The notes under the pieces: model-generated
Seen by the model: the letters and a program-made list of their open reading frames with translations, nothing else
Database searches by the model: none
What the model was told of the DNA's origin: nothing
Program-made: the position numbers and the translations under genes
Origin: an uncultured Thermodesulfobacteriota bacterium
GTDB lineage: Bacteria; Desulfobacterota; Zymogenia; Zymogenales; Zymogenaceae
Direction: 5' to 3'
Assembly (NCBI GenBank): GCA_964542895.1
Contig: CAZIWT010000002.1
Coordinates: 2,730 to 66,729, forward strand
Length of the DNA: 64,000 nt
Part shown: positions 1 to 64,000 of the stretch, piece after piece
Layout: each line of letters begins with the position of its first letter
Numbering within the stretch: the first letter of the stretch is position 1

Positions 1-27
1 CTCGATAATAGTGAACGCGAGCTTCCT

Positions 28-438
28 TTAAATATGTATTGCATATGGTGAGGAGTTGACGGTCAGCTGTATTATGTCTCTGTTTTCTTCGCGATACTTC
101 TCAATGGCTTTATCGAGCAGCCTTTTTGCGACACCCATGTTGTACCAATCCTCTGAAGTGAACAAGAGCGCAATGTGGAAAGAATCTCGTATTTCAATAA
201 AACCTACGATTTATTCTTGACAGGAGGCGACAAGGGCAATCGAACCCTCGCCAAGACGCTTGGCTATCGCCTCGGGTGTTATGAATTCTTTGAAATGCTC
301 TACCCCTACTGTCGAGTAATCGGGGGCGATAAATATTTCAAATACCCTCTCAATCAGGTTTGCCGCTTCGACGGCTTCTTCGGGCTTCAACGCTCTTATT
401 GTCAGCTCTCTTATAAATCCGCTGTCGCAGGTCTGCAT
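28..438 (-). pseudogene. GNAT-family N-acetyltransferase split into two frames (frameshift or sequencing error near 205-215)
   Basis: The 75-aa ORF 211..438 reads like a GNAT N-terminus (IRALKPEE...NLIERVF). A second frame at 28..~213 encodes a GNAT motif-A-like C-terminus (FHIALLFTSEDWYNMGVAKRLLDKAIEKY...). Confidence 0.35.
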
Positions 439-653
439 CGGCTTGTTCTTCTGATTTTCCTAAAAGGAGTTTTGTCGCCTTGATTAATAAAGGGGACTCG
501 TGAGCCGCGCTGTATCAAGATTATCGGAGGTTATCTCCCCTTCAGCGGATTGGAAAGCCCCCTCGATCATATATCAATTCAGCAATTCAGATAGGCTTGT
601 GGAAAAAGTCCTGCCGGCCCTAACATGTGGAGCTTTTAGACGTCAATGAACTA

Positions 654-1988
654 TCAGCCTCTCCTCTTCCTGCCGCTTCTTCTTCTCCCCTCTCTACTTT
701 TTTTGCCGGACACACTTTTCTTTCTTATCGGCTCGTCGAGCTTTTTTCCCAGGTCATCGTCGTCCGCGACCACAAAGGGGAGCTTTCCGTCGATGAGCTT
801 CTCGATAGGCTCAAGATAATATACGTCGTCCTCGGAGGCGATGGATATGGCGGTGCCCCTCTTTCCGGCCCTGGCGGTCCTGCCTATCCTGTGGACGTAG
901 TCCTCGGGGTTCTGGGGCAGGTCGTAGTTGATGACGTAGCCGACGTCCTCGATGTGAAGACCCCTGGACGCCACGTCGGTGGCGATGACGATCTTTATCT
1001 CCCCTCCCATGAAGCGCTCGATGATCTTAAGCCTCTTCCGCTGGGGGATGTCGCCGGTCAGGGCAAAGGCCTTTATGCCGTTTTCGGTCAGCCTCTCCTC
1101 TATCATCGTGACGCCGCTTTTAGTGTTGGAGAAAATCAGGAGCCTTTCGGCATCGGACTTTTGGACAAGTCCGAGGAGGAGGCGAAACTTCTTTCTCTTC
1201 TCCACGTGATAGAGAGTCTGGCTTACCTCGTCTACCGTAACGCTCTCCGGGGTGGCCGAGACCTCCACCGGTATCTTCATATATTGGTATGTCGCCTCGA
1301 TGACCCTGAAGTTTATCGTGGCGGAAAATAGCATCGTCTGTCTGGTTGAGTACTTGGGCAGCCTCTTCAGCATAAAGCGTAGGTCCCTGATAAAGCCCAT
1401 GTCGAGGAGGCGGTCCGCCTCGTCGATGACGAGAACCTCTATCCCTTTCGTCTTCAGGATGTCCTGCTTCATGTAATCGATGAGGCGCCCCGGCGTCCCC
1501 ACGACGATGTCGACGCCCGCCTTCAGGCGGTCCGCCTGCTTTTTGTAGTCCACCCCGCCGAAGACGGCGGTGTAGGTAAGACCGGTGTGGGTGCCGATGT
1601 CCCGGGCCTCCTTTTCTATTTGAACGGCGAGCTCCCGGGTGGGGGCGATAATCAGGGCCCTTGGGAGAGTCGGCGACTTTTTTTCGGTCTTGAGGAGCTT
1701 TTCGAAAATCGTTATGAGAAAGGCGGCGGTCTTCCCCGTTCCGGTCTGGGCCTGACCTATGAGGTCGAATTCCCCCAAGGTGTAGGGAAGGGCCATCGAT
1801 TGGATATCTGTGGGGCTTATAAACCCAACGTCCTTTATGCCCGCGGCCGTGCGGTTGTCCAAATTCAGCTCGGCGAAGGTTTTGATCGGGGGGAGGTATT
1901 TATCCGGAGTCTTGTCGTATTCCTTGTAGGTTTCTGCTTTCTGAGATCTGAGCATGATTTCCTTGTGAACGGCTGTATGGCCGAGCAA
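654..1988 (-). CDS. DEAD-box ATP-dependent RNA helicase
   Basis: Motifs AQTGTGKT (Q/I), VIDEAD (II), SAT (III), HRIGRTARAG (VI). Basic C-terminal tail. Confidence 0.9.
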   Translation of the reverse strand: MLGHTAVHKEIMLRSQKAETYKEYDKTPDKYLPPIKTFAELNLDNRTAAGIKDVGFISPTDIQSMALPYTLGEFDLIGQAQTGTGKTAAFLITIFEKLLKTEKKSPTLPRALIIAPTRELAVQIEKEARDIGTHTGLTYTAVFGGVDYKKQADRLKAGVDIVVGTPGRLIDYMKQDILKTKGIEVLVIDEADRLLDMGFIRDLRFMLKRLPKYSTRQTMLFSATINFRVIEATYQYMKIPVEVSATPESVTVDEVSQTLYHVEKRKKFRLLLGLVQKSDAERLLIFSNTKSGVTMIEERLTENGIKAFALTGDIPQRKRLKIIERFMGGEIKIVIATDVASRGLHIEDVGYVINYDLPQNPEDYVHRIGRTARAGKRGTAISIASEDDVYYLEPIEKLIDGKLPFVVADDDDLGKKLDEPIRKKSVSGKKSREGRRRSGRKRRG

Positions 1989-2286
1989 AAAACTCGGCCT
2001 CGATGTTCTATTTCTGATATAAGTTTAAATCTATCTGGAGAGAGGAGTCTTAATTTTTAAGATATAATGTTACACCAAATCGGTCAAAAAAGCAAGTCTT
2101 TTAACAACCCCTTTTTCTCGATTAAAATGGATGGAAAAAACCGTTGATTGACCGCCGGTGAAAACCTTGGAGGGGGGTATGCGAAGATGAAAGGGATGCG
2201 AACAAGGCCCCCCCCTTTTTGCCGTACTCGAGAATAAGATTCGATAATTGCGCGGCTTAAGGGATCCGAAAAGACGACCTATATCT

Positions 2287-3351
2287 TTAAGCGTTACGAG
2301 GTTTTCGAGTACCCTTGCTCCTTTTCTTTTTCCCGACGTCTCTTTTTTTAGATTTATCCTTATCCGCTTCGCTTTTTCCGTCGTAATCAAGAATCAACTC
2401 TCCCATTTTTTTCCCGTAGTGTTCCTCCAGCTTTTTGAGCATTTTTACGTCGTCCAATTCGATCTCCTCATCCAAATCCACTTGGAATCTGCGAAAATCG
2501 AGAGGATGGAGAAACTCCTTGGTCAGATCGTTTTGTTGATCGTTAGCCGATTGCATGAAGGCCCCTAACATTGCTTTAGCGAATTTCACCGGGTCCAATC
2601 TGATATCTTCCAAGCTTTCTGCAATGGGTTTGTCCCTTCCGGTGCCTATGCTTATAAGGGTCGTGTTTTTGGTGGTCCATTTCCTTTTTTCATTCAGGTG
2701 GTGGGTTATCTCGTATGCGGTGATGTACGAGGGATTGTTGTAGGAGCCGACGCCGCCGTCTATATATTGACCGTATTCGCCCTTGACTGGAGGGAAGTAT
2801 GTAGGGGCGGCACTGGATGCCAGAACCGCCTTTACAACCGGCCACTCGGTAAAGTTTTCATCCTTTTTCTTTTCCGGCACGTTCCACGGCTTTATAAAGC
2901 GTGTTCTGTTTGATGTAATATCAAACGTAGTGAAGACAACGTCTATCTTGGGATCTAAAGAATAGAAATATTTCATCTTCGCCCCTTCACCAATCTTCTC
3001 GCCCAAAATTGTCTTCAGAAGAGATTCTAGCTTCTTGTTGGAGTAGTACTCTCCCGTGAAGACCATCCTTAGGGAGGTGTAGCCGGGGAAGAGCTTTTTA
3101 AAGACGTCCCTTCCCAGCTTCCTGTAGTAGCCGTTAAGGTCGTTTGCGGATACCCCTGAGGCCAGGGCGGAGGCGATTATTGCGCCGGTGGATGTGCCGG
3201 CGAACAGATGGACCTTTTCGTTGAGCCTCTTTTTTATGTAGCCGGTCTGTATGAGATGATCCTCCAGCATGGAGAGCGCTTTTGTGGCGACGATCCCCTT
3301 GATCCCGCCGCCGTCGATCGATATGGCGACGTTTTTCCTGAATTCTTTCAT
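2287..3351 (-). CDS. patatin-like phospholipase with Lys-rich C-terminal tail
   Basis: DGGGIKG oxyanion motif, GTSTG (GxSxG nucleophile), DGG catalytic Asp motif. The 30 C-terminal residues are KKRSKG-rich. Confidence 0.85.
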   Translation of the reverse strand: MKEFRKNVAISIDGGGIKGIVATKALSMLEDHLIQTGYIKKRLNEKVHLFAGTSTGAIIASALASGVSANDLNGYYRKLGRDVFKKLFPGYTSLRMVFTGEYYSNKKLESLLKTILGEKIGEGAKMKYFYSLDPKIDVVFTTFDITSNRTRFIKPWNVPEKKKDENFTEWPVVKAVLASSAAPTYFPPVKGEYGQYIDGGVGSYNNPSYITAYEITHHLNEKRKWTTKNTTLISIGTGRDKPIAESLEDIRLDPVKFAKAMLGAFMQSANDQQNDLTKEFLHPLDFRRFQVDLDEEIELDDVKMLKKLEEHYGKKMGELILDYDGKSEADKDKSKKRDVGKKKRSKGTRKPRNA

Positions 3352-3580
3352 GATTCTTCTCCTTGAAGAAAGTGTCGAGTGCCCGCCTTTTTAAGGCGGG
3401 CGATAGGGCGCCTTAATCAACGAATTTCAAGCGCACTCTACTCCTCGGATGTTGTGGGAACAGCCGTATGGCCCCACAACATTAAACAGTATCCTTTTCA
3501 GAGAGTATTATCAAAAAAATCAATAGACTGAAGATTTACGGTTTTTCAGCCGCTCTTCAATTTCCAGCATCTCGCTTTCA

Positions 3581-4696
3581 TCACGGCAACCTTTCGAGCA
3601 CGAAGTCCCGTTGCAGCAGCGCGGCCCTGTGGAAATGGTAAAACGGCGACTTGAAATAGTCGTCTTTTATTATCATTTTTCTTCGGATTTCGACACCTTT
3701 GTAATAATCGTCCCAATCATGGCCATCTCCTTTTAAGACTTGAAAAGCGGTTCTCCACCAATCTGTTTTATCGTATTTGAACTTTTCGGGAAACTGGAGG
3801 TCATCAAAGAAGTCGTAAAAGTTATTTCTCCAGTTCTCACACCGATCCTCAAGATCCCTTCCCACGTATTTCAGCTGCTTTTCTATCCTCTTTTTGATTT
3901 CATTCCATTTTTTATAGGGGGTCTTTTGGGTTTCCGACAGTTTTTTGTAGATCGTCTCCGCCGCCTTGAGAAACTCCTTCGTGTTATTACGCGGAACTAA
4001 TTCGCCGGTCGATTTCTTTGTGTATTCCCAGACCAAAAAAGGGTAGTCCGGGTAAAAACCGGCTTCTGCGTGACCTATTCGGGGTCCCGCTTTCCATGGG
4101 ATTTTAATTTTAAATTTACGCTTCATAAGCTTCATCACATTGTTTTTTTTGACCTGGATATCTATCACCTCGTTTTCTTCGTTTTTCCTTCCGGAAAACC
4201 CTTGATGCGCCCAGGTGTCCGCATAGGTGTGCAGGGCTATCCCTATGCGGCAGAGACGAAACAGCTCGAAATCCGTTATCATGGATTCCCAGCATTCACA
4301 CTCCTTTTTTCCCTTGAGGGCCTCTTCTAAAAGCGTATCGGCGAACTTTATGCCGAATTCTTCGGATTTTTTGGTCTTTTTAAGTTGGGCGGGCTCTGTT
4401 ACGTATTCAAATCCCCATCCGGGCGGCTCGTAAAACCTCGGCGGAATGAAATGAAATGAGATTAGAATCTTCTTCTGCTCGGACCAGAATATAGATCTTA
4501 CCTTCAAACCTTTGTGTGCCGTGCGCACCGGATCGATTCTGATGTCGTTAGGGGATTTTTTTATGGGTATTCGTCCGCCTTGCGTTGCGTCGTCGACGTA
4601 TTGTGACGCGTAGGCTATGGTGAGGGCGTCTTTCGAGCTGAAGCCGGCGGCCTTTGCCAAGACTCCTATACAATAATAGTGAAAATCCCTTTGCAT
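3581..4696 (-). CDS. hypothetical protein; possible metal-dependent hydrolase of the Zn-phospholipase C / P1-nuclease-like fold (weak)
   Basis: 371-aa ORF. N-terminal FHYYCIGVLAKAAGF and internal ALHTYADTWAHQGF resemble the W/H...H-x3-D-x4-H metal-site motifs of that fold. Lower GC than neighbours. Confidence 0.45.
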   Translation of the reverse strand: MQRDFHYYCIGVLAKAAGFSSKDALTIAYASQYVDDATQGGRIPIKKSPNDIRIDPVRTAHKGLKVRSIFWSEQKKILISFHFIPPRFYEPPGWGFEYVTEPAQLKKTKKSEEFGIKFADTLLEEALKGKKECECWESMITDFELFRLCRIGIALHTYADTWAHQGFSGRKNEENEVIDIQVKKNNVMKLMKRKFKIKIPWKAGPRIGHAEAGFYPDYPFLVWEYTKKSTGELVPRNNTKEFLKAAETIYKKLSETQKTPYKKWNEIKKRIEKQLKYVGRDLEDRCENWRNNFYDFFDDLQFPEKFKYDKTDWWRTAFQVLKGDGHDWDDYYKGVEIRRKMIIKDDYFKSPFYHFHRAALLQRDFVLERLP

Positions 4697-4881
4697 CTTA
4701 CCCTCCTTTAAAATTTGATATTTTAAAAATCGATGAGGCCAGGTTCTCCAGATGCTGGAGAAGGGCCTCCCGTTACTTAAAGATATTGAAAATCATTTGT
4801 TATCAAAAACAAGTCCTAAAAACCACCGTGAATTAAGGGGGCCGTCCAGATCGTAGTTATTTCCCTCGCAAGCAGGGGGCC

Positions 4882-5901
4882 TCATTTCAGCTTTGAGCAT
4901 TCTCCGCCCGGATGTTGGATCGGCTCTTTCTTTTCCCAATCATTTTCCTTGATCTTTCTCCCCAGCTCCTCCCCGTACTTTTTAAGGAGTTCGATGTTTT
5001 TAGGGGAGGCGTCGTCCAGTTTGATATACTCATCTATATCGACCTGAAAGCGGCGGAAGTCGAGCTCTTTAAAGAAGTTCTGCACAAGGAACACCTGCTG
5101 GTCGTTGGAAGACTGGCGAAAGGAGTCGATGATGGGCATGATCCAGCCGAAAGCGGTTCTGGGTTTCTTCTCAATAGGTTTTTCCCTGCCGGTTCCTATA
5201 CTTATGAGGGTGGTGTCCTTCGCCTCCCAGCCGAGGCAGTATGCGAGCTCGAAGGCCGCATAGTAACAGGGATTTCCGTATGCGCCGAATCCGCCGTCGG
5301 CGTAGTGACCGTCCACGGGGGGGAACAGAGAGGGCACAGCGCTGGACGCCAGCACCGATTTGACCACAGTCCAGTCGGTGAAATCGACCTCTTCCCCGTT
5401 CGTTTCATCGGCGATCCTTATTTCTTCTTCGGTCGGCTTGTTCCACGGCTTGATGAATCTTGTGCGATTATCGAAGATGTCGAGGGTCGTGATGACGAGG
5501 TCTATGGGTCGATCTCCTTTACAGAAATCCTTCATCTTCCTGTCGCCGATGAGCTTTGTCAGCTCCTGTTTAAGGGCCTTGTTGCTGTAGCGATGGCTGC
5601 AAAACGGCCAGGGTCGAAGCAGTGGGTTTTTCTTGAACACCAATCCGCCCAAGCTCGTATAGAGATCGAATATCTTTTTGGCCTTTACACCGGATGTGAT
5701 ACACGCGGCGATAATCGCCCCGGTGGAGCTTCCCGCCACGAGGCGAAAGGTGTCGACAAAGGATTTATCGTTCTTAAAAAGCTCCGCCTCGAGGTCGATC
5801 AAGGCCCTTGCGGCCGCCACACCCTTGATTCCCCCGCCGTCGATAGATATCGCTACGTTTTTCCTGAACTTCTTCATCGTCCTTTTATCTTTTTTCGCCA
5901 T
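4882..5901 (-). CDS. patatin-like phospholipase (paralog of 2287..3351)
   Basis: KKFRKNVAISIDGGGIKG is nearly identical to the other copy. GSSTG nucleophile elbow. DGGFGAYGNP Asp motif. Confidence 0.85.
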   Translation of the reverse strand: MAKKDKRTMKKFRKNVAISIDGGGIKGVAAARALIDLEAELFKNDKSFVDTFRLVAGSSTGAIIAACITSGVKAKKIFDLYTSLGGLVFKKNPLLRPWPFCSHRYSNKALKQELTKLIGDRKMKDFCKGDRPIDLVITTLDIFDNRTRFIKPWNKPTEEEIRIADETNGEEVDFTDWTVVKSVLASSAVPSLFPPVDGHYADGGFGAYGNPCYYAAFELAYCLGWEAKDTTLISIGTGREKPIEKKPRTAFGWIMPIIDSFRQSSNDQQVFLVQNFFKELDFRRFQVDIDEYIKLDDASPKNIELLKKYGEELGRKIKENDWEKKEPIQHPGGECSKLK

Positions 5902-6498
5902 TTTTATCCTCCCTTTGCTTATTTGGTGAATCTATATCCCCGAAGACTCAAGAAGGTCGCATCATTTCCTCACCATATGAAATTCGTATAACCGCTTATT
6001 TGGACGTAAGCTTTCAGCATCTCGGAGCGGACCGAATCAATTAAATCGGATTCGAGTTACGCTTCGCCCGATTTCCTGTCCATTGTGAATGCATTGCCCC
6101 CTTCTTTGTCGAACTTTTCAATCCCTTAATTGGCCCGACGTTTTTATTGAGAATTTTTTTGTCTTTAAGTAACGCCGTCCGCCGAATCGTTTAACTGAAA
6201 AATTATAAATTAGGCATGACAAACAATACGTTATGCTATTGTTTATTTGACCGACGATCTCAAAGCGAGCCTGTATCGCGGGACCTTTTTCAATCCGAAC
6301 CGGCTTTCATCTATTGTAAATTGGTAGACTAATTTCTAATCAGGTTCAAAATGAGATTAGAGGTGAAACGGCGGCTAATCGAAATACGTGAATGAGAAAT
6401 GCTGTGAAGTACAAAGAGATACTTTTTATGGTATATTAATGCAATGTATGTCCAATTGTCAAGACAATAATGACTAAGTCTGGATAAACGTCGCAAAA

Positions 6499-7614
6499 TT
6501 AATCCAGTATTTTAAACCTGAAATACCCCAGGAAGTTCTCGTTTTCATCTACGGGACGCCAGCGCATCTCCGGGTGATGCATTAGGGTCGAGAGCCTCAC
6601 CTTCCTCACCTCGCCCCGGTCGGTTTCCCTCGGCCCCGTGTGGTAGACCACCCAGTCGTCCGTTACTTTCTCGTCGCCGCCGCCGCTGAGATCATCGCCC
6701 CCTTCCTCTGTCCCCCACTCCCCGAGAAATATCATCGCGTGGTAGGGCATCCTCGGATTGTCCGGGTTGAAGTAGAAGATGATATCCCCAGGGAGGACCC
6801 CCTCGCCCCCCTTTCCCAGGGGGACCACGTTGTAGAGGAGGATGTGTCCCGCCGTCGCCGACGGGGAGAATTTCTTGGGATCGCCTTCGATATCTGCTAT
6901 GGAAAATGTCCCGTCCCCGGTCCTGAAGATTTTCTCATTAAGCAGGGGCACGTCCGGGTAGTTGTACTTCTTTATGTCCGGGTTGGCCGGGTTTACGAGG
7001 GCGCTGTAGCTGGATAAGAACCGGGCGTCGTGGAGTTTAAGCGCCTCCGAGTAGGAGAAGCGGATAAGCCCGGCGCAGTCGTTGTTTACATCGGCCCAGC
7101 GGCGGTTCTTCTCGTAGACCTGAGATTCGCCCACGGCACAGAGCCACCGCCTGAAGTTGAGGCGATCGGTGTCTCCGAAGAGCTCCACAACGTCGGGAAA
7201 GCCGTCCCCGTCCCCGTCGCGGTAGTCGGGTATGACCTTAAATGTCGCCTCTCCCCCTTTGAGGCCGTCGGAGTTTGCGGTAATTTTCACGCCTCCCGCC
7301 TCGAAGGTAGAGATAAAGGTGAGATCCTTTTCCCCCCCCTCGAGCGTAACGGGCGTTTTTTCTATCATCAGGACGTCTGCGCCCGAGACCGAGACTTCGA
7401 CCGGAATTTCCGCGTTCTTGACGGTCCTGCTTTTATCGTCCACGGCCCTTATCGTCACGGTGAGGGTCTCCTCCCCGTTGGCGTGAATCTCCCCCTTCGA
7501 GGCCTTAAGATCAAGGCTTTCGGGACTCCCGTAGCAGGAGGCAAAAAGGAGGGCCAGAAGACAGAGAAGCAACCTCCCCCGGAAATAACATCTGTCCTGC
7601 CTTTTTTCCCTCAC
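6499..7614 (-). CDS. lipoprotein with Ig-like (Big) domain and C-terminal NlpC/P60-like (possibly DUF1175-type) Cys-His domain
   Basis: Signal peptide with lipobox LLFASC. Big-like beta-rich segment. Then [10 protein letters not shown] ... GDIIFYF ... YHAMIFLG in the order typical of papain-like NlpC/P60 folds. Confidence 0.45.
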
Positions 7615-7634
7615 CTTCCCCTCCCCGGCGGTTT

Positions 7635-9404
7635 TCAGTCGAGGTCTTTTGCGACGAGTCTGAACTTCCCCTCAACCGCGTCTTCACCGAAGTTTATGCC
7701 GCCGTAGAACGAGACGAAGGATTGTCTCGTAAGCTCAAGCAGGGGGATGAATCTCTTTTCCGCGTCCTCGTAGAGGAAGTAGCGGTAGTGAGCGTTCAGG
7801 TTGATTATATACTTCTCTACGGTGTTCGTGAGGTTTTCGCCCGACAGATAGGCGTAGAGGTCGTAGCTTCCCAGGGGGAGGTCATTCTGGGCGTCGACGT
7901 AGGGGCCGCTCTTTACGAGGAAGTCCTCGTCAAAAAGCCCTTTGCCGCCCGTCTCGTTTATACTATTGAGTACGGGGGCGTTCAGCAGCCGTCCTATAGT
8001 CGATATGTCCCTGTAGAAATAGAGCCTGTTGCCGTTAAGGGCGAAGCCCGGGTTGGCCACTCTGGTCTTGATATATTTGCTGCCGCTCCAATCCACCTCC
8101 TCTTCCCACAGCTCGCCCATGTAGTGGAGGGCGGCCCCGCCGTACTCGAGGTAGCTCGGGCCGTCGTCCCAAAAGGCGTAGTCGAAGATATTCGAGAGGT
8201 TCTCGGAGACCGCCTCCTCTCCACCCTCCTTCACGCCGAGGCAGGAGAACACCTTTACGTACGGCTCTCTCCCCTCGTAGCCGATTCCCGTCACCGCCAG
8301 AAGGGTTCCCCCCGTAATGTTGCTCAGGACACCCCCCTCGAAATCAAAGCCCGCCTCGGTCTTCCACTTCTGGAGGATCGACACGTAGTTTACCCGCTCA
8401 AAGACGCCGGAAAACCAGTTCTTGATGAAATTTGCGTAGAGGATGGCCGGGTCGTAGGAGTTAAAGGCGACAAATCCCGCCGTCTCCGACGGGAGATATT
8501 CTATCTCGGGCGCCGGTTTTTTACCGACCTCTCCAAGGCCGGAAAGGACCTTGTCTGTATATCCGGACTTCAGGGGTGCGTAAAGGCTCACGTCGGCGCC
8601 GTTTTCGGTGAAAGTTGTCGAGGTGAAGATCGAGTCGACCTCACTAATAAGCCTCTCGCCCCTTTTCAGGAGGCCCGTCTCGTAGGCCGCCGGCTCCGAT
8701 ATTTTGTGATAGATCAACACGTGGTATCCGGCGGGGATTGCGGCCGCCCCCGCTTTGAAGCCGGGGTCGTTCACGATGGTGTCGCCGCCGCCGGAAAGCG
8801 CATCGTGTTGGACCTTGAGCGCCAGGGAGGAGTCGGAAAAAATAACGTGGCTCGCCGTTATGGCGTAATAGACTTTTTTGTCTCCCGCATTTGCCGAGTA
8901 GACGGAAAGCCCGTCGATCTCTTCTCTTGAGATATTGTCTTTGAGGTTGGATAAGGTCTTGAGCAGAAACCTCTTGAGCCAGCCGATCTCGAAGACCGCC
9001 ACCGCCGCCCTGCCGCCGCCCGCCCGGGTTTTGTATATTGCGGCTTCCTTTCCTATCAGCAAGAGGGCCCTTCCCGGGGTGATCGAAATACCGAGGGATT
9101 TCTCCATATCCCCCAAAGTGGAGATCGCCGGGGCCGAGACGTCGGTCCTTATCGGTCCCTTTAAGACGGACAGGTCTTCCGCCTCGCCGTAGAAGGTGCT
9201 TTTGAGAAACGGTTTCAGGCCCTTCTTGATATCCTTGAAATATATCAGCGTCTCCGCTCTGCCGGAGACCTTATCGATAAGCCCCCCCGCTTCGCTTCCC
9301 GCCGCGGGGCCTATCAGGAGTGCACAGGAGATAAAAATCGCGATGGGAACCGTGATTAAAAACCGGATCCCCCTTGACGAATTACGACGCGATTTCGTTT
9401 TCAT
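7635..9404 (-). CDS. large secreted or membrane-anchored hypothetical protein (possibly DUF2138/YfaA-like)
   Basis: 589-aa ORF with an N-terminal signal anchor. It abuts the 6499..7614 gene with a 20-nt gap. No recognisable catalytic motif. Confidence 0.4.
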
Positions 9405-9428
9405 AGCGATCCTCCTTTGTTATTTCAG

Positions 9429-10031
9429 CTATTTATTCGGGGATTCGGCCGAATAGGACTCCGGCAGTACCCCCTGTTTCAGAAGGATGTTGCTGAATCT
9501 GAGACAGACTATTTCCAATACCTTTTCCCTTTTGGCTTCAGGGATCATCTCCGTAAGCTCCGTGAGGTCGTCGAAGAAATCTTTCAGTTTTTCATCGACG
9601 CTCTCTTTCACTTCACCGTATGATTTTACCGTATTGCCGAGAGATCTCCGAAGCGTCAGGTATTGCTCCCTCTCCGCTTTCAGAATATCGTCGAGGGAGT
9701 CGACTTTTTCCTCCCCCTCCGATTCGTCACCGTATTCATCGTCCGAGTGGTAGTAATCGTAGGTCTCTATCGGGACGTAGAGGCGGTTTCTCGCCCGGAT
9801 GAATAGTTTCCACTCCTTTTTTGTCATCTCCCCCTTCTCGAAGGCGAGCTCCGGGGGCTCTGAATCGTCTTCGGAGATCGCGGCGACGACGTCGGCGAAC
9901 ACCCCCCCCTTTTTCACCGCCTCGGTCGTATCTCCCGCCGGTGATATCTTTTTCTCCCCACCGCACGAGACGAGAAGGAGCGATATAAGGAGCGGGACCA
10001 AAAGAAAAAAGCCTCTATTTATCGATTTCAT
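9429..10031 (-). CDS. lipoprotein, hypothetical, acidic
   Basis: Signal peptide with lipobox LLVSCGG. Acidic stretch DDEYGDESEGEE. 4-nt overlap with the upstream ABC ATPase. Confidence 0.5.
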   Translation of the reverse strand: MKSINRGFFLLVPLLISLLLVSCGGEKKISPAGDTTEAVKKGGVFADVVAAISEDDSEPPELAFEKGEMTKKEWKLFIRARNRLYVPIETYDYYHSDDEYGDESEGEEKVDSLDDILKAEREQYLTLRRSLGNTVKSYGEVKESVDEKLKDFFDDLTELTEMIPEAKREKVLEIVCLRFSNILLKQGVLPESYSAESPNK

Positions 10032-10933
10032 AATAAACTCCCCGAATTTGTGGCACTATTTTTTTTTAGGGCGCCTGACGCCCCCTTTAAGGCGGACAGG
10101 ATCTCCTTCAGGGCGTCCTCTGCCTTATAGGTGTCTGTATTAACGTCCCATCCTCTCTCCTTGAGGCGGATCAAGAGCTCCGTGACCTCCGGCATAAAGC
10201 TCCCAAGGTGTTCTTCGGCCTCCGGATCGGAAAAGAGCTCGGAGGAGGGGCAGTCCGCCGCAACCTTTCCGCCTCTCAGGATTATTATCCGGTCGGCCGC
10301 GTTTATGATCTCTTCTATTACGTGGGAGATCAGTATTATCGTCTTCCCTTTTCTGTTCAGCTCCTTTATGTTTCCGATGGTCTCGGTTCTCGACTCGGCG
10401 TCGAGTCCCTGGGTGGGCTCATCGAAAATGAGGATATCGGGATCGACGGAAAGTATAGATGCGATGGCCACCTTTCTCTGCTCACCGCCCGACAGCGTAA
10501 AGGGGGAGCGGTTTTTAAGGGCGTCGTAGTCGAGGTTGACGAGATCCGCCGCCCTCCTCACCATCATTTCGATCTCCTTTTCGTTAAGCCTCTCCTTTTT
10601 ATGTCTCAGGCCGAACTTCAGCTCCTTCTGGACCGTCTCCTCGAAGAGCTGGTGCTCCGGATACTGGAATACCAGCCCGACCCTCTCTGTCAAGGCCCCC
10701 GTCTTCTTTGTGTCCGGCCCGACAACGAAGTCCCCGACGCGGACGCTGCCCGCCGTCGGGATGAGGATGCCGTTCAGGTGTAGCGCCAGGGTCGTCTTCC
10801 CGGAGCCGGTCTCCCCGATCAGGGCGACGAACTCCCCCGCCTCGATCTCGAGACTTACCCCTGAAAGCGCCTCCTTTTCAATGGGTGTTCCCCGATTGAA
10901 GTGCTGGTACAGATCTTTGATTTCGATGAGCAT
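10028..10933 (-). CDS. ABC transporter ATP-binding protein, ECF/CbiO-like
   Basis: Walker A GETGSGKTT, signature LSGGEQRKVAIA, Walker B ILIFDEPTQGLD. Confidence 0.85.
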   Translation of the reverse strand: MLIEIKDLYQHFNRGTPIEKEALSGVSLEIEAGEFVALIGETGSGKTTLALHLNGILIPTAGSVRVGDFVVGPDTKKTGALTERVGLVFQYPEHQLFEETVQKELKFGLRHKKERLNEKEIEMMVRRAADLVNLDYDALKNRSPFTLSGGEQRKVAIASILSVDPDILIFDEPTQGLDAESRTETIGNIKELNRKGKTIILISHVIEEIINAADRIIILRGGKVAADCPSSELFSDPEAEEHLGSFMPEVTELLIRLKERGWDVNTDTYKAEDALKEILSALKGASGALKKNSATNSGSLL

Positions 10934-10939
10934 AAAGCT

Positions 10940-11227
10940 TTAAGACGACACCTTAAAGACCATATCTCCCGGCCTTACCCTCTCGCCCACCTTGATACCC
11001 ACAAGGGAGCCGGAGGGGGCTTCCGCAACCTGTTTATTTTCCACCTCCATCGACTCGACCACCTCTGTAAAATCGGTTGTGGCGCCCTTGTAGTGAAGCT
11101 CGTCTCCCACCTTGATAGCGTCGTCGGTTACCTTGATGGCGGCGACGCTCGGCTTGGCGAAGAATTTGACTATTTCACCTACCATGACTTCCTCGGACAT
11201 CGATTTCCTCCTAAAGATCGAAAACAA
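10940..11227 (-). CDS. small hypothetical protein with EF-Tu domain-2-like beta-barrel character
   Basis: 95 aa. VGEIVKFF...GDELHYKG...GIKVGERVRPGDMVFKV. Only 2 codons (TAA stop) separate it from the downstream ABC gene in the same frame. Confidence 0.4.
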   Translation of the reverse strand: MFSIFRRKSMSEEVMVGEIVKFFAKPSVAAIKVTDDAIKVGDELHYKGATTDFTEVVESMEVENKQVAEAPSGSLVGIKVGERVRPGDMVFKVSS

Positions 11228-11352
11228 TCGGGATATTTAGATTAACTTCGCTGTCTCTTCCTCAAGATTGTAAGATTATTTTCACGTTAGACATATCTAT
11301 ATAGAAACGGATCTCGCTGAATATCGACGGAAGAGGGCCCCTCCCGATCGAT

Positions 11353-12789
11353 TTAGATCGCCCCCATGGCCTTAAGGATCCCCTTGGTCAGATTCGAGAT
11401 CTCGCCGTCCGTTATCGTCCTCGGATCGATGATCACCCTCTCCTGAGCGATGCGGGAGATTATCGGCGGATCCTGTTCCCTCAACATCTCCTCCAGCTTG
11501 TCCGGGCCGATCTCGTTTGGAAATATCAAGACCACCCTCGTGGGGATATCCGCCGTGGGAAAAGACCCGCCCCCCGGCTGAGAAAAATCGTCCGCGCTCA
11601 CCACGTCGAACCCGGGGTGCGGTACGCTGTTTATCTTCCTTACTATCTTCTTGACCCTCGCCTGTGTCTTGTCGTAGGGCATCGTGATCATCGAGAGGGC
11701 GGGGATCTTCTTCAGCGCGATCTCGACGTCCCTGTACATTAGAAGCGTGGCCTCCGCCGCCGCCAGGGTGAACTTGTCGATCCTCAGCGCACGGTTGAGG
11801 GGATTCTGCCTCACCTTTTTAATTGTCTCCTCTTTGCCCAAGATGAAGCCGGCCTGACCGCCGCCCAGAAGCTTGTCTCCCGAAAACGTAACGACGTCCA
11901 CTCCCGACTTCACGGTCTCGACGACCGTCGGCTCTTTCGGGAGGCCGAACCGGGCGAGATCGACCAGACACCCGCTCCCCAAATCTTCCACCACAGGGAT
12001 ATTATGCTTTTTGGCGAGCTTCACGAGCTCCGATGCGGGGACGTCCTCAGTGAACCCGACGATTCTGTAATTGGACGTGTGCACCTTCAAGATCATTCCG
12101 GTTTCCGGCCCGATAGCGGCCTCGTAGTCGGAGAGCCTTGTCCTGTTTGTCGTCCCCACCTCTTTCAGCCTTGCGCCGCTCTTTTCCATTACGTCCGGGA
12201 TACGAAAGGCGCCCCCGATCTCCACGAGCTCGCCCCGGGAGACTATGACCTCCTTCCCGTTTGACAGGGTGTTGGCTACAAGGAGGACGGCGGCGGCGTT
12301 GTTGTTTACGATGATGGAGGACTCGGCCGTCGTGATCTCACCTATCAGCTTACCGATGTGATCGTAGCGGGAGCCCCTCTCCCCCTTGTCCAGATCGAAC
12401 TCGAGGTTTGAATACCCCCCCGCTATCCTGATGACGTTATCCAGAACGTCCCTTCCGAGGGGCGCCCTGCCGAGGTTCGTGTGGAGCACGATCCCGGTGG
12501 CGTTAATGACCGGTCTCAAGGTGGTCTTGTGGGATGTCAGAAGCCACTCCTCAATAAGGGAGATCATGGACGACTCGGTAACATCGACCCCCTCGTCGTC
12601 GGAGAGGAGTCTTTCCCGGGTAATTGAGATCGCCTCCCGAACGGCCCTCTTCACCACCTTCTTGGAGTATTTGTCGACGAGGTCTTCCACCTTCGGGTGC
12701 ATAAGGAGCTTGTCCACCGCGGGAAGGGTGGAGAGCTTCTCCTTTAAGGCCGAAGCATCCTCTCCTTTTTTAACGGCTTCTTCGGTCAT
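11353..12789 (-). CDS. selA: L-seryl-tRNA(Sec) selenium transferase
   Basis: VINATGIVLHTNLGRAPL block, PLP-lysine region and ~470 aa length typical of SelA. Confidence 0.8.
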   Translation of the reverse strand: MTEEAVKKGEDASALKEKLSTLPAVDKLLMHPKVEDLVDKYSKKVVKRAVREAISITRERLLSDDEGVDVTESSMISLIEEWLLTSHKTTLRPVINATGIVLHTNLGRAPLGRDVLDNVIRIAGGYSNLEFDLDKGERGSRYDHIGKLIGEITTAESSIIVNNNAAAVLLVANTLSNGKEVIVSRGELVEIGGAFRIPDVMEKSGARLKEVGTTNRTRLSDYEAAIGPETGMILKVHTSNYRIVGFTEDVPASELVKLAKKHNIPVVEDLGSGCLVDLARFGLPKEPTVVETVKSGVDVVTFSGDKLLGGGQAGFILGKEETIKKVRQNPLNRALRIDKFTLAAAEATLLMYRDVEIALKKIPALSMITMPYDKTQARVKKIVRKINSVPHPGFDVVSADDFSQPGGGSFPTADIPTRVVLIFPNEIGPDKLEEMLREQDPPIISRIAQERVIIDPRTITDGEISNLTKGILKAMGAI

Positions 12790-12987
12790 GATATTAAAAA
12801 TCCGAAAAAATTAGAAATAATCGGTTTTATCTTTCTCCGAAGGCTCATTGTTATAAGACGACACTATTTTATAGCATAAATAAACTATTTTTCAAGTAAA
12901 ATAAAGAGATCGGGGAGATTGCAGAGATTGTATAGATTATATAGATTAATATTGCGGCGGGTTTTACCGCCGTGCTATAAAGGGGCT

Positions 12988-13500
12988 ATGGTGAAAAAGA
13001 CCGCATTTTTGGGGCTCGGCTCCAATATCGGAGACAGGGCGAAGAACCTCGAGACGGCAGAATTGCTGATCTCCGGGATGGAAGGCGTCGACGTGATGTC
13101 ATCGTCTTCCCTCTATGAGACTGAGCCAGTGGGCGTTACCGATCAGCCGAGGTTCCTGAACGGCGCCCTTAAGATAGAAACGACTATCTCCCCGGAGGAG
13201 CTGATAGTGAGGCTCAAGGAGATAGAGAGGGAGATGGGGAGGGGCGATACCGTCCGGTGGGGGCCGAGGTTCATCGATATAGACATCCTGCTGTTCGAAG
13301 ATCTGGTTATCGAGACCGCGGTCGATGGGATGGAGCTTATAATCCCCCACCCGGAGATGGCGTGTAGGTCTTTCGTTCTCGTCCCGTTGGCGGAGATCGC
13401 CCCGGACGCGGTTCATCCCGTGTTGAAAAAGGATGTGGATGAGCTCCTCGACGACCTGGGGGATGTGGGGGGTGTTGTGAAATACCGGGGGGAGGATTAA
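12988..13500 (+). CDS. folK: 2-amino-4-hydroxy-6-hydroxymethyldihydropteridine pyrophosphokinase (HPPK)
   Basis: FLGLGSNIGDR, YETEPVG, RWGPRFIDIDILLF motifs. Start taken at the internal MVKK (the ORF track begins at 12919). Confidence 0.85.
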   Translation: MVKKTAFLGLGSNIGDRAKNLETAELLISGMEGVDVMSSSSLYETEPVGVTDQPRFLNGALKIETTISPEELIVRLKEIEREMGRGDTVRWGPRFIDIDILLFEDLVIETAVDGMELIIPHPEMACRSFVLVPLAEIAPDAVHPVLKKDVDELLDDLGDVGGVVKYRGED

Positions 13501-13528
13501 ACAAAAAAAGTATATCACTTCCGTCGCT

Positions 13529-14512
13529 TCAAGCGGACGAGCCTTCTTTTAATATTTTTGACAATTTCTCCGTTCTCTCCCTATCCTCGAACAGGAGCCT
13601 GCACGTCCCGCAGGGGGAGCGTAGGAGGAGTTCGTCCCTCGGCGTCGCCGGTTTTTCCTTCAGGAGGTCGAACACCGCCCTGGGGCCGATCGTGTAGAGG
13701 GCCTTTAGGAAGGGATCGGTGTCGTATCTCTTGATAATCTCCTTTAAGTGCGTCTCCTTCAGGTTCCCGAGGCACAGGGGGTGATTCCCCTCGATGTTCG
13801 CTGCCTCCCCGCAGCAGGCGTATACGTCCCCGCCGGGCATGATGAAAGGTGTCCTCAAGGAGAGGCAGGGGAGAGCGGGGTTTTTATCCGGGAACTCCTC
13901 CGGCGCCATCCTTTCCGTCGCCTCTCCGATGTACATCACCGGCGCGAACTGAACGACGTCGAGATTCGGGAGCCCCTCCTTTTCAAACCAACCTTTAAGG
14001 CCCTCCTCGGTGTCGTCCGCCTTCATCGTCGCCCTGACGATGTAGGGGATTTTCAGGGATTCGGCCGCTTTGGCGGCGTTGACGACGTTTTTTACAGGGA
14101 TGAACTCGTCGTGAAACGTGTCGGCGGAGAGCCCGATTCCGATCGTGTCCTTGAAGTCGGAGAGGATTTCCTTTGCCATCTCAAGGGTCTTGGCCCAGAA
14201 GGCGTTTGTCACGATCGTGTAGGGGATGTTTACCTCCCGCAATCTCTCGACCGCGTAGTAGAGGAGCTCCCTTACGATGAAGACCTCACCGCCGGTGAGC
14301 CCCACCGCTTCGATCACCGGAGTCTCGGCGATCTGGTCGATGAAGTCGTGGAGGTCTATTGTGGTGAAGTCGGAGTCGGCCTCCGATTTTACCCCCGACT
14401 TTTTCGAGGCGGGCCAGGCGCCGCAGTGCCTGCACCGGGCATTGCAGCGCCGGGTCAGCAGAAACGATATGGTGAGGTGCTCCATTATATCCAACCTGGC
14501 CAACTCGGCCAA
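13529..14512 (-). CDS. radical SAM protein with SPASM-like C-terminal Cys cluster
   Basis: CNARCRHC (CxxxCxxC), GGE motif. C-terminal CLSL...CCGEAAN...CLGNL...SPCGTC. Confidence 0.8.
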   Translation of the reverse strand: MAELARLDIMEHLTISFLLTRRCNARCRHCGAWPASKKSGVKSEADSDFTTIDLHDFIDQIAETPVIEAVGLTGGEVFIVRELLYYAVERLREVNIPYTIVTNAFWAKTLEMAKEILSDFKDTIGIGLSADTFHDEFIPVKNVVNAAKAAESLKIPYIVRATMKADDTEEGLKGWFEKEGLPNLDVVQFAPVMYIGEATERMAPEEFPDKNPALPCLSLRTPFIMPGGDVYACCGEAANIEGNHPLCLGNLKETHLKEIIKRYDTDPFLKALYTIGPRAVFDLLKEKPATPRDELLLRSPCGTCRLLFEDRERTEKLSKILKEGSSA

Positions 14513-14536
14513 AGATTTAATCTTGCAGATTATGCT

Positions 14537-15010
14537 CTATTTTTTTCTCTTTTCCTTCAACTGGGGAGGGACGTAGTCGTTGAATACCGTGAACTTGTGC
14601 TCAACAAACCTGATCGACTTTATCTTCGTGAAGACCATCCTCCCGTCGATCTCCTCGGTCCAGTTCAGCCCCTCCGGAAACATACAGTCCTGATAGAATC
14701 CCGGCCCGAGGGGCGGGAGTACCACCTCGGCCCCCTCCCTTCCCCCCACGTCCGGAACCCTGACCCCCCTGTACTTGCACCCTTTTTCTGTGAAGAACCT
14801 GACCTGCCAGTAGGCTGGGGAGGTCTTGTCCTCGCTCATGTGGTAGTCGGGCCCGGCGTAGATCGTCATCGAGCAGGGGGTGAAATCGCCGAGGGCGGCA
14901 TCGAGGTCGTCGACCCTGTCGGTGAAGACCTTTCTCTTTCCCCGCCACATAGGCTCGTCCCAGAAGACAACGATAAGGGGAATTACCGTGAGCTTTCTCG
15001 GGGGCTTCAT
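14537..15010 (-). CDS. hypothetical protein co-oriented upstream of the radical SAM gene
   Basis: 157-aa ORF. 25-nt gap to the rSAM gene. Confidence 0.45.
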   Translation of the reverse strand: MKPPRKLTVIPLIVVFWDEPMWRGKRKVFTDRVDDLDAALGDFTPCSMTIYAGPDYHMSEDKTSPAYWQVRFFTEKGCKYRGVRVPDVGGREGAEVVLPPLGPGFYQDCMFPEGLNWTEEIDGRMVFTKIKSIRFVEHKFTVFNDYVPPQLKEKRKK

Positions 15011-15222
15011 ATTTTTTACCTTTCTTAGCTATTTGAATCCGACTCTATATAACACTTACGGTGTCGAAAGTCAACATGGCCCGGATTTGGACGGAATTCG
15101 GGCTTCCGTCCGTCAATATTATTGCTTGACCGGAAATTGAGGAGATGATAGCCTATGTATCAAGTGAAAAATATTTGGAGACCTGTTGCCGGGACGGTGA
15201 GTCGCTTAAAAAGGTGGATGTT

Positions 15223-15918
15223 ATGAAGAAATGGATAAAGCAGATAAGGGAGGGCAGGGACAAGGAAGAGAGGGACAACGTCGAAGGAAGCGATGTCTTG
15301 GGCGATAACGATAAGGACGAGAATATAGCGACCCTCTATGAGGTGGTCGAGGACTATCTGAAGAGCCTCGATCACAACCAGCTCATGGAGGTCACCGATG
15401 AGTTCCTCGATCGGTACGAGAGGCACACCGACGAGATCGCGGGGATAATCAAGTCGCCGCCCAAGGGTAAGGTCACAAGCAAAAGAGGTGAGATCGAGAG
15501 AGAAGCGGGGGCGGGTGACAAGGGGAGTGAAATTTCCGGGGGGGTGATTGAGGAGGAAAAGGGGGGAAGTGTCGCGGAGGATGAAAATATGAAGTACTTT
15601 TTGAGGGAGTGGATAGGGGTAATCAGGGATCAGGACAACAGGAGGTTCGAGACGGCGCTGAAAAACCTCGACGAAAAGGGCGCGGCGGAGAAGAGGAGGC
15701 TGGAAGACATCCTGGAGTTGAAGGTAAAGAGGATCGAGGCGGACCTTTCAAGGACCACCGATCACCAGACGGGCCTCGTTACCATGCTCCAAAACGAGAT
15801 ACACGAGCAGAATCGGCGCCTCTTTGCGGTCTTTAACAGGGTCTGGATATTGATCACCGGACTGGTGGCCGCTTTTCTCCTCGGGGGGGCGGCGCTTCTG
15901 GTTGCGCTGCTTAAATAA
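15223..15918 (+). CDS. hypothetical coiled-coil protein with C-terminal transmembrane helix
   Basis: Charged coiled-coil-like sequence. C-terminal ILITGLVAAFLLGGAALLVALL. The start is ambiguous (15145 or 15223). Confidence 0.4.
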   Translation: MKKWIKQIREGRDKEERDNVEGSDVLGDNDKDENIATLYEVVEDYLKSLDHNQLMEVTDEFLDRYERHTDEIAGIIKSPPKGKVTSKRGEIEREAGAGDKGSEISGGVIEEEKGGSVAEDENMKYFLREWIGVIRDQDNRRFETALKNLDEKGAAEKRRLEDILELKVKRIEADLSRTTDHQTGLVTMLQNEIHEQNRRLFAVFNRVWILITGLVAAFLLGGAALLVALLK

Positions 15919-16099
15919 CCGGGGTGGTTTTCTGATGCTTCTCCTTTGGCACAGATGGAGATTTTGCCCGTCAAGATTTTTTAACCAATTATGTTTATTG
16001 GAAGTCTAAAATATATAACGTTTTCATTTTTCCGCAGGGGCTTATGAGATACATCATGTTTTGTCAACGGCCCCCCTTCAAAAACCGTATCCGGCCTGA

Positions 16100-18427
16100 G
16101 TGATGAACAAAAAAAGGCGAAAGGTAAGGATCTCTTTAAAGCTTTTTCTCCTTTTCACCTACGTCGGGCTCATTCCGATCATCTTCATCTCCTTTTACAC
16201 CTACTACGAGATCAACCGAATCGTGGCCGTCGAGGCGGAAAACAGGCTTGTCGAGGTAGGGACGAGATTGAGCGGCGACATCACGAGATCGATCAACGGC
16301 TCCTACAAGACGATGAAGCTCCTCTCCAAAAACCCCGTTATCACAGGCGACCACAAGACGACGGGTGAGAAGGAGCGGGAGCTTCAGAAGATAGCGAGCT
16401 TCTCCCCCGATATCATGGCCCTCTTTATTTTAAGGGATGGTGAGATCGCGGCCCGGGGCGGCGTTTATGGCTTTCCCGAAGATAAGATAGATAAAAAGGG
16501 TCTTATGAGGAATTCCCCGAAGATAACCGGGCCTTTCGTCTCCTCCAAGTTCTCGACCCCTGCCTTTATAGTGTCTGTGCCTGTTGTGCCGTCGGCACCG
16601 GCTTTAGAGAGAGGAGGTGGGGAGACACTCGTCCTCGTGGGTGTCTTCAACCTGGAGGATCTTTGGGACATGACGAACCTAACCCGGATAGGGAAGACGG
16701 GCCGCGCCGTCGTCATCGACGACCAGGGCAGGAGGGTTGCCGGGGTGGGAACCGATGTGATGTTTACGAAGTTTACCGACGAGAACATAAACAGGATCAC
16801 CACGGTAGGGAGGGGGATAATTCATTATACCGACGATGAAGGGAAAAAGTATCTCGTCTTCGGGACTCTAATTCCCGGCCTGAAGGATATAGGCCCAGAG
16901 GGGCTTCGGGTGGTTGTTTTTTTTGAAGAGGACGAGGCTTTTTTGGTTGCCGACAAGATACGAAAGGGCCTCCCCTACGCGGTGGTTGTTATCCTGATCG
17001 CAACATCGATAGTGTCTTTCATACTGTCGGACACCATCTCCCGGCCGATAAAAAAGCTCACCAGGGCGACGGAGCTGATCGCAAAAGGGGAATTTTCAGA
17101 GGAGATCGTACCGACTTCAAATGACGAGATCGGTGTCCTTACCGATTCCTTCAACCGCATGGCCAGGGAGCTGAGCGATTCAAGGGATTTTATTGAGAGC
17201 TACAACAAGGAGCTCGAAAGGCTTGTGAGGGAGAGGAGCCGCAAGCTGAAGGAGTCGGAGGAGAAATACAGGATGGTTGTGGAGGGTTCCGGGGAAGGCT
17301 GGGTGGTGTTCGATAAAGAGGGGACGGTCAAGTTTGCGAACCGGAGCATGGGCGGTCTCGTGGGGGAAGAGCCTGTCAGGCTTTTGGGGAGGAAGCTCGA
17401 CGAGTTGATCTCCCTCGATACCAAAGGGGTGGGTGCGAAGGGGCCGATCCAAGGCAAGGTCTTGGAGGATGATTCGGGAAAGCCGATAAAGATCGAGATG
17501 GTCGGGATAGACGGGGACAGAAAATATCTCGAGGCCGCGATATTTTCCCTTTCGGGCCGAGAAAGTGAGGGGTGGGAGGGCGGCGGTGAGGAGGCGCCCC
17601 TCTTTCTCGCCCACCTCAAGGACGTCACCGATATTCACACCCTCGAGACGGAAAGCGAAAATCTCAAGCTTGAGCTCATGGAGCGGGCGAAACACTCCCA
17701 GATCGGTATCCTGGCCGAGGGGCTCTTTCACAATCTGAACAATCCCCTTCAGGCGCTGGTGAGCCTGTTGAAGGTCAGCTCCGAAGACCTCGAGAGCGAG
17801 TTTACACAGAAGGGGAAAAAGGATACAGTCGATTTGAGCGGGAGGCGGCAAGGCCTCATATCCGACTCGAAGGAGGCGTACGACCTCTCCAGGAGGCTAT
17901 CGGATCAGGTCAGAAACCTGATGGCGAAGGTGAGAAACGAGGGGAAGAGGGAGGTGGAGGAGCTCGACATAAACCGGATATTGACCGACGAGATAAAATT
18001 TCTGGAGGCGGACCTCTTCTTCAAACATAAGATCGAGAAGGAGCTGATACTAGACGGGAAGATACCGGTTTTCAAGGGGGTGTATTCGGACTTGTCCCAG
18101 AGCTTTGTCAATATTATCTTGAACGCCGTAGACGGCATGAGGGAGGCGGAAAAGAGAAAGTTGACCGTCAAGACCGCGGTCAGGGGAGACGATATCGTGG
18201 TGACGTTTCAGGACACGGGCGTCGGGATAGACGAGCGGGACATCCCGAATATCTTCAAGCCCTTCTTCACCACCAAGAGAGAAGGTGGGGGCAGGGGGGG
18301 TAAGGGGGATTCCGGGACGGGGCTAGGGCTCTTTACGGTGGACTTCCTCTTGAAGCCATACGGGGCGGTCTATAACGTTACGTCGCGGCCGGGGGAGACC
18401 TTTTTTGAGATAGTCCTCTCGATATAG
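16100..18427 (+). CDS. sensor histidine kinase (TM-Cache-HAMP-PAS-HisKA-HATPase)
   Basis: N-terminal TM and a periplasmic sensing region. HAMP (PIKKLTRATELIAKGEFSEEI...LTDSFNRMAREL). H-box FHNLNNPLQAL. G-box GTGLGL. Confidence 0.85.
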   Translation: MMNKKRRKVRISLKLFLLFTYVGLIPIIFISFYTYYEINRIVAVEAENRLVEVGTRLSGDITRSINGSYKTMKLLSKNPVITGDHKTTGEKERELQKIASFSPDIMALFILRDGEIAARGGVYGFPEDKIDKKGLMRNSPKITGPFVSSKFSTPAFIVSVPVVPSAPALERGGGETLVLVGVFNLEDLWDMTNLTRIGKTGRAVVIDDQGRRVAGVGTDVMFTKFTDENINRITTVGRGIIHYTDDEGKKYLVFGTLIPGLKDIGPEGLRVVVFFEEDEAFLVADKIRKGLPYAVVVILIATSIVSFILSDTISRPIKKLTRATELIAKGEFSEEIVPTSNDEIGVLTDSFNRMARELSDSRDFIESYNKELERLVRERSRKLKESEEKYRMVVEGSGEGWVVFDKEGTVKFANRSMGGLVGEEPVRLLGRKLDELISLDTKGVGAKGPIQGKVLEDDSGKPIKIEMVGIDGDRKYLEAAIFSLSGRESEGWEGGGEEAPLFLAHLKDVTDIHTLETESENLKLELMERAKHSQIGILAEGLFHNLNNPLQALVSLLKVSSEDLESEFTQKGKKDTVDLSGRRQGLISDSKEAYDLSRRLSDQVRNLMAKVRNEGKREVEELDINRILTDEIKFLEADLFFKHKIEKELILDGKIPVFKGVYSDLSQSFVNIILNAVDGMREAEKRKLTVKTAVRGDDIVVTFQDTGVGIDERDIPNIFKPFFTTKREGGGRGGKGDSGTGLGLFTVDFLLKPYGAVYNVTSRPGETFFEIVLSI

Positions 18428-18541
18428 AAGGGTCGGAGTCGGAAAGGTGCCGGAGGGGGGGCGCGGGGAATCGTTTGATTTGTCTGAAACAGCGATAAGA
18501 TTGGAATTACAGGAGGGGGGAATATATGAGAGGAGCGAACG

Positions 18542-20008
18542 ATGGAGGGGAGTAAGGGGAGCAAAGGTGCCGGTGTAAGGGGGGTGGGATCCAAATCCCC
18601 TGCATACAGAAAGGGGATTGGGCTGAAATACAAGATGGCCCTTACGATGTCACTGGTTATAGTGGTTGTGATGGGACTTGTGACGGCGATTACGGTAAAA
18701 CGGGAGGTGGCCGCAAAGAAAAGGGACGCCGACCTCAGGATAGCCGGGATCGCAACGATGATCAAGCTGACCATGGACACCATGCCGAGAGAGAATTTCA
18801 TCCGCTGGGTGAAATCCCTCTACTCGGTCAAGTACGAGACGAAAAGCTACAATCTCGACCTGATTTACATCGTTATCGAGGATAGCGACGGGGAAAATAT
18901 CGTGTCTTCTGTTAATCCGAAGGCGGGACTTGAGGGCTCGGGCTCCGAGGATTACGAAAACCTTGCAGAGCTCAAGGAGATCGAGGTGAAGGGGTTGAAG
19001 AAGGTCGAGACTTTCATTAAAGATAAGAGCACGGGAAATGTAAAGACATCTATCTATATGGGGTATTACCTCAAGAACCTTCAAAAGGGAATTTGGGAGA
19101 TGGTGGGAAAGTCCCTTGCGGTTACGCTTTTTCTGATCGTTACCGCCGTAATCTTCTCGTTTTACTTCTCGAACAGGCTCACCCGGCCTATTGAATCCCT
19201 CGTGTCCGGCATGGAACTGGTTTCCGGGGGCGACTTTACCAAAAGGGTGCCGGTAACCACCACAGACGAGATCGGCTATCTGGCAAACAGCTTCAACAGG
19301 ATGACCGAGGGACTGAAGGAGAGGGAGTTCATCAAGGATACCTTCAAGAGGTACGTGACGAGGGAGATCGCCGACCAGCTCCTATCCCAGAAGAACAAGA
19401 TAGTCCTGACCGGGGAGAAGAGGGTGGTAACGGTCCTATTTGCCGATATCAAGGGCTTCACAACCATAGCCGAGAAGACGCCGCCGGTGGAGCTGGTCTC
19501 CACGCTCAACGATTATTTTTCCGTAATGATAGACATCATCTTCAAATACGAGGGGGTCTTGGACAAGTTCATCGGGGACGCCATAATGGCGTTCTGGAAC
19601 GCCCCCCTTAAGCAGGAGCAACCGTCTTTAAGGGCCGTTATGACCGCCCTGGAGATGCAAAGCGCCTTAGTTCAGCTGAACGAGAGACGCAAGCGTCAGG
19701 GGAAATATCCCCTCCACATGGGGATCGGGATAAACACCGGGGAGGCGGTGGCGGGGATTATAGGCTCCGAAAAGAAGATGGAGTACACCGTCATCGGGGA
19801 CACCGTAAACGTCGCCCAGCGTTTGGAGTCGATAACGGAGAAGGGGCAGATTTTGGTGAGCGAGAGCACGTATATGAAAGCGAGGGGCAGGCTTGTGGCA
19901 AAAGAGCTTGAACCGCAGGCGCTGAAGGGGCTCAAGAGGGATATAAAGATTTTCAACGTCTTGGGAGTAAAAAAGGGAGAAGGAGAGAAACATGATAAGA
20001 AAACATAA
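18542..20008 (+). CDS. class III adenylate/guanylate cyclase with TM and HAMP domains
   Basis: HAMP (GDFTKRVPVTTTDEIGYLANSFNRM). Cyclase core VTVLFADIKGFT...FIGDAIMAFWNAP. Confidence 0.85.
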   Translation: MEGSKGSKGAGVRGVGSKSPAYRKGIGLKYKMALTMSLVIVVVMGLVTAITVKREVAAKKRDADLRIAGIATMIKLTMDTMPRENFIRWVKSLYSVKYETKSYNLDLIYIVIEDSDGENIVSSVNPKAGLEGSGSEDYENLAELKEIEVKGLKKVETFIKDKSTGNVKTSIYMGYYLKNLQKGIWEMVGKSLAVTLFLIVTAVIFSFYFSNRLTRPIESLVSGMELVSGGDFTKRVPVTTTDEIGYLANSFNRMTEGLKEREFIKDTFKRYVTREIADQLLSQKNKIVLTGEKRVVTVLFADIKGFTTIAEKTPPVELVSTLNDYFSVMIDIIFKYEGVLDKFIGDAIMAFWNAPLKQEQPSLRAVMTALEMQSALVQLNERRKRQGKYPLHMGIGINTGEAVAGIIGSEKKMEYTVIGDTVNVAQRLESITEKGQILVSESTYMKARGRLVAKELEPQALKGLKRDIKIFNVLGVKKGEGEKHDKKT

Positions 20009-20798
20009 CAGGACTGGATCGGTATTGTTGGCCGCTATTTTTGGAGCGACCTTGATATTAAGCTTCGCCTGCAGTAAAGAGGAGGAGAGCCTTAAGATCG
20101 TAATAGAGGACTCCACGGATGTGGAGGCACCGAAAGACGGCGGCGGTGACATAAACGGGGGCGACGGGAGTGTGGCAAAAACGCCGCCCGGTGTCGAGCC
20201 TGGGCCCGGGCCGGGGACGGAGGCACCGCCCGAAATCGGGGAGCCGAAAACGCCCCCGGGGACTCCGGGATCGGAAAGCGCCCTTACCATGAAAGTCTCG
20301 GATGTGATGGCAAAGGGAATCGATAACGAGGATTTCAAGAAGATATCCAAGGCCCTCCCCGTCAGGGTGATGATTTTTGGCCTTCCCAAAAACAGGGCCT
20401 GGAGCGTGAGGACAATGTTCCATAATATCGAGCTGATGACGGTGGTTATCGATGACAATTCCGGAAATATCCTCAGAAGAGAAGTTAAAAAAGAACACAA
20501 TATTAAAACTCTGGCAAGAAAAACAAAACCCGGAGCTCGCAGAATGGAGGATTACCTCGGCAAGCTTAACCTTGGATACGCCGGGGCGCTCAATGCCGCC
20601 CTTAAGGATGAGAGGTTCCCAAAGATAGACTATACCAAACATGTTGGCATAACCGTTTTATTGGGACCGGGGAAGGAGGGAACGACCTGGCACGTGGTCT
20701 TTATGGCAGGGAAGGACAAAAAAAACATCATCGCCTCAATCGACGACTACGGAAACGTCCTGAACGTCAGGGAGGAGGAGAGAAGGGTCAGGAAGTAG
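19992..20798 (+). CDS. lipoprotein, hypothetical, Gly/Pro-rich linker
   Basis: Lipobox LILSFACSK. GGGDINGGDG / PGPGPG low-complexity region. Confidence 0.5.
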   Translation: MIRKHNRTGSVLLAAIFGATLILSFACSKEEESLKIVIEDSTDVEAPKDGGGDINGGDGSVAKTPPGVEPGPGPGTEAPPEIGEPKTPPGTPGSESALTMKVSDVMAKGIDNEDFKKISKALPVRVMIFGLPKNRAWSVRTMFHNIELMTVVIDDNSGNILRREVKKEHNIKTLARKTKPGARRMEDYLGKLNLGYAGALNAALKDERFPKIDYTKHVGITVLLGPGKEGTTWHVVFMAGKDKKNIIASIDDYGNVLNVREEERRVRK

Positions 20799-21033
20799 GA
20801 GTTTTTCTGTTTTATAAACTTTTTTCTTGATATTTCCCCCTCTTTTAGATATAAACCCCTTTGAAATTCTTAGGGATGGGGGGAGAGGGGCAAGTTTAAA
20901 AAATCCGGGAAGTGGTTTTTTTAAGCTGCGGTCATCGAAAAGGCGGAGGGATTGATAAGCATCCTTTTCGCCGCGGATGATGATTTTAGACTTTTTGTCA
21001 CTGTTATTGGCGTGATATCGGAAGTTTTCTCAA

Positions 21034-22719
21034 ATGAGTGAAATGTTACAGACGATAATCTTCGGGATCATGGGGGGACTGGGCCTCTTTTTCCTCGGCA
21101 TCCGCACTATGAGCGACGGTCTCCAGAAATACGCCGGGGACCGCTTGAGGAACTTCCTTAAGAGCATTACGAAAAATCGCGTGGTGGGGATGTTTACCGG
21201 CCTTTTCGTCACGGCCGTTATCCAGTCGAGCTCCGCCACGACGGTAATGACGGTAAGCCTGGTAAACGCCGGGCTTATCAATCTCACCCAGGCCATCGGC
21301 GTCGTTCTCGGTGCCAACATCGGCACGACGGTCACTGCCCAGATGATCGCCTTTAAGATACAGGACTATGCCCTTCCCCTGATAGGGGTCGGGGTTGTCT
21401 TGAAGCTCTTTGCAAAGAAGGAAAAGGTGATCTACTTCGGAGAGGCGTTGATGGGTTTCGGACTCATTTTCTTCGGACTTTCCACCATGAAGGACGCCTT
21501 TGCCTTTATGAAGGGCTCCGAGGCGGTCTTCAACTTTTTCGCCAATCTCGACGGTTTTCCCTTTATCGCCCTTATCATCGGCACGATATTTACGATGATG
21601 ATGCAGAGCTCTTCCGTTACCGTGGGGATAACTATGGCCCTTGCCAGCACGGGACTGATCTCTTTCCCAACGAGCGTTGCCATTATCCTGGGCGACAACA
21701 TCGGAACCACGATCACGGCGGAGCTGGCGTCCATAGGGACGAATATCGCGGCAAAGAGGACGGCCAGGGCGCACACGGTGTTTAACGTCATAGGTGTTAT
21801 ATACATCTTTCTTCTGATGCCCTATTTCGTCAAGCTTGTAAATTGGATTACACCCGGAGATGTGGGCTTTGTTATTAAGACCGCAGGGGAGGCGGCAAAT
21901 TATAACATGAATATTGGGGACGCCCCCTATGCCGCCAGGCATATAGCGAACGCCCACACCATGTTCAATGTCGTAAACAACCTTCTCTTTCTACCACTGA
22001 TCGGTGTACTGGCCAAGATTGCAACGATAATGATCCCGGGTGAGGAGGTGACACCGGAATTTCACCTGAAATACCTCGACGGGAAGGTCGTCTCCGCACC
22101 GAGTATCGCCATAGGGGAGGCGAGAAACGAGACCATCCATATGGCCAAGATATCTCTAGATATGCTCGACGAGAGTATGAGGGCCCTCTTCGACGGTGAC
22201 ATGAAAAGGCTCGAAAATGTAAGGAAAATGGAGGACACCGTGGATATGCTCCAGAGGGAGATTACCGAATACTCCGTCAGGATATCCCAGGAGTCTATCA
22301 CCCCGGAGATATCGAGGGAGATCACCTCGATTATAAATATGGTGAACAACATCGAGAGGATCGGGGATCACTGCGAGAACCTGACCCACCTTATCGAGCG
22401 AAAGAAGATGGAGAAGCTCGATTTTTCCGATACGGCCACGGAGAACATCCGGGAGATATATCAGGTGTCGAGGAAATTCCTCGATTTCGTCATAATCAGC
22501 ATGGAGAAAAAGGACACATCGATAAAGTCGGAGGCGGACCGGTACGAAAAACGAATTGACTATCTCGAGGATACCTTCAGGCAAGACCACGTCAACAGGC
22601 TCAACAAGGGGAAATGCAAGGTCGACCCGGGGCTGATATTCATCGATATGTTGACCAACTTCGAGAAGATAGGTGACCACACGTTTAACATCGCCGAGGC
22701 GGTGGTCGGGATTAAGTAG
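21034..22719 (+). CDS. Na/Pi cotransporter family protein with C-terminal PhoU-like domain
   Basis: Duplicated Na_Pi_cotrans-type membrane repeats (GANIGTT... and GDNIGTT...) followed by a soluble helical domain. Confidence 0.8.
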   Translation: MSEMLQTIIFGIMGGLGLFFLGIRTMSDGLQKYAGDRLRNFLKSITKNRVVGMFTGLFVTAVIQSSSATTVMTVSLVNAGLINLTQAIGVVLGANIGTTVTAQMIAFKIQDYALPLIGVGVVLKLFAKKEKVIYFGEALMGFGLIFFGLSTMKDAFAFMKGSEAVFNFFANLDGFPFIALIIGTIFTMMMQSSSVTVGITMALASTGLISFPTSVAIILGDNIGTTITAELASIGTNIAAKRTARAHTVFNVIGVIYIFLLMPYFVKLVNWITPGDVGFVIKTAGEAANYNMNIGDAPYAARHIANAHTMFNVVNNLLFLPLIGVLAKIATIMIPGEEVTPEFHLKYLDGKVVSAPSIAIGEARNETIHMAKISLDMLDESMRALFDGDMKRLENVRKMEDTVDMLQREITEYSVRISQESITPEISREITSIINMVNNIERIGDHCENLTHLIERKKMEKLDFSDTATENIREIYQVSRKFLDFVIISMEKKDTSIKSEADRYEKRIDYLEDTFRQDHVNRLNKGKCKVDPGLIFIDMLTNFEKIGDHTFNIAEAVVGIK

Positions 22720-23044
22720 CCCTTGAGATCCCACGGGTAGAATAAGTACATTAATGGGACGGTAGATCAGGGGGGATCAGAGGGGAGCGGGGCAATGGGA
22801 GGGAAGGGGGGTAAGAGTTTCACTACGGGAATTGATATCAAAATTGAATTATTGGATCCGCCTGAACTTACCTTTGCTTAAAGCGGTTCGGCAAAAGTAC
22901 CTTGAACAATATTTCCTTGAGCGGTAGTGTCAAACGCCTTTTTTCTTGACAAAAAGCCACATTGAATTATATTAATAGACTTTATCCGAAAAGGGCTAAA
23001 GCATTTTTGCGCCCTTTTCCCGTAACAAGAGGAATCGTGGAAAT

Positions 23045-25843
23045 ATGATGGACTACAAAGAGACCTTGAACCTTCCCAAAACCGATTTCCCGATGAAGGC
23101 CAACCTCCCGAAGCGGGAGCCGGAGCTTCTGAAGCATTGGGACTCAATAAAAATGTACGACCTGATTAAGGATGCTTCCAAGGGGAGGGAGAAGTACATC
23201 CTGCACGACGGCCCCCCCTACGCCAACGGCAACATCCACCTGGGAACCGCTCTGAACAAGGTCTTGAAGGACATCATCGTAAAGTCGAGATTCATGATGG
23301 GATACGACAGCTACTACGTTCCCGGCTGGGACTGCCACGGCCTTCCCATCGAGCATCAGGTGGACAAGGAGCTCGGCGAGAAGAAGCTCACCATGACCAA
23401 GAGCGAGATCAGAAAGCGCTGCCGCGGCTTCGCCGAAAAATATATCGATATCCAGAGAAACGAGTTCAAGCGCCTCGGGATCTTCGGCGAGTGGGACGAT
23501 CCTTACCTGACGATGAACTACGGATACGAGGCAACGATCGTAAGGGAGTTCGGGAAGTTCGCCCTCTCGGGAGCCCTATATCGGGGGGAAAAGCCGGTAT
23601 ACTGGTGCGCCTCCTGCGTGACGGCGCTCGCCGAGGCGGAGGTGGAGTATCTGGACCACACCTCCTCCTCTATTTACGTCAAGTTCCCGATGATAGACGA
23701 CCTCGCGAATGACTTTCCGGAGCTTAAGGGAAAGGATGTATCGGTAATAATCTGGACCACAACCCCCTGGACGATTCCGTCCAACCTCGCCATAGCCTTT
23801 CACCCGGACTTCGAGTACGTGGCGGCAGAGGTCAAAGGGGGCGAGGTCTTCATTTTAGCGGAGGAGCTTGCCGACATCGTCCTGAGCTCGTTTAAGATGG
23901 GAGACTACAAGGTCTTGGCCAAGTTTCCGGGAAGGGCCCTCGAGGGGAAAAAGGCGAAACACCCCCTCTACGACAGGGAGTCGGTCTTGATCCTTGCGGA
24001 TTACGTTACGCTGGACGCCGGAACCGGGGCCGTCCACACCGCCCCGGGCCACGGTCAGGACGACTACTTCTCCGGCCAGAGATACGGACTGGATATCTAC
24101 GCACCGGTGGACGACCTGGGGAAGTTCACCGACGACGTTAAATACTTCGCCGGGAAATTCGTTTTCGACGCCAACGAGGACGTGAACAAAAAGCTCGCAG
24201 AGGCAGGGGCGCTCTTAAAGGAGGATGAGTTTGAGCACCAGTATCCCCACTGCTGGCGATGCAAACAGCCCATCATCTTTCGCTCCACGCCCCAGTGGTT
24301 CATCTCAATGGAGGAGAACGGTCTCAGGAAAAAGGCGCTCGAGGAGATAGACAAGGTCCGCTGGATCCCGAAGTGGGGCAGGGAGAGGATATACGGAATG
24401 ATCGAAAACCGTCCCGACTGGTGCATATCCAGGCAACGATCCTGGGGGGTTCCCATTACCGTCTTTTTCTGTGTCAAGTGCGGGACGGAGCTGATAGACA
24501 AGGCATCCCTTGAAAGGGTCGTCGATCTCGTCGAAAAGGACGGCGCCGACGTATGGTTCGAGAAGGAGGTGGGCGAGCTCGTCGCCCCCGGCACGAAATG
24601 TAAAAATTGCGGAGGTAGCGAGTTCGAAAAGGAGGAGGATATCTTGGACGTCTGGTTCGACTCCGGGACGAGCTACGCCGCCGTGTGCGAGAAGAGGCCG
24701 GGGCTCAAGGAAGTGGCCGATATGTACCTCGAGGGTAGCGACCAGCACCGGGGGTGGTTTCACTCCTCGCTCCTGGCCTCCGTCGGGACGAGGGGGAGGG
24801 CGCCCTATCGGGAGGTCTTGACCCACGGCTTTCTGGTCGCGGGCGACGGCAGGAAGATGAGCAAATCTCTGGGCAACGTAATGGTCCCCGACGAGGTCAT
24901 AGAGAAATACGGTGCCGAGGTCTTGAGGCTCTGGGTGAGCGCTGAGGACTACAGGGACGACATCCGCGTCTCCTGGGAGATACTGGACAGACAGTCGGAG
25001 GCGTACCGGAGGATAAGGAACACCTCGAGGTTTATCCTGGGCAACCTCTTCGATTTCGATCCGAATGCGGATATGGTCAAAAGTGACGAGTATACGGGCC
25101 TCGACCGCTATCTCCTCATCAAGTATAACAGGCTTATAAAAAGGGTCTTAAAGGCGTACGAAGAATTCGAGTTTCACACCATCTATCACACGATCCACAA
25201 CTTCTGCGCCGTCAACCTCAGCGCCTTTTACCTCGATATCCTGAAGGATAGGCTCTACACCAGCGCCGCCGACTCGAAAGCGAGGAAGGCCGCCCAGAGC
25301 GCCATGTATACGATTCTCCACGGGCTTGTCAGGCTGATGGTCCCCATCCTCGTGTTTACGGCGGAGGAGATATGGGGGGATATCCCCGGAAATGAGAAGG
25401 CGGGCAGCGTCCATGTTGCCTCATTTCCCGAGGCGGACGACTCCTTTGCCGACGACGAGCTGGAGAGGGCGTGGGACGGGATCCTCGAGATCAGGGGAGT
25501 CGTCACAAAGGCGTTGGAGGAGGCGAGACGTAAAAAGACGATCGGACACTCCCTTGACGCCCTCGTGACGATCTCCACCAAGGGCAAGAAGCTGGAGCTT
25601 TTGAGGGCGAATTCCGACAGCCTGAGGGATACCTTTATAGTTTCAAAGGTGGAAGTGGTCAACACGCCCCTTGAAGATCCCTTCGAGACAGAGGAGGTCC
25701 CGGATCTCTTCATATCGGTTCAAAAGGCCCCCGGGGGAAAATGTCCCCGCTGCTGGAACTACACGGAGGATATCGGATCGGACAATGAGCATCCGGAAGT
25801 CTGTTTGCGCTGTGCCGGGAACCTGAAGGAAGGGGGGAGTTGA
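23045..25843 (+). CDS. ileS: isoleucine--tRNA ligase
   Basis: HIGH motif PYANGNIHLGTA, KMSKS, C-terminal Zn-finger CPRCW...CLRC. 932 aa. Confidence 0.95.
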   Translation: MMDYKETLNLPKTDFPMKANLPKREPELLKHWDSIKMYDLIKDASKGREKYILHDGPPYANGNIHLGTALNKVLKDIIVKSRFMMGYDSYYVPGWDCHGLPIEHQVDKELGEKKLTMTKSEIRKRCRGFAEKYIDIQRNEFKRLGIFGEWDDPYLTMNYGYEATIVREFGKFALSGALYRGEKPVYWCASCVTALAEAEVEYLDHTSSSIYVKFPMIDDLANDFPELKGKDVSVIIWTTTPWTIPSNLAIAFHPDFEYVAAEVKGGEVFILAEELADIVLSSFKMGDYKVLAKFPGRALEGKKAKHPLYDRESVLILADYVTLDAGTGAVHTAPGHGQDDYFSGQRYGLDIYAPVDDLGKFTDDVKYFAGKFVFDANEDVNKKLAEAGALLKEDEFEHQYPHCWRCKQPIIFRSTPQWFISMEENGLRKKALEEIDKVRWIPKWGRERIYGMIENRPDWCISRQRSWGVPITVFFCVKCGTELIDKASLERVVDLVEKDGADVWFEKEVGELVAPGTKCKNCGGSEFEKEEDILDVWFDSGTSYAAVCEKRPGLKEVADMYLEGSDQHRGWFHSSLLASVGTRGRAPYREVLTHGFLVAGDGRKMSKSLGNVMVPDEVIEKYGAEVLRLWVSAEDYRDDIRVSWEILDRQSEAYRRIRNTSRFILGNLFDFDPNADMVKSDEYTGLDRYLLIKYNRLIKRVLKAYEEFEFHTIYHTIHNFCAVNLSAFYLDILKDRLYTSAADSKARKAAQSAMYTILHGLVRLMVPILVFTAEEIWGDIPGNEKAGSVHVASFPEADDSFADDELERAWDGILEIRGVVTKALEEARRKKTIGHSLDALVTISTKGKKLELLRANSDSLRDTFIVSKVEVVNTPLEDPFETEEVPDLFISVQKAPGGKCPRCWNYTEDIGSDNEHPEVCLRCAGNLKEGGS

Positions 25844-26394
25844 TGAAGGCCTCTAAAAAAATAGATGTCGTAAAATATATAATCCTTTCCGGTATAACGG
25901 CTTTTGTTACCGTGGTCGATCAGGTGACGAAGTTCTACATAAGCATTAGCTTCAGGTTGGAGGAGATGCTTACTGTAATTCCCAACTTCCTCGATATCCA
26001 CTACATAATTAACACGGGCGCCGCCTTCGGAATCATGTCCCGTCTTCCCGATGGAATGAAGATCCCGTTTTTAGTAAGTGTCTCGATAATGGCGATGCTT
26101 CTTATCCTTTATCTCATTATAAAGGCGAAAGGGGATAATAAACTATATATCATCTCCCTTTCACTGGTCTTTGCCGGTGCCGTCGGGAACCTGGTAGACA
26201 GGATCATGCTCGGCGGGGTCAGGGACTTCATCAGTATGCACATCTACAGGCTCCACTGGCCGGTGTTCAACGTTGCCGACTCCGCCATAACGGTGGGAAT
26301 CGTCTTTTTGGCCTACGAGCTCATCATAGCGGAGCCGAAACGGGAGAAGGAGGCCAAGAAGATATCGACAAAAGAAACGGCAGCGGGGAGTTAG
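25840..26394 (+). CDS. lspA: lipoprotein signal peptidase II
   Basis: NTGAAFG, GNLVDR, FNVADSAI motifs. ATGA overlap with ileS. Confidence 0.9.
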   Translation: MMKASKKIDVVKYIILSGITAFVTVVDQVTKFYISISFRLEEMLTVIPNFLDIHYIINTGAAFGIMSRLPDGMKIPFLVSVSIMAMLLILYLIIKAKGDNKLYIISLSLVFAGAVGNLVDRIMLGGVRDFISMHIYRLHWPVFNVADSAITVGIVFLAYELIIAEPKREKEAKKISTKETAAGS

Positions 26395-26406
26395 GAAAAC
26401 ACCAAT

Positions 26407-27180
26407 ATGCATCCTTACCTTCTCAAAATCGGGCATTTTACCTTATACACCTACGGTTTTTTTATCGCCCTGGCGTTTGTGCTGGGATTTGGTCTTTACC
26501 TCTACGAGGTGAAAAGACGCGGCCTGGATTTCGATACCGGCGTTGACATCGGCTTCTGGGCGTTGCTCTCCGCAATTTTGGGATCGAGGTTGATCTACGT
26601 CGCCGTTAATTACGACTACTACATCGCTCATCCCCTGAGGGGACTGATGATATGGGAGGGGGGGCTGGTGTGGTACGGCGCCTTCTTGGGGGGACTTATA
26701 GCCACGGTTTGGTATTTAAGGGCCAAAAAGCTCGACTGGTGGCTCTGGGCGGATATGGGGGCCGCCCCCCTGGCGCTGGCCCAGGCCGTCGGCCGGGTGG
26801 GGTGTCTTATGGCGGGCTGCTGCTACGGCAAGGAGACCGATCTCCCCTGGGGGATCGTTTTTACAAAATCCACCATCGCCCCCAACGGGGTCGCGCTCCA
26901 TCCCACTCAGATTTATCATATGCTCTTCAACTTCGCGATCTTCCTCTTTCTATTCTTCAGAAGAGAGAGGGCGGCCTTTAAGGGGGAGCTTGTATTTCTA
27001 TACGTCATCCTTTACGGGTCGACAAGGAGTATCGTGGAGATTTTCCGCGGCGATCCGAGGGGATTTGTCCTTGACGGGATGCTCTCCACATCCCAGCTGA
27101 TAGGCCTCGTCACGGTTGCCGCCGCCGTTCCCCTCTACTTTTACTTCAAGGCCAAAAACGCGGCCGGGGGAGGAAAATAA
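26407..27180 (+). CDS. lgt: prolipoprotein diacylglyceryl transferase
   Basis: GHFTLYTYG N-terminus, conserved Lgt membrane blocks. Sits in the ileS-lspA-lgt arrangement. Confidence 0.9.
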   Translation: MHPYLLKIGHFTLYTYGFFIALAFVLGFGLYLYEVKRRGLDFDTGVDIGFWALLSAILGSRLIYVAVNYDYYIAHPLRGLMIWEGGLVWYGAFLGGLIATVWYLRAKKLDWWLWADMGAAPLALAQAVGRVGCLMAGCCYGKETDLPWGIVFTKSTIAPNGVALHPTQIYHMLFNFAIFLFLFFRRERAAFKGELVFLYVILYGSTRSIVEIFRGDPRGFVLDGMLSTSQLIGLVTVAAAVPLYFYFKAKNAAGGGK

Positions 27181-27195
27181 GGGGTAATCGGCGGG

Positions 27196-27768
27196 TTGAG
27201 TAAAACGGAAAAAGAAAGGAAAAAGATAATGGGAAAAAATAATAAAGGGGAGGGAAAGATAGACTTCATCTTCCCTGACTATCGTATTTGGGAGGATATC
27301 CCGTTTGGATTCTGGTACGTGGGTTTCTTTGCCATGACGCTGGCGTTTTTCAACCTGTCGATCAACTTCTTCTCCCACTTCGCCTTGCTCCTGGGCTGGT
27401 TGACCGATACCATGAGGGATTTCCCAAGAGAGCCCGGCGGACTGGACCTCGCCCTCTCGGGCGTTTTCGCCCTCTACTACCTCGTCAGCGCGCCCATCTT
27501 CTTCTATCTGGCCTGTCTGTACTGGAACTTCCGTGAAGGCGCGAAGAAGCGCCTCAAGATACTATTTATAGTCGACGCCGCCGCCTTTGTCGTCTATAAC
27601 ATCGCAAACTTGGGCGGGGCATATCTCTACGAGAATCCTTACCTCAAGCTCAAGGCCCCGATATATATCATCCTAGTTGTCGCCGCCCTCTACTTTGTCT
27701 CCACGAACGTGGAGGAGGACGCCGGGTCGGCAATGAAAAAGTTGGGGGGGGAGGAGGCCAAGGCCTGA
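27196..27768 (+). CDS. hypothetical integral membrane protein
   Basis: 190 aa, 4-5 predicted TM helices. Follows lgt with a 15-nt gap. Confidence 0.5.
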   Translation: MSKTEKERKKIMGKNNKGEGKIDFIFPDYRIWEDIPFGFWYVGFFAMTLAFFNLSINFFSHFALLLGWLTDTMRDFPREPGGLDLALSGVFALYYLVSAPIFFYLACLYWNFREGAKKRLKILFIVDAAAFVVYNIANLGGAYLYENPYLKLKAPIYIILVVAALYFVSTNVEEDAGSAMKKLGGEEAKA

Positions 27769-27967
27769 TTTTTCCTGTCTTTGCTCTGGGGGTTTAATCG
27801 TCCCTCTCTATTTCTACATTGGTATTGTCACGGGGGGGAGGGGGGTAAAGGGGGGGCAAAAAGTACCGGTCATCTTGCCTTGTAAAGAGCGTCTGTTATC
27901 GTTCGGGGGTTGTTGCCTAAATCCCTTTCAATAGTGCAAAGGCAAGGGCATAAACCACAGTCTTCAA

Positions 27968-28006
27968 ACAAAAAAGGCCGGGGATAATTTCTCCGGCCCT
28001 TTTTTA
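27968..28006. terminator. bidirectional rho-independent terminator between convergent genes
   Basis: A-run, GGCCGGGG...CCCCGGCC-type hairpin (GGCCGG/CCGGCC), T-run. Confidence 0.6.
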
Positions 28007-28156
28007 TGAAAAGACTTTTTGCAAAGTCGGTTCAGATAACCGCTTCCTCTACTTTTACCCACCTATCCCCGAGTCCCCGCTGACGTATATAAATATCGAA
28101 ACCAAGGCCCTAAAAAGCAGGGTTTCGGACAAGCTCAACTCAAGATTCAACAGGCC

Positions 28157-29152
28157 CTACGCCGGGATCGACTCCATCTCCCGCGTTTCGTAAAGCGTAA
28201 TCGCCTCTGAGGGACACACAGCAACGCAGAGCCCGCATCCCATGCAATTATCGGGATCGACAACGGCGGTCAGGTCGTCGGTCATAGAAAGTGCTCCGAA
28301 GAAGCACCTCTCGATACAGGACTCGCAGCCGGTGCAGAGGTCGGCGTCGATTTTTGCGGCGAACCTGCTGGGGGAGACCGTCTTTACACCCTCGTTGATG
28401 AAGACCGGCAGTACCTGGCAGCAGTCGCTGCAGCAATTGCAGATAAAGTTCTGCTTCGACTTGCTGTTCATGATTACGTGAACGAGCCCTTCGTCGTCCG
28501 CCTTTCTCACTATCGCCTTCGCCTCGTCCCTGGTAAGCTCCCTTCCGGTTCCCCTCTCGATGGAATAGTCGGCGGACTTGTCCACCTGGAGGCAGACCTC
28601 AAGAGACTTCCCGCATTTGCCGTCTATCGTCCTGCAGGTGCAGTTGGTCACGGCAAACCTCCTGGCGTTATTCAGGATCGTCATGACGTCGTCGATCGCC
28701 TCTATCTTCGATTCCGGGGTGATCGTCTCCCCGATAGGGACTATGCGGGTGAAGGGGTCTTTTATCACCTGCTCGACTATCTTAGCGTAGGCGGGCCACT
28801 CCTCGTTCATATATTTCAGCCACAGGTCGTGGTACGCCTTGGGGGCCTCCGGCCAGAGGATCGTGGCGTCGTGGAACTGGACGAGATCGCGGCACATCCT
28901 GTAGATCGTGCCGGTCTCCTTTTTCGACTTGAACATGAGGCCCTTGTGAAAGAGCTCGTCAAGCATCTTCTGGGTCGTTTCCTTATCCTTTCCAATCTTC
29001 TCGGCGAGCTCGTCGACCGTCCCGGGGGTCGCCATCATCAGGTTCGCCTCATCTTTATCTGCGATGAACTCGAAGAGCTGGGGAATTATCTTCGATCCGG
29101 AGGTCATTATCCTGTCGGACATCTGTTCGTAGATACTCTTTTCTTCACTCAT
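28157..29152 (-). CDS. iron-sulfur cluster-binding protein (CxCCxxCC motif plus 2x[4Fe-4S] ferredoxin CxxCxxCxxxCP motifs)
   Basis: CNCCSDCC; CTGCESCIERC and CMGCGLCVAVCP. Start taken at MSEEKS because a sigma70-like promoter lies inside the longer ORF-track version. Confidence 0.6.
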   Translation of the reverse strand: MSEEKSIYEQMSDRIMTSGSKIIPQLFEFIADKDEANLMMATPGTVDELAEKIGKDKETTQKMLDELFHKGLMFKSKKETGTIYRMCRDLVQFHDATILWPEAPKAYHDLWLKYMNEEWPAYAKIVEQVIKDPFTRIVPIGETITPESKIEAIDDVMTILNNARRFAVTNCTCRTIDGKCGKSLEVCLQVDKSADYSIERGTGRELTRDEAKAIVRKADDEGLVHVIMNSKSKQNFICNCCSDCCQVLPVFINEGVKTVSPSRFAAKIDADLCTGCESCIERCFFGALSMTDDLTAVVDPDNCMGCGLCVAVCPSEAITLYETREMESIPA

Positions 29153-29199
29153 TTTTTTGCTCCGTAAATTTTGGGAAGAGGTATTGCATCGGTTACTGT

Positions 29200-29229
29200 A
29201 TTGTATTGCTCTTTGCTTGTTATTGACAA
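29200..29229 (-). promoter_or_regulatory. candidate sigma70 promoter (TTGTCA-N18-TACAAT) for the Fe-S protein gene
   Basis: On the minus strand, -35 is at 29224..29229 and -10 TACAAT at 29200..29205. A GGAG RBS precedes the ATG at 29152. Confidence 0.4.
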
Positions 29230-29340
29230 AAGCATGTAACAATTATGCCGTCTAATAGTAGCACCGCGGGCTCTTTCTTGTCAAGGGGATAAGGGGGGCG
29301 AGGGGTTCGTCGGTGAAAATCGGCCGTCTTTCAGAGAATA

Positions 29341-29372
29341 AAAAAGGGGGGAAAGTTCTTCCCCCCCTTTTT
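29341..29372 (-). terminator. rho-independent terminator downstream of hppA
   Basis: AAAAAGGGGGGAAAGTTCTTCCCCCCCTTTTT hairpin with flanking A/T runs. Confidence 0.6.
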
Positions 29373-29391
29373 CAACAGCTTGGCTCAAGTC

Positions 29392-31494
29392 CTAAAAGAA
29401 CTTCTGCAGAATCCCGTCGCCGAACAGCATGAGTGCCGGTGCAATGACGAGGGAGACTACGCTCATGAGCTTGATCAGGATGTTCATCGACGGTCCCGAT
29501 GTATCCTTGAAGGGATCGCCTACGGTATCGCCGACGACGGCGGCCTTATGGGCGTCTGAGCCCTTGCCGCCGTGATGTCCCTGTTCTATATACTTTTTAC
29601 CGTTATCCCAGATGGCCCCACCGTTGGACATAAACAGCGCCATCAGGACTCCCGTGGCGGTCGCCCCGGCGAGCATTCCACCGAGGGCCTCTTTGCCGAG
29701 CAAAAATCCCACGAGGGGCGGCATGATTACCGCCGCAAGCCCGGGGACGATCATGTATCTGAGCGATGCCTTCGTGGCGATGTCCACGCAGCGAGCGGGG
29801 TCCGGCTTCCCCTTTCCCTCCATGATCCCAGGTATCTCCCGAAACTGGCGTCTGATCTCTTCGACCATGCTCATGGCCGCCTTTCCGACGGCGGTCATGG
29901 TTCTGGAGCCGAGGAAGAAGGGTATAGACGCCCCGATCAATATCCCGACTACAACGAGCGGCTCAATCAGGTCTATTACCTCAATGTTCGCCGTCTGGGT
30001 GTAGGCGGTAAAGAGGGCAAGCGCCGTCAGGGCGGCCGAGCCGATGGCAAAGCCCTTGCCGAGGGCCGCGGTGGTGTTACCCAATGCATCAAGGCTGTCG
30101 GTAATCTCCCGGACATCCTCTCCGAGGCCCGCCATCTCGGTGATTCCGCCGGCGTTGTCGGCGGCGGGGCCGTAGGCGTCAACGCTCATCGTAATTCCCA
30201 CCGTTCCCAGCATACCAACGGCCGCGATGCCGATTCCGTATATGCCGGCAAACTTGTACGAGAAGAGTGTTGCGACGACGATGATCAGGATTGGAATGAT
30301 GGTAGACTCCATCCCGAGGGCCAGGCCCGTGATGATGTTTGTCGCCGGCCCCGTCTCGGAGGCCTCCGCAACCCGGATCACCGGGACGTTCTTCGTAAAC
30401 CATGTGTTTTCCGACGTGTACCACTCCGTAACGAGCCCGATCAGGATGCCCGCCAAGGTTCCCGAGAGAATCGCGATAAAGGCGCCGTTGCTTCCGAAGG
30501 CGTTGGCGATGAAATAATTACCCACGAGGAAGATCCCTGCGGCGAGGAACGTCGAATATCTCAGGGTTTCGGCCGGGCCGATTTTCCTGAATATCTTGAC
30601 GGACCATATCCCTATCAGGGAGCAGATGAGGCCGAACGCCACCACCACCAACGGGAGCGCCATCAGACCCTGTTTAAGACCTGCAGCGGTTTCATCGCTT
30701 ATGTCGATGCCGACGTTTATGACGCTATTGAGGGTGGCGATGGAGGCGGTGGCGCCTATCGCGATGGTGGCGATTATCGCCCCCACGTAGGACTCGAAGA
30801 TATCGGCGCCCATTCCGGCTATGTCTCCCACGTTGTCGCCCACGTTGTCCGCAATGACTCCGGGGTTCCTCGGGTCGTCCTCGGGGATTCCGGCCTCAAC
30901 CTTTCCCACGAGGTCCGCTCCCACGTCCGCGCTCTTTGTGTAGATTCCGCCGCCGACCCTCGCGAAGAGGGCTATGGAGCTGGCGCCCATGGCGAAACCG
31001 TTGATGTACTTGGCGGTCTCGGGGTCGCCGAAGACTATAAAGAAGATCCCCACGCCCACAAGCCCGAGGCTTGCGACCGAGAGTCCCATAACCACGCCGC
31101 CCATAAACGAGACGGTGAGGGCCTTTTCAAGGCCGCTTGTTGCCGCCGCCTGAGATGTCCTGACGTTTGCCCTCGTGGCGGCCTTCATGCCGAAAAAGCC
31201 GGCGAACATCGATGACAGGGCGCCGGAGATATAGGCTACGGTGGTCATCCAGCTTTTATCGACAAAGAGACCCAATAAAACTGCAACGGCAGCGAGAAAT
31301 ATAAGGAGTATCGAATACTCTCTCTTCAAAAACACCATTGCCCCGTCGTGTATCTGCTGGGCAATGTCCCGCATCAACTCGGTGCCGTCGTCCTGCCTCT
31401 TGACGAACATGTAGATGAACAGTGCCGTCAAAAGCCCCAAGAGGCCGATTATCGGCGCAAGGTACGCCAACTTGTAAATCATGCTTTCCTCCAA
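29392..31494 (-). CDS. hppA: membrane-bound proton/sodium-translocating pyrophosphatase
   Basis: [46 protein letters not shown]... motifs. 700 aa, polytopic. Confidence 0.9.
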
Positions 31495-31538
31495 AAAATA
31501 GACTGTAGCAATGTGGACTGCCGTTTTAGAGTTTCGAA

Positions 31539-32153
31539 CTACTCGTTAAACCTGTTCATGGCAATGTCCACTCCGTCGTGTAGAATCGAAAAGAGGGATT
31601 CTTTCGCCCTCTCTATTATTTCTTCAAGTTGAAGGCTCTCGCTTGATGAGAACCGGCTCAATACGAAGTCGGCGGGGTCCTCATTCTCACCCCTTCCCAC
31701 TCCAATCCTGAGCCTGATGAAATCCGATTTGTTAAGCTCTTCTATTATAGATTTCATTCCCCTGTGTCCGCCGGAGCCCCCCCGGGGGCGAATCCTGATC
31801 CTCCCGAAGTCAAGGTCGATATCATCGGTAACGACGATGATATCCTCCGGCGAGAGGCGGTAGAAGTCCAAGACGGCCGACACACAATAACCGGATCGGT
31901 TCATGTAAGTCTGTGGGAGAACCAAAAGCAGTGTCTCGTCTCCCATTCCCCCCCTCACACCCCCGTCTCCATTATCCCTCTTTTCCCTTTCTATCCCCCC
32001 AATTTTGCCCGTCCCGATCTTCGCGTTGAACTTACTTTTTTTTATGGATATCCCCATCTCTTCCCCGAGGGAAGAGACGACCATAAATCCGACGTTGTGT
32101 CTGGTTTTGCTATATTTTCTGCCCGGGTTTCCAAGCCCGAAGATGGCCTTCAT
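31539..32153 (-). CDS. pth: peptidyl-tRNA hydrolase with an internal Gly/Asp-rich insert
   Basis: [27 protein letters not shown]-terminus. A ~25-aa low-complexity insert [22 protein letters not shown]. Confidence 0.85.
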
Positions 32154-32451
32154 ATCTTAAAAAAGCGTAAAAAACGCGTAAAAGCGCGTAAAAGTGACCC
32201 ACGTTTTGGGTTTAATCGCCTAAATCAGAGATTGAATCACAGCATCTTTAAAAGCCGTGAAATCCGATCGACACCCTTTTTTGTCCGTCCCTGATCTCAA
32301 AATAGCTTAAGCCTCGAGCTTCATCACCTCGAGTTAGAAATTCCCCTCCCCGTTCCTGTTTGCACAAAGAAGTAGATGACCGTGTTCTTTTGGCAGTGGG
32401 AAAATTATCGGGTCGAAACTCCCATTTTGATATTGATAGGGATTTGAATGT

Positions 32452-33132
32452 CTATTCGCTCCCTTCTCCTTCCCCTTGATCCTCTGCGGTCTCCTCCCCT
32501 TCGGCCTCGCCCTCGCCCTCGATCTCTTCTTCAACCTCCTCTTCGACCTCTTCCTCGTACAGTTTGGGCGCAACCACAATGACTACGGTGTAGTTGACGC
32601 TCATCTCGGTCTGGCAGCCCTCTGGAAGCTTTATGTCGTTTAGGTGGATGGAATCTCCAATATTTAATTCGGAGACATCAACCTCTATATATTCCGGGAT
32701 ATTTGTCGGAAGGGCGGAGATATCCAGCTGTCTCCGGATCTCCTGTAAAATTCCACCCATCTTTACTCCCTCCGCCTTTCCTACGAAGTGTATCGGAACC
32801 TCGACGGTAAGTACCTTTTCCATATCTATCTTATGAAGATCGATGTGGATGTATTCGTGGGTCAGGGGGTGAATCTGGAGCTCCTTTAGAATAACGATGT
32901 TGCCTTCAATCTTTTTTCCCCCTTCATCCTCCCCGACAATATTAAAGAAGGGATTTGTGGTTTCGAGTCCCCTCATGGTCATTCTAAAGTCGTGGGTGTT
33001 GGTCTTTATCATCACGGGTTCGGTTTTGTACCCGTAGATGATTCCCGGGACCATGCCGCTTGCCCTAAGCCTTTTGGCGGCCCCTTTCCCGACTGATTCC
33101 CTTGTTGAAATTTTCAATTTTTCAATTTCCAT
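32452..33132 (-). CDS. rplY: 50S ribosomal protein L25 / general stress protein Ctc with acidic C-terminal tail
   Basis: RESVGKGAAKRLRASGMVPGIIYG. C-terminal EEEVEEEVEEE... Confidence 0.85.
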   Translation of the reverse strand: MEIEKLKISTRESVGKGAAKRLRASGMVPGIIYGYKTEPVMIKTNTHDFRMTMRGLETTNPFFNIVGEDEGGKKIEGNIVILKELQIHPLTHEYIHIDLHKIDMEKVLTVEVPIHFVGKAEGVKMGGILQEIRRQLDISALPTNIPEYIEVDVSELNIGDSIHLNDIKLPEGCQTEMSVNYTVVIVVAPKLYEEEVEEEVEEEIEGEGEAEGEETAEDQGEGEGSE

Positions 33133-33218
33133 CTCGTTTCACCTGTTTTTTGTAATAAATAAGGGCCTGAAAGCCCATTATAACACAACTAATAAGAGGT
33201 AGTGACTCTCTTTTTAAA

Positions 33219-34178
33219 TTATTTTCTTTTCGGATTTTTATAGAACAGCTCGCTAACGGATTTCCGCTTATGTACCCTCTTTATCGCTTCTCCAAAGAGT
33301 TTTGAGACCTTAAGCACCTTTGTCTTGCTCGATCTTTTTGCCTCTTCCCTCAGGGGGATGGTATTGGAGACTATGATCTCCTGCAATGGTGAATTGTTTA
33401 TCCTTTCTACGGCAGGCCCCGAGAGGACGGGGTGCGTAAGGACGCCGTATACGTTCTTTGCTCCATTGTCATTCAGGGCTTCCGCGGCATTTACCAGCGT
33501 TCCCGCAGTATCGACCATATCGTCCAAGATAATCGCGTTCTGATCCCTTACATCACCTATGATATTCATCACCTCGGCGACGTTGGGTCCTTGCCTGCGC
33601 TTGTCTATTATGGCAAGCCCAACGCCGAGTCTCTGGGCGTATGCCCTCGCCCTTTCCACGCCGCCGGCGTCCGGGGAGACGATTATCATGTCCTTTCCGA
33701 ACTTGTCCTTTAAATATTCGAGCATCACCGGAGAGGAGTATAGGTGGTCAACCGGGATGTTGAAAAAGCCCTGAATCTGTCCCGCGTGGAGTTCCATGGA
33801 GATAACCCGCTGTGTCCCCGCGGCGATCAGGAGATCGGCAACCAGCTTTGCCGTGATGGGGGCCCTCGGAAAGACCTTCTTGTCCTGTCTGGCGTAGCCG
33901 TAATAGGGGATGACGGCGGTGATCTCCTCGGAAGACGCCCTCTTTAGGGCGTCAATCATGACGAGGAGCTCCATGAGGTTGTCGTTTACGGGGGGGGAGG
34001 TCGACTGTATGACGAAGACTTGCATTCCCCTTACGCTCTCGTGTATCTCCACAGAGCTCTCGCCGTCGGAAAAGGCGCCCACCTCCGCCTTTCCCAGAGG
34101 TATGCCCAGAAAATCGCATATCTCCTTGGCTATCTGCGGATTGGAGTTTCCGGTAAAGACTTTAATCTTCTTATTCAA
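33219..34178 (-). CDS. prs: ribose-phosphate pyrophosphokinase
   Basis: KVFTGNSNP...GAFSDGE N-terminus. PRPP-binding DDMVDTAGT loop. Confidence 0.9.
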
Positions 34179-34269
34179 TTCTGTTCCCTGTCGAGATCTG
34201 CCTTGTTTTTAAAATCTATCGGCCGTTTTGACCGCCGTTTTTCAATTTATCTGTTCAAGTAAATACGGT

Positions 34270-34344
34270 TGGCTGGGGTGGGAGGATTCGAACCTCCGAA
34301 TGCGGGAGCCAAAGTCCCGTGACTTACCGCTTGTCGACACCCCA
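34270..34344 (-). tRNA. tRNA-Gln (anticodon UUG)
   Basis: Reverse complement reads TGGGGTGTCGACAAGCGGTAAGTCACGGGACTTTGGCTCCCGCATTCGGAGGTTCGAATCCTCCCACCCCAGCCA. It has the cloverleaf with a CTTTGGC anticodon loop and is close to E. coli tRNA-Gln. Confidence 0.85.
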
Positions 34345-34887
34345 AGCTGTAAAAAAGTCGAGCGTCTGAATAACCTACTCGTCGTCCTGTTTATTCGAGG
34401 TGGGATTAGAGATACATTTTACCTCGACTCCACGAGCTTTTATTGATAGATTACCCGACGCATTCCATCGCTATTAATCTTCGCTATTGAACTTTATCGG
34501 AACGAGCTTTAAGCCTCCTGAAATTGTCGCTGACCACTTTTGGAATCGATTGCCCGTCTTCTCATATTTTCATAAAAAAGTAAAAAAGTGCCACAGCGAT
34601 ATACTATATAGCCCTATCGAATTGGCCGTTACCCGATTTTTAATGATCAGGCGGATAACCGCCCGCTCAACAGCGATGATTTTCCAAAGGCAAGCGGCCG
34701 TAAGTAAATAATCGCCTCAAACAGCATCTCCAGCAAATAGAGACTTCCCGTCTGCATTCCCCCCTCTCCTTTCCCCCTGCATCCCGCTCTCCTTGCATCG
34801 CTTCCCCCCTTTTCACCTTGCCCCCGCTTCCCGATCCCGTTCTGCTGTTAACTTGGGCGGTCGATCAATTACGAATTTTCAAACAAT

Positions 34888-35211
34888 CTAATATTCGTCA
34901 TCAAAACTTTTATCTGTTTCTTCCCTCTCTCCCGATGTTTCCCCCTTCTCAAGTTCGCTTTCGTACTCCTGCAGGACAACCTCTTCTATCATCTCCCTGG
35001 TCTTGTTATTGAGGGGATGGGCGGTGTCCCGAAAGGTTCCGTCTTTTCTCTTTTTGCTCGGCATGGCAACAAAGAGTCCATTGTTTCCGTTGATGATCTT
35101 AAGGTCGCGAATGATGAAACAATCGTCGAACGTTATGGTTGCGTACGCTTTCAATCTCTCCTCACCTACTGGAAAAACTCTGACCTCTGTAATCTCCATT
35201 GATGCCTCCAT
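34888..35211 (-). CDS. spoVG: septation protein SpoVG
   Basis: MEITEVRVFPV...KAYATITFDDCFIIRDLKII.GNNGLFVAMPS. Confidence 0.85.
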   Translation of the reverse strand: MEASMEITEVRVFPVGEERLKAYATITFDDCFIIRDLKIINGNNGLFVAMPSKKRKDGTFRDTAHPLNNKTREMIEEVVLQEYESELEKGETSGEREETDKSFDDEY

Positions 35212-35270
35212 AGCCTTGTGTTAGTTGAAAAACAATCTTAAGTTGAAAACTATTGAATTCGTTAAAACAG

Positions 35271-36203
35271 TCAATAAAAGAGATTTTGCGCTAAAAAAAC
35301 TTTCCATTCTTGGTTTGAACGTATCTCTTCAAACGCCCTTTTTGCCACGACCTGATCTTCGAAGATGCCGAAAACGGAAGACCCGCTGCCGGTGAGCATA
35401 GACTTTAAGGAGCCGAGCTTCTCAAGCTCCCCTTTGATCCGGCTCACATCGGGAAGATAAATATTGTCTTCCCCTCCCTTCCCCTCATCTCCCACCCCTC
35501 TCTCTCGGCCATCATTTTTGCCATTATCAATTGGCCCGGCCCCCACCACGGTCTCGAAGTCGTTTGACATCCCCTTAACAAGACCTTCAAGAGTTCCATT
35601 AAACGTCGGAATAATAATACTTTTTTTATTGAATGTCAACCCTAAATCAATTTTTTTGTATGCCAATTTTGTGGAAACCGAGCCGGGCGGCTTGACAACA
35701 ACCATCCACGTTTTTGGGATTTCCTCGATCTTTTTGACATTTTCTCCCGTGCCGGTGACGAGCGCCGGGGAGCCGAAGATAAAAAACGGCACATCGGACC
35801 CGATTTTCATCCCGACGGCGAGGAGCTCGTCTTTGCCGAAGCCGAGGCTCAAATGCTCGTTCAGCTTGAGCATCACCGAGGCGGCGTTGGAGCTGGCCCC
35901 ACCGAGGCCCGATTCCAACGGGATGGTCTTTTCTATATTCACCCTTACGCCCACATCGACCTTCGCCTCTTTGAGGAGGGCCTCGACGGCCCTGTAGACC
36001 GTGTTTAAAGGGCCACCGGGAACCTCTTTGTTGTCGGACTCGACGGCTATTCCTTTACCTTCGAAGGAAACGGTGATCCGGTCGTATATGTCTACGGTGC
36101 TCATTACCGTTGCGATCTCGTGGTAGCCGTTGGGGAGCTTTTCCCCTACCCTGAGGAAATAGTTCACCTTGGCGGGCGACTTGAACGTCAGGGAATCAGA
36201 CAC
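35271..36203 (-). CDS. ispE: 4-diphosphocytidyl-2-C-methyl-D-erythritol kinase with an internal Gly/Asp-rich insert
   Basis: KVNYFLRVGEKLPNGYHEIATVM (GHMP kinase N-terminus). ATP-binding motif PLESGLGGASSNAA. Insert IDNGKNDGRERGVGDEGKGGEDN. Confidence 0.8.
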   Translation of the reverse strand: MSDSLTFKSPAKVNYFLRVGEKLPNGYHEIATVMSTVDIYDRITVSFEGKGIAVESDNKEVPGGPLNTVYRAVEALLKEAKVDVGVRVNIEKTIPLESGLGGASSNAASVMLKLNEHLSLGFGKDELLAVGMKIGSDVPFFIFGSPALVTGTGENVKKIEEIPKTWMVVVKPPGSVSTKLAYKKIDLGLTFNKKSIIIPTFNGTLEGLVKGMSNDFETVVGAGPIDNGKNDGRERGVGDEGKGGEDNIYLPDVSRIKGELEKLGSLKSMLTGSGSSVFGIFEDQVVAKRAFEEIRSNQEWKVFLAQNLFY

Positions 36204-36786
36204 CTACGACCTCCCTTATCTTGGACCAGAGCTTCTCCTTTCCGGTACCCTTGAGAGATGAGAAGACCACGATGTCATCCGGCCTGCATCCGAGGGTCTC
36301 GGCTATCTTTGCCAGCTGGCCTTTGACTTTATTTTTCTTCTCCTTGTCCGCCTTTGTGGCCACGACGAGGGAAGGGATATCGTTTTCCTTTAACCACAGG
36401 AGGAAGGAGAGCTCCTCCTCTTCCGGTCCCCGCCTTATATCGACTATTACGACGACGAGCTTGAGGGCCTCGTTTCCCGTGAGATATTTTTCCACCATGG
36501 GGCGCCACGATCTCCTCATCTCAACCGGGACCTTGGCGTAGCCGTAGCCCGGGAGGTCGACGAAGACGAGCTCGTCATTGATGTTGAAGAAGTTTATCTC
36601 CCTCGTCCTGCCGGGCGTTGAGGATGTCCTGGCGAGCTTCTTTCTCCCTACGATACTGTTGATCAGGGACGATTTCCCCACATTGGAGCGCCCCGAAAAG
36701 GCCACCTGGGGCCTATCTTTAAACTCCCTTAAAAAGTCGCCCGGGTCCGTCGCCCCCATGATAAACTCGGCCTTTTTGATTTTCAT
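36196..36786 (-). CDS. engB: ribosome biogenesis GTP-binding protein YsxC/EngB
   Basis: G1 GRSNVGKSS, G3 DLPGYGYA, G4 TKADK. 8-nt overlap with ispE. Confidence 0.85.
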   Translation of the reverse strand: MKIKKAEFIMGATDPGDFLREFKDRPQVAFSGRSNVGKSSLINSIVGRKKLARTSSTPGRTREINFFNINDELVFVDLPGYGYAKVPVEMRRSWRPMVEKYLTGNEALKLVVVIVDIRRGPEEEELSFLLWLKENDIPSLVVATKADKEKKNKVKGQLAKIAETLGCRPDDIVVFSSLKGTGKEKLWSKIREVVGV

Positions 36787-36797
36787 GGCTAAAACTC

Positions 36798-37394
36798 TTA
36801 ATATTTTTGCCCGGTCCTAAACATAACTTCCCAAATCTCATCCAACAGGACGTCCCTGTTCAACCGTGTGATCTCAAAGAGCCTGACGTCCCCCCGGCGC
36901 TTTATGCCGGTTATGAAATCGTCTCCCGCGGATTTCTTGGAGACGGTGGCGACCACCGTTCCGGCACAGTCCATTGCCCCCAAGACGGCGCTTTTAAATT
37001 TCTCCGACAGACATTCCATCTTTCCTATCTCGTCTATTATCGTAATATCGGGGCCTTTCAAAATAGATGGGACGGCGACCTCATCGATGTTTTTCAAAAA
37101 AACGGTGTAGCTCCCCATCCTGGCGAAATCAGCGCTTGAACCCTTTTCCGCGCTCGATGCGGTCGATTTTACCGCCAGCGGGACCCTCTTGGAGCCGGCG
37201 CCGAAGGGGACCGTTATTATGTCGAATCCCACCCTCCCCCTGTCGCCCCTGACCTCTATTGTGACAAAGCCGGATTTTTCGCCCTCGATTTTGTCGATGA
37301 GATCGATGATCAGGGTAGTCTTCCCGGAGCCGGGGAGTCCAGTGATGAGGATGTGTCGCCGCCGATCTCCTTGATCTTCTCTCGTTTTTTCCAT
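36798..37394 (-). CDS. THEP1-like nucleoside-triphosphatase
   Basis: ILITGLPGSGKTTL Walker A near the N-terminus. ~190 aa, typical of the NTPase_1 family. Confidence 0.65.
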   Translation of the reverse strand: MEKTREDQGDRRRHILITGLPGSGKTTLIIDLIDKIEGEKSGFVTIEVRGDRGRVGFDIITVPFGAGSKRVPLAVKSTASSAEKGSSADFARMGSYTVFLKNIDEVAVPSILKGPDITIIDEIGKMECLSEKFKSAVLGAMDCAGTVVATVSKKSAGDDFITGIKRRGDVRLFEITRLNRDVLLDEIWEVMFRTGQKY

Positions 37395-37928
37395 TCGTTT
37401 CAGTTGATGTTTATAGGTAAATTCCGAGGCGGATGATGCGGTCTTAAAACAGCCAGCGTCGATAGAATATTGAAGTTGGCTTCTACCGTGGGATGCCTTG
37501 AGTTCGAAAACATCTTGGATCGACCGAGCAGGCCGACAATATGGAATTGAAACGGGGATTCGCTCTCAACGTCGACTTTCCACAGCTCCAAAAGAACCCT
37601 GATTCGAGATAGTATTGGACGCCGGGGGGCGGCCGAATACGGCTGTAATGATAGAATCTTTAAGCTTCTAAATGACTTTGAAGTTATGTAATCGGTCATA
37701 ACAAAAGACCGGCGGTCAAGATCTCGTTGAACGGTCTTTTGAAAACAATATATACTATAAAGCAAGAAGCTTACCTGCTCCCAATGTCAATATAAGAAGA
37801 GCCGCTAAAACCGGCTCTTTAGAGAGTTACTGAAAGACACATTGGAGGTAGCATTGACTACATATGCAAATCCTGCCTTTTGCCCCGCCCGCCCGTCTCT
37901 GCCGCCATTAGGTTACGTTGTCGGCATC

Positions 37929-38019
37929 CCCCTGAAGATTACTTTATCGCCCCCCCCAAATATGTTACCGGCCTTACCCTTGAAATTACTTTGCCGCTCT
38001 CCCCAAATATTGCCAAGCC
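37929..38019. repeat. imperfect tandem direct repeat (2 x ~43 nt)
   Basis: CCCTGAAGATTACTTTATCGCCCCCCCCAAATATGTTACCGGCC and CCCTTGAAATTACTTTGCCGCTCTCCCCAAATATTGCCAAGCC, downstream of the bS22-like gene. Confidence 0.5.
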
Positions 38020-38091
38020 TCCATTTCAAAAGTATCAGACGGGGCACGGAACAGCCCGCGTTCCTAAAACCAGCGTCCCCGCCCCTAGGGA

Positions 38092-38190
38092 CTACCTGCC
38101 CCTCCTGCGCTTGTGCCGCATCTTGTCGCGAAGCTTTTTATACTTGTGCTTTCTCATCTTCTTCCTGCGCTTTTTAATCACACTTCCCAA
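38092..38190 (-). CDS. tiny basic ribosomal protein, bS22-like (32 aa, TTG start)
   Basis: Minus-strand ORF TTG-GSVIKKRRKKMRKHKYKKLRDKMRHKRRRGR-TAG. GGAGG sits 7 nt upstream of the TTG. The GSVIKKRRK(K/R)M N-terminus matches bS22-family proteins. Confidence 0.5.
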   Translation of the reverse strand: MGSVIKKRRKKMRKHKYKKLRDKMRHKRRRGR

Positions 38191-38357
38191 AAGTTTACCT
38201 CCAAAATTAAGATAATCTAAACTTTTATCAAAATAAGACTGAAAATTCAAGCTATTTCTGTGAAAAACGAAAAAAAATTCCTTTTGCCTTTTGTGTAAGG
38301 AATATCAAAAATCATACAAAAAACAAATTTTTTTACTATATTTATACAATTAATCGG

Positions 38358-38388
38358 TTGACACCTCACCTTATATCTGGTAGATAAT
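38358..38388 (+). promoter_or_regulatory. candidate sigma70 promoter (TTGACA-N17-TAGATA or -N19-GATAAT) for the alpha/beta hydrolase gene
   Basis: TTGACA at 38358..38363 in an AT-rich upstream region. Confidence 0.35.
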
Positions 38389-38457
38389 TTATCTAACAAA
38401 TCATCTATATTGTATGTTTGTTAGCTGTTTTTTTGGATCTGAGCAGAGTGGAAAAAT

Positions 38458-39318
38458 ATGATATTTAGAAGAAAAAAAGAGATTAAGTGCTCAACTGCGG
38501 GAGAAAACGACGAGCTTAGAACGGTCGAAATCGACGGGCTGACCATCTCGTACAAGATCAGCGGCTCCGGGCCGCCCCTCGTCTTCTTCCACGGCTGGAT
38601 AGGACACGAGGACACGTTCGGCCTTTGTCACGAGGGTTTCGGCCGCCACTTCACCGTCTATCGTCCCGCCTGGCCCGGGTACGGCGGAAGCACCCCGATG
38701 CGCGGCTTTACCATCGAGGATTTCGTTGAGGTGGGGAGAAAATTCATGGACAAGCTGGGTTTGAAAAAAGTCACCCTCATAGGAAATTGCCTCGGAGGTA
38801 ACGTGGCGATGGAGTTCGCCCAGCGCCATCCGGAATATCTGTCGAAAATGATCTTGATCGAGACCCACGCGTACTTCCCGAACTACCTCTATCCCCTCCT
38901 GACGCCGGGGCTGGGGGCGTTCATATACTGGTTCGTTTTCAAGAACATGACGATGTTTAACGTCCTCAACTCCTTTATGCCCATTCAGCAGAAGGACATA
39001 AGCGACGACTTCCCCTACACCTGGGAGGGATTCGAGAGAACGCGCATAAGGAGCGCCCTCGGCTTTTTGAGGGCGGTCTACAAGTACTCCAAGAAGACGG
39101 GTGACGATTACGTCGACAACTACAAGGCGGACGTGCCGATCCTTTACGTCGAGGGGGGAAAGACGTTCGGGCCCGTGGGCACCTTTTCTCAGAAGGTCAG
39201 GGAGCACTTCGATAACACCGAGATAGTCTCACTGCCGGAGGCGGAGCACAACCCGGTGTGTGAGAAACCGGAGATATTCAACGAGCGTGTCCTCAAGACG
39301 ATGGGGTTTGACTCCTAA
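38458..39318 (+). CDS. alpha/beta-fold hydrolase with a Cys in the nucleophile-elbow position
   Basis: LVFFHGWIGHEDTF oxyanion region. The elbow reads IGNCLGGN (G-x-C-x-G, like the dienelactone hydrolase GYCLGG) rather than GxSxG. Confidence 0.75.
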   Translation: MIFRRKKEIKCSTAGENDELRTVEIDGLTISYKISGSGPPLVFFHGWIGHEDTFGLCHEGFGRHFTVYRPAWPGYGGSTPMRGFTIEDFVEVGRKFMDKLGLKKVTLIGNCLGGNVAMEFAQRHPEYLSKMILIETHAYFPNYLYPLLTPGLGAFIYWFVFKNMTMFNVLNSFMPIQQKDISDDFPYTWEGFERTRIRSALGFLRAVYKYSKKTGDDYVDNYKADVPILYVEGGKTFGPVGTFSQKVREHFDNTEIVSLPEAEHNPVCEKPEIFNERVLKTMGFDS

Positions 39319-39667
39319 ATATAAGCCGAAAGTTCCGGTCCGGTTTTGGGGTTTGACGCCTAAAAGTAGATCGACTGTTCGGGTATTGTGTCGTTTTTTG
39401 GGGTGTTCTGCGCCATAAATTCCTTTAAAAAAGCTCGCCGCATTATTTTCCCATAGTTACCCCGGCCCGATTACTCAACTAATACCCCAACGGTTTTTCG
39501 TAGGCCACTTTATCTCGCCGGCATATCCGTGGAAATCCGTGTCTTGTCTCGAAGGCGCTGGGGGATGAGGGGTCCGGCAGACAGATCTGTATTAAGAAAA
39601 ATAGTGCGGCGGCGTAAAACGACATCACGTCTTTTTATTAAAAAGACCGGCGGGAATCTGATGGGTG

Positions 39668-41263
39668 TCAGGAGTCTTGATACTTTTCCACCAAAAGGTA
39701 TTTCTTGATTTTCCCCGTGGGAGTTCTGGGTAAATTTGTGGTAAATATGAACTTCTTCGGAGTCTCGAATACTTTGAGCCTTTCCGAACAGTATTGCCGA
39801 AGGTCTTCTTTCTTTATATCCATTCTGGGATTTCTCATTACTACGGCCGCAAGTATTTCCCCCTCTCGTTTTTCTTTAAGGGCGATTACGGCACAATCGA
39901 TAACCGCCTCATTCGATTTTATAACGTTTTCCACGTCCAACGAGGGGATATCGTTCTCCCCAATGGTCAACGTGTCCTCCCTCCTTCCCATAATATAAAG
40001 GAATCCGTCTTCATCGAATCTGCCGATATCACCGGTGTGAAACCAGCCGTTCACAATGGTCTCCTCGGTTTTCTCTTTGTTCTTCAGGTATCCGGTGGTC
40101 TGGGCGATATTTTTCGCCGTGATCTCCCCTTTTTCCCCGATCGGTGCGTCTTTCCCGTCGTCACGCAGGATCTTGACCTCCGATCCAAAATAGGGGGTGC
40201 CGATGGATCCCGGCTTTTTCCTCTTCTCCTCCGGCCCGATACCGGTCAAAAGCCCGCATTCGGAAAGCCCGTAGTATTCATAGACGTTTGGACAAAGCCG
40301 CTCGTATACCTTCTTAAGCAGATCTTCGGAGAGGGGCCCGCCGGTAAAGATCAATCCCCGAAGGGAGGAAAGGTCGAATTTGTCGAGGTCCGGGAGCTTC
40401 ATTATAACGGAGGCTATGATGGGGATCCATGTCGTGACGGTGACCTTCTCCCGCTGGATTATCTCGAGGATCTTTACCGGGTCGAAGTTGAGGATCACGT
40501 TTTTCGCCCCGATGAAGAGCCCCACTCCGCACCAGCTGAAGCCGGACCTTCCCGTTATCGGTATGACCGTCAGGATGGTATCGTCTGCGGTTACGTCGTG
40601 GGCGAAGGCGAAAAAGGGGAGTGCCGCAAAGTTGGCACCGTGTGTGATAAGAAAAGGCTTCGGCAGTCCCGTTGTCCCGGATGTCATATTGATAAACTCG
40701 TTGTCCCTGCTTACCACGACAACATCCGGCTCATCCCTGGACGCACTCTGTATCAACTCTTCATAGGGCGTAGCGAATTCGGGAGGATCATCACCGATGT
40801 ATATATAGTGCTTGACATTGGGAAGGGAGTCGAGGGCCTCGAGGAGCAGCTTCCTCGAGTCTTCGCAGAAGACCACGGTATCGGCGTCCGACAGATTTAT
40901 GTAGTCGATCATTTGGGGCCGTTCCATCTTGTAGTTCAAGGGGAGGCCGATGACACCCGTCTTTGCCAGGGCCCCGTATGTCTCGAATATTTCGGCCCGG
41001 TTGTCGATCAGGAAGGCGCAGGTGTCCCCTTTTTTCAACCCCATTTCAATAAGGGCGTTGCCGATACGGTTGATGCGGTCGTTGAACTCCCTGAAAGTAA
41101 ACCTCCTTCCCGTTTTGACGCAATATATCGCCTCCCTGTCACCGTATTTTATGGAGGCAATTTTAGCAAGATTGCCTACTCCTATTTCGTGTTCCGAGTA
41201 ACTCATTTTTCCTCTAAAGAAAAAAGACTCAACGATCCATGAAACGCCTGACAAATCTTCCAA
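39668..41263 (-). CDS. AMP-dependent synthetase/ligase (acyl-CoA / fatty-acyl-AMP ligase family)
   Basis: TSGTTGLPKP AMP-binding motif, GEI, GWFHTGDIGRFDEDGFLYIMGRRED. Overlaps the upstream peptidase ORF by 35 nt. Confidence 0.85.
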   Translation of the reverse strand: MEDLSGVSWIVESFFFRGKMSYSEHEIGVGNLAKIASIKYGDREAIYCVKTGRRFTFREFNDRINRIGNALIEMGLKKGDTCAFLIDNRAEIFETYGALAKTGVIGLPLNYKMERPQMIDYINLSDADTVVFCEDSRKLLLEALDSLPNVKHYIYIGDDPPEFATPYEELIQSASRDEPDVVVVSRDNEFINMTSGTTGLPKPFLITHGANFAALPFFAFAHDVTADDTILTVIPITGRSGFSWCGVGLFIGAKNVILNFDPVKILEIIQREKVTVTTWIPIIASVIMKLPDLDKFDLSSLRGLIFTGGPLSEDLLKKVYERLCPNVYEYYGLSECGLLTGIGPEEKRKKPGSIGTPYFGSEVKILRDDGKDAPIGEKGEITAKNIAQTTGYLKNKEKTEETIVNGWFHTGDIGRFDEDGFLYIMGRREDTLTIGENDIPSLDVENVIKSNEAVIDCAVIALKEKREGEILAAVVMRNPRMDIKKEDLRQYCSERLKVFETPKKFIFTTNLPRTPTGKIKKYLLVEKYQDS

Positions 41264-41909
41264 CCGACCCCTTAATGATTCCGTATGTAAGATTTGCGGA
41301 ACTCAAACGGGCGAGGACGCCGCCAAACCGGGGTTTTACGAGACCCTTTCCCTCACGCCTTATCATCGTGACCTTGAGGATCCCGTCGCCCTTGAGGATT
41401 CGGGGGGTGTCGGGATCGGTCATGTTGTCCCCCTTGGTTGTAACCGTGAGGTTCTTTTCGTTTTTCCTGATATTGCTCTTACCGATATTAATAACACGGT
41501 GGGCTATATATCTCTCCTCTTCCGGGAAGCACACTATGTCACCAGGCTTAATATTTCCCCCCCTCCCGTCCACTTTTATTACGATGAGGGTATCCCCGGG
41601 CCTTAAAGCCGGGTACATGCTGTAGCCGAAAAAGGGAACCGACCTTATATCTTCCGATCTCACGCTTCTGATCTCACAAACCGGCCTAAAATCAGGGTTT
41701 GAGGCCGCCGACGCATCCGGCGCCGGAGGGAATGCCGCCGCCCCTGCATCCCAGGGCGTTAAAATTTCCATCACGGCACTGTCCCGCATAAGGATTCCCG
41801 CCACCCGCACAATTTCCCGTGGCTTGTCCGCCTCCGGTACAAAGGCTTGAAGCCTGATTTCCGCCGCGGCATATTGATTGTCCCAGCGCCTGGACTCTAT
41901 CCACCTCAA
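41229..41909 (-). CDS. S24/S26-family (signal-peptidase/LexA-like) serine peptidase, probable leader peptidase; start ambiguous
   Basis: FGYSMYPALRPGDTLIVIKVD ... GDIVCF ... YIAHRVINIG matches the S-M-x-P...GD...K/H catalytic arrangement. The ORF-track start is TTG at 41909, which overlaps precursor A. Internal candidate starts are at 41789, 41771 or GTG 41663. Confidence 0.55.
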   Translation of the reverse strand: MRWIESRRWDNQYAAAEIRLQAFVPEADKPREIVRVAGILMRDSAVMEILTPWDAGAAAFPPAPDASAASNPDFRPVCEIRSVRSEDIRSVPFFGYSMYPALRPGDTLIVIKVDGRGGNIKPGDIVCFPEEERYIAHRVINIGKSNIRKNEKNLTVTTKGDNMTDPDTPRILKGDGILKVTMIRREGKGLVKPRFGGVLARLSSANLTYGIIKGSVGRFVRRFMDR

Positions 41910-41949
41910 GGGCTATCACCATCGGCGGCTCGTAAATTTTCTTCTTCAT
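41692..41949 (-). CDS. RiPP precursor peptide A (leader KKKIYEPPMVIALEVDRVQALGQ; 6-Cys Gly-rich core)
   Basis: 85 aa. Core SIC-x9-C-x9-C-x10-C-x9-C-x10-C with CxGG repeats. The leader is almost identical to precursor B. Confidence 0.6.
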   Translation of the reverse strand: MKKKIYEPPMVIALEVDRVQALGQSICRGGNQASSLCTGGGQATGNCAGGGNPYAGQCRDGNFNALGCRGGGIPSGAGCVGGLKP

Positions 41950-42031
41950 AAAATTGGTTACCTGAAAATACGTCTAAAAGCAGTAAAAAGTATCATGATC
42001 ACACAAAAAACCCCTCACTTTATTTTACGCC

Positions 42032-42265
42032 TTATTGATTGCTACCCGTTAAGTATTGACTGGACGCTGAGCTATCGTCCCTGCAATTCCCCTCGGCGGT
42101 GGAGCCGATCCCGCAGTTGTTGTTCGGTCTGGCGCCGGACCAGCGGTTATTCGGTTGCGCTCCCCCCCCGGTACATATATCCATTGACCGACAGCCTAAA
42201 TCCCATTCTCGTTGAGCTCAATGATCGTAGTTGATTGATACAACTTGGTTTTTAATCTCTTCTTT
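42032..42265 (-). pseudogene. degenerate third precursor-peptide paralog (nonsense + frameshift)
   Basis: The minus strand reads ...LYQSTTIIELNENGI*AVGQ, aligning to KKYEPPKIIDMNVDYVQALGQ with TAG where the paralogs have CAG (Gln). After a G8 homopolymer the next frame gives NNNCGIGSTAEGNCRDD with the C-x9-C spacing. No ATG. Confidence 0.35.
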
Positions 42266-43254
42266 TATGTCCTCTCTCTAAAAAAAGTCAAAGGATTAAT
42301 GCTGCGGGTAAAATGGATATTATGAAATGGAAAACGCTCTACTATCTCCCTTACCAATGTAAAGGTCTCTTTCGCCTCTCTTTCGGGGAAGTATCTGAAG
42401 AAGTGGATATGATTGTGCAGAATCCTCAACATTGCCTCCCCGGGTTTGATCTCTTCCAAATAATCATCTTCATCCTTTATCAGGAAGAAGAATCTCTTCG
42501 CTGAAACAGTCTCCCCACAGTTTTTTCTGCTTGACACCTGGGTAAATGGGGACGGCATCGTATAGTAGCACCTCCCCCGCCGAAATAAGAGAGAGCCGTC
42601 GTCGGCCAGGAGCCTATCCTTCCCTATGAGATCGGCGATGGTGCTCTTTCCCGCTCCGGATCCCCCGAAAAAGATATATCCCCCGCCATTGATTTCCGCC
42701 GAACAGGCGTGAAGCATCATACCTCCGTACAGCGGGGCGAAAAGCCCGACCGTCGCCTGAACAGCAAGGGATATGGTAGAGGCGTCGTCGAAAAAGCCAC
42801 TTTTTAATAAAAAAACCTCTCCCGAGGGTCTATCATAATTGATTAACAGGAGAAATGAGTTGTGGTGTAGGACTGCTATCCTGTCCTTTTTAAGTAGTGG
42901 TGTTAGATACGGAAATCCTTGAGACTCCACATTATCCTTCGACTTTACACGTCCCATTCTACTACTTCCCCTTTTCCAGCCGAAGGGGAGTTGACCGAAA
43001 GGGAACCTCTTCTCTACTCTGAGGAAATAATTTTCTAAAGCCCTGATCTCATCTCCGTTAAAGAGGCTTTTTAAAGGGACATCACTCCATTCTTGTATGA
43101 CAAGGGGGAATCTTTCTTCTCTGTTAGATAATATGTAATCCGAAAACTTCTTGGTTATGGCCTCCATAAACCGGTTATCATCTTCGCCTTTATAAGTTAT
43201 TTCGAGTTTTACCCCTCCTATATCGATATTAATCGAGATCATTCCAATTTTCAA
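42265..43254 (-). CDS. HPr-kinase-related kinase (HprK C-terminal-domain-like)
   Basis: P-loop FFGGSGAGKST plus a downstream LLADDGS-type segment, as in HprK/lasso-peptide kinases. 329 aa. Confidence 0.55.
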   Translation of the reverse strand: MKIGMISINIDIGGVKLEITYKGEDDNRFMEAITKKFSDYILSNREERFPLVIQEWSDVPLKSLFNGDEIRALENYFLRVEKRFPFGQLPFGWKRGSSRMGRVKSKDNVESQGFPYLTPLLKKDRIAVLHHNSFLLLINYDRPSGEVFLLKSGFFDDASTISLAVQATVGLFAPLYGGMMLHACSAEINGGGYIFFGGSGAGKSTIADLIGKDRLLADDGSLLFRRGRCYYTMPSPFTQVSSRKNCGETVSAKRFFFLIKDEDDYLEEIKPGEAMLRILHNHIHFFRYFPEREAKETFTLVREIVERFPFHNIHFTRSINPLTFFRERT

Positions 43255-43319
43255 ACACTAAAATAGTCTTCAAAATCTCATTGCCCAACTAATTGAACGA
43301 AAATTTAATTTTGATGAAA

Positions 43320-43664
43320 TCAGCTTGGCACAGATCCCGTGGTGCAGCTCCCGGCAGGGATGGTCCCCGAATCGCACCTGCCGCCGAAGGCCGTTGTACC
43401 CGCCTTACACATACCTCCGAAGGCCATACCGCCGCTCTGACACTTCCCGCCGGCTCCGCTGGGATCGCCCCCCGCCTGGCAGCGGGCACCCGCGGAGCTA
43501 CCGGATTGGCACTTTCCCCCATAGGCCATATTACCGAACTGACACATCGTTTCCGCAGACGGCCCGGTGTTACACTGTCCGGGTGTAACCGTCTGCCCCA
43601 GCGCCTGAACGTAATCCACATTCATATCGATAATCTTCGGTGGCTCATATTTCTTCTTTGTCAT
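43320..43664 (-). CDS. RiPP precursor peptide B (leader MTKKKYEPPKIIDMNVDYVQALGQ; 8-Cys Gly-rich core, C-terminal Ser)
   Basis: 114 aa. Core repeats C-(Q/N/K)-(S/A/T)-G...G-(K/R/M) with Cys every 9-12 residues. Ends ...TTGSVPS. Confidence 0.6.
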   Translation of the reverse strand: MTKKKYEPPKIIDMNVDYVQALGQTVTPGQCNTGPSAETMCQFGNMAYGGKCQSGSSAGARCQAGGDPSGAGGKCQSGGMAFGGMCKAGTTAFGGRCDSGTIPAGSCTTGSVPS

Positions 43665-43693
43665 GGAGTTTCCCCGAATGTTAAAATCAAAAA

Positions 43694-43719
43694 AAAGTTA
43701 GTTTAAAATGAAGGTCGTT
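43694..43719 (-). promoter_or_regulatory. perfect 7-bp inverted repeat (GGTCGTT-N7-AACGACC) in the 5' region of precursor B
   Basis: Lies 30-55 nt upstream of the precursor B start, within a 248-nt AT-rich gap after the rSAM gene. Confidence 0.3.
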
Positions 43720-43912
43720 AGATGAAACGACCGTTATAAGTCCTTGAATTATATTAAAAACGGGAGACGCTTCCTATCTATTTAAAATCGTATTTTCGAT
43801 CTTTTAATGTGAAATTCTCAAAGGTCTTTCTTATATTCCCTTAAATCCGTCTGAAACCATAGTATTTGATATCAACCTTTAAAGCTAATCCTCCGATCTC
43901 GATTATCATTCC

Positions 43913-44995
43913 TCATATAATTCTCGTCTCCGGGAAGATGCCCATCTCGTACGCCTCCTGGCAGATGCGGTCAGGAGCGGAGAGATCCCCGTGAAGCACG
44001 TAGGCGTTCGCCCTGCACGAACCGAGGCACAATCCCTTCAAGATACACCTCCCGCAGATACCCTTCATGTTGTCGGGCACAATCCTCCTCAATTCCGACA
44101 AGACAGGGCTTTTTCTCCACAACTCTTCAAGATTGTCCTCCCTTATATTTCCTATAACGAGTTCCGGCACCTCCTTTCCTATCCCGCAGATGGATATGTG
44201 CCCGGATGCGATTATGCCGATTATGTTGAGGATGTGACACTGGGCGTTGTTCCCATTGAAAAAGGAGTCTATCTTTTTGAAGGCCGATGGTATGGTGAAG
44301 TAGGTCTGGATATCGTACTTCTCCTTCAGATCGTTTTCCACCCACGAAGATAACCTGATAAGCTCATCGACAGGGACCGTCTTTCCCCCTTCCGTCAATT
44401 TCCCTCCCCTCCCTATAGGCATCACCGGGTTGAACTTGACCGAGTTGGCGTTGAGGCGCTTTGCCATGTCGACAACCCCCTCGATATCCCCGGAGTTGTC
44501 CCCTATCAGGCTCATGATGATCTGTACCCTCAATCCCTGGCTCACCATATTCTCGACGCCCGTAACCGCATCATCCCACGAACCCTCAACGCCGCGAAAG
44601 GAGTCGTGAAACTTGGGGTTGATGCTGTCGATGCTGACGCTTATCGAGGATGCATTGCTCCGCTTCAAGAAGGCCGCCGTATTTTCGTCTATCAGGGTCC
44701 CATTTGTCTCGATATCCATCACGAGCTCTTCCGACGATATTACCTCGATTATCTCGAATATCTCCCTGTTGATAAACGGCTCTCCCCCGGTGAGCTTTAT
44801 GTTGAAAAGGCCTATCGGCCTTCCCTCTTTTATGATCTTCCTTACGTCGTCAGCCGTTATTCCGTCGGGGGCATCTTCGGTCTCCGGCACGAAGCTCGGG
44901 GTCAGCCAGCAGTGGGAGCACTTAAGGTTACAGCCCGAGGTCAGGTACAGATAGGCCGAATTCAATCGATAGCTCGGTTTTTCATCCGATTCCAT
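43913..44995 (-). CDS. radical SAM / SPASM-domain peptide-modifying enzyme
   Basis: CNLKCSHC (CxxxCxxC), GGEP. C-terminal Cys set QCHIL...ICGIG...ICGRCILKGLCLGSC typical of SPASM auxiliary clusters. Confidence 0.85.
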   Translation of the reverse strand: MESDEKPSYRLNSAYLYLTSGCNLKCSHCWLTPSFVPETEDAPDGITADDVRKIIKEGRPIGLFNIKLTGGEPFINREIFEIIEVISSEELVMDIETNGTLIDENTAAFLKRSNASSISVSIDSINPKFHDSFRGVEGSWDDAVTGVENMVSQGLRVQIIMSLIGDNSGDIEGVVDMAKRLNANSVKFNPVMPIGRGGKLTEGGKTVPVDELIRLSSWVENDLKEKYDIQTYFTIPSAFKKIDSFFNGNNAQCHILNIIGIIASGHISICGIGKEVPELVIGNIREDNLEELWRKSPVLSELRRIVPDNMKGICGRCILKGLCLGSCRANAYVLHGDLSAPDRICQEAYEMGIFPETRII

Positions 44996-46142
44996 TCTCG
45001 AGCTCCTCGGTGTAAAGCTTGTAACAGCAGAACGGATCCCTGGCGAGCATCGTCCCGTAGGCGGAATACGCCGAGGCGGGGCACCCGGCGGTGCACATGG
45101 GAGCGTATCGGCAATCTCTGCAGGTAGAAAGGCTTGTCACCGGGGTCGTGAATCTCTTTCTGAACTCCACAAAGGTCTCGGACTCCCTCCAGATAATATC
45201 GAGGGGGGTGTCGAGGATATTTCCGGCCGTGATCTCCGGGAGGCGGTCGCAGGGGACCGCCCAGCCGTCCGGTCTTATGGCGCACTGGTTTTTTAAGGCA
45301 CCGCAGCCGGAGAGGAAGTGCGTGTTCGGATCGTAATTCTTGAGGTTATCAGGATTGATGTTTCTTATCCCCTCGAAAATCTCGTCCATCTCGAAAAAAG
45401 TCCCGGAGATAAACGGGTAATCACACCTTATCTCCTTTAACTCCTCGACAATCCTTTTTATCTCGACGGCGTCGAGCTTAAGCTCCTCCATATATTTCAG
45501 TCCCCGCCCCTCGTATAACAGGTAGTTGAACTTTACGCTCGAAATACCCGTGTCTGCCGCCAGCTCCGCTATGGCCTTCAGTTCCCTGAAATTGAGCCGG
45601 GTTACGGTGCAGTAGGCGCTGACATCGTGCCCGAATCGTATGAGATGCTTTATCCCGTTAAGGGCCGCCTTGAAGGCCCCGCTTCCCCTCAAAAGGTCGT
45701 GGGAGCTTGGTCCCGCCCCGTCGAGGCTGACCATTATGTCGTCCATCTTCCTGATGTACTTGGTGAGCCTCTTGGCAGCTCCTTCGTCTATCAATGTGGC
45801 ATTAGTGTTCAGGGAAATTCTCAAGGGCTTGCTGTAAAAGGCGTCCAAGATATCGTAGAAATCCTCCCGGACGAAAGGCTCCCCCCCGCTTATCTTTACC
45901 CTCAAGATCTTGAGCCTCTTTATCTCGTCGATAAAATCGAGCCACTGTTCGGTCGTGAGGTCCGGGCCGTAACTGAAGCCGTCCGAGTAGACAGCGCAGT
46001 GCTTGCACGCCTGGTTGCACCTCGACGTAATCGAGACAAAGAGGGACATCGGTGTCTTCGGTATCTGCGGGGTATAGGATATATCTAAAGTGTCGGAAGT
46101 CTCGCCCGCCGCAATGCCCCTTCCCATACTGTCTGTTTCCAT
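44982..46142 (-). CDS. radical SAM / SPASM-domain peptide-modifying enzyme (second copy)
   Basis: CNQACKHC, GGEP. C-terminal GCGALKNQC...PC...CRDCRYAPMCTAGCP. 14-nt overlap with the downstream rSAM gene. Confidence 0.85.
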   Translation of the reverse strand: METDSMGRGIAAGETSDTLDISYTPQIPKTPMSLFVSITSRCNQACKHCAVYSDGFSYGPDLTTEQWLDFIDEIKRLKILRVKISGGEPFVREDFYDILDAFYSKPLRISLNTNATLIDEGAAKRLTKYIRKMDDIMVSLDGAGPSSHDLLRGSGAFKAALNGIKHLIRFGHDVSAYCTVTRLNFRELKAIAELAADTGISSVKFNYLLYEGRGLKYMEELKLDAVEIKRIVEELKEIRCDYPFISGTFFEMDEIFEGIRNINPDNLKNYDPNTHFLSGCGALKNQCAIRPDGWAVPCDRLPEITAGNILDTPLDIIWRESETFVEFRKRFTTPVTSLSTCRDCRYAPMCTAGCPASAYSAYGTMLARDPFCCYKLYTEELENGIG

Positions 46143-46181
46143 TGGATAAAGCCCCTATTTTACATTCTTGGAGGAAAAATA

Positions 46182-46460
46182 CTATTCGGAGAGGAAGCCC
46201 CGCGCCTTTATCTGCTCGATGAACTCCTCCACGTCTTTTTTTACAGCGTCCGATTCGACCTCCGTGTATTGAGTCAACACCTTCTTTACGATGTGGTCGA
46301 TGCTGTTCTTGCCGTTCAGCTCCTTGAAGACCAAGACCCCGGTCTCGTTCAACGCCTGAAGAGTGTCCTGTATCGGATCGAAGAGAAACGCACCGTCGTC
46401 CTCCTCCCGAAGGACGATATCGTCCTTTATCGAGGGGTAGTTAGTTTTATTGTTTCCCAT
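46182..46460 (-). CDS. PqqD-family RiPP recognition element protein
   Basis: 92 aa with the fold-defining pattern LFDPIQDTLQALNETGVLVFKELNG...SIDHIVKKV...EVE...DVEEFIEQIKARGFL. Confidence 0.6.
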   Translation of the reverse strand: MGNNKTNYPSIKDDIVLREEDDGAFLFDPIQDTLQALNETGVLVFKELNGKNSIDHIVKKVLTQYTEVESDAVKKDVEEFIEQIKARGFLSE

Positions 46461-46809
46461 TTACTACGACTCCCTTTTTGAAGAATTCAACGTATATCCT
46501 TTTTACGTCCTTAAAAACCGTATCGAACTCCTCGCCGTACATCTCCCCTATGATCCTCGATACCCCGTTTACGTCGATCTTCCCGTTCGTTTTCGAGTAG
46601 ACCTTTGAAGCCGTTTCGTTGATCAAGATGGAAGTCCTTCTCTCCGAATCGAAGAGGAGGCCCTCTCCACCCTCAAACTCGACCGAGAGTATGTGGGGAC
46701 CTTTTTTGAATATGGTGCCCCCGCTAACCGGCGGTGGTTTCGGTACCCTCGGATTTTTTGCGCTTTTGTTTCTGATGAAATCTATTGCTTGCCTTAAAAT
46801 GGGCGGCAT
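46447..46809 (-). CDS. second PqqD-like protein (divergent)
   Basis: 120 aa. LLFDSERRTSILINETASKVY...GVSRIIGEMYGEE...VFKDV..IYVEFFKKGVV. 14-nt overlap with the adjacent RRE gene. Confidence 0.45.
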   Translation of the reverse strand: MPPILRQAIDFIRNKSAKNPRVPKPPPVSGGTIFKKGPHILSVEFEGGEGLLFDSERRTSILINETASKVYSKTNGKIDVNGVSRIIGEMYGEEFDTVFKDVKRIYVEFFKKGVVVNGKQ

Positions 46810-47960
46810 TACCCTTTCCTGCGAAAAAAGATGCCGAAGAGAGATTTCAGGAGGTGGATCGTTCTCAAAAAATAGAGTTTTACCATTTCCCCACGATCCG
46901 CAACCCTTCCCTGCTCCCTAAAAAGAATACTTCTTTCGGGGAAAAGCAACTCATTATAATAATAGAACTTTTTTCTTGAATTGTCAATATCTAAGCCCAA
47001 TAGGATATCGCCGAACTGGAGGGAGCGCCTGCTCCCGATCGCCGCCGATATCAGCCTCCTCTCGATTGGGCCGGGCCTGAAACCGGAGACTTCGTTTGGC
47101 TTTAGGGGAAAACCGAACCGCTCCGTTATGATCCAGAGCATCTTCCCGACGACCTTTGACAATTTGCCGGAGGCTATCATCTCAAAGAGGAGATCGGTGG
47201 AAAACCTGTCGCCGAGGCATTCGATCACCCTCCCCACATCCATAAACCAGTAGTTCATAAGATAGGAGTGTTTCAGGGCGTGTTGGGCCGAGATTATTAT
47301 TGTGTGGTAGGGATTGGGAGAAAGGTAATCGGCGTCCCCTATTTTAACTTTTTCGGCCGACGCGAATATCTCGTCTGTGGATAGGGTCGGGAGATACTCT
47401 CTCGCCCTTATCCTCCCCTCGTCGATTATCTCTGTGTGGAGGTCAAAGTAAAGAGAACCTTTCGACCAGTGGGCCGGGATTTCCCCCCCGGGTTCGGTCG
47501 TAAACGGCTCGTACCCCGCCCCTCTCAATATCTCGGATGCCTTCCTAATGTCGCATCGATAGACCAGAATATCGGCGTCGGTGGTGGGCCTTATCCTGAA
47601 ATCGTTGTAGTAGCGGTTGATGATGTCGTGACCCTTGATGAGGACCGCGTTTATCCCCCCATCATTGAACAGCTTGAATATCGCCTCGAGCTCCCGCTTC
47701 ATCGCCATGTTCAACAACTCCGTACGGGCAAGCGTCGTCCTGGCCCTCTCAAACTCCGCCTCGTCGATAAGGGAGAGGAGCCCCCAGTCGGTCAGGGCAG
47801 AGATCAGTATCCCGAGGGAGCCCTTGTCCACGGTAAAGGGAACGAGGTCTTTCGGAAGCCTCTCAATTTGCGGGGTGGGCGCCGGGGTGTTCCCTCCCCA
47901 AGCCCATCGGCTTGCCAGGGCGAGCCCGATTATCTCGCTTGCACTTAGAGATAGAGCCAA
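46809..47960 (-). CDS. nucleotidyltransferase-family protein (PF14907-like), TTG start
   Basis: LIKGHDIINRYYNDFRIRPTTDADILV segment. GGAGG 6 nt upstream of TTG at 47960. 1-nt overlap with the following gene. Confidence 0.5.
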   Translation of the reverse strand: MALSLSASEIIGLALASRWAWGGNTPAPTPQIERLPKDLVPFTVDKGSLGILISALTDWGLLSLIDEAEFERARTTLARTELLNMAMKRELEAIFKLFNDGGINAVLIKGHDIINRYYNDFRIRPTTDADILVYRCDIRKASEILRGAGYEPFTTEPGGEIPAHWSKGSLYFDLHTEIIDEGRIRAREYLPTLSTDEIFASAEKVKIGDADYLSPNPYHTIIISAQHALKHSYLMNYWFMDVGRVIECLGDRFSTDLLFEMIASGKLSKVVGKMLWIITERFGFPLKPNEVSGFRPGPIERRLISAAIGSRRSLQFGDILLGLDIDNSRKKFYYYNELLFPERSILFREQGRVADRGEMVKLYFLRTIHLLKSLFGIFFRRKG

Positions 47961-48091
47961 CCGGAACCTCCATTAAACATTACGAGTTGCCCACTAATAT
48001 CTCAATACTATCAGAATCGAGCGGTAATTTGTGCTTTTATTTTGACTCTACACCAAAACCTCTTTAAGCCCCCAAAAAAACCACCCTATCG

Positions 48092-48121
48092 TTGACAAAG
48101 GAGCCTCAATAAAAGTATAAT
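48092..48121 (+). promoter_or_regulatory. strong sigma70-type promoter TTGACA-N18-TATAAT
   Basis: TTGACA 48092..48097 and TATAAT 48116..48121, about 36 nt upstream of the 48158 ATG. Divergent from the RiPP operon. Confidence 0.55.
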
Positions 48122-48157
48122 TCTTTAAAATGTTATAGTGGAACTGAAATCGATTTA

Positions 48158-49624
48158 ATGGTGATGAAAGTGAGAGCTGAACTTGAAGAGAGCGCCAAGG
48201 CGCTGAAAAAAATTTTGAACGCGAAGTCCCTGGCCGTGGTGGGGGCGTCCAACAGCTTTATGAATCCCGCCACGAACCTCCTGGCCACAATACTCTCCAG
48301 CGGATACAAGGGGGAGGTCTACCCGATCCACCCGAAGGAGGATATCGCCCTGGGGCTCAAGGCATACCGGAGTGTCGTGGATATCCCCGGGGATGTGGAC
48401 CTTGCCGTTATCGTTGTCTCCAACAGGATCGTCCCCAAAATACTGAAAGAGTGCGCCGAGAAGGGGATAAAGAGCGTCGTTGTCATAACGGCGGGATACA
48501 AGGAGATGGGAAAAGAGGGGGCAAAGCTCGAGGAGGAGCTTTTAAAGACCGCGAGGGAGCTCGGCATCCGGTTTACCGGCCCGAACTGCATCGGGATCAT
48601 CAACACCCACAACGACCTCGACTGCTCCATGTTCTACTACGAGGGGGTCCCCGGCGGGGTTGGGCTCGTCTCACAGAGCGGGAGCTACATCACACAGCCG
48701 CTCCCCTATTTCTACAGGAGGGGAATAAACCTCTCCGGCGCGATAAGCGTGGGCAACCAGACCGACATAGACATCGCCGACTGCCTGGCCTATTTCGTCG
48801 AAGATGACAAAACAAACGCCGTCGCCGCGTACATCGAGGGGATAGGGGACGGGGAGAAGTTCATCGAGGCGGCCCGCGCCTTAACTGCAAAGAAGCCTCT
48901 GGTCGCCCTATACGTCGGCGGGACGGAGGCGGGCTCCAGGGCCGGGAAGTCCCACACAGGAGCCGTGGCGACCCCCGACCTCGTCATCGACGCGGTCTTC
49001 GCCCAGACGGGCGTGATAAGGGCAAAAGACGTCCAGGAGCTCTTCGACTTCGTCCACGCCCTCTCCCTCCAGCCGCTGCCGAAGGGGAGCCGCGCCGCCG
49101 TCATCACCAACTCCGGGGGGCCGGGGGTCTCCATGGTGGATGCCGCTGTGAGGCTGGGGCTCAGTGTGCCGGAGTTCTCGAAACCGTTTCAGAAAAAACT
49201 CAGGGAGATAAGCATCCACACGGCCCAGGTGGGAAACCCGGTCGATATGACGATGGACTTTGACATCAAAAAGCAGTTCATCGACATTACGAAGATGGTT
49301 ATAGAGAGCGGGGAGGTGGATTCCATCCTCTTTTACGGCGTCTTCGGCGGGACCAACTTCGACAAGAAATTCGAGATCCTGGGGATAGCACAGGACGACC
49401 TGCGACTCGGCTATTACAAATATATTGATCAGGTGATCGAGGAGTTCAACGGGATAATAAAGTCCTTCGACATCCCCGTGGTAACGGCCTCCTTTACCGG
49501 CAGGGAGGAGCCGGCCGTTGCGAAGATGATCGAGAAGGGGATACCGATCTACTCCACGCCGGAGCGGGCTTCTGCGGCCCTGGCGGCCATGGCGAGATAT
49601 GCCAGGTTCAGGGGGTTGTTTTAG
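48158..49624 (+). CDS. acetate--CoA ligase (ADP-forming) alpha-subunit-like CoA-binding protein
   Basis: N-terminal CoA-binding Rossmann domain (LAVVGASN...GYKGEVYPIHPK...VDLAVIVV). Succinyl-CoA-synthetase-alpha-like middle domain (GPNCIGII). Confidence 0.7.
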   Translation: MVMKVRAELEESAKALKKILNAKSLAVVGASNSFMNPATNLLATILSSGYKGEVYPIHPKEDIALGLKAYRSVVDIPGDVDLAVIVVSNRIVPKILKECAEKGIKSVVVITAGYKEMGKEGAKLEEELLKTARELGIRFTGPNCIGIINTHNDLDCSMFYYEGVPGGVGLVSQSGSYITQPLPYFYRRGINLSGAISVGNQTDIDIADCLAYFVEDDKTNAVAAYIEGIGDGEKFIEAARALTAKKPLVALYVGGTEAGSRAGKSHTGAVATPDLVIDAVFAQTGVIRAKDVQELFDFVHALSLQPLPKGSRAAVITNSGGPGVSMVDAAVRLGLSVPEFSKPFQKKLREISIHTAQVGNPVDMTMDFDIKKQFIDITKMVIESGEVDSILFYGVFGGTNFDKKFEILGIAQDDLRLGYYKYIDQVIEEFNGIIKSFDIPVVTASFTGREEPAVAKMIEKGIPIYSTPERASAALAAMARYARFRGLF

Positions 49625-49717
49625 AAATCTCGTTGGGGTTTTTCGGAGCCGGTTTTTTGTGGTTTGTATAAACGATAGTAATATGATATTTTCTTAAAAT
49701 CTGAGATTTTTAATATC

Positions 49718-50881
49718 ATGGAACTAGCATTTCGGGAACAAATACTCTTGTTCTTGGCTCTCCCCGTTTTGATAGGCGGATTAATTGCATTAATTCTGTA
49801 TAGGTTGTCAAAAAAACACCAAACTCAAGAGACCGATAGATTAATAGAAACGTTGAAGAAAGAAATTAAACCGGTTCCAATCGTTTTGGTTCCAGAATTA
49901 CAACCTGTAATAACTGAAGAAAAACGCCAAAGGATCGTTTCGCTGGTTCAATCTATAAGCAAACAGAAACTAATAGAGCTCTTCGACATCGAATTACTCA
50001 TCAGGCTTGGTAATACAGAATACGAATTTAGTAACTATTCTGAGGCACTTAACTACTGTAACATGGCTCTTAAAAAGGCGAGAATTACTTCCAATAAATG
50101 GGCTATAGCAGCATGTCTTAATAATATTGGTCTTTTAGAATTCCATATGGATAAGTTGGATCTTGCCGAAAAAAATCTAATAGAAGCACAACACATTTCG
50201 AAGGAGATTAAAGATAGAAATATCGAAGCTAGCACTCTCGGAAACATCGGGCTTGTCTACAAGCATAAAGGAGACCTACGGGGTGCATTGAAACAATATA
50301 AGGAGTCCCTGTCAATATGCCGAAAAATCGGGAATAGACATGGAGAGGCAATCGGCTTGTTTAACATCGGGCGTGTCTACAAGAATATGGGAAACCTGAA
50401 AAAAGCATTGGAGCACTACGAAGATGCTCTGAATATAGACCAGGAGATCGGTTATAGGAAGGGAGAAGCAGATAACCTTGGAGGCATAGGGAATGTCTAC
50501 AGCGATATGAGAGATCTGAAAAGAGCTCTTAAGTACTTAGAAGAAGCTGTAGCAATTTATCGGGAGATCGGGCACAAGCGGGGAGAGGCATATGACCTCG
50601 GAAACATCGGTATTGTCTACATGACCAAAGGGAACTTGAAGAAGGCATTGAAACATTTTGAGAAGGCTCTAAATATCCACCAGGAAATCGAGTATAAAAA
50701 GGGTGAGGCGGCCGACCTCGCAAAAATTGGGATTGTCTACGGTATAAAAGGAAAGAAAGAAGAGGCACAGAAATATTTCAATGAAGCGCTGAAAATTCTT
50801 GAGGATTATAACCTTATTCATGAGAAAGACGTTATTTTGGGAGCAGTCAAATTAGTAGAAAACGGGCATAACAAAAAATAA
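49718..50881 (+). CDS. TPR-repeat protein with N-terminal transmembrane helix (low-GC gene)
   Basis: At least 7 tandem 40-aa repeats of GEA.(L/I)GNIG.VY...G.L..AL..Y...L.I. Clearly AT-richer than its flanks. Confidence 0.8.
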   Translation: MELAFREQILLFLALPVLIGGLIALILYRLSKKHQTQETDRLIETLKKEIKPVPIVLVPELQPVITEEKRQRIVSLVQSISKQKLIELFDIELLIRLGNTEYEFSNYSEALNYCNMALKKARITSNKWAIAACLNNIGLLEFHMDKLDLAEKNLIEAQHISKEIKDRNIEASTLGNIGLVYKHKGDLRGALKQYKESLSICRKIGNRHGEAIGLFNIGRVYKNMGNLKKALEHYEDALNIDQEIGYRKGEADNLGGIGNVYSDMRDLKRALKYLEEAVAIYREIGHKRGEAYDLGNIGIVYMTKGNLKKALKHFEKALNIHQEIEYKKGEAADLAKIGIVYGIKGKKEEAQKYFNEALKILEDYNLIHEKDVILGAVKLVENGHNKK

Positions 50882-51019
50882 TCCAAATCACCTACTATTT
50901 AAACAAATCCTTCAAGACGGAAACCAAGAAGCCGAGAAAGGAACAAAATCCCTTGACAAAAAAGGAAGGGGATGTTACTTTATACGTTCAAGTTTTGGAA
51001 ATATCAAACATAGTGGCGT

Positions 51020-51095
51020 GGGCTATTAGCTCAATTGGTAGAGCAACTGACTCTTAATCAGTAGGTCCTAGGTTCGATCCCTAGATAGCCCACCA
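51020..51095 (+). tRNA. tRNA-Lys (anticodon CUU)
   Basis: GGGCTATTAGCTCAATTGGTAGAGCAACTGACTCTTAATCAGTAGGTCCTAGGTTCGATCCCTAGATAGCCCACCA. 76 nt with an encoded CCA. Confidence 0.85.
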
Positions 51096-51144
51096 CTTTT
51101 GAAAATTCTTATAATCGGCGGATGGTCTCACCTCTCGCAACAAA

Positions 51145-51230
<86 letters not shown>

Positions 51231-51300
51231 AACAACCCACCTTATTCAATTTTTTAGCAATAATAGCCATAATTCAAACAGTGTCGTAGGAGCTGACTTA

Positions 51301-52623
51301 ATGAAGGTAAGCGTTGAAGAAATAAGCCCGGTCAAGAAAAAAATCTCGGTCACCGTCAAGAAGGACGCCGTGAACGAGGAGTTCGAAAGGTCTTACAAAT
51401 CGCTCGGCAAAAAGGCCAAGGTAAAGGGGTTCAGGCCCGGGAAGGTCCCCCTCCATATTCTGAAGCAGCAGTTCAAGGAGCAGGTGGAGGCGGACGCCAC
51501 GGAAAACCTCTTCAAGAGCACCTACCCGGACGCCCTCACCGAGGTAAATATAAACCCGATCACGTATCCCGAGGTGGACACCAAAGGGGCGAAGGAGGAT
51601 GAGGAGTTCGCCTACACTGCGACCGTGGAGATCATGCCGGAGGTTAAGGCAACGGGCTACAAAGACCTCGAGATAGAAAGGGAGAAGGTCGCGGTCTCCA
51701 AAAAGGAGATCGACGACGTGATAAAAAACTTCGCCAACTCCAACGCCACGCTGGAGACGGAGGAGAAGAACCGCCCCGTTAAGAAGGACGATGTGGTAAT
51801 GGTCGACTTCAAGGCCTCATCGGAGGGTGAGCCGATAGAGGGGGGCCAGCTGGAAAACTACCCCCTGGAGATAGGGGCGGGGCTTCTGGGGGAGGAGTTC
51901 GACAAAAAGATTATCGGAGGCAAAAAGGACGAGGAGCTGGATTTTGAGATCGACTTCCCGGAAGACCACAGGATGGACATCTTCAAGGGTAAAAAGGTGA
52001 AGTTCGACGTCACGGTCAAGGAGATAAAGGTAAAGAAGGTACCGAAGATAGACGACGAGTTCGCAAAGGATTTGGGTAGTTTCGAGTCGCTGAAGGAGCT
52101 GACGGAGGATGTCGGAAAGAGGCTCACGGAAAAGGAGGAGAATAGGGTCAAGGACGATTTCGAGAAGAGGATAATGACAAAGCTCATCGAGCTGAATCCC
52201 TTCGAGGTCCCGGACGCCCTCGTGGAGTCGAGGAGCGTCGATCTTGTCAGGAACACCGAGATGAGGCTGAGAAGCCAGGGGATGTCCCTGGACGCCCTGG
52301 GGGGCGACCCGAAAAAGCTGATGGAGATGGTAAATCCCCAGGCCGTCTTCGACGTGAAGGCGAGGTTCATAATTGAGGAGATAGCCAAGGCGGAGGGTAT
52401 CGAGGCGACAAAGGAGGAGGCGGAAGAGAGACTGAAGGAGGACGCGGAGCGCTCCGGGATGAACTACGAGGAGCTTAAGGGCAGCTACGACCAAAACAAC
52501 GCCTGGGGGGAGCTGATCTACGTGGTTCGCTCGGAAAAAACCCTTGATTTTCTCGCAAAGATTGTTAAAATAAAAGAGGTGAAGAAAATCAAGTCGGAAG
52601 AGGGTGGCGGGCAGGAAATTTAA
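51301..52623 (+). CDS. tig: trigger factor
   Basis: MKVSVEEISPVKKKISVTV N-terminus, PPIase-like middle domain, 440 aa. Upstream of clpP-clpX. Confidence 0.9.
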   Translation: MKVSVEEISPVKKKISVTVKKDAVNEEFERSYKSLGKKAKVKGFRPGKVPLHILKQQFKEQVEADATENLFKSTYPDALTEVNINPITYPEVDTKGAKEDEEFAYTATVEIMPEVKATGYKDLEIEREKVAVSKKEIDDVIKNFANSNATLETEEKNRPVKKDDVVMVDFKASSEGEPIEGGQLENYPLEIGAGLLGEEFDKKIIGGKKDEELDFEIDFPEDHRMDIFKGKKVKFDVTVKEIKVKKVPKIDDEFAKDLGSFESLKELTEDVGKRLTEKEENRVKDDFEKRIMTKLIELNPFEVPDALVESRSVDLVRNTEMRLRSQGMSLDALGGDPKKLMEMVNPQAVFDVKARFIIEEIAKAEGIEATKEEAEERLKEDAERSGMNYEELKGSYDQNNAWGELIYVVRSEKTLDFLAKIVKIKEVKKIKSEEGGGQEI

Positions 52624-52624
52624 A

Positions 52625-52757
52625 GGGGGCTGGGGCAATATTATGGGATTGAACGGTGTGGGAGTGGTAAAAAACTGAGGGGGTTGGGCAATTTTTATAG
52701 GGGTTGGGACGAATTTTATAAGGTGGAGCAGTGTGGAAGTGGTGAGGGGCTGAGAGG
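52625..52757. repeat. imperfect tandem repeat (2 x ~55-75 nt) in the tig-clpP spacer; the motif recurs after clpP (53421..53490)
   Basis: GGGGCTGGGGCAATATTATGGG...GTGTGGGAGTGGTAAAAAACTGAGG versus GGGTTGGGCAATTTTTATAGGGGTTGGGACGAATTTTATAAGGTGGAGCAGTGTGGAAGTGGTGAGGGGCTGAGAGG. Confidence 0.5.
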
Positions 52758-52835
52758 ATTGGATATCGGATTTTATTCATATATCTGTAAGTTGTAAGTA
52801 AGATAGTATTGTAAGATATTTCGGGGATACAAGAG

Positions 52836-53420
52836 ATGCCGCTGATACCTATAGTTGTGGAACAGGACGGGAGGGGAGAGAGGGCCTTCGATATTTATTC
52901 GAGGCTCTTAAAAGACAGGATCATCTTCCTCGGCTCGACCATCAACGACGAGATCGCGAATATCGTGATCGCCCAGATGCTCTTTCTCGAGGCGGATGAA
53001 CCGGACAAGGACATCTCCATCTACATCAACTCCCCCGGGGGAATAGTGACGGCGGGGCTTGCCATCTACGACACCATGCAGTTTGTGAAGCCGAGCGTCT
53101 CCACGATCTGCGTAGGTCAGGCCGCATCGATGGGCGCGCTCATCCTGTCCGCCGGCACGAAGGGAAAGCGGCTCGCCCTCCCCCACTCGAGGATCCTGAT
53201 TCACCAGCCGATGGGGGGATTTCAGGGGCAGGCATCGGATATCGACATCCAGGCGAGGGAGATATTGAGGATGAAGGAGGAGCTCAACAACATCCTCGTA
53301 AAACACACCGGCCAGGATCCGGAGAAAATAAATGTAGACACCGACCGCGACTTTTTCATGAGCGGTCAACAGGCAAAGGAGTACGGTATCGTCGACGATG
53401 TCATCACGGTGCGCAAGTAA
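52836..53420 (+). CDS. clpP: ATP-dependent Clp protease proteolytic subunit
   Basis: [11 protein letters not shown] (Ser nucleophile), HQPMGG (His), typical length. Confidence 0.95.
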
Positions 53421-53663
53421 GATCGGGGGGTTGGAGCAGAATTTATGTGGGGAGAGGGAGGAGATGATAGGCTGTGGATGGCGAAAAGGGTATAGAGGTT
53501 GGCCGGTAGGTATGTTTATATATCAACTAATAATATTGATATCAAGGCAATATTGACAATAGAGTGACAATAGGGTGATGGTGAAGGTGAAAAAAATATC
53601 AAAGTTTTTTTAAAATTGAATTAGATACCGGGATCAATCAGGGTTGAATCCGAAAGGATTAAA

Positions 53664-54911
53664 ATGAACGAACATAAAGGAAAAGAGAAAAACGGCGGCA
53701 TGATCTGCTCATTCTGCGGAAAGAGCCAGAGGGATGTCAAAAAGCTGATAGCCGGCCCCACGAGCTTTATCTGTGACGAGTGCGTTGAGCTCTGCAACGA
53801 CATCATCGCCGAGGAATACGAGAGGGAGGAGCTTACAAAGACAAGCGCGGATATACCGAAGCCGGTTGAGATCAAAGCCTTCCTGGACGAGTATGTGGTG
53901 GGTCAGCAGAGGGCCAAGAAGATCCTCGCCGTTGCCGTTCACAACCACTACAAGAGGATAGAGACGGACACCAAGGGGAGCGACGTGGAGCTTCAGAAGA
54001 GCAACATTCTACTTCTCGGCCCCACCGGGTCCGGCAAGACGCTTCTCGCCCAGACGCTGGCGAAGTTTCTGAACGTCCCCTTCACGATAGCCGATGCGAC
54101 GAGCCTTACTGAGGCGGGATACGTCGGCGAGGACGTGGAGAATATTATATTGAACCTCCTCCAGACGGCGGACTACGACATCGAAAAGGCTTCCAAGGGG
54201 ATCATCTACATCGACGAGGTGGACAAGATCTCCAAAAAGAGCGACAACCCCTCCATTACGAGGGACGTATCCGGAGAGGGAGTGCAGCAGGCCCTTTTGA
54301 AGATCATCGAGGGGACCATCGCGAACGTCCCGCCGAAGGGCGGAAGGAAGCATCCCCAGCAGGAGTTTCTCCCCGTAGATACGACAAACATCCTCTTTAT
54401 ATGCGGCGGGGCCTTTACCGGACTGGAAAAGATCGTGGAGAGGAGGATTCACTCCAAGTCCCTCGGTTTTTCGGCCGAGATAAAGACAAAAAAAGAGAGG
54501 GACCTGGGCGAGCTTCTGGCCAACGTCCAGCCGGAAGATCTCATAAAATACGGACTCATACCGGAGTTCGCCGGGAGGCTTCCGGCCATAGCCACGCTCA
54601 CGGAGCTCTCCGAGGAGTCGTTGATCAAAATATTGCAGGAGCCGAAAAACGCCCTGGTCAAGCAGTATCAGAAGCTGTTCGAGCTTGAAAAGGTCAAGCT
54701 CAAGTTCACCGACGACTCCCTCTCGGCGATATCAAAGCTGGCAATGGAGAGGGGCTCCGGGGCGAGGGGGCTTCGATCGATTATGGAAAACATCATGGTC
54801 GACATCATGTACGAGATACCCTCACAAAAAAATATAAAGGAGTGCATTATCAACGAGGAAGTCGTTTTGAATAAGGAAAACCCGATAATACTATATGAGA
54901 AATCGGCGTGA
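53664..54911 (+). CDS. clpX: ATP-dependent Clp protease ATP-binding subunit ClpX
   Basis: N-terminal Zn-binding CSFCGK...CDEC, Walker A GPTGSGKT, sensor motifs. Confidence 0.95.
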
Positions 54912-54991
54912 TTTCCGTTGGTTGATCTATCCTTTACAATTGGAGTCATTTAAACCATTTGAATTCTCAAGAAAAAAGGAGATTAAAATAG

Positions 54992-57445
54992 ATGTTTTTT
55001 AAAAACGATAAGGAAGATGGGATCTTTGAGATGGGTGACAATATACTTCCTCTTCTGCCGCTCAGGGATATCATTATCTTTCCCCACATGGTGGTTCCCC
55101 TCTTTGTGGGGAGGAAGAAATCGATCAACGCCCTGGAGACGGCAATGGCATCCGATAAAAGCATACTGTTATCCGCACAGCTGAATGCCAAGACGGACGA
55201 CCCGACCCCGGATCAGATATATCGGATTGGAACCATCGGGTCGATCATCCAGCTGTTGAGGCTTCCGGACGGAACCGTTAAGGTCCTCGTTGAGGGTAAA
55301 CAGCGGGCAAAGGTCAAGAACTATATCCCGAACGAAGATTTCTTCTTGGTCGACGTTGAGTATATAAAGGAGAACGACTTTGTAACCCCCGAAATCGAGG
55401 CGCTGATCCGATCCATAAACAGCACGTTCGAGACGTACGCCAAGCTCAACAAGAAGATACCCCCCGAGATGATCATGAGCGTCGCCTCCATTACGGAACC
55501 CTCGAGGCTTGCCGACACCATCGTGACGCACCTAAACCTGAAGTTAGAGGAGAAGCAGCAGGTCCTCGATATAGAAGATCCATCCAAGAGGCTCGAAAAA
55601 GTATATTCCTATATGCAGAGCGAGATCGAGATACTGCAGATAGAGAGGCGCATCAAAAACCGGGTCAAGAAACAGATGGAGCGAACCCAGAAGGAGTACT
55701 ATCTCAACGAGCAGATGAGGGCCATCCAGAAGGAGCTGGGGGAAAAGGACGAGTTCAAGGCGGAGGTCAAGGAGCTCGAAGACAAGATAAAGAAGAAGAA
55801 GCTGTCACCGGAGGCACTGGAGCGGGCCGACAAAGAGGTCAAGAAGCTCAAGATGATGTCTCCCATGAGCGCAGAGGCAACGGTGATCAGAAACTACCTC
55901 GACTGGATACTGGCGCTCCCCTGGAACGAGTACACCGAGGACAAGCTCGATATAGACGAGGCGACGAGGATTCTGGACGAAGACCACTACGGACTGAAAA
56001 AACCGAAGGAGCGTATCCTCGAATACCTCGCGGTAAAACAGCTGAAGAAAGACATGAAGGGGCCGATCCTCTGTCTGGTGGGGCCTCCCGGGGTGGGAAA
56101 GACATCCCTCGGCAGGTCCATCGCAAGGGCCACCGGCAGAAACTTCGTGAGGCTCTCCCTCGGCGGCGTTCGCGACGAGGCGGAGATCAGGGGACACAGG
56201 CGCACCTACATCGGGGCCCTTCCCGGAAAGATCATCCAGTACCTGAAGAAATCGAAGTCGTCAAACCCTGTATACCTCATGGACGAGGTCGACAAGATGA
56301 GCACCGATTTTCGCGGGGACCCCTCGGCGGCGCTCCTCGAGGTGCTCGACCCGGAGCAGAACTTCACGTTCAACGACCACTACCTTGATCTCGACTACGA
56401 TCTCTCGAAGGTGATGTTCATCACGACGGCAAACGTCCTGTACAACATACCGAAACCTCTGCAGGACAGGATGGAGATCATTCAGATAGACAGCTACACC
56501 GAGATAGAGAAGCTCCATATCGCCCAGCAGTTTCTGGTAAAGAAGCAGCGCGACGAGAACGGCCTCGACAAGAATAACATAGCATTCACCGACAAGGCCT
56601 TACTCGAGGTCATCAGGAAATACACCAGGGAGAGCGGAGTCAGGAACCTCGAGAGGGAGATCGGCTCCATATGCAGAAAGGTGGCGAAGGACGTCGTGAA
56701 ATACGGAAGGGAGCATTCCATAAAGATAACTCCCACGAAGGTAAGGAAATACCTCGGCATCCCCCGCTACCGTTACGGGAAGGTCGAGGATGTGGACCGC
56801 ATCGGGATCGCCACCGGTATGGCATGGACCGAGGTCGGCGGAGAGCTCCTTACAATCGAGGTCACCGTGGTACCGGGCAAGGGAAAGCTTACCATCACCG
56901 GTAAGCTGGGGGAGGTAATGCAGGAAAGCGCCCAGGCCGCCATGAGCTACATCAGGGGCAGGGCGGAGGAGCTGGGGCTCGACAGGGGCTTCTACCAGAA
57001 CGTCGATCTCCACGTCCACGTGCCGGAGGGCGCGATTCCCAAGGACGGGCCGTCCGCCGGAATCACCATCGCCACGGCCATCGCGTCTGCCCTCGCAAAG
57101 CTCAAGGTCAGAAGGGACATAGCCATGACCGGAGAGATCACCCTTAGGGGAAGGGTTCTTCCCATCGGCGGCCTCAAGGAGAAGCTCCTTGCGGCCAACA
57201 GGGGCGGCATAAAGGAGGTAATAATTCCACAGGACAACGAAAAGGACCTCGAGGATATCCCGGACAGGATCAAGAAATCACTGAAGATCACCATGGCGGA
57301 CCACATGGACAGCGTAATCAGCAAGGCTCTGGCTATAGATAACCACGAGGAGTTCTTCAGAAAGAACAAGGAGGAGAAGGAGAGGGAATTTCTGAGGGAG
57401 CAGGAACGGCAGCCGACGGGGATCCAGCTGGAATCGACCCATTAG
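54992..57445 (+). CDS. lon: ATP-dependent Lon protease
   Basis: LON N-domain ([23 protein letters not shown]), Walker [10 protein letters not shown], protease Ser motif [10 protein letters not shown]. Confidence 0.95.
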
Positions 57446-57588
57446 GGATCGAATTAAAGATGTGAATCGGTCAACGGCAAGGCAGGATACTTTGGATGCC
57501 GCCATGCGTGGGAAATGTCAAGGCTTCCTGGGGTGGGATTCTCAATAGTAGACTCGGGGATAGAGAATTAAAGATAATATCAACGTTC

Positions 57589-57612
57589 AACGGGGGGGTG
57601 ACCCCCCGTTTT
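57589..57612 (+). terminator. rho-independent terminator downstream of lon
   Basis: AACGGGGGGGTGACCCCCCGTT perfect hairpin followed by TTAC. Confidence 0.6.
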
Positions 57613-57711
57613 ACTTAATGGTCAACCAGGAGGGGGCAATATCGAAAGACGGCGAAAGAGGGGCAAAAGGGTATCGTGTTGGACAATCCACCGTCACAAA
57701 AGCTTTTTGTC

Positions 57712-57740
57712 TTGACAAATCCCGGGGGAAGTGAAAAAAT
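57712..57740 (+). promoter_or_regulatory. candidate promoter for tRNA-Val (TTGACA-N17-AAAAAT)
   Basis: Consensus -35 at 57712..57717; weak -10. Confidence 0.3.
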
Positions 57741-57767
57741 ATAAAGTCTTTCAACAATAACACATTT

Positions 57768-57843
57768 GGGCGGATAGCTCAGTTGGGAGAGCACCGGCCT
57801 TACAAGCCGGGGGTCGCAGGTTCAAGCCCTGCTCCGCCTACCA
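57768..57843 (+). tRNA. tRNA-Val (anticodon UAC)
   Basis: GGGCGGATAGCTCAGTTGGGAGAGCACCGGCCTTACAAGCCGGGGGTCGCAGGTTCAAGCCCTGCTCCGCCTACCA. G1-U72 wobble. Confidence 0.85.
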
Positions 57844-57853
57844 ATGATTTCAA

Positions 57854-57886
57854 GGGGGCCGCGGATTTTCGCGACCCCCTTTTTTA
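57854..57886 (+). terminator. rho-independent terminator after tRNA-Val
   Basis: GGGGGCCGCGGATTTTCGCGACCCCC followed by TTTTTT. Confidence 0.55.
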
Positions 57887-58179
57887 GGCGTACTATTTTA
57901 GGCGTAAAACAGCCTGTAAAAATTAGATTATCGCTTCCAGTAAGATTATACCTTCCCGTCTCCCCGCTGGTCTCCCCGATTACATTGCTCGATAGAATTA
58001 ATACAGCGTCTATTCTAATAGTTTCAAAAGGTTGGTTTAAGCTTATAGCCTTGACAGAACGAAGGTGCTAAAAGTATAATAAACGTCAGGTAAAATATTA
58101 CTTCTTCGGACGGTCATATTAATCATGCAAACGTGCTAACTTGCAAACTTGTAATATCAAGTAAAGAGTAGAGAAAAAA

Positions 58180-58698
58180 ATGAACAAAAAGGAAAACAAG
58201 ATGAACATGCTGGTTCCAACAATAATAATGGGTGTGCTTGCCCTTATCCTCCTCGTTGTTGCGTACAAGAAGGGTCAGCATATGGAGGCATTATCGGGCG
58301 GGGCGATGATGTTCTTGGAGATTGTGCCCCTCTTGGTTTTCGCCTTCATTATCGCCGGGATAATCCGCGTGCTGTTGCCCCATGATTTAGTCGCCACATG
58401 GGTGGGGGGGGAGTCAGGATTTAGGGGGATAGTGATCGGTACTCTGGCCGGGGCGATAACCCCCGGGGGACCTTACGTCAGTATGCCCATCGCCGCGGGC
58501 CTCCTCAGGGCCGGTGCCGGCATGGGGACGATGGTGGCTTTTCTCACCGCGTGGTCGATATGGGCGGTCGCGAGGCTTCCCCTCGAGGTGGGCATAATGG
58601 GCTGGAAGTTCACCGGAGTCCGCATCGTCTGCTCGTTCTTCTTCCCGCCCCTCGCGGGATTTTTGGCGCAGATATTCTTTTCGGGTGTCAAACCGTAA
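58180..58698 (+). CDS. small integral membrane protein (putative permease fragment-like)
   Basis: 172 aa, 4-5 TM helices, Gly-rich loops. Confidence 0.45.
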   Translation: MNKKENKMNMLVPTIIMGVLALILLVVAYKKGQHMEALSGGAMMFLEIVPLLVFAFIIAGIIRVLLPHDLVATWVGGESGFRGIVIGTLAGAITPGGPYVSMPIAAGLLRAGAGMGTMVAFLTAWSIWAVARLPLEVGIMGWKFTGVRIVCSFFFPPLAGFLAQIFFSGVKP

Positions 58699-58725
58699 TA
58701 TTTTTTTGGGGCGGAGATAAAAAAT

Positions 58726-59916
58726 ATGCTCAACTGGCTGAACCAAAAAATCGCGAGTGGCTTCATCAGGGATTTCAACGATACGGACAACAAAAGGGTC
58801 AGGATAAGATACGGCCTCGTATCCGGCTGGTTTTCCATCGCCGTGATATTTCTCCTATTCGTCGTGAAGATCGTCCTTGGGCTCATGGCGCACTCCGTAT
58901 CGATAATCGCCACGGCCTTTCACCTCCTCTCCCACCTTGCAAACTCGATTATCCTTGTGGTGACCTTTTACGTGACAGCACGCCCCGCCACCGAGAAGAG
59001 CCCCTTTGGCCACGGGAGGATGGAGCATATAGCGCCCCTGATCATGGCGATCTTCCTCTTCGTCTCGGCGATCTATATCGGAGAGACATCGGTCCATCAG
59101 GCCGTGGAGCCGCACGAGGTACACTACTTTAGGGCGCTTCCCTGGATACTCCTGGGCACGATGATAGTAAAGCTATTGCTGGCGCAGTTTGTCCGCTTCC
59201 TCGCCGATCGGGTAAGGTCGGAGGCTATTCACGCAAACGCCGTCCATCACGTGATCGAGGCGGTGATGACGTTTGGTGTGATTTTAGGCCTTATCATCGG
59301 CCATTCGTATCATTTCCCGGCGATAGACGGCTACATAGGGATCGTGGTCTCGGCCTGGCTTTTGTACCTCGGCTACACCCACGCAAAACACTCGATAGTG
59401 CCGATTCTGGGCAGGGCGCCGAGCAACGAGACATTGCGGAAGATTCGCGAGACCGCAAGAGGTGTGGAGGGGGTCTACGATGTCCACGAGACGATCGTCC
59501 ACGACTACGGGTCGATGTACATCATCTCGCTCCACGCGGAGATCCCGGAGAGATACGGCCCGGCCAAGATGCACGAGATAGCGGAGGTATGCGAGGGTAG
59601 GCTGAGAAAGACGTTCGGGGGGGAAAGTGTGTGTCATACCGATCCCCTTGTTGAAAAGACCCCCGAGACGGAGGCCCTCGAGAAGAAATTCGCCCGGATC
59701 GCCTCCGACTTCCCGGGGCTCAAGAGCTACCATCGATTCCGCGTGATCAGCGAGTCCCCGAAGAGGACGATAATCGCGGCGGACATAAACCTCGACGACA
59801 GGGTCCCGGAGTCCGATTACGCGGATGTCGCCAAAAACCTGGAGAGGAAGGTCATGGAGAAGATACCGAACGTCGCCTACTGCGCTTTTTATATTACTCC
59901 CAAGTTCGCCTATTAA
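58726..59916 (+). CDS. cation diffusion facilitator family transporter with extended cytoplasmic C-terminal domain
   Basis: Six TM helices with HSVSIIATAFHLLSH (TM2 metal site) and HxxxD-type TM5 motif. Then a ~180-aa soluble domain. Confidence 0.8.
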   Translation: MLNWLNQKIASGFIRDFNDTDNKRVRIRYGLVSGWFSIAVIFLLFVVKIVLGLMAHSVSIIATAFHLLSHLANSIILVVTFYVTARPATEKSPFGHGRMEHIAPLIMAIFLFVSAIYIGETSVHQAVEPHEVHYFRALPWILLGTMIVKLLLAQFVRFLADRVRSEAIHANAVHHVIEAVMTFGVILGLIIGHSYHFPAIDGYIGIVVSAWLLYLGYTHAKHSIVPILGRAPSNETLRKIRETARGVEGVYDVHETIVHDYGSMYIISLHAEIPERYGPAKMHEIAEVCEGRLRKTFGGESVCHTDPLVEKTPETEALEKKFARIASDFPGLKSYHRFRVISESPKRTIIAADINLDDRVPESDYADVAKNLERKVMEKIPNVAYCAFYITPKFAY

Positions 59917-60171
59917 TATTAGAAATTCTTGTCTTGAGGCTTCCCGCATTTTCGCCTCTTGGGCAAGGTTTTTGTATCCCGTCTTGACGGTGTGGGCTTC
60001 GCCCCAATATTGTTTTAATTGTAACCGCCGGCTCTAACATCCTTTTCATCTTCCGCCGCTCGGCTACAAGACCTCGTCGAATCCTATAAATATTCTTGTG
60101 TTGACATACCCTCTGTAATTGTGTTTAATCTCCTTAAACATCATTTTTTTGGATTCTTTTGCGGAGATGCC

Positions 60172-61419
60172 GACATGTATAGAGATGCCATCTTAAAGGA
60201 GCTTTACAGGGAGGAGGACGTAATCCTCATCGAAATGGCGAGGGATTTCACCGAGGACGTGATCATGCCCGTGAGGCAGAAGATAGACGAAGACAGGGAT
60301 CACGTGATTGTCCACGGGATCTTGGAGGGGCTCACCAACCTCGGTTTTATGAGGGCGATCTGGCCCGAGGATATCGGCGGGAGCGACATGAGCTCCGCCC
60401 TTACCTTCTCGGCGGCCTTGGAGGAGATAGCCCGGGGCGACGCGGGCATCGCCGTGAGCCTCGGGGTCAGCCTCGGATGGCTATTCCTGCCCGCCGTTGA
60501 GGTGAAAAACGAGGCGATCATCAACGACTTCGGAAAAAAGTGCTGCGAAGACGAGCTCGTTCTCGGCTGCTTCAGCATGACGGAGGCTGGAGGCCCCAGG
60601 GGAGGCGGGGGCTGTGACATCGAAAACGTGAACTTCCACGGGAAAAAGATAGGAACCAAGGCGGCCCTCGACGGCGACCACTGGGTATTAAACGGCGAGA
60701 AGATGTGGGCCTCGAACTCCGGCATAGCCGACCTCTACCTCGTGACGGCGAACACCGACCCGTCCCTCGGCGATGAGGGGATAGCCCTGATCTACGTCCC
60801 CGCCGACGCCGAGGGCCTCACGTTCGGGAAGTTCGAGAACAAGGCGGGCCTCCAGGCGGACAGGAACTGTCCCATGTTTCTGGACGGCGTCATGGTGCCG
60901 AAACAATATCGTCTCGCCGGGCCGGGGAGGGACGCCGAGTATCTCCACCAGAACCTGACCATCGGCAGGATCGGGAGCGCCGCCATGAGCGTGGGATGCG
61001 CCCAGGGGGCGTTCGAGGCAGTCCTCGAATTCACCAAGGAGAGGGTAGTGGGCCTCTCCGGAAAGCCGATCAGGCAGCACTCCATCGCCGCCGGCATGAT
61101 AGCGGACATGGCCATAGGGATAGAGACCGCAAGATCTGCCTACGTAACCGCCTCCTACAAGTACGACCGCCCCGAGGAATACGGCCCCCGCCATTCGGCG
61201 GCCCAGCTGAGCCGGGCGTCTTTGGCGAAGGTCTACGCGGCGGAGGTCGCCGTAAGCGTAACCAATAAAGCGATGGAGCTCATGGGCTCCTACGGCTACG
61301 TCAGGGAGTACGACGTGGAGAAGTACTGGAGGGACTGCAAGATAATACAGCTGTGGGAGGGGGGAGCCCAGCTGGGAAGGTTTGATATATGCCGGGGCTA
61401 CTACGATCTCGATCTTTAA
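60172..61419 (+). CDS. acyl-CoA dehydrogenase family protein
   Basis: Conserved ACAD C-terminal YVREYDVEKYWRDCKIIQLWEGGAQLGR. Start taken at MYRDAIL (the ORF track begins at 60121). Confidence 0.8.
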   Translation, partial: DMYRDAILKELYREEDVILIEMARDFTEDVIMPVRQKIDEDRDHVIVHGILEGLTNLGFMRAIWPEDIGGSDMSSALTFSAALEEIARGDAGIAVSLGVSLGWLFLPAVEVKNEAIINDFGKKCCEDELVLGCFSMTEAGGPRGGGGCDIENVNFHGKKIGTKAALDGDHWVLNGEKMWASNSGIADLYLVTANTDPSLGDEGIALIYVPADAEGLTFGKFENKAGLQADRNCPMFLDGVMVPKQYRLAGPGRDAEYLHQNLTIGRIGSAAMSVGCAQGAFEAVLEFTKERVVGLSGKPIRQHSIAAGMIADMAIGIETARSAYVTASYKYDRPEEYGPRHSAAQLSRASLAKVYAAEVAVSVTNKAMELMGSYGYVREYDVEKYWRDCKIIQLWEGGAQLGRFDICRGYYDLDL

Positions 61420-61455
61420 CGACGTGAACTTAGAACCGGAAAGCGTCCGGGCTTT

Positions 61456-61935
61456 ATGAAAGAAGGGGTTTTAGAAAAACAATTAATCGAGGAGGATATT
61501 TTGCCTTACTTTAAAGACGCCGGGGAATGCGAGGAGATACTCGGGGGATTTTTCAAGGCGGTGTTTGAAAAATACGGTGAGGGTGACGCGCTGGCTGTAA
61601 AGATAATCGATGCCTTAAAGGAGAGGGAGCTCGTGATCAAGTTTGTCTGGAGCGAGCCGGACGTGACCGTTACCTTAAGCTCCAGGGAAGATAAGTTCGG
61701 TGTGTTTCTAAACGACGACTCCATCGAGCCGGTCGCCACATTCTCCCTGACCGCCGATGACGCCCATCAATTCTGGCACGGGAAGATCAAACTCGTTAAG
61801 GCGCTGGCCACAAAACAGATAGTCGCCAAGGGGCCTATCCCGAAGATACTGAAGCTCTTGCCGATAATAGAGCCGTTGTACGAGGAGTACCCGAAGTACC
61901 TTGAGAGTATCGGAAGGAGAGACATGGTGCTGTAA
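61456..61935 (+). CDS. SCP2-like sterol/lipid-carrier domain protein (tentative)
   Basis: 159 aa. GGFFKAVFEKYGEGDALAVKIIDAL...VIKFVWSEPDVTVTL pattern. Immediately downstream of the ACAD gene. Confidence 0.4.
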   Translation: MKEGVLEKQLIEEDILPYFKDAGECEEILGGFFKAVFEKYGEGDALAVKIIDALKERELVIKFVWSEPDVTVTLSSREDKFGVFLNDDSIEPVATFSLTADDAHQFWHGKIKLVKALATKQIVAKGPIPKILKLLPIIEPLYEEYPKYLESIGRRDMVL

Positions 61936-62240
61936 CTGCTTTGAAGAAGCGGTAAATCTGTTCCTTATGATACTTCACACCCTGAAATCCCTTTGGATGT
62001 CTTTTTCTCTCTAATGAAGGGACGGTTTTGCTAAAATCTCCCGTAACGTTGGTTTCAGCGATTGCGACGCCCCGCCCCGTGTCTGTCCGCTCCTCCTCCC
62101 CTCAGAATATCCCTTGCCAGAGTGCCTATTTCCTACTATAATCAATAAAATGGATCTGTATCTGTTTTAGAGGGGCTCCGGCTTGAATTAAACGTCCGAA
62201 AAATATAGATTATAGGCGATTAAAGACGATTAAAGTGTAA

Positions 62241-63602
62241 ATGGACATCTTCGAGCACAAGGCGGAAAAAGAGAGGCGAAGGTCGGCCCCGCTGGCGGAC
62301 AGGATGAGGCCGAGGGACCTCGGCGAGTTCGTCGGACAGGAGGAGATCCTTGGGGAGGGAAAGCTCCTCAGGAGGTCCATCGAGGCGGACGAGCTGGCAT
62401 CGATGATCTTCTGGGGGCCGCCCGGGACCGGAAAGACCACGATTGCCCGGATCATCGCCGAAAAGACGGAGGCGAGGTTCGTATCCTTCTCCGCCGTGAC
62501 CTCCGGGATAAAGGACGTAAAGGAGGTGGTGGCCGGGGCGAAGGAGGACAGGAAGTACTCGGGTTTGAGGACGATCCTCTTCGTCGACGAGATCCACCGC
62601 TTCAACAAGGCGCAGCAGGACGTCTTTTTACCTTTCGTCGAGGACGGGACGATCATCCTGATCGGCGCCACCACCGAGAATCCCTCCTTCGAGGTAAACT
62701 CGGCGCTCCTCTCCCGCTGCCGCGTCTACGTCTTCTCCGCCCTTAAATTCGAAGAGATGAGATCGATCGTCGAGGCGGCGATCCGAGACACCGAGAGGGG
62801 CCTGGGGGATCTGCCGATAGTCATTGACGATGAGGCTATCGATCATCTCGCCTCCCAGTCCCACGGGGACGCCAGGATCGCGCTCTCAGGATTAGAGATC
62901 GCGGTCAAGAACACACAGCCCGAAAAGGACGGCAAGATCACGGTATCCCTCTTAACCGTCGAGGAGGCGATGCAGAAGCGGGCGCTGATGTACGACAAGG
63001 GGGGCGAAGAGCACTACAATATCATCTCGGCGCTCCACAAGTCGGTCAGGGACTCCGACCCGGACGCCGCCCTCTACTGGCTCGTGAGGATGCTGGAGGG
63101 TGGGGAGGAGCCCCTTTACATCGCGAGAAGGCTAATAAGGATGGCGGTGGAGGACATCGGGATCGCCGACCCGAGGGCCCTATCCGTTACAGTCGCCGCG
63201 AAGGAGACCTACCACTTCCTCGGGACGCCGGAGGGGGAGCTGGCCCTGGCGGAGGCGGTCATATACCTCGCCACCGCCCCCAAGAGCAACGCCGTCTACA
63301 GCGCCTTCAGCCGCGCAAGACAGGACGTCAAGAAATACGGCGCCCTGCCGGTGCCGCTGGGAATAAGAAACGCCCCCACCCGCCTGATGAAGGAGATAGG
63401 CTACGGCAAGGGATACAAGTACGCCCACGACTTTAAGGACGCCCGGGTCGACCAAAAGCGCCTCCCGGACGAGCTTGACGGCAGGGAGTATTATCAACCG
63501 ACGGATCGGGGCTACGAGGCGAGGGTGAAGGAGTGGCTGGATGAGTTCAGGAAGAAGGTCGAGGCGGCAAAAGGAAAAAAAGGATCGAAAGTAAAAAAAT
63601 AG
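62241..63602 (+). CDS. rarA: replication-associated recombination protein A (AAA+ ATPase)
   Basis: Walker A GPPGTGKTT, Walker B LFVDEIHRFNK, MgsA-specific C-terminal domains. Lys-rich tail. Confidence 0.9.
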   Translation: MDIFEHKAEKERRRSAPLADRMRPRDLGEFVGQEEILGEGKLLRRSIEADELASMIFWGPPGTGKTTIARIIAEKTEARFVSFSAVTSGIKDVKEVVAGAKEDRKYSGLRTILFVDEIHRFNKAQQDVFLPFVEDGTIILIGATTENPSFEVNSALLSRCRVYVFSALKFEEMRSIVEAAIRDTERGLGDLPIVIDDEAIDHLASQSHGDARIALSGLEIAVKNTQPEKDGKITVSLLTVEEAMQKRALMYDKGGEEHYNIISALHKSVRDSDPDAALYWLVRMLEGGEEPLYIARRLIRMAVEDIGIADPRALSVTVAAKETYHFLGTPEGELALAEAVIYLATAPKSNAVYSAFSRARQDVKKYGALPVPLGIRNAPTRLMKEIGYGKGYKYAHDFKDARVDQKRLPDELDGREYYQPTDRGYEARVKEWLDEFRKKVEAAKGKKGSKVKK

Positions 63603-63681
63603 TTTGTTTCAAGACAAATTTTTGACTAATAGGGTGTGGAAAAATTTAATTTCAATGAATTAAAAAAGACAGGAGAAAACG

Positions 63682-64000
63682 ATGAAAACAAGAAGATACG
63701 CCGTAGCGGCTCTTGCGCTGATTTTTGCGATAACGCTCTTTAACCTCACATTCGCAGCTCCCCTTACCCCGCAGGACAAGGACCAGGTCAAGTGGGTGAT
63801 CGGCTCTTTTGCGGCCAACGTCAACAACGGGAACGTCCCGGAGACGGTAAAGCTGTTCTCCCCCAACATGGATTCCTCAAGAAAGCAGGCAATAACGGAA
63901 GAGCTCTACAGCAGGGCCGCTTCCGGCGGATTGAGGCTCGAATACTTTGCCGACCTGTCCGACTCCTCGGTGGAGGAGATAACCCCGGGTGTCCTCTATA
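63682..64000 (+). CDS. secreted hypothetical protein (5' part; continues beyond the window)
   Basis: AGGAG RBS, then an ATG with signal peptide MKTRRYAVAALALIFAITLFNLTFAAP. Open to the window end. Confidence 0.5.
   Translation, partial: MKTRRYAVAALALIFAITLFNLTFAAPLTPQDKDQVKWVIGSFAANVNNGNVPETVKLFSPNMDSSRKQAITEELYSRAASGGLRLEYFADLSDSSVEEITPGVLY

What the first reader, a model, noticed from the sequence alone, without database searches (positions are those of the whole stretch)
42265..43254. HprK-like kinase plus PF14907-like nucleotidyltransferase as candidate tailoring enzymes (O-phosphorylation or nucleotidylation of the peptide)
The kinase has the HprK-type P-loop GGSGAGKST and sits between the precursors. 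HprK homologs are the established Ser-O-kinases of paeninodin-type lasso peptides, where they modify the precursor C-terminal Ser. Precursor B ends in ...SVPS. The first gene of the operon (46809..47960) carries the KG...R...D.D..V segment of the uncharacterised nucleotidyltransferase family that recurs in the same RiPP contexts. Pairing these with thioether-forming rSAM enzymes would be an unusual hybrid maturation route.
Basis: partly seen in the sequence, partly recalled or inferred. Interest (0 to 1): 0.6.

Follow-up and report, generated by a model that had tools for sequence, protein, structure and literature searches.

The report
Kinase-like and nucleotidyltransferase genes in peptide cassette
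The two genes are real and look catalytically intact, but they are fixed core parts of a rare, uncharacterised radical-SAM peptide-maturation cassette of deltaproteobacterial metagenome genomes, not optional add-ons, and comparison with related loci argues against the proposed target, the peptide's last serine.

Summary
Observation confirmed. 42265-43254(-) encodes a 325/329-aa P-loop protein (GGSGAGKST, residues 197-205) between two Cys/Gly-rich precursor genes. 46809-47960(-) is a clear PF14907 nucleotidyltransferase (E=4e-28).

The P-loop protein is not a true HPr kinase: TIGR00679 scores 19 bits against a cutoff of 240, and the window has no HPr gene. Its homologues carry Pfam PF27840 'ScmC'. 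Its model matches ATP-PEPCK and HprK/P, and it keeps the His-Lys-Asp-Asp set that is essential in lasso-peptide kinases (H182, K203, D218, D219).

In about 20 related loci, all from Deltaproteobacteria/Thermodesulfobacteriota MAGs or metagenomes, the order is fixed: PF14907, PqqD, PqqD, rSAM/SPASM (ScmE-like), rSAM/SPASM (ScmF-like), ScmC-like, precursor(s), S26 peptidase, often an acyl-CoA ligase. So the pairing is a divergent form of Haft's in-silico 'SynChlorMet' cassette, not an ad hoc hybrid.

The paeninodin analogy fails on its defining point. Only the window's precursor B, of 17 precursors, ends in Ser; most end in Pro. The only conserved hydroxyl residue is the Ser/Thr just after the leader (16 of 17).

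Best guess, inferred only: phosphorylation of a precursor hydroxyl, then elaboration of that phosphate by the PF14907 enzyme, as with PsmK/PsmN in pseudomycoidin.

Verdict: new variant of a known kind, moderate interest.

The parts
46809..47960 (-). PF14907 (NTP_transf_5) Pol-beta-type nucleotidyltransferase, 383 aa, first gene of the operon. Catalytic motif K109-G110-H111 ... D128-x-D130 (window 47571-47579) ... D173.
   Evidence: Pfam E=4e-28. These residues are invariant in 14 homologues. AF2 pLDDT 80. Foldseek top hits are MenT1, ANT(2'')-Ia, LnuA and FKRP.
46447..46809 (-). Divergent PqqD-like (RRE) protein, 120 aa.
   Evidence: Pfam PqqD E=0.015. Conserved at this position in the related loci, and fused to the next PqqD in L004.
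46182..46460 (-). PqqD-family peptide chaperone, 92 aa, ScmD-like.
   Evidence: Pfam PqqD E=2.6e-13. NCBIfam ScmD 49 bits against a cutoff of 100.
44982..46142 (-). Radical SAM/SPASM enzyme, 386 aa, ScmE-like.
   Evidence: TIGR04250 ScmE 235 bits (cutoff 400), the best of 84 families. Radical_SAM and SPASM domains.
43913..44995 (-). Radical SAM/SPASM enzyme, 360 aa, ScmF-like.
   Evidence: TIGR04251 ScmF 366 bits (cutoff 400), E=1.8e-109.
43320..43664 (-). Precursor B, 114 aa. Leader ...YEPPKIIDMNVDYVQALGQ, then a core with 8 C-x-x-G units, ending GSVPS.
   Evidence: Weak ScmA hit, E=0.008.
42265..43254 (-). ScmC-like P-loop phosphotransferase with an HprK/PEPCK fold (the finding). Likely start is ATG 43242. 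H182 (42709-42711), P-loop 197-205 (42640-42666), D218-D219 (42598-42603), NHIHFF 281-286 (42397-42414).
42032..42243 (-). Decayed third precursor gene. The leader remnant YQSTTIIELNENGI*AVGQ has a stop where the intact leaders have Gln. The core (ICTGGGAQPNNRWSGARPNNNCGIGSTAEGNC...GSNQ) is in another frame.
   Evidence: The core resembles the intact L020 precursor. A similar remnant occurs in L001 9038-9199.
41692..41949 (-). Precursor A, 85 aa, with 6 C-x-x-G units, ending GGLKP.
   Evidence: 85% identical to the L001 precursor.
41229..41663 (-). Archaeal/SipW-type signal peptidase I (S26) homologue, about 144 aa from GTG 41663. It has YSMYP (Ser) and AHRV (His) motifs. No hydrophobic segment precedes the catalytic Ser. 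Probable leader peptidase.
   Evidence: TIGR02228 53.2 bits against a cutoff of 51.85. Peptidase_S26 E=1.7e-5. Start. Conserved after the precursor in the related loci.
39668..41206 (-). AMP-binding acyl-CoA/acyl-AMP ligase, last gene of the operon. Present in about half of the related cassettes.
   Evidence: AMP-binding E=6e-64. PRK06187 367 bits. Conserved in L001, L003, L010, L011, L015 and L022. Start.

Best explanation
42265-43254 encodes a catalytically intact ATP-dependent phosphotransferase of the HprK/PEPCK-fold superfamily. It belongs to a small subfamily of Pfam PF27840 'ScmC'. 46809-47960 encodes a catalytically intact Pol-beta-type nucleotidyltransferase of PF14907.

Both are obligatory, co-inherited components of a divergent SynChlorMet-like RiPP cassette. 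That cassette also has two PqqD-like chaperones, two radical-SAM/SPASM enzymes, precursors built of 10-11-residue C-x-x-G-x-x-(A/P) units, a soluble S26-type leader peptidase, and often an acyl ligase.

Proposed mechanism (inferred, not shown):
1. The leader (K-x-YEPPxIIDLxVDYTQAVG) is presented by a PqqD protein.
2. The ScmC-like enzyme transfers the gamma-phosphate of ATP to a precursor hydroxyl. The best candidate is the near-invariant Ser/Thr directly after the leader (...A-[LVM]-G-[QA]-[S/T]).
3. The PF14907 enzyme then acts on that phosphate, either nucleotidylating it or attaching a phosphodiester-linked group. This would mirror the PsmK (HprK-type kinase) / PsmN (uncharacterised NTP transferase) pair of pseudomycoidin.

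The C-terminal Ser of precursor B is at most an incidental extra site.
For: Shown here:
- Family and fold. All homologues carry PF27840 ScmC. 18 of 21 subfamily members weakly hit TIGR04249 ScmC, 15 of 21 hit HprK_rel_A, and 9 of 21 hit Pfam PEPCK_ATP. The AF2 model (pLDDT 85.7, pTM 0.86) matches ATP-PEPCK at E=3.6e-7 (TM 0.45-0.48 over the whole query) and HprK/P at E=7e-6.
- Active site. H182, G197, G202, K203 and D218 are invariant in 27 sequences. They align with the His, P-loop Lys and Asp-Asp of M. pneumoniae HprK/P and of PEPCK. The same His-Lys-Asp-Asp set is conserved and mutation-sensitive in lasso-peptide kinases (PMC9266682).
- PF14907 enzyme. K109-G110, D128, D130 and D173 are invariant. 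The fold matches hydroxyl-nucleotidylating enzymes. PsmN's D134A/D136A mutant is inactive, and those residues sit at a similar position (PMC6993621).
- Linkage. The same gene order occurs in L001, L003, L004, L010, L011, L014, L015 and L022. PF14907 is also present in the single-rSAM variants L013, L016 and L027, giving 12 of 13 informative loci.
- Candidate site. The junction Ser/Thr is present in 16 of 17 precursors, while no position inside the repeat units exceeds 38% Ser/Thr.

Precedents:
- PsmN needs PsmK-phosphorylated peptide.
- PF14907 is also found beside a thymidylate kinase in a phosphonate cluster (PMC8942020).
Against: - No biochemical data exist for any Scm-type cassette. Library searches found nothing.
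- The peptide as substrate is inferred from synteny only.
- The broader PF27840 family is large (38,551 representatives at E<=1e-3). It often lies outside RiPP contexts, next to methyltransferases, UvrB/UvrC or GCS2. The fold alone therefore does not imply a peptide substrate.
- The junction Ser/Thr could simply be a P1'/P2' determinant for the S26 peptidase.
- One variant precursor (L026) lacks the junction Ser/Thr.
- The best structural match is PEPCK, which acts on a small molecule.
Confidence: 0.42

Rival explanations
1. One reading: a paeninodin-type kinase that phosphorylates the C-terminal Ser of the precursor (precursor B ends ...SVPS), acting as an optional tailoring step.
For: Precursor B does end in Ser. 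The enzyme shares the His-Lys-Asp-Asp motif of PadeK, ThcoK and PsmK.
Against: - In lasso systems the C-terminal Ser is 'extremely conserved' wherever the kinase is present.
- Here 1 of 17 precursors ends in Ser. Ten end in Pro. The others end in Thr, Met, Gly or Gln.
- The closest relative of precursor B (L023) ends ...GSVP.
- Precursor A in the same operon ends ...LKP.
- The gene is not optional in the cassette.
Confidence: 0.07
2. The substrate is not the peptide. The ScmC-like enzyme and the PF14907 enzyme together make or activate a small-molecule donor, for example a phosphorylated then nucleotidylated metabolite that is later attached to the peptide. Alternatively they modify another pathway protein.
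For: - The whole-length structural match is to PEPCK, a small-molecule kinase.
- Many PF27840 members sit in non-RiPP neighbourhoods.
- A kinase plus a nucleotidyltransferase is the classical route to NDP-activated donors (established biochemistry).
- PF14907 lies next to a thymidylate kinase in a phosphonate cluster.
- Zyubko et al. left open that PsmN makes a substrate for another transferase.
- L004 and L006 carry Wzz/Wzy_C polysaccharide genes next to the cassette.
Against: - The cassette-linked subfamily has its own N-terminal domain with an invariant RFPF motif, and it always lies directly beside the precursor gene.
- No transferase that could use such a donor is conserved in the cassette, unless the AMP-ligase or PF14907 itself does this.
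Confidence: 0.2
3. Phosphorylation, possibly followed by nucleotidylation, is an activation step and not a final decoration. The activated Ser/Thr is eliminated to Dha/Dhb. That residue then either captures a Cys thiol (lanthionine-like) or, at the new N-terminus after leader cleavage, becomes a 2-oxoacyl cap.
For: - Class III/IV lanthipeptide synthetases use phosphorylation followed by elimination (established knowledge).
- The cores are rich in both Cys and Ser/Thr.
- The only conserved Ser/Thr lies within one or two residues of the predicted cleavage site and two residues before the first Cys in most precursors.
Against: - No phospho-Ser/Thr lyase-like gene is found in any cassette.
- No repeat-unit position is consistently Ser/Thr (at most 38%), so unit-wise lanthionines are excluded.
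- Two rSAM/SPASM enzymes are already available for Cys chemistry.
Confidence: 0.1
4. It is a bona fide HPr kinase/phosphorylase involved in carbon catabolite regulation, and lies in the operon by chance.
For: Weak hits to Hpr_kinase_C (E=0.0057) and TIGR00679 (E=5e-4). 1knx is the best PDB sequence hit, at E=0.0013.
Against: - TIGR00679 scores 19.4 bits against a cutoff of 240.
- Similarity is limited to about 45 residues around the P-loop.
- The window has no HPr homologue: tblastn with B. subtilis and E. coli HPr gives E>1.
- Synteny with RiPP genes is strict.
Confidence: 0.01
5. A non-catalytic scaffold or ATP-dependent chaperone that holds the precursor for the rSAM enzymes. The nucleotidyltransferase would act independently, for example by direct O-AMPylation of a Ser, Thr or Tyr.
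For: The structural neighbours of the PF14907 protein (ANT(2''), LnuA, MenT) nucleotidylate hydroxyls directly, without prior phosphorylation. The ScmC-like gene is always adjacent to the ScmF-like rSAM gene.
Against: The full catalytic set H182, K203, D218 and D219(E) is invariant across 25-64% identity, which is not expected for a pure scaffold. The PsmK/PsmN dependency is a precedent for sequential action.
Confidence: 0.1

Closest known systems
SynChlorMet (SCM) cassette: ScmA precursor, ScmC, ScmD (PqqD), ScmE and ScmF (rSAM/SPASM). NCBIfam TIGR04248-TIGR04252, defined in silico (from my memory: Haft & Basu 2011, J Bacteriol; the paper could not be opened).
   Same: Every core protein has the corresponding Scm model as its best NCBIfam hit: ScmF 366 bits, ScmE 235, ScmD 49, ScmC 25, ScmA 16. 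The homologues carry Pfam PF27840 'ScmC'. The logic is the same: an HprK-like protein, PqqD and two rSAM/SPASM enzymes around a small precursor.
   Different: All five scores are below the curated equivalog cutoffs (400, 400, 100, 125, 35). This subfamily is 320-343 aa, with its own N-terminal domain (RFPF motif) and an NHIHFFR motif. The cassette additionally has a PF14907 gene, a second PqqD, an S26 peptidase and often an acyl ligase. I could not check whether canonical SCM cassettes contain PF14907.
Lasso-peptide HprK-type kinases (PadeK, ThcoK, SyanK, PsmK) and the PsmN 'uncharacterised NTP transferase' of pseudomycoidin.
   Same: HprK superfamily with a His-Lys-Asp-Asp catalytic set. They act on leader-bearing precursors in clusters with PqqD-like RRE proteins. 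A kinase gene is paired with an uncharacterised nucleotidyltransferase that has a DxD motif near residue 130.
   Different: There is no lasso cyclase or B2 protease here. The C-terminal Ser that defines those substrates is absent from 16 of 17 precursors. Here the pair is fixed, whereas psmN-like genes are optional in lasso clusters.
HPr kinase/phosphorylase (HprK/P) and ATP-dependent PEP carboxykinase (PEPCK-like P-loop fold).
   Same: Shared fold and a shared active-site core: the His before the P-loop, GxSGxGK[ST], and Asp-Asp.
   Different: Sequence similarity is restricted to about 50 residues. Scores are far below the family cutoffs. There is no HPr gene. Size and N-terminal domain differ.
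HprK-related kinase A/B (TIGR04352, TIGR04355; the 'HPr-rel-A system').
   Same: 15 of 21 subfamily members hit HprK_rel_A weakly and 6 of 21 hit HprK_rel_B. More distant PF27840 members (P0025, P0157) hit HprK_rel_B best.
   Different: All scores are at most 41 bits against cutoffs of 200. The gene content of that system is recalled from memory only and was not tested.

Membership tests
Bona fide HPr kinase/phosphorylase (TIGR00679 / PF07475) | Score above the curated family cutoff over the C-terminal catalytic domain | tested here: not met
   TIGR00679 scores 19.4 bits against 240. PF07475 scores 16.6 bits against 33.3. Only residues 179-223 align.
Bona fide HPr kinase/phosphorylase (TIGR00679 / PF07475) | HPr (ptsH) substrate gene in the genome neighbourhood | tested here: not met
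The rest of the genome is not visible.
HprK/PEPCK-like P-loop phosphotransferase superfamily | PEPCK-like fold with the His, Walker A Lys and Asp-Asp catalytic core | tested here: met
   Foldseek gives PEPCK at E=3.6e-7 and HprK/P at E=7e-6. H182, K203 and D218 are invariant, and D219 is D or E. The alignment to 1knx and PEPCK covers these residues.
Pfam PF27840 ScmC | Match to the Pfam model | tested here: inconclusive
   The model is absent from the local Pfam copy. However, the identical-sequence cluster P0001 and all 29 homologues carry a precomputed PF27840, labelled 'ScmC'.
NCBIfam TIGR04249 ScmC (equivalog) / canonical SynChlorMet cassette | Score at or above the curated cutoff (125 bits) | tested here: not met
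   24.7 bits, E=1.3e-5. 18 of 21 subfamily members hit it, with a best E of 3e-8, but none reaches the cutoff.
NCBIfam TIGR04249 ScmC (equivalog) / canonical SynChlorMet cassette | Neighbourhood with ScmD (PqqD), ScmE and ScmF (two rSAM/SPASM) and an ScmA-type precursor | tested here: met
   All are present, each with the Scm model as its best hit, though below cutoff. Conserved in the related loci.
Lasso-type RiPP Ser kinases (PadeK/ThcoK/PsmK) | Conserved His-Lys-Asp-Asp catalytic motif | tested here: met
   H182, K203, D218 and D219 are present. The motif is as described in PMC9266682.
Lasso-type RiPP Ser kinases (PadeK/ThcoK/PsmK) | Precursor with a conserved C-terminal Ser as the phospho-acceptor | tested here: not met
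   1 of 17 precursors ends in Ser.
Lasso-type RiPP Ser kinases (PadeK/ThcoK/PsmK) | Lasso cyclase (C) and B1/B2 genes in the cluster | tested here: not met
   None among the operon's Pfam and NCBIfam assignments. Only PqqD-like proteins are shared.
Lasso-type RiPP Ser kinases (PadeK/ThcoK/PsmK) | ATP-dependent phosphorylation of the precursor peptide in vitro | not testable with these tools
   Requires a kinase assay with MS.
PF14907 NTP_transf_5 (Pol-beta nucleotidyltransferase superfamily) | Pfam match above the gathering score, plus the G[SGH]...DxD...D/E catalytic carboxylates | tested here: met
   99.1 bits against 31.2. K109, G110, D128, D130 and D173 are invariant. Foldseek matches NTase-fold enzymes, with TM to target 0.55-0.61.
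PsmN-type enzyme (acts on phosphorylated RiPP) | Homology to PsmN and dependence on prior phosphorylation | not testable with these tools
Only the description 'family of uncharacterized nucleotidyltransferases' and D134/D136 are available.

The most novel reading that the evidence does not exclude
The ScmC-like kinase and the PF14907 enzyme are obligatory maturation enzymes. They would install a phosphodiester-linked group (a nucleotide or a sugar phosphate) on, or chemically activate, the conserved Ser/Thr at the leader-core junction of a radical-SAM-crosslinked C-x-x-G repeat peptide. This would be the first radical-SAM RiPP class in which phosphoryl/nucleotidyl chemistry is part of core biosynthesis. 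It would also give the first function for the SynChlorMet-type cassettes and for PF14907 outside lasso peptides.
Probability: 0.2. Interest if true: 0.8.

Novelty: new variant of a known kind. Interest (0 to 1): 0.5.

Why it matters
Phosphorylation is rare among RiPPs. A 2025 survey lists only microcin C, paeninodin, pseudomycoidin, phospeptin, salivaricin 10 and cyanobactins, and none is a radical-SAM class (PMC12639078).

I found no experimental work on Scm-type cassettes in the searchable library.

This window, with about 20 related loci, gives a compact and strictly conserved gene set. It also gives a defined leader, a simple repeat core (C-x-x-G-x-x-A/P), and one conserved hydroxyl residue to mutate. 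Together these make the roles of an HprK-fold kinase and a PF14907 nucleotidyltransferase directly testable.

The result would also inform the much larger PF27840 superfamily, which has tens of thousands of representatives of unknown function.

Tried and rejected
- Bona fide HprK/P: rejected on family scores and the absence of HPr.
- C-terminal Ser as the conserved acceptor: rejected by the 17-precursor comparison.
- A phospho-acceptor inside each repeat unit: rejected as an obligatory feature, since no unit position exceeds 38% Ser/Thr.
- Literature on SynChlorMet, Scm genes, TIGR04249, PF27840, or HprK with RiPP and radical SAM: no relevant paper. Haft & Basu 2011 and Zhu 2016 (JBC) are not held.
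- PDB sequence and profile searches:
  - For ScmC they reach only the P-loop region of HprK/P and PEPCK.
  - For PF14907 they find nothing.
- Promoter and terminator scan of 39400-48300: counts are no higher than in shuffled sequence, so it is uninformative.
- First related-loci scan with the 27-sequence alignment failed for lack of a conserved stretch. It was repeated with the 21-sequence subfamily.
- Contexts of distant PF27840 members (L006, L007, L017-L019): these were looked up to find canonical SCM cassettes. They turned out mostly to be non-RiPP neighbourhoods. Whether canonical SCM cassettes carry PF14907 therefore stays open.
- The 610-aa ORF upstream in L008, the one locus without a PF14907 hit, has no Pfam match.
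Full report
OBSERVATION.

The minus strand between 39668 and 47960 carries one tightly packed gene series.
- 46809-47960: PF14907 nucleotidyltransferase.
- 46447-46809 and 46182-46460: two PqqD-like proteins.
- 44982-46142 and 43913-44995: two radical-SAM/SPASM enzymes.
- 43320-43664: precursor B.
- 42265-43254: the 329-aa ORF of the finding.
- 42032-42243: a decayed precursor remnant.
- 41692-41949: precursor A.
- 41229-41663: an S26 peptidase homologue.
- 39668-41206: an AMP-binding ligase.

The flagged ORF contains GGSGAGKST at residues 197-205. It does lie between two precursor genes, and precursor B does end ...GSVPS. The likely start is ATG 43242 (325 aa). Homologues start at the equivalent position and a 325-aa database member has the same sequence.

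WHAT THE P-LOOP PROTEIN IS.

Against the local Pfam copy it gives only sub-threshold hits: Hpr_kinase_C E=0.0057 and PEPCK_ATP E=0.013. In NCBIfam the best hit is TIGR04249 'SynChlorMet cassette protein ScmC' at 24.7 bits (cutoff 125). Next is HPr(Ser) kinase TIGR00679 at 19.4 bits (cutoff 240).

A search of 5.8 billion proteins returned 29 homologues. All carry the newer Pfam family PF27840, which the gene tables label 'ScmC'. Twenty-three of them are full-length relatives of 320-343 aa with 25-64% identity.

Across 27 sequences H182, G197, G202, K203, D218 and P236 are invariant. Within the 21-member subfamily R83-F84-P85, Q166, F237, Q239 and H282-I283-H284-x-F286 (the NHIHFFR motif) are also invariant.

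phmmer against PDB aligns ...LHAcsaEinGgGyiffGgSGaGKStiA.dLigkdrLlaDDgsl... with M. pneumoniae HprK/P and with ATP-PEPCKs. The alignment covers the His, the Walker A Lys and the Asp-Asp.

The AlphaFold model built on the 27-sequence alignment is confident: pLDDT 85.7, pTM 0.86, with only loop 94-110 disordered. Foldseek against PDB gives ATP-PEPCK first, at E=3.6e-7 and TM 0.45-0.48 normalised to the query, over both domains. HprK/P follows: 1knx at E=7e-6, and the L. casei catalytic domain at TM 0.45-0.47 normalised to the target.

The protein is therefore a two-domain member of the PEPCK/HprK P-loop phosphotransferase fold with an intact catalytic core. The same His-Lys-Asp-Asp set is reported as conserved and mutation-sensitive in the lasso-peptide kinases (PMC9266682).

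WHAT THE FIRST GENE IS.

PF14907 is hit at E=4e-28 over the full model. In 14 homologues the Pol-beta-type signature is invariant: K109-G110-H111, D128-A-D130 and D173. There is no sequence relative in PDB.

The AF2 model (pLDDT 80) matches these enzymes with TM to target 0.55-0.61: the MenT1 nucleotidyltransferase toxin (E=6.6e-5), ANT(2'')-Ia, LnuA, and the FKRP ribitol-phosphate transferase domain. All of them transfer an NMP or a phospho-alcohol from a nucleotide donor to a hydroxyl.

CONTEXT: A FIXED CASSETTE, NOT AD HOC TAILORING.

I obtained neighbourhoods of homologues from three sources: exact-protein look-ups, a scan of one genome per species, and a metagenome scan. I compared them with the window proteins by tblastn.

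The order found is: PF14907, PqqD-a, PqqD-b, ScmE-like rSAM, ScmF-like rSAM, ScmC-like, precursor(s), S26 peptidase, and in about half the loci an AMP ligase.
- This order recurs in L001, L003, L004, L010, L011, L014, L015 and L022.
- It also recurs, as far as short contigs allow, in L008, L009, L020, L021, L023 and L024.
- A variant with a single ScmF-like rSAM has PF14907 after the peptidase in L013 and L016, and on the opposite strand in L027.
- PF14907 is detectable in 12 of 13 loci with enough flank. The exception, L008, ends right after the ScmC-like gene.

All named sources are Deltaproteobacteria/Thermodesulfobacteriota MAGs, one labelled Candidatus Zymogenaceae.

Every core protein of the window has the corresponding Scm model as its best NCBIfam hit: ScmF 366/400 bits, ScmE 235/400, ScmD 49/100, ScmC 25/125, ScmA 16/35. 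The locus is therefore a divergent relative of the curated, in-silico-defined SynChlorMet cassette. It is extended by PF14907, a second PqqD, an S26 peptidase and often a ligase. Both enzymes of the finding are core genes, not accessories.

In contrast, the wider PF27840 superfamily is very large: 38,551 representatives at E<=1e-3, 1,250 at E<=1e-30, but only about 15 that match full-length above 280 bits. It often sits outside peptide contexts, next to methyltransferases, UvrB/UvrC, or GCS2/M20 genes. None of ten sampled members reaches the TIGR04249 cutoff.

THE PRECURSORS AND THE PROPOSED TARGET.

I collected seventeen precursors.
- Leaders are strongly conserved: K-x-YEPPxIIDLxVDYTQAVG-Q/A.
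- Cores are periodic. 110 of 113 Cys lie in C-x-x-G. Position +6 is Ala or Pro in 97 of 113. Cys-Cys spacing is 10 (60 cases) or 11 (29 cases).
- No position within a unit is Ser/Thr in more than 38% of units.
- The one conserved hydroxyl residue is the Ser/Thr directly after G-Q/A at the end of the leader, present in 16 of 17.
- C-termini are ...KP, ...KTP, ...KSP, ...KAP, ...SVP, ...SSP, ...TSP, ...TPT, ...PGM, ...PAM, ...TNQ and ...LSG.
- Only the window's precursor B ends in Ser. Its closest relative (L023, 62% identity) ends ...GSVP.

In lasso systems the C-terminal Ser is the conserved acceptor wherever a kinase is present. That defining feature is not met here, so a paeninodin-type mechanism cannot be the family's function.

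MOST LIKELY MECHANISM (INFERENCE).

The closest experimental precedent for a kinase paired with an 'uncharacterised NTP transferase' is pseudomycoidin. There PsmK phosphorylates the precursor. PsmN, whose D134A/D136A mutant is inactive, is required for +162 Da groups that sit on the phosphate and protect it from phosphatase (PMC6993621). A PF14907 gene also flanks PEP mutase together with a thymidylate kinase in one phosphonate gene-cluster family (PMC8942020). Both cases suggest that PF14907 enzymes act on phosph(on)ate groups made by a partner kinase.

My proposal has three steps:
1. PqqD-mediated presentation of the leader.
2. ATP-dependent O-phosphorylation of a precursor hydroxyl, most likely the junction Ser/Thr.
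3. PF14907-dependent nucleotidylation or phosphodiester elaboration of that phosphate.

What is shown: fold, intact active sites, strict co-inheritance, and adjacency to the precursor. What is inferred: the peptide as substrate, the site, and the order of the steps. Confidence is about 0.4.

RIVALS.
- A small-molecule or donor-making role. The PEPCK-like whole-protein match and the non-RiPP relatives support it; about 0.2.
- Phosphorylation as activation for elimination. No lyase is present and there is no unit-wise Ser/Thr; about 0.1.
- A scaffold, with an independently acting NTase; about 0.1.
- True HprK/P; about 0.01.

COMPARISON AND NOVELTY.

The system resembles the PsmK/PsmN pair in enzyme types and resembles SCM cassettes in architecture. 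It fails the curated membership thresholds of TIGR04249-04252. It also fails two defining features of lasso kinase systems: the C-terminal Ser and the lasso cyclase.

No paper in the searchable library mentions SynChlorMet, the Scm families, or an HprK-type enzyme in a radical-SAM RiPP. A 2025 list of phosphorylated RiPPs contains no radical-SAM class.

I rate it a new variant of a known, uncharacterised kind, with interest 0.5. The identity part of the finding is solid and the locus is a good experimental entry point.

LIMITS.
- The PsmK, PsmN and PadeK sequences and the canonical Scm seed loci could not be fetched. Relatedness to them rests on motif descriptions and sub-threshold HMM hits.
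- The rSAM chemistry (thioether or other) was not addressed beyond family hits.

Noticed in passing
window 42032-42243 (-): A decayed third precursor gene. The leader remnant YQSTTIIELNENGI*AVGQ has TAG where the intact leaders have Gln. The Cys-containing core (ICTGGGAQPNNRWSGARPNNNCGIGSTAEGNC...GSNQ) is in a different frame, next to a poly-G run. It resembles the intact L020 precursor type. L001 9038-9199 has a similar remnant.
   Followed up: partly
window 41692-41949 and 43320-43664 (-); precursors in L001, L003, L009-L011, L013, L015, L016, L020-L026: The cores are strictly periodic. 110 of 113 Cys sit in C-x-x-G. Position +6 is Ala or Pro in 97 of 113. Cys spacing is 10 or 11 in 89 of 96 intervals. 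This suggests one crosslink or ring per 10-11-residue unit made by the rSAM/SPASM enzymes.
   Followed up: partly
window 41229-41663 (-): An archaeal/SipW-type signal peptidase I homologue (TIGR02228, just above cutoff) with a Ser (YSMYP) and a His (AHRV). It has no N-terminal hydrophobic anchor. It follows the precursor gene wherever the contig extends that far. It is a probable soluble leader peptidase. The leader ends A-[LVM]-G-[QA], which fits an A-x-G cleavage rule.
   Followed up: partly
window 39668-41206 (-) and 48158-49624 (+): An AMP-binding acyl ligase closes the operon here and in L001, L003, L010, L011, L015 and L022. A CoA_binding/Succ_CoA_lig protein (ADP-forming acyl-CoA synthetase type) is divergently transcribed upstream here, in L001 and in L003. 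This hints at acylation of the peptide.
   Followed up: no
L004 1414-5873; L006 2859-4499: Polysaccharide export and chain-length genes (Poly_export, Wzz/GNVR with AAA_31, Wzy_C) lie directly upstream of the cassette in two otherwise unrelated loci.
   Followed up: no
L013, L016, L025, L026, L027: A variant cassette with only one (ScmF-like) rSAM/SPASM gene. PF14907 (about 25% identity) lies downstream of the peptidase in L013 and L016, or on the opposite strand in L027. L027 also has a second rSAM gene on the opposite strand.
   Followed up: partly
L007, L017, L018, L019: Distant PF27840 'ScmC' members (276-310 aa) sit in non-RiPP neighbourhoods. Some are between uvrB and uvrC next to a class I methyltransferase. 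Others are near GCS2/peptidase M20 genes. One representative (P0167, 652 aa) is a fusion of a methyltransferase and an ScmC-like domain.
   Followed up: partly
L004 10960-11163; L014 9560-10700; L015 10001-10938: Possible decay or assembly errors in relatives. The L004 precursor ORF keeps the leader but has only one Cys, so it is probably frame-shifted. The ScmC-like genes of L014 and L015 match in two frames or only in part. The L014 leader carries an in-frame stop.
   Followed up: no
window 42265-43254 (-), residues 94-110 and 281-286: A disordered, basic, poorly conserved loop (pLDDT<50) separates the two domains. An invariant NHIHFFR motif with two His has no counterpart that I could identify in HprK/P or PEPCK.
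   Followed up: no
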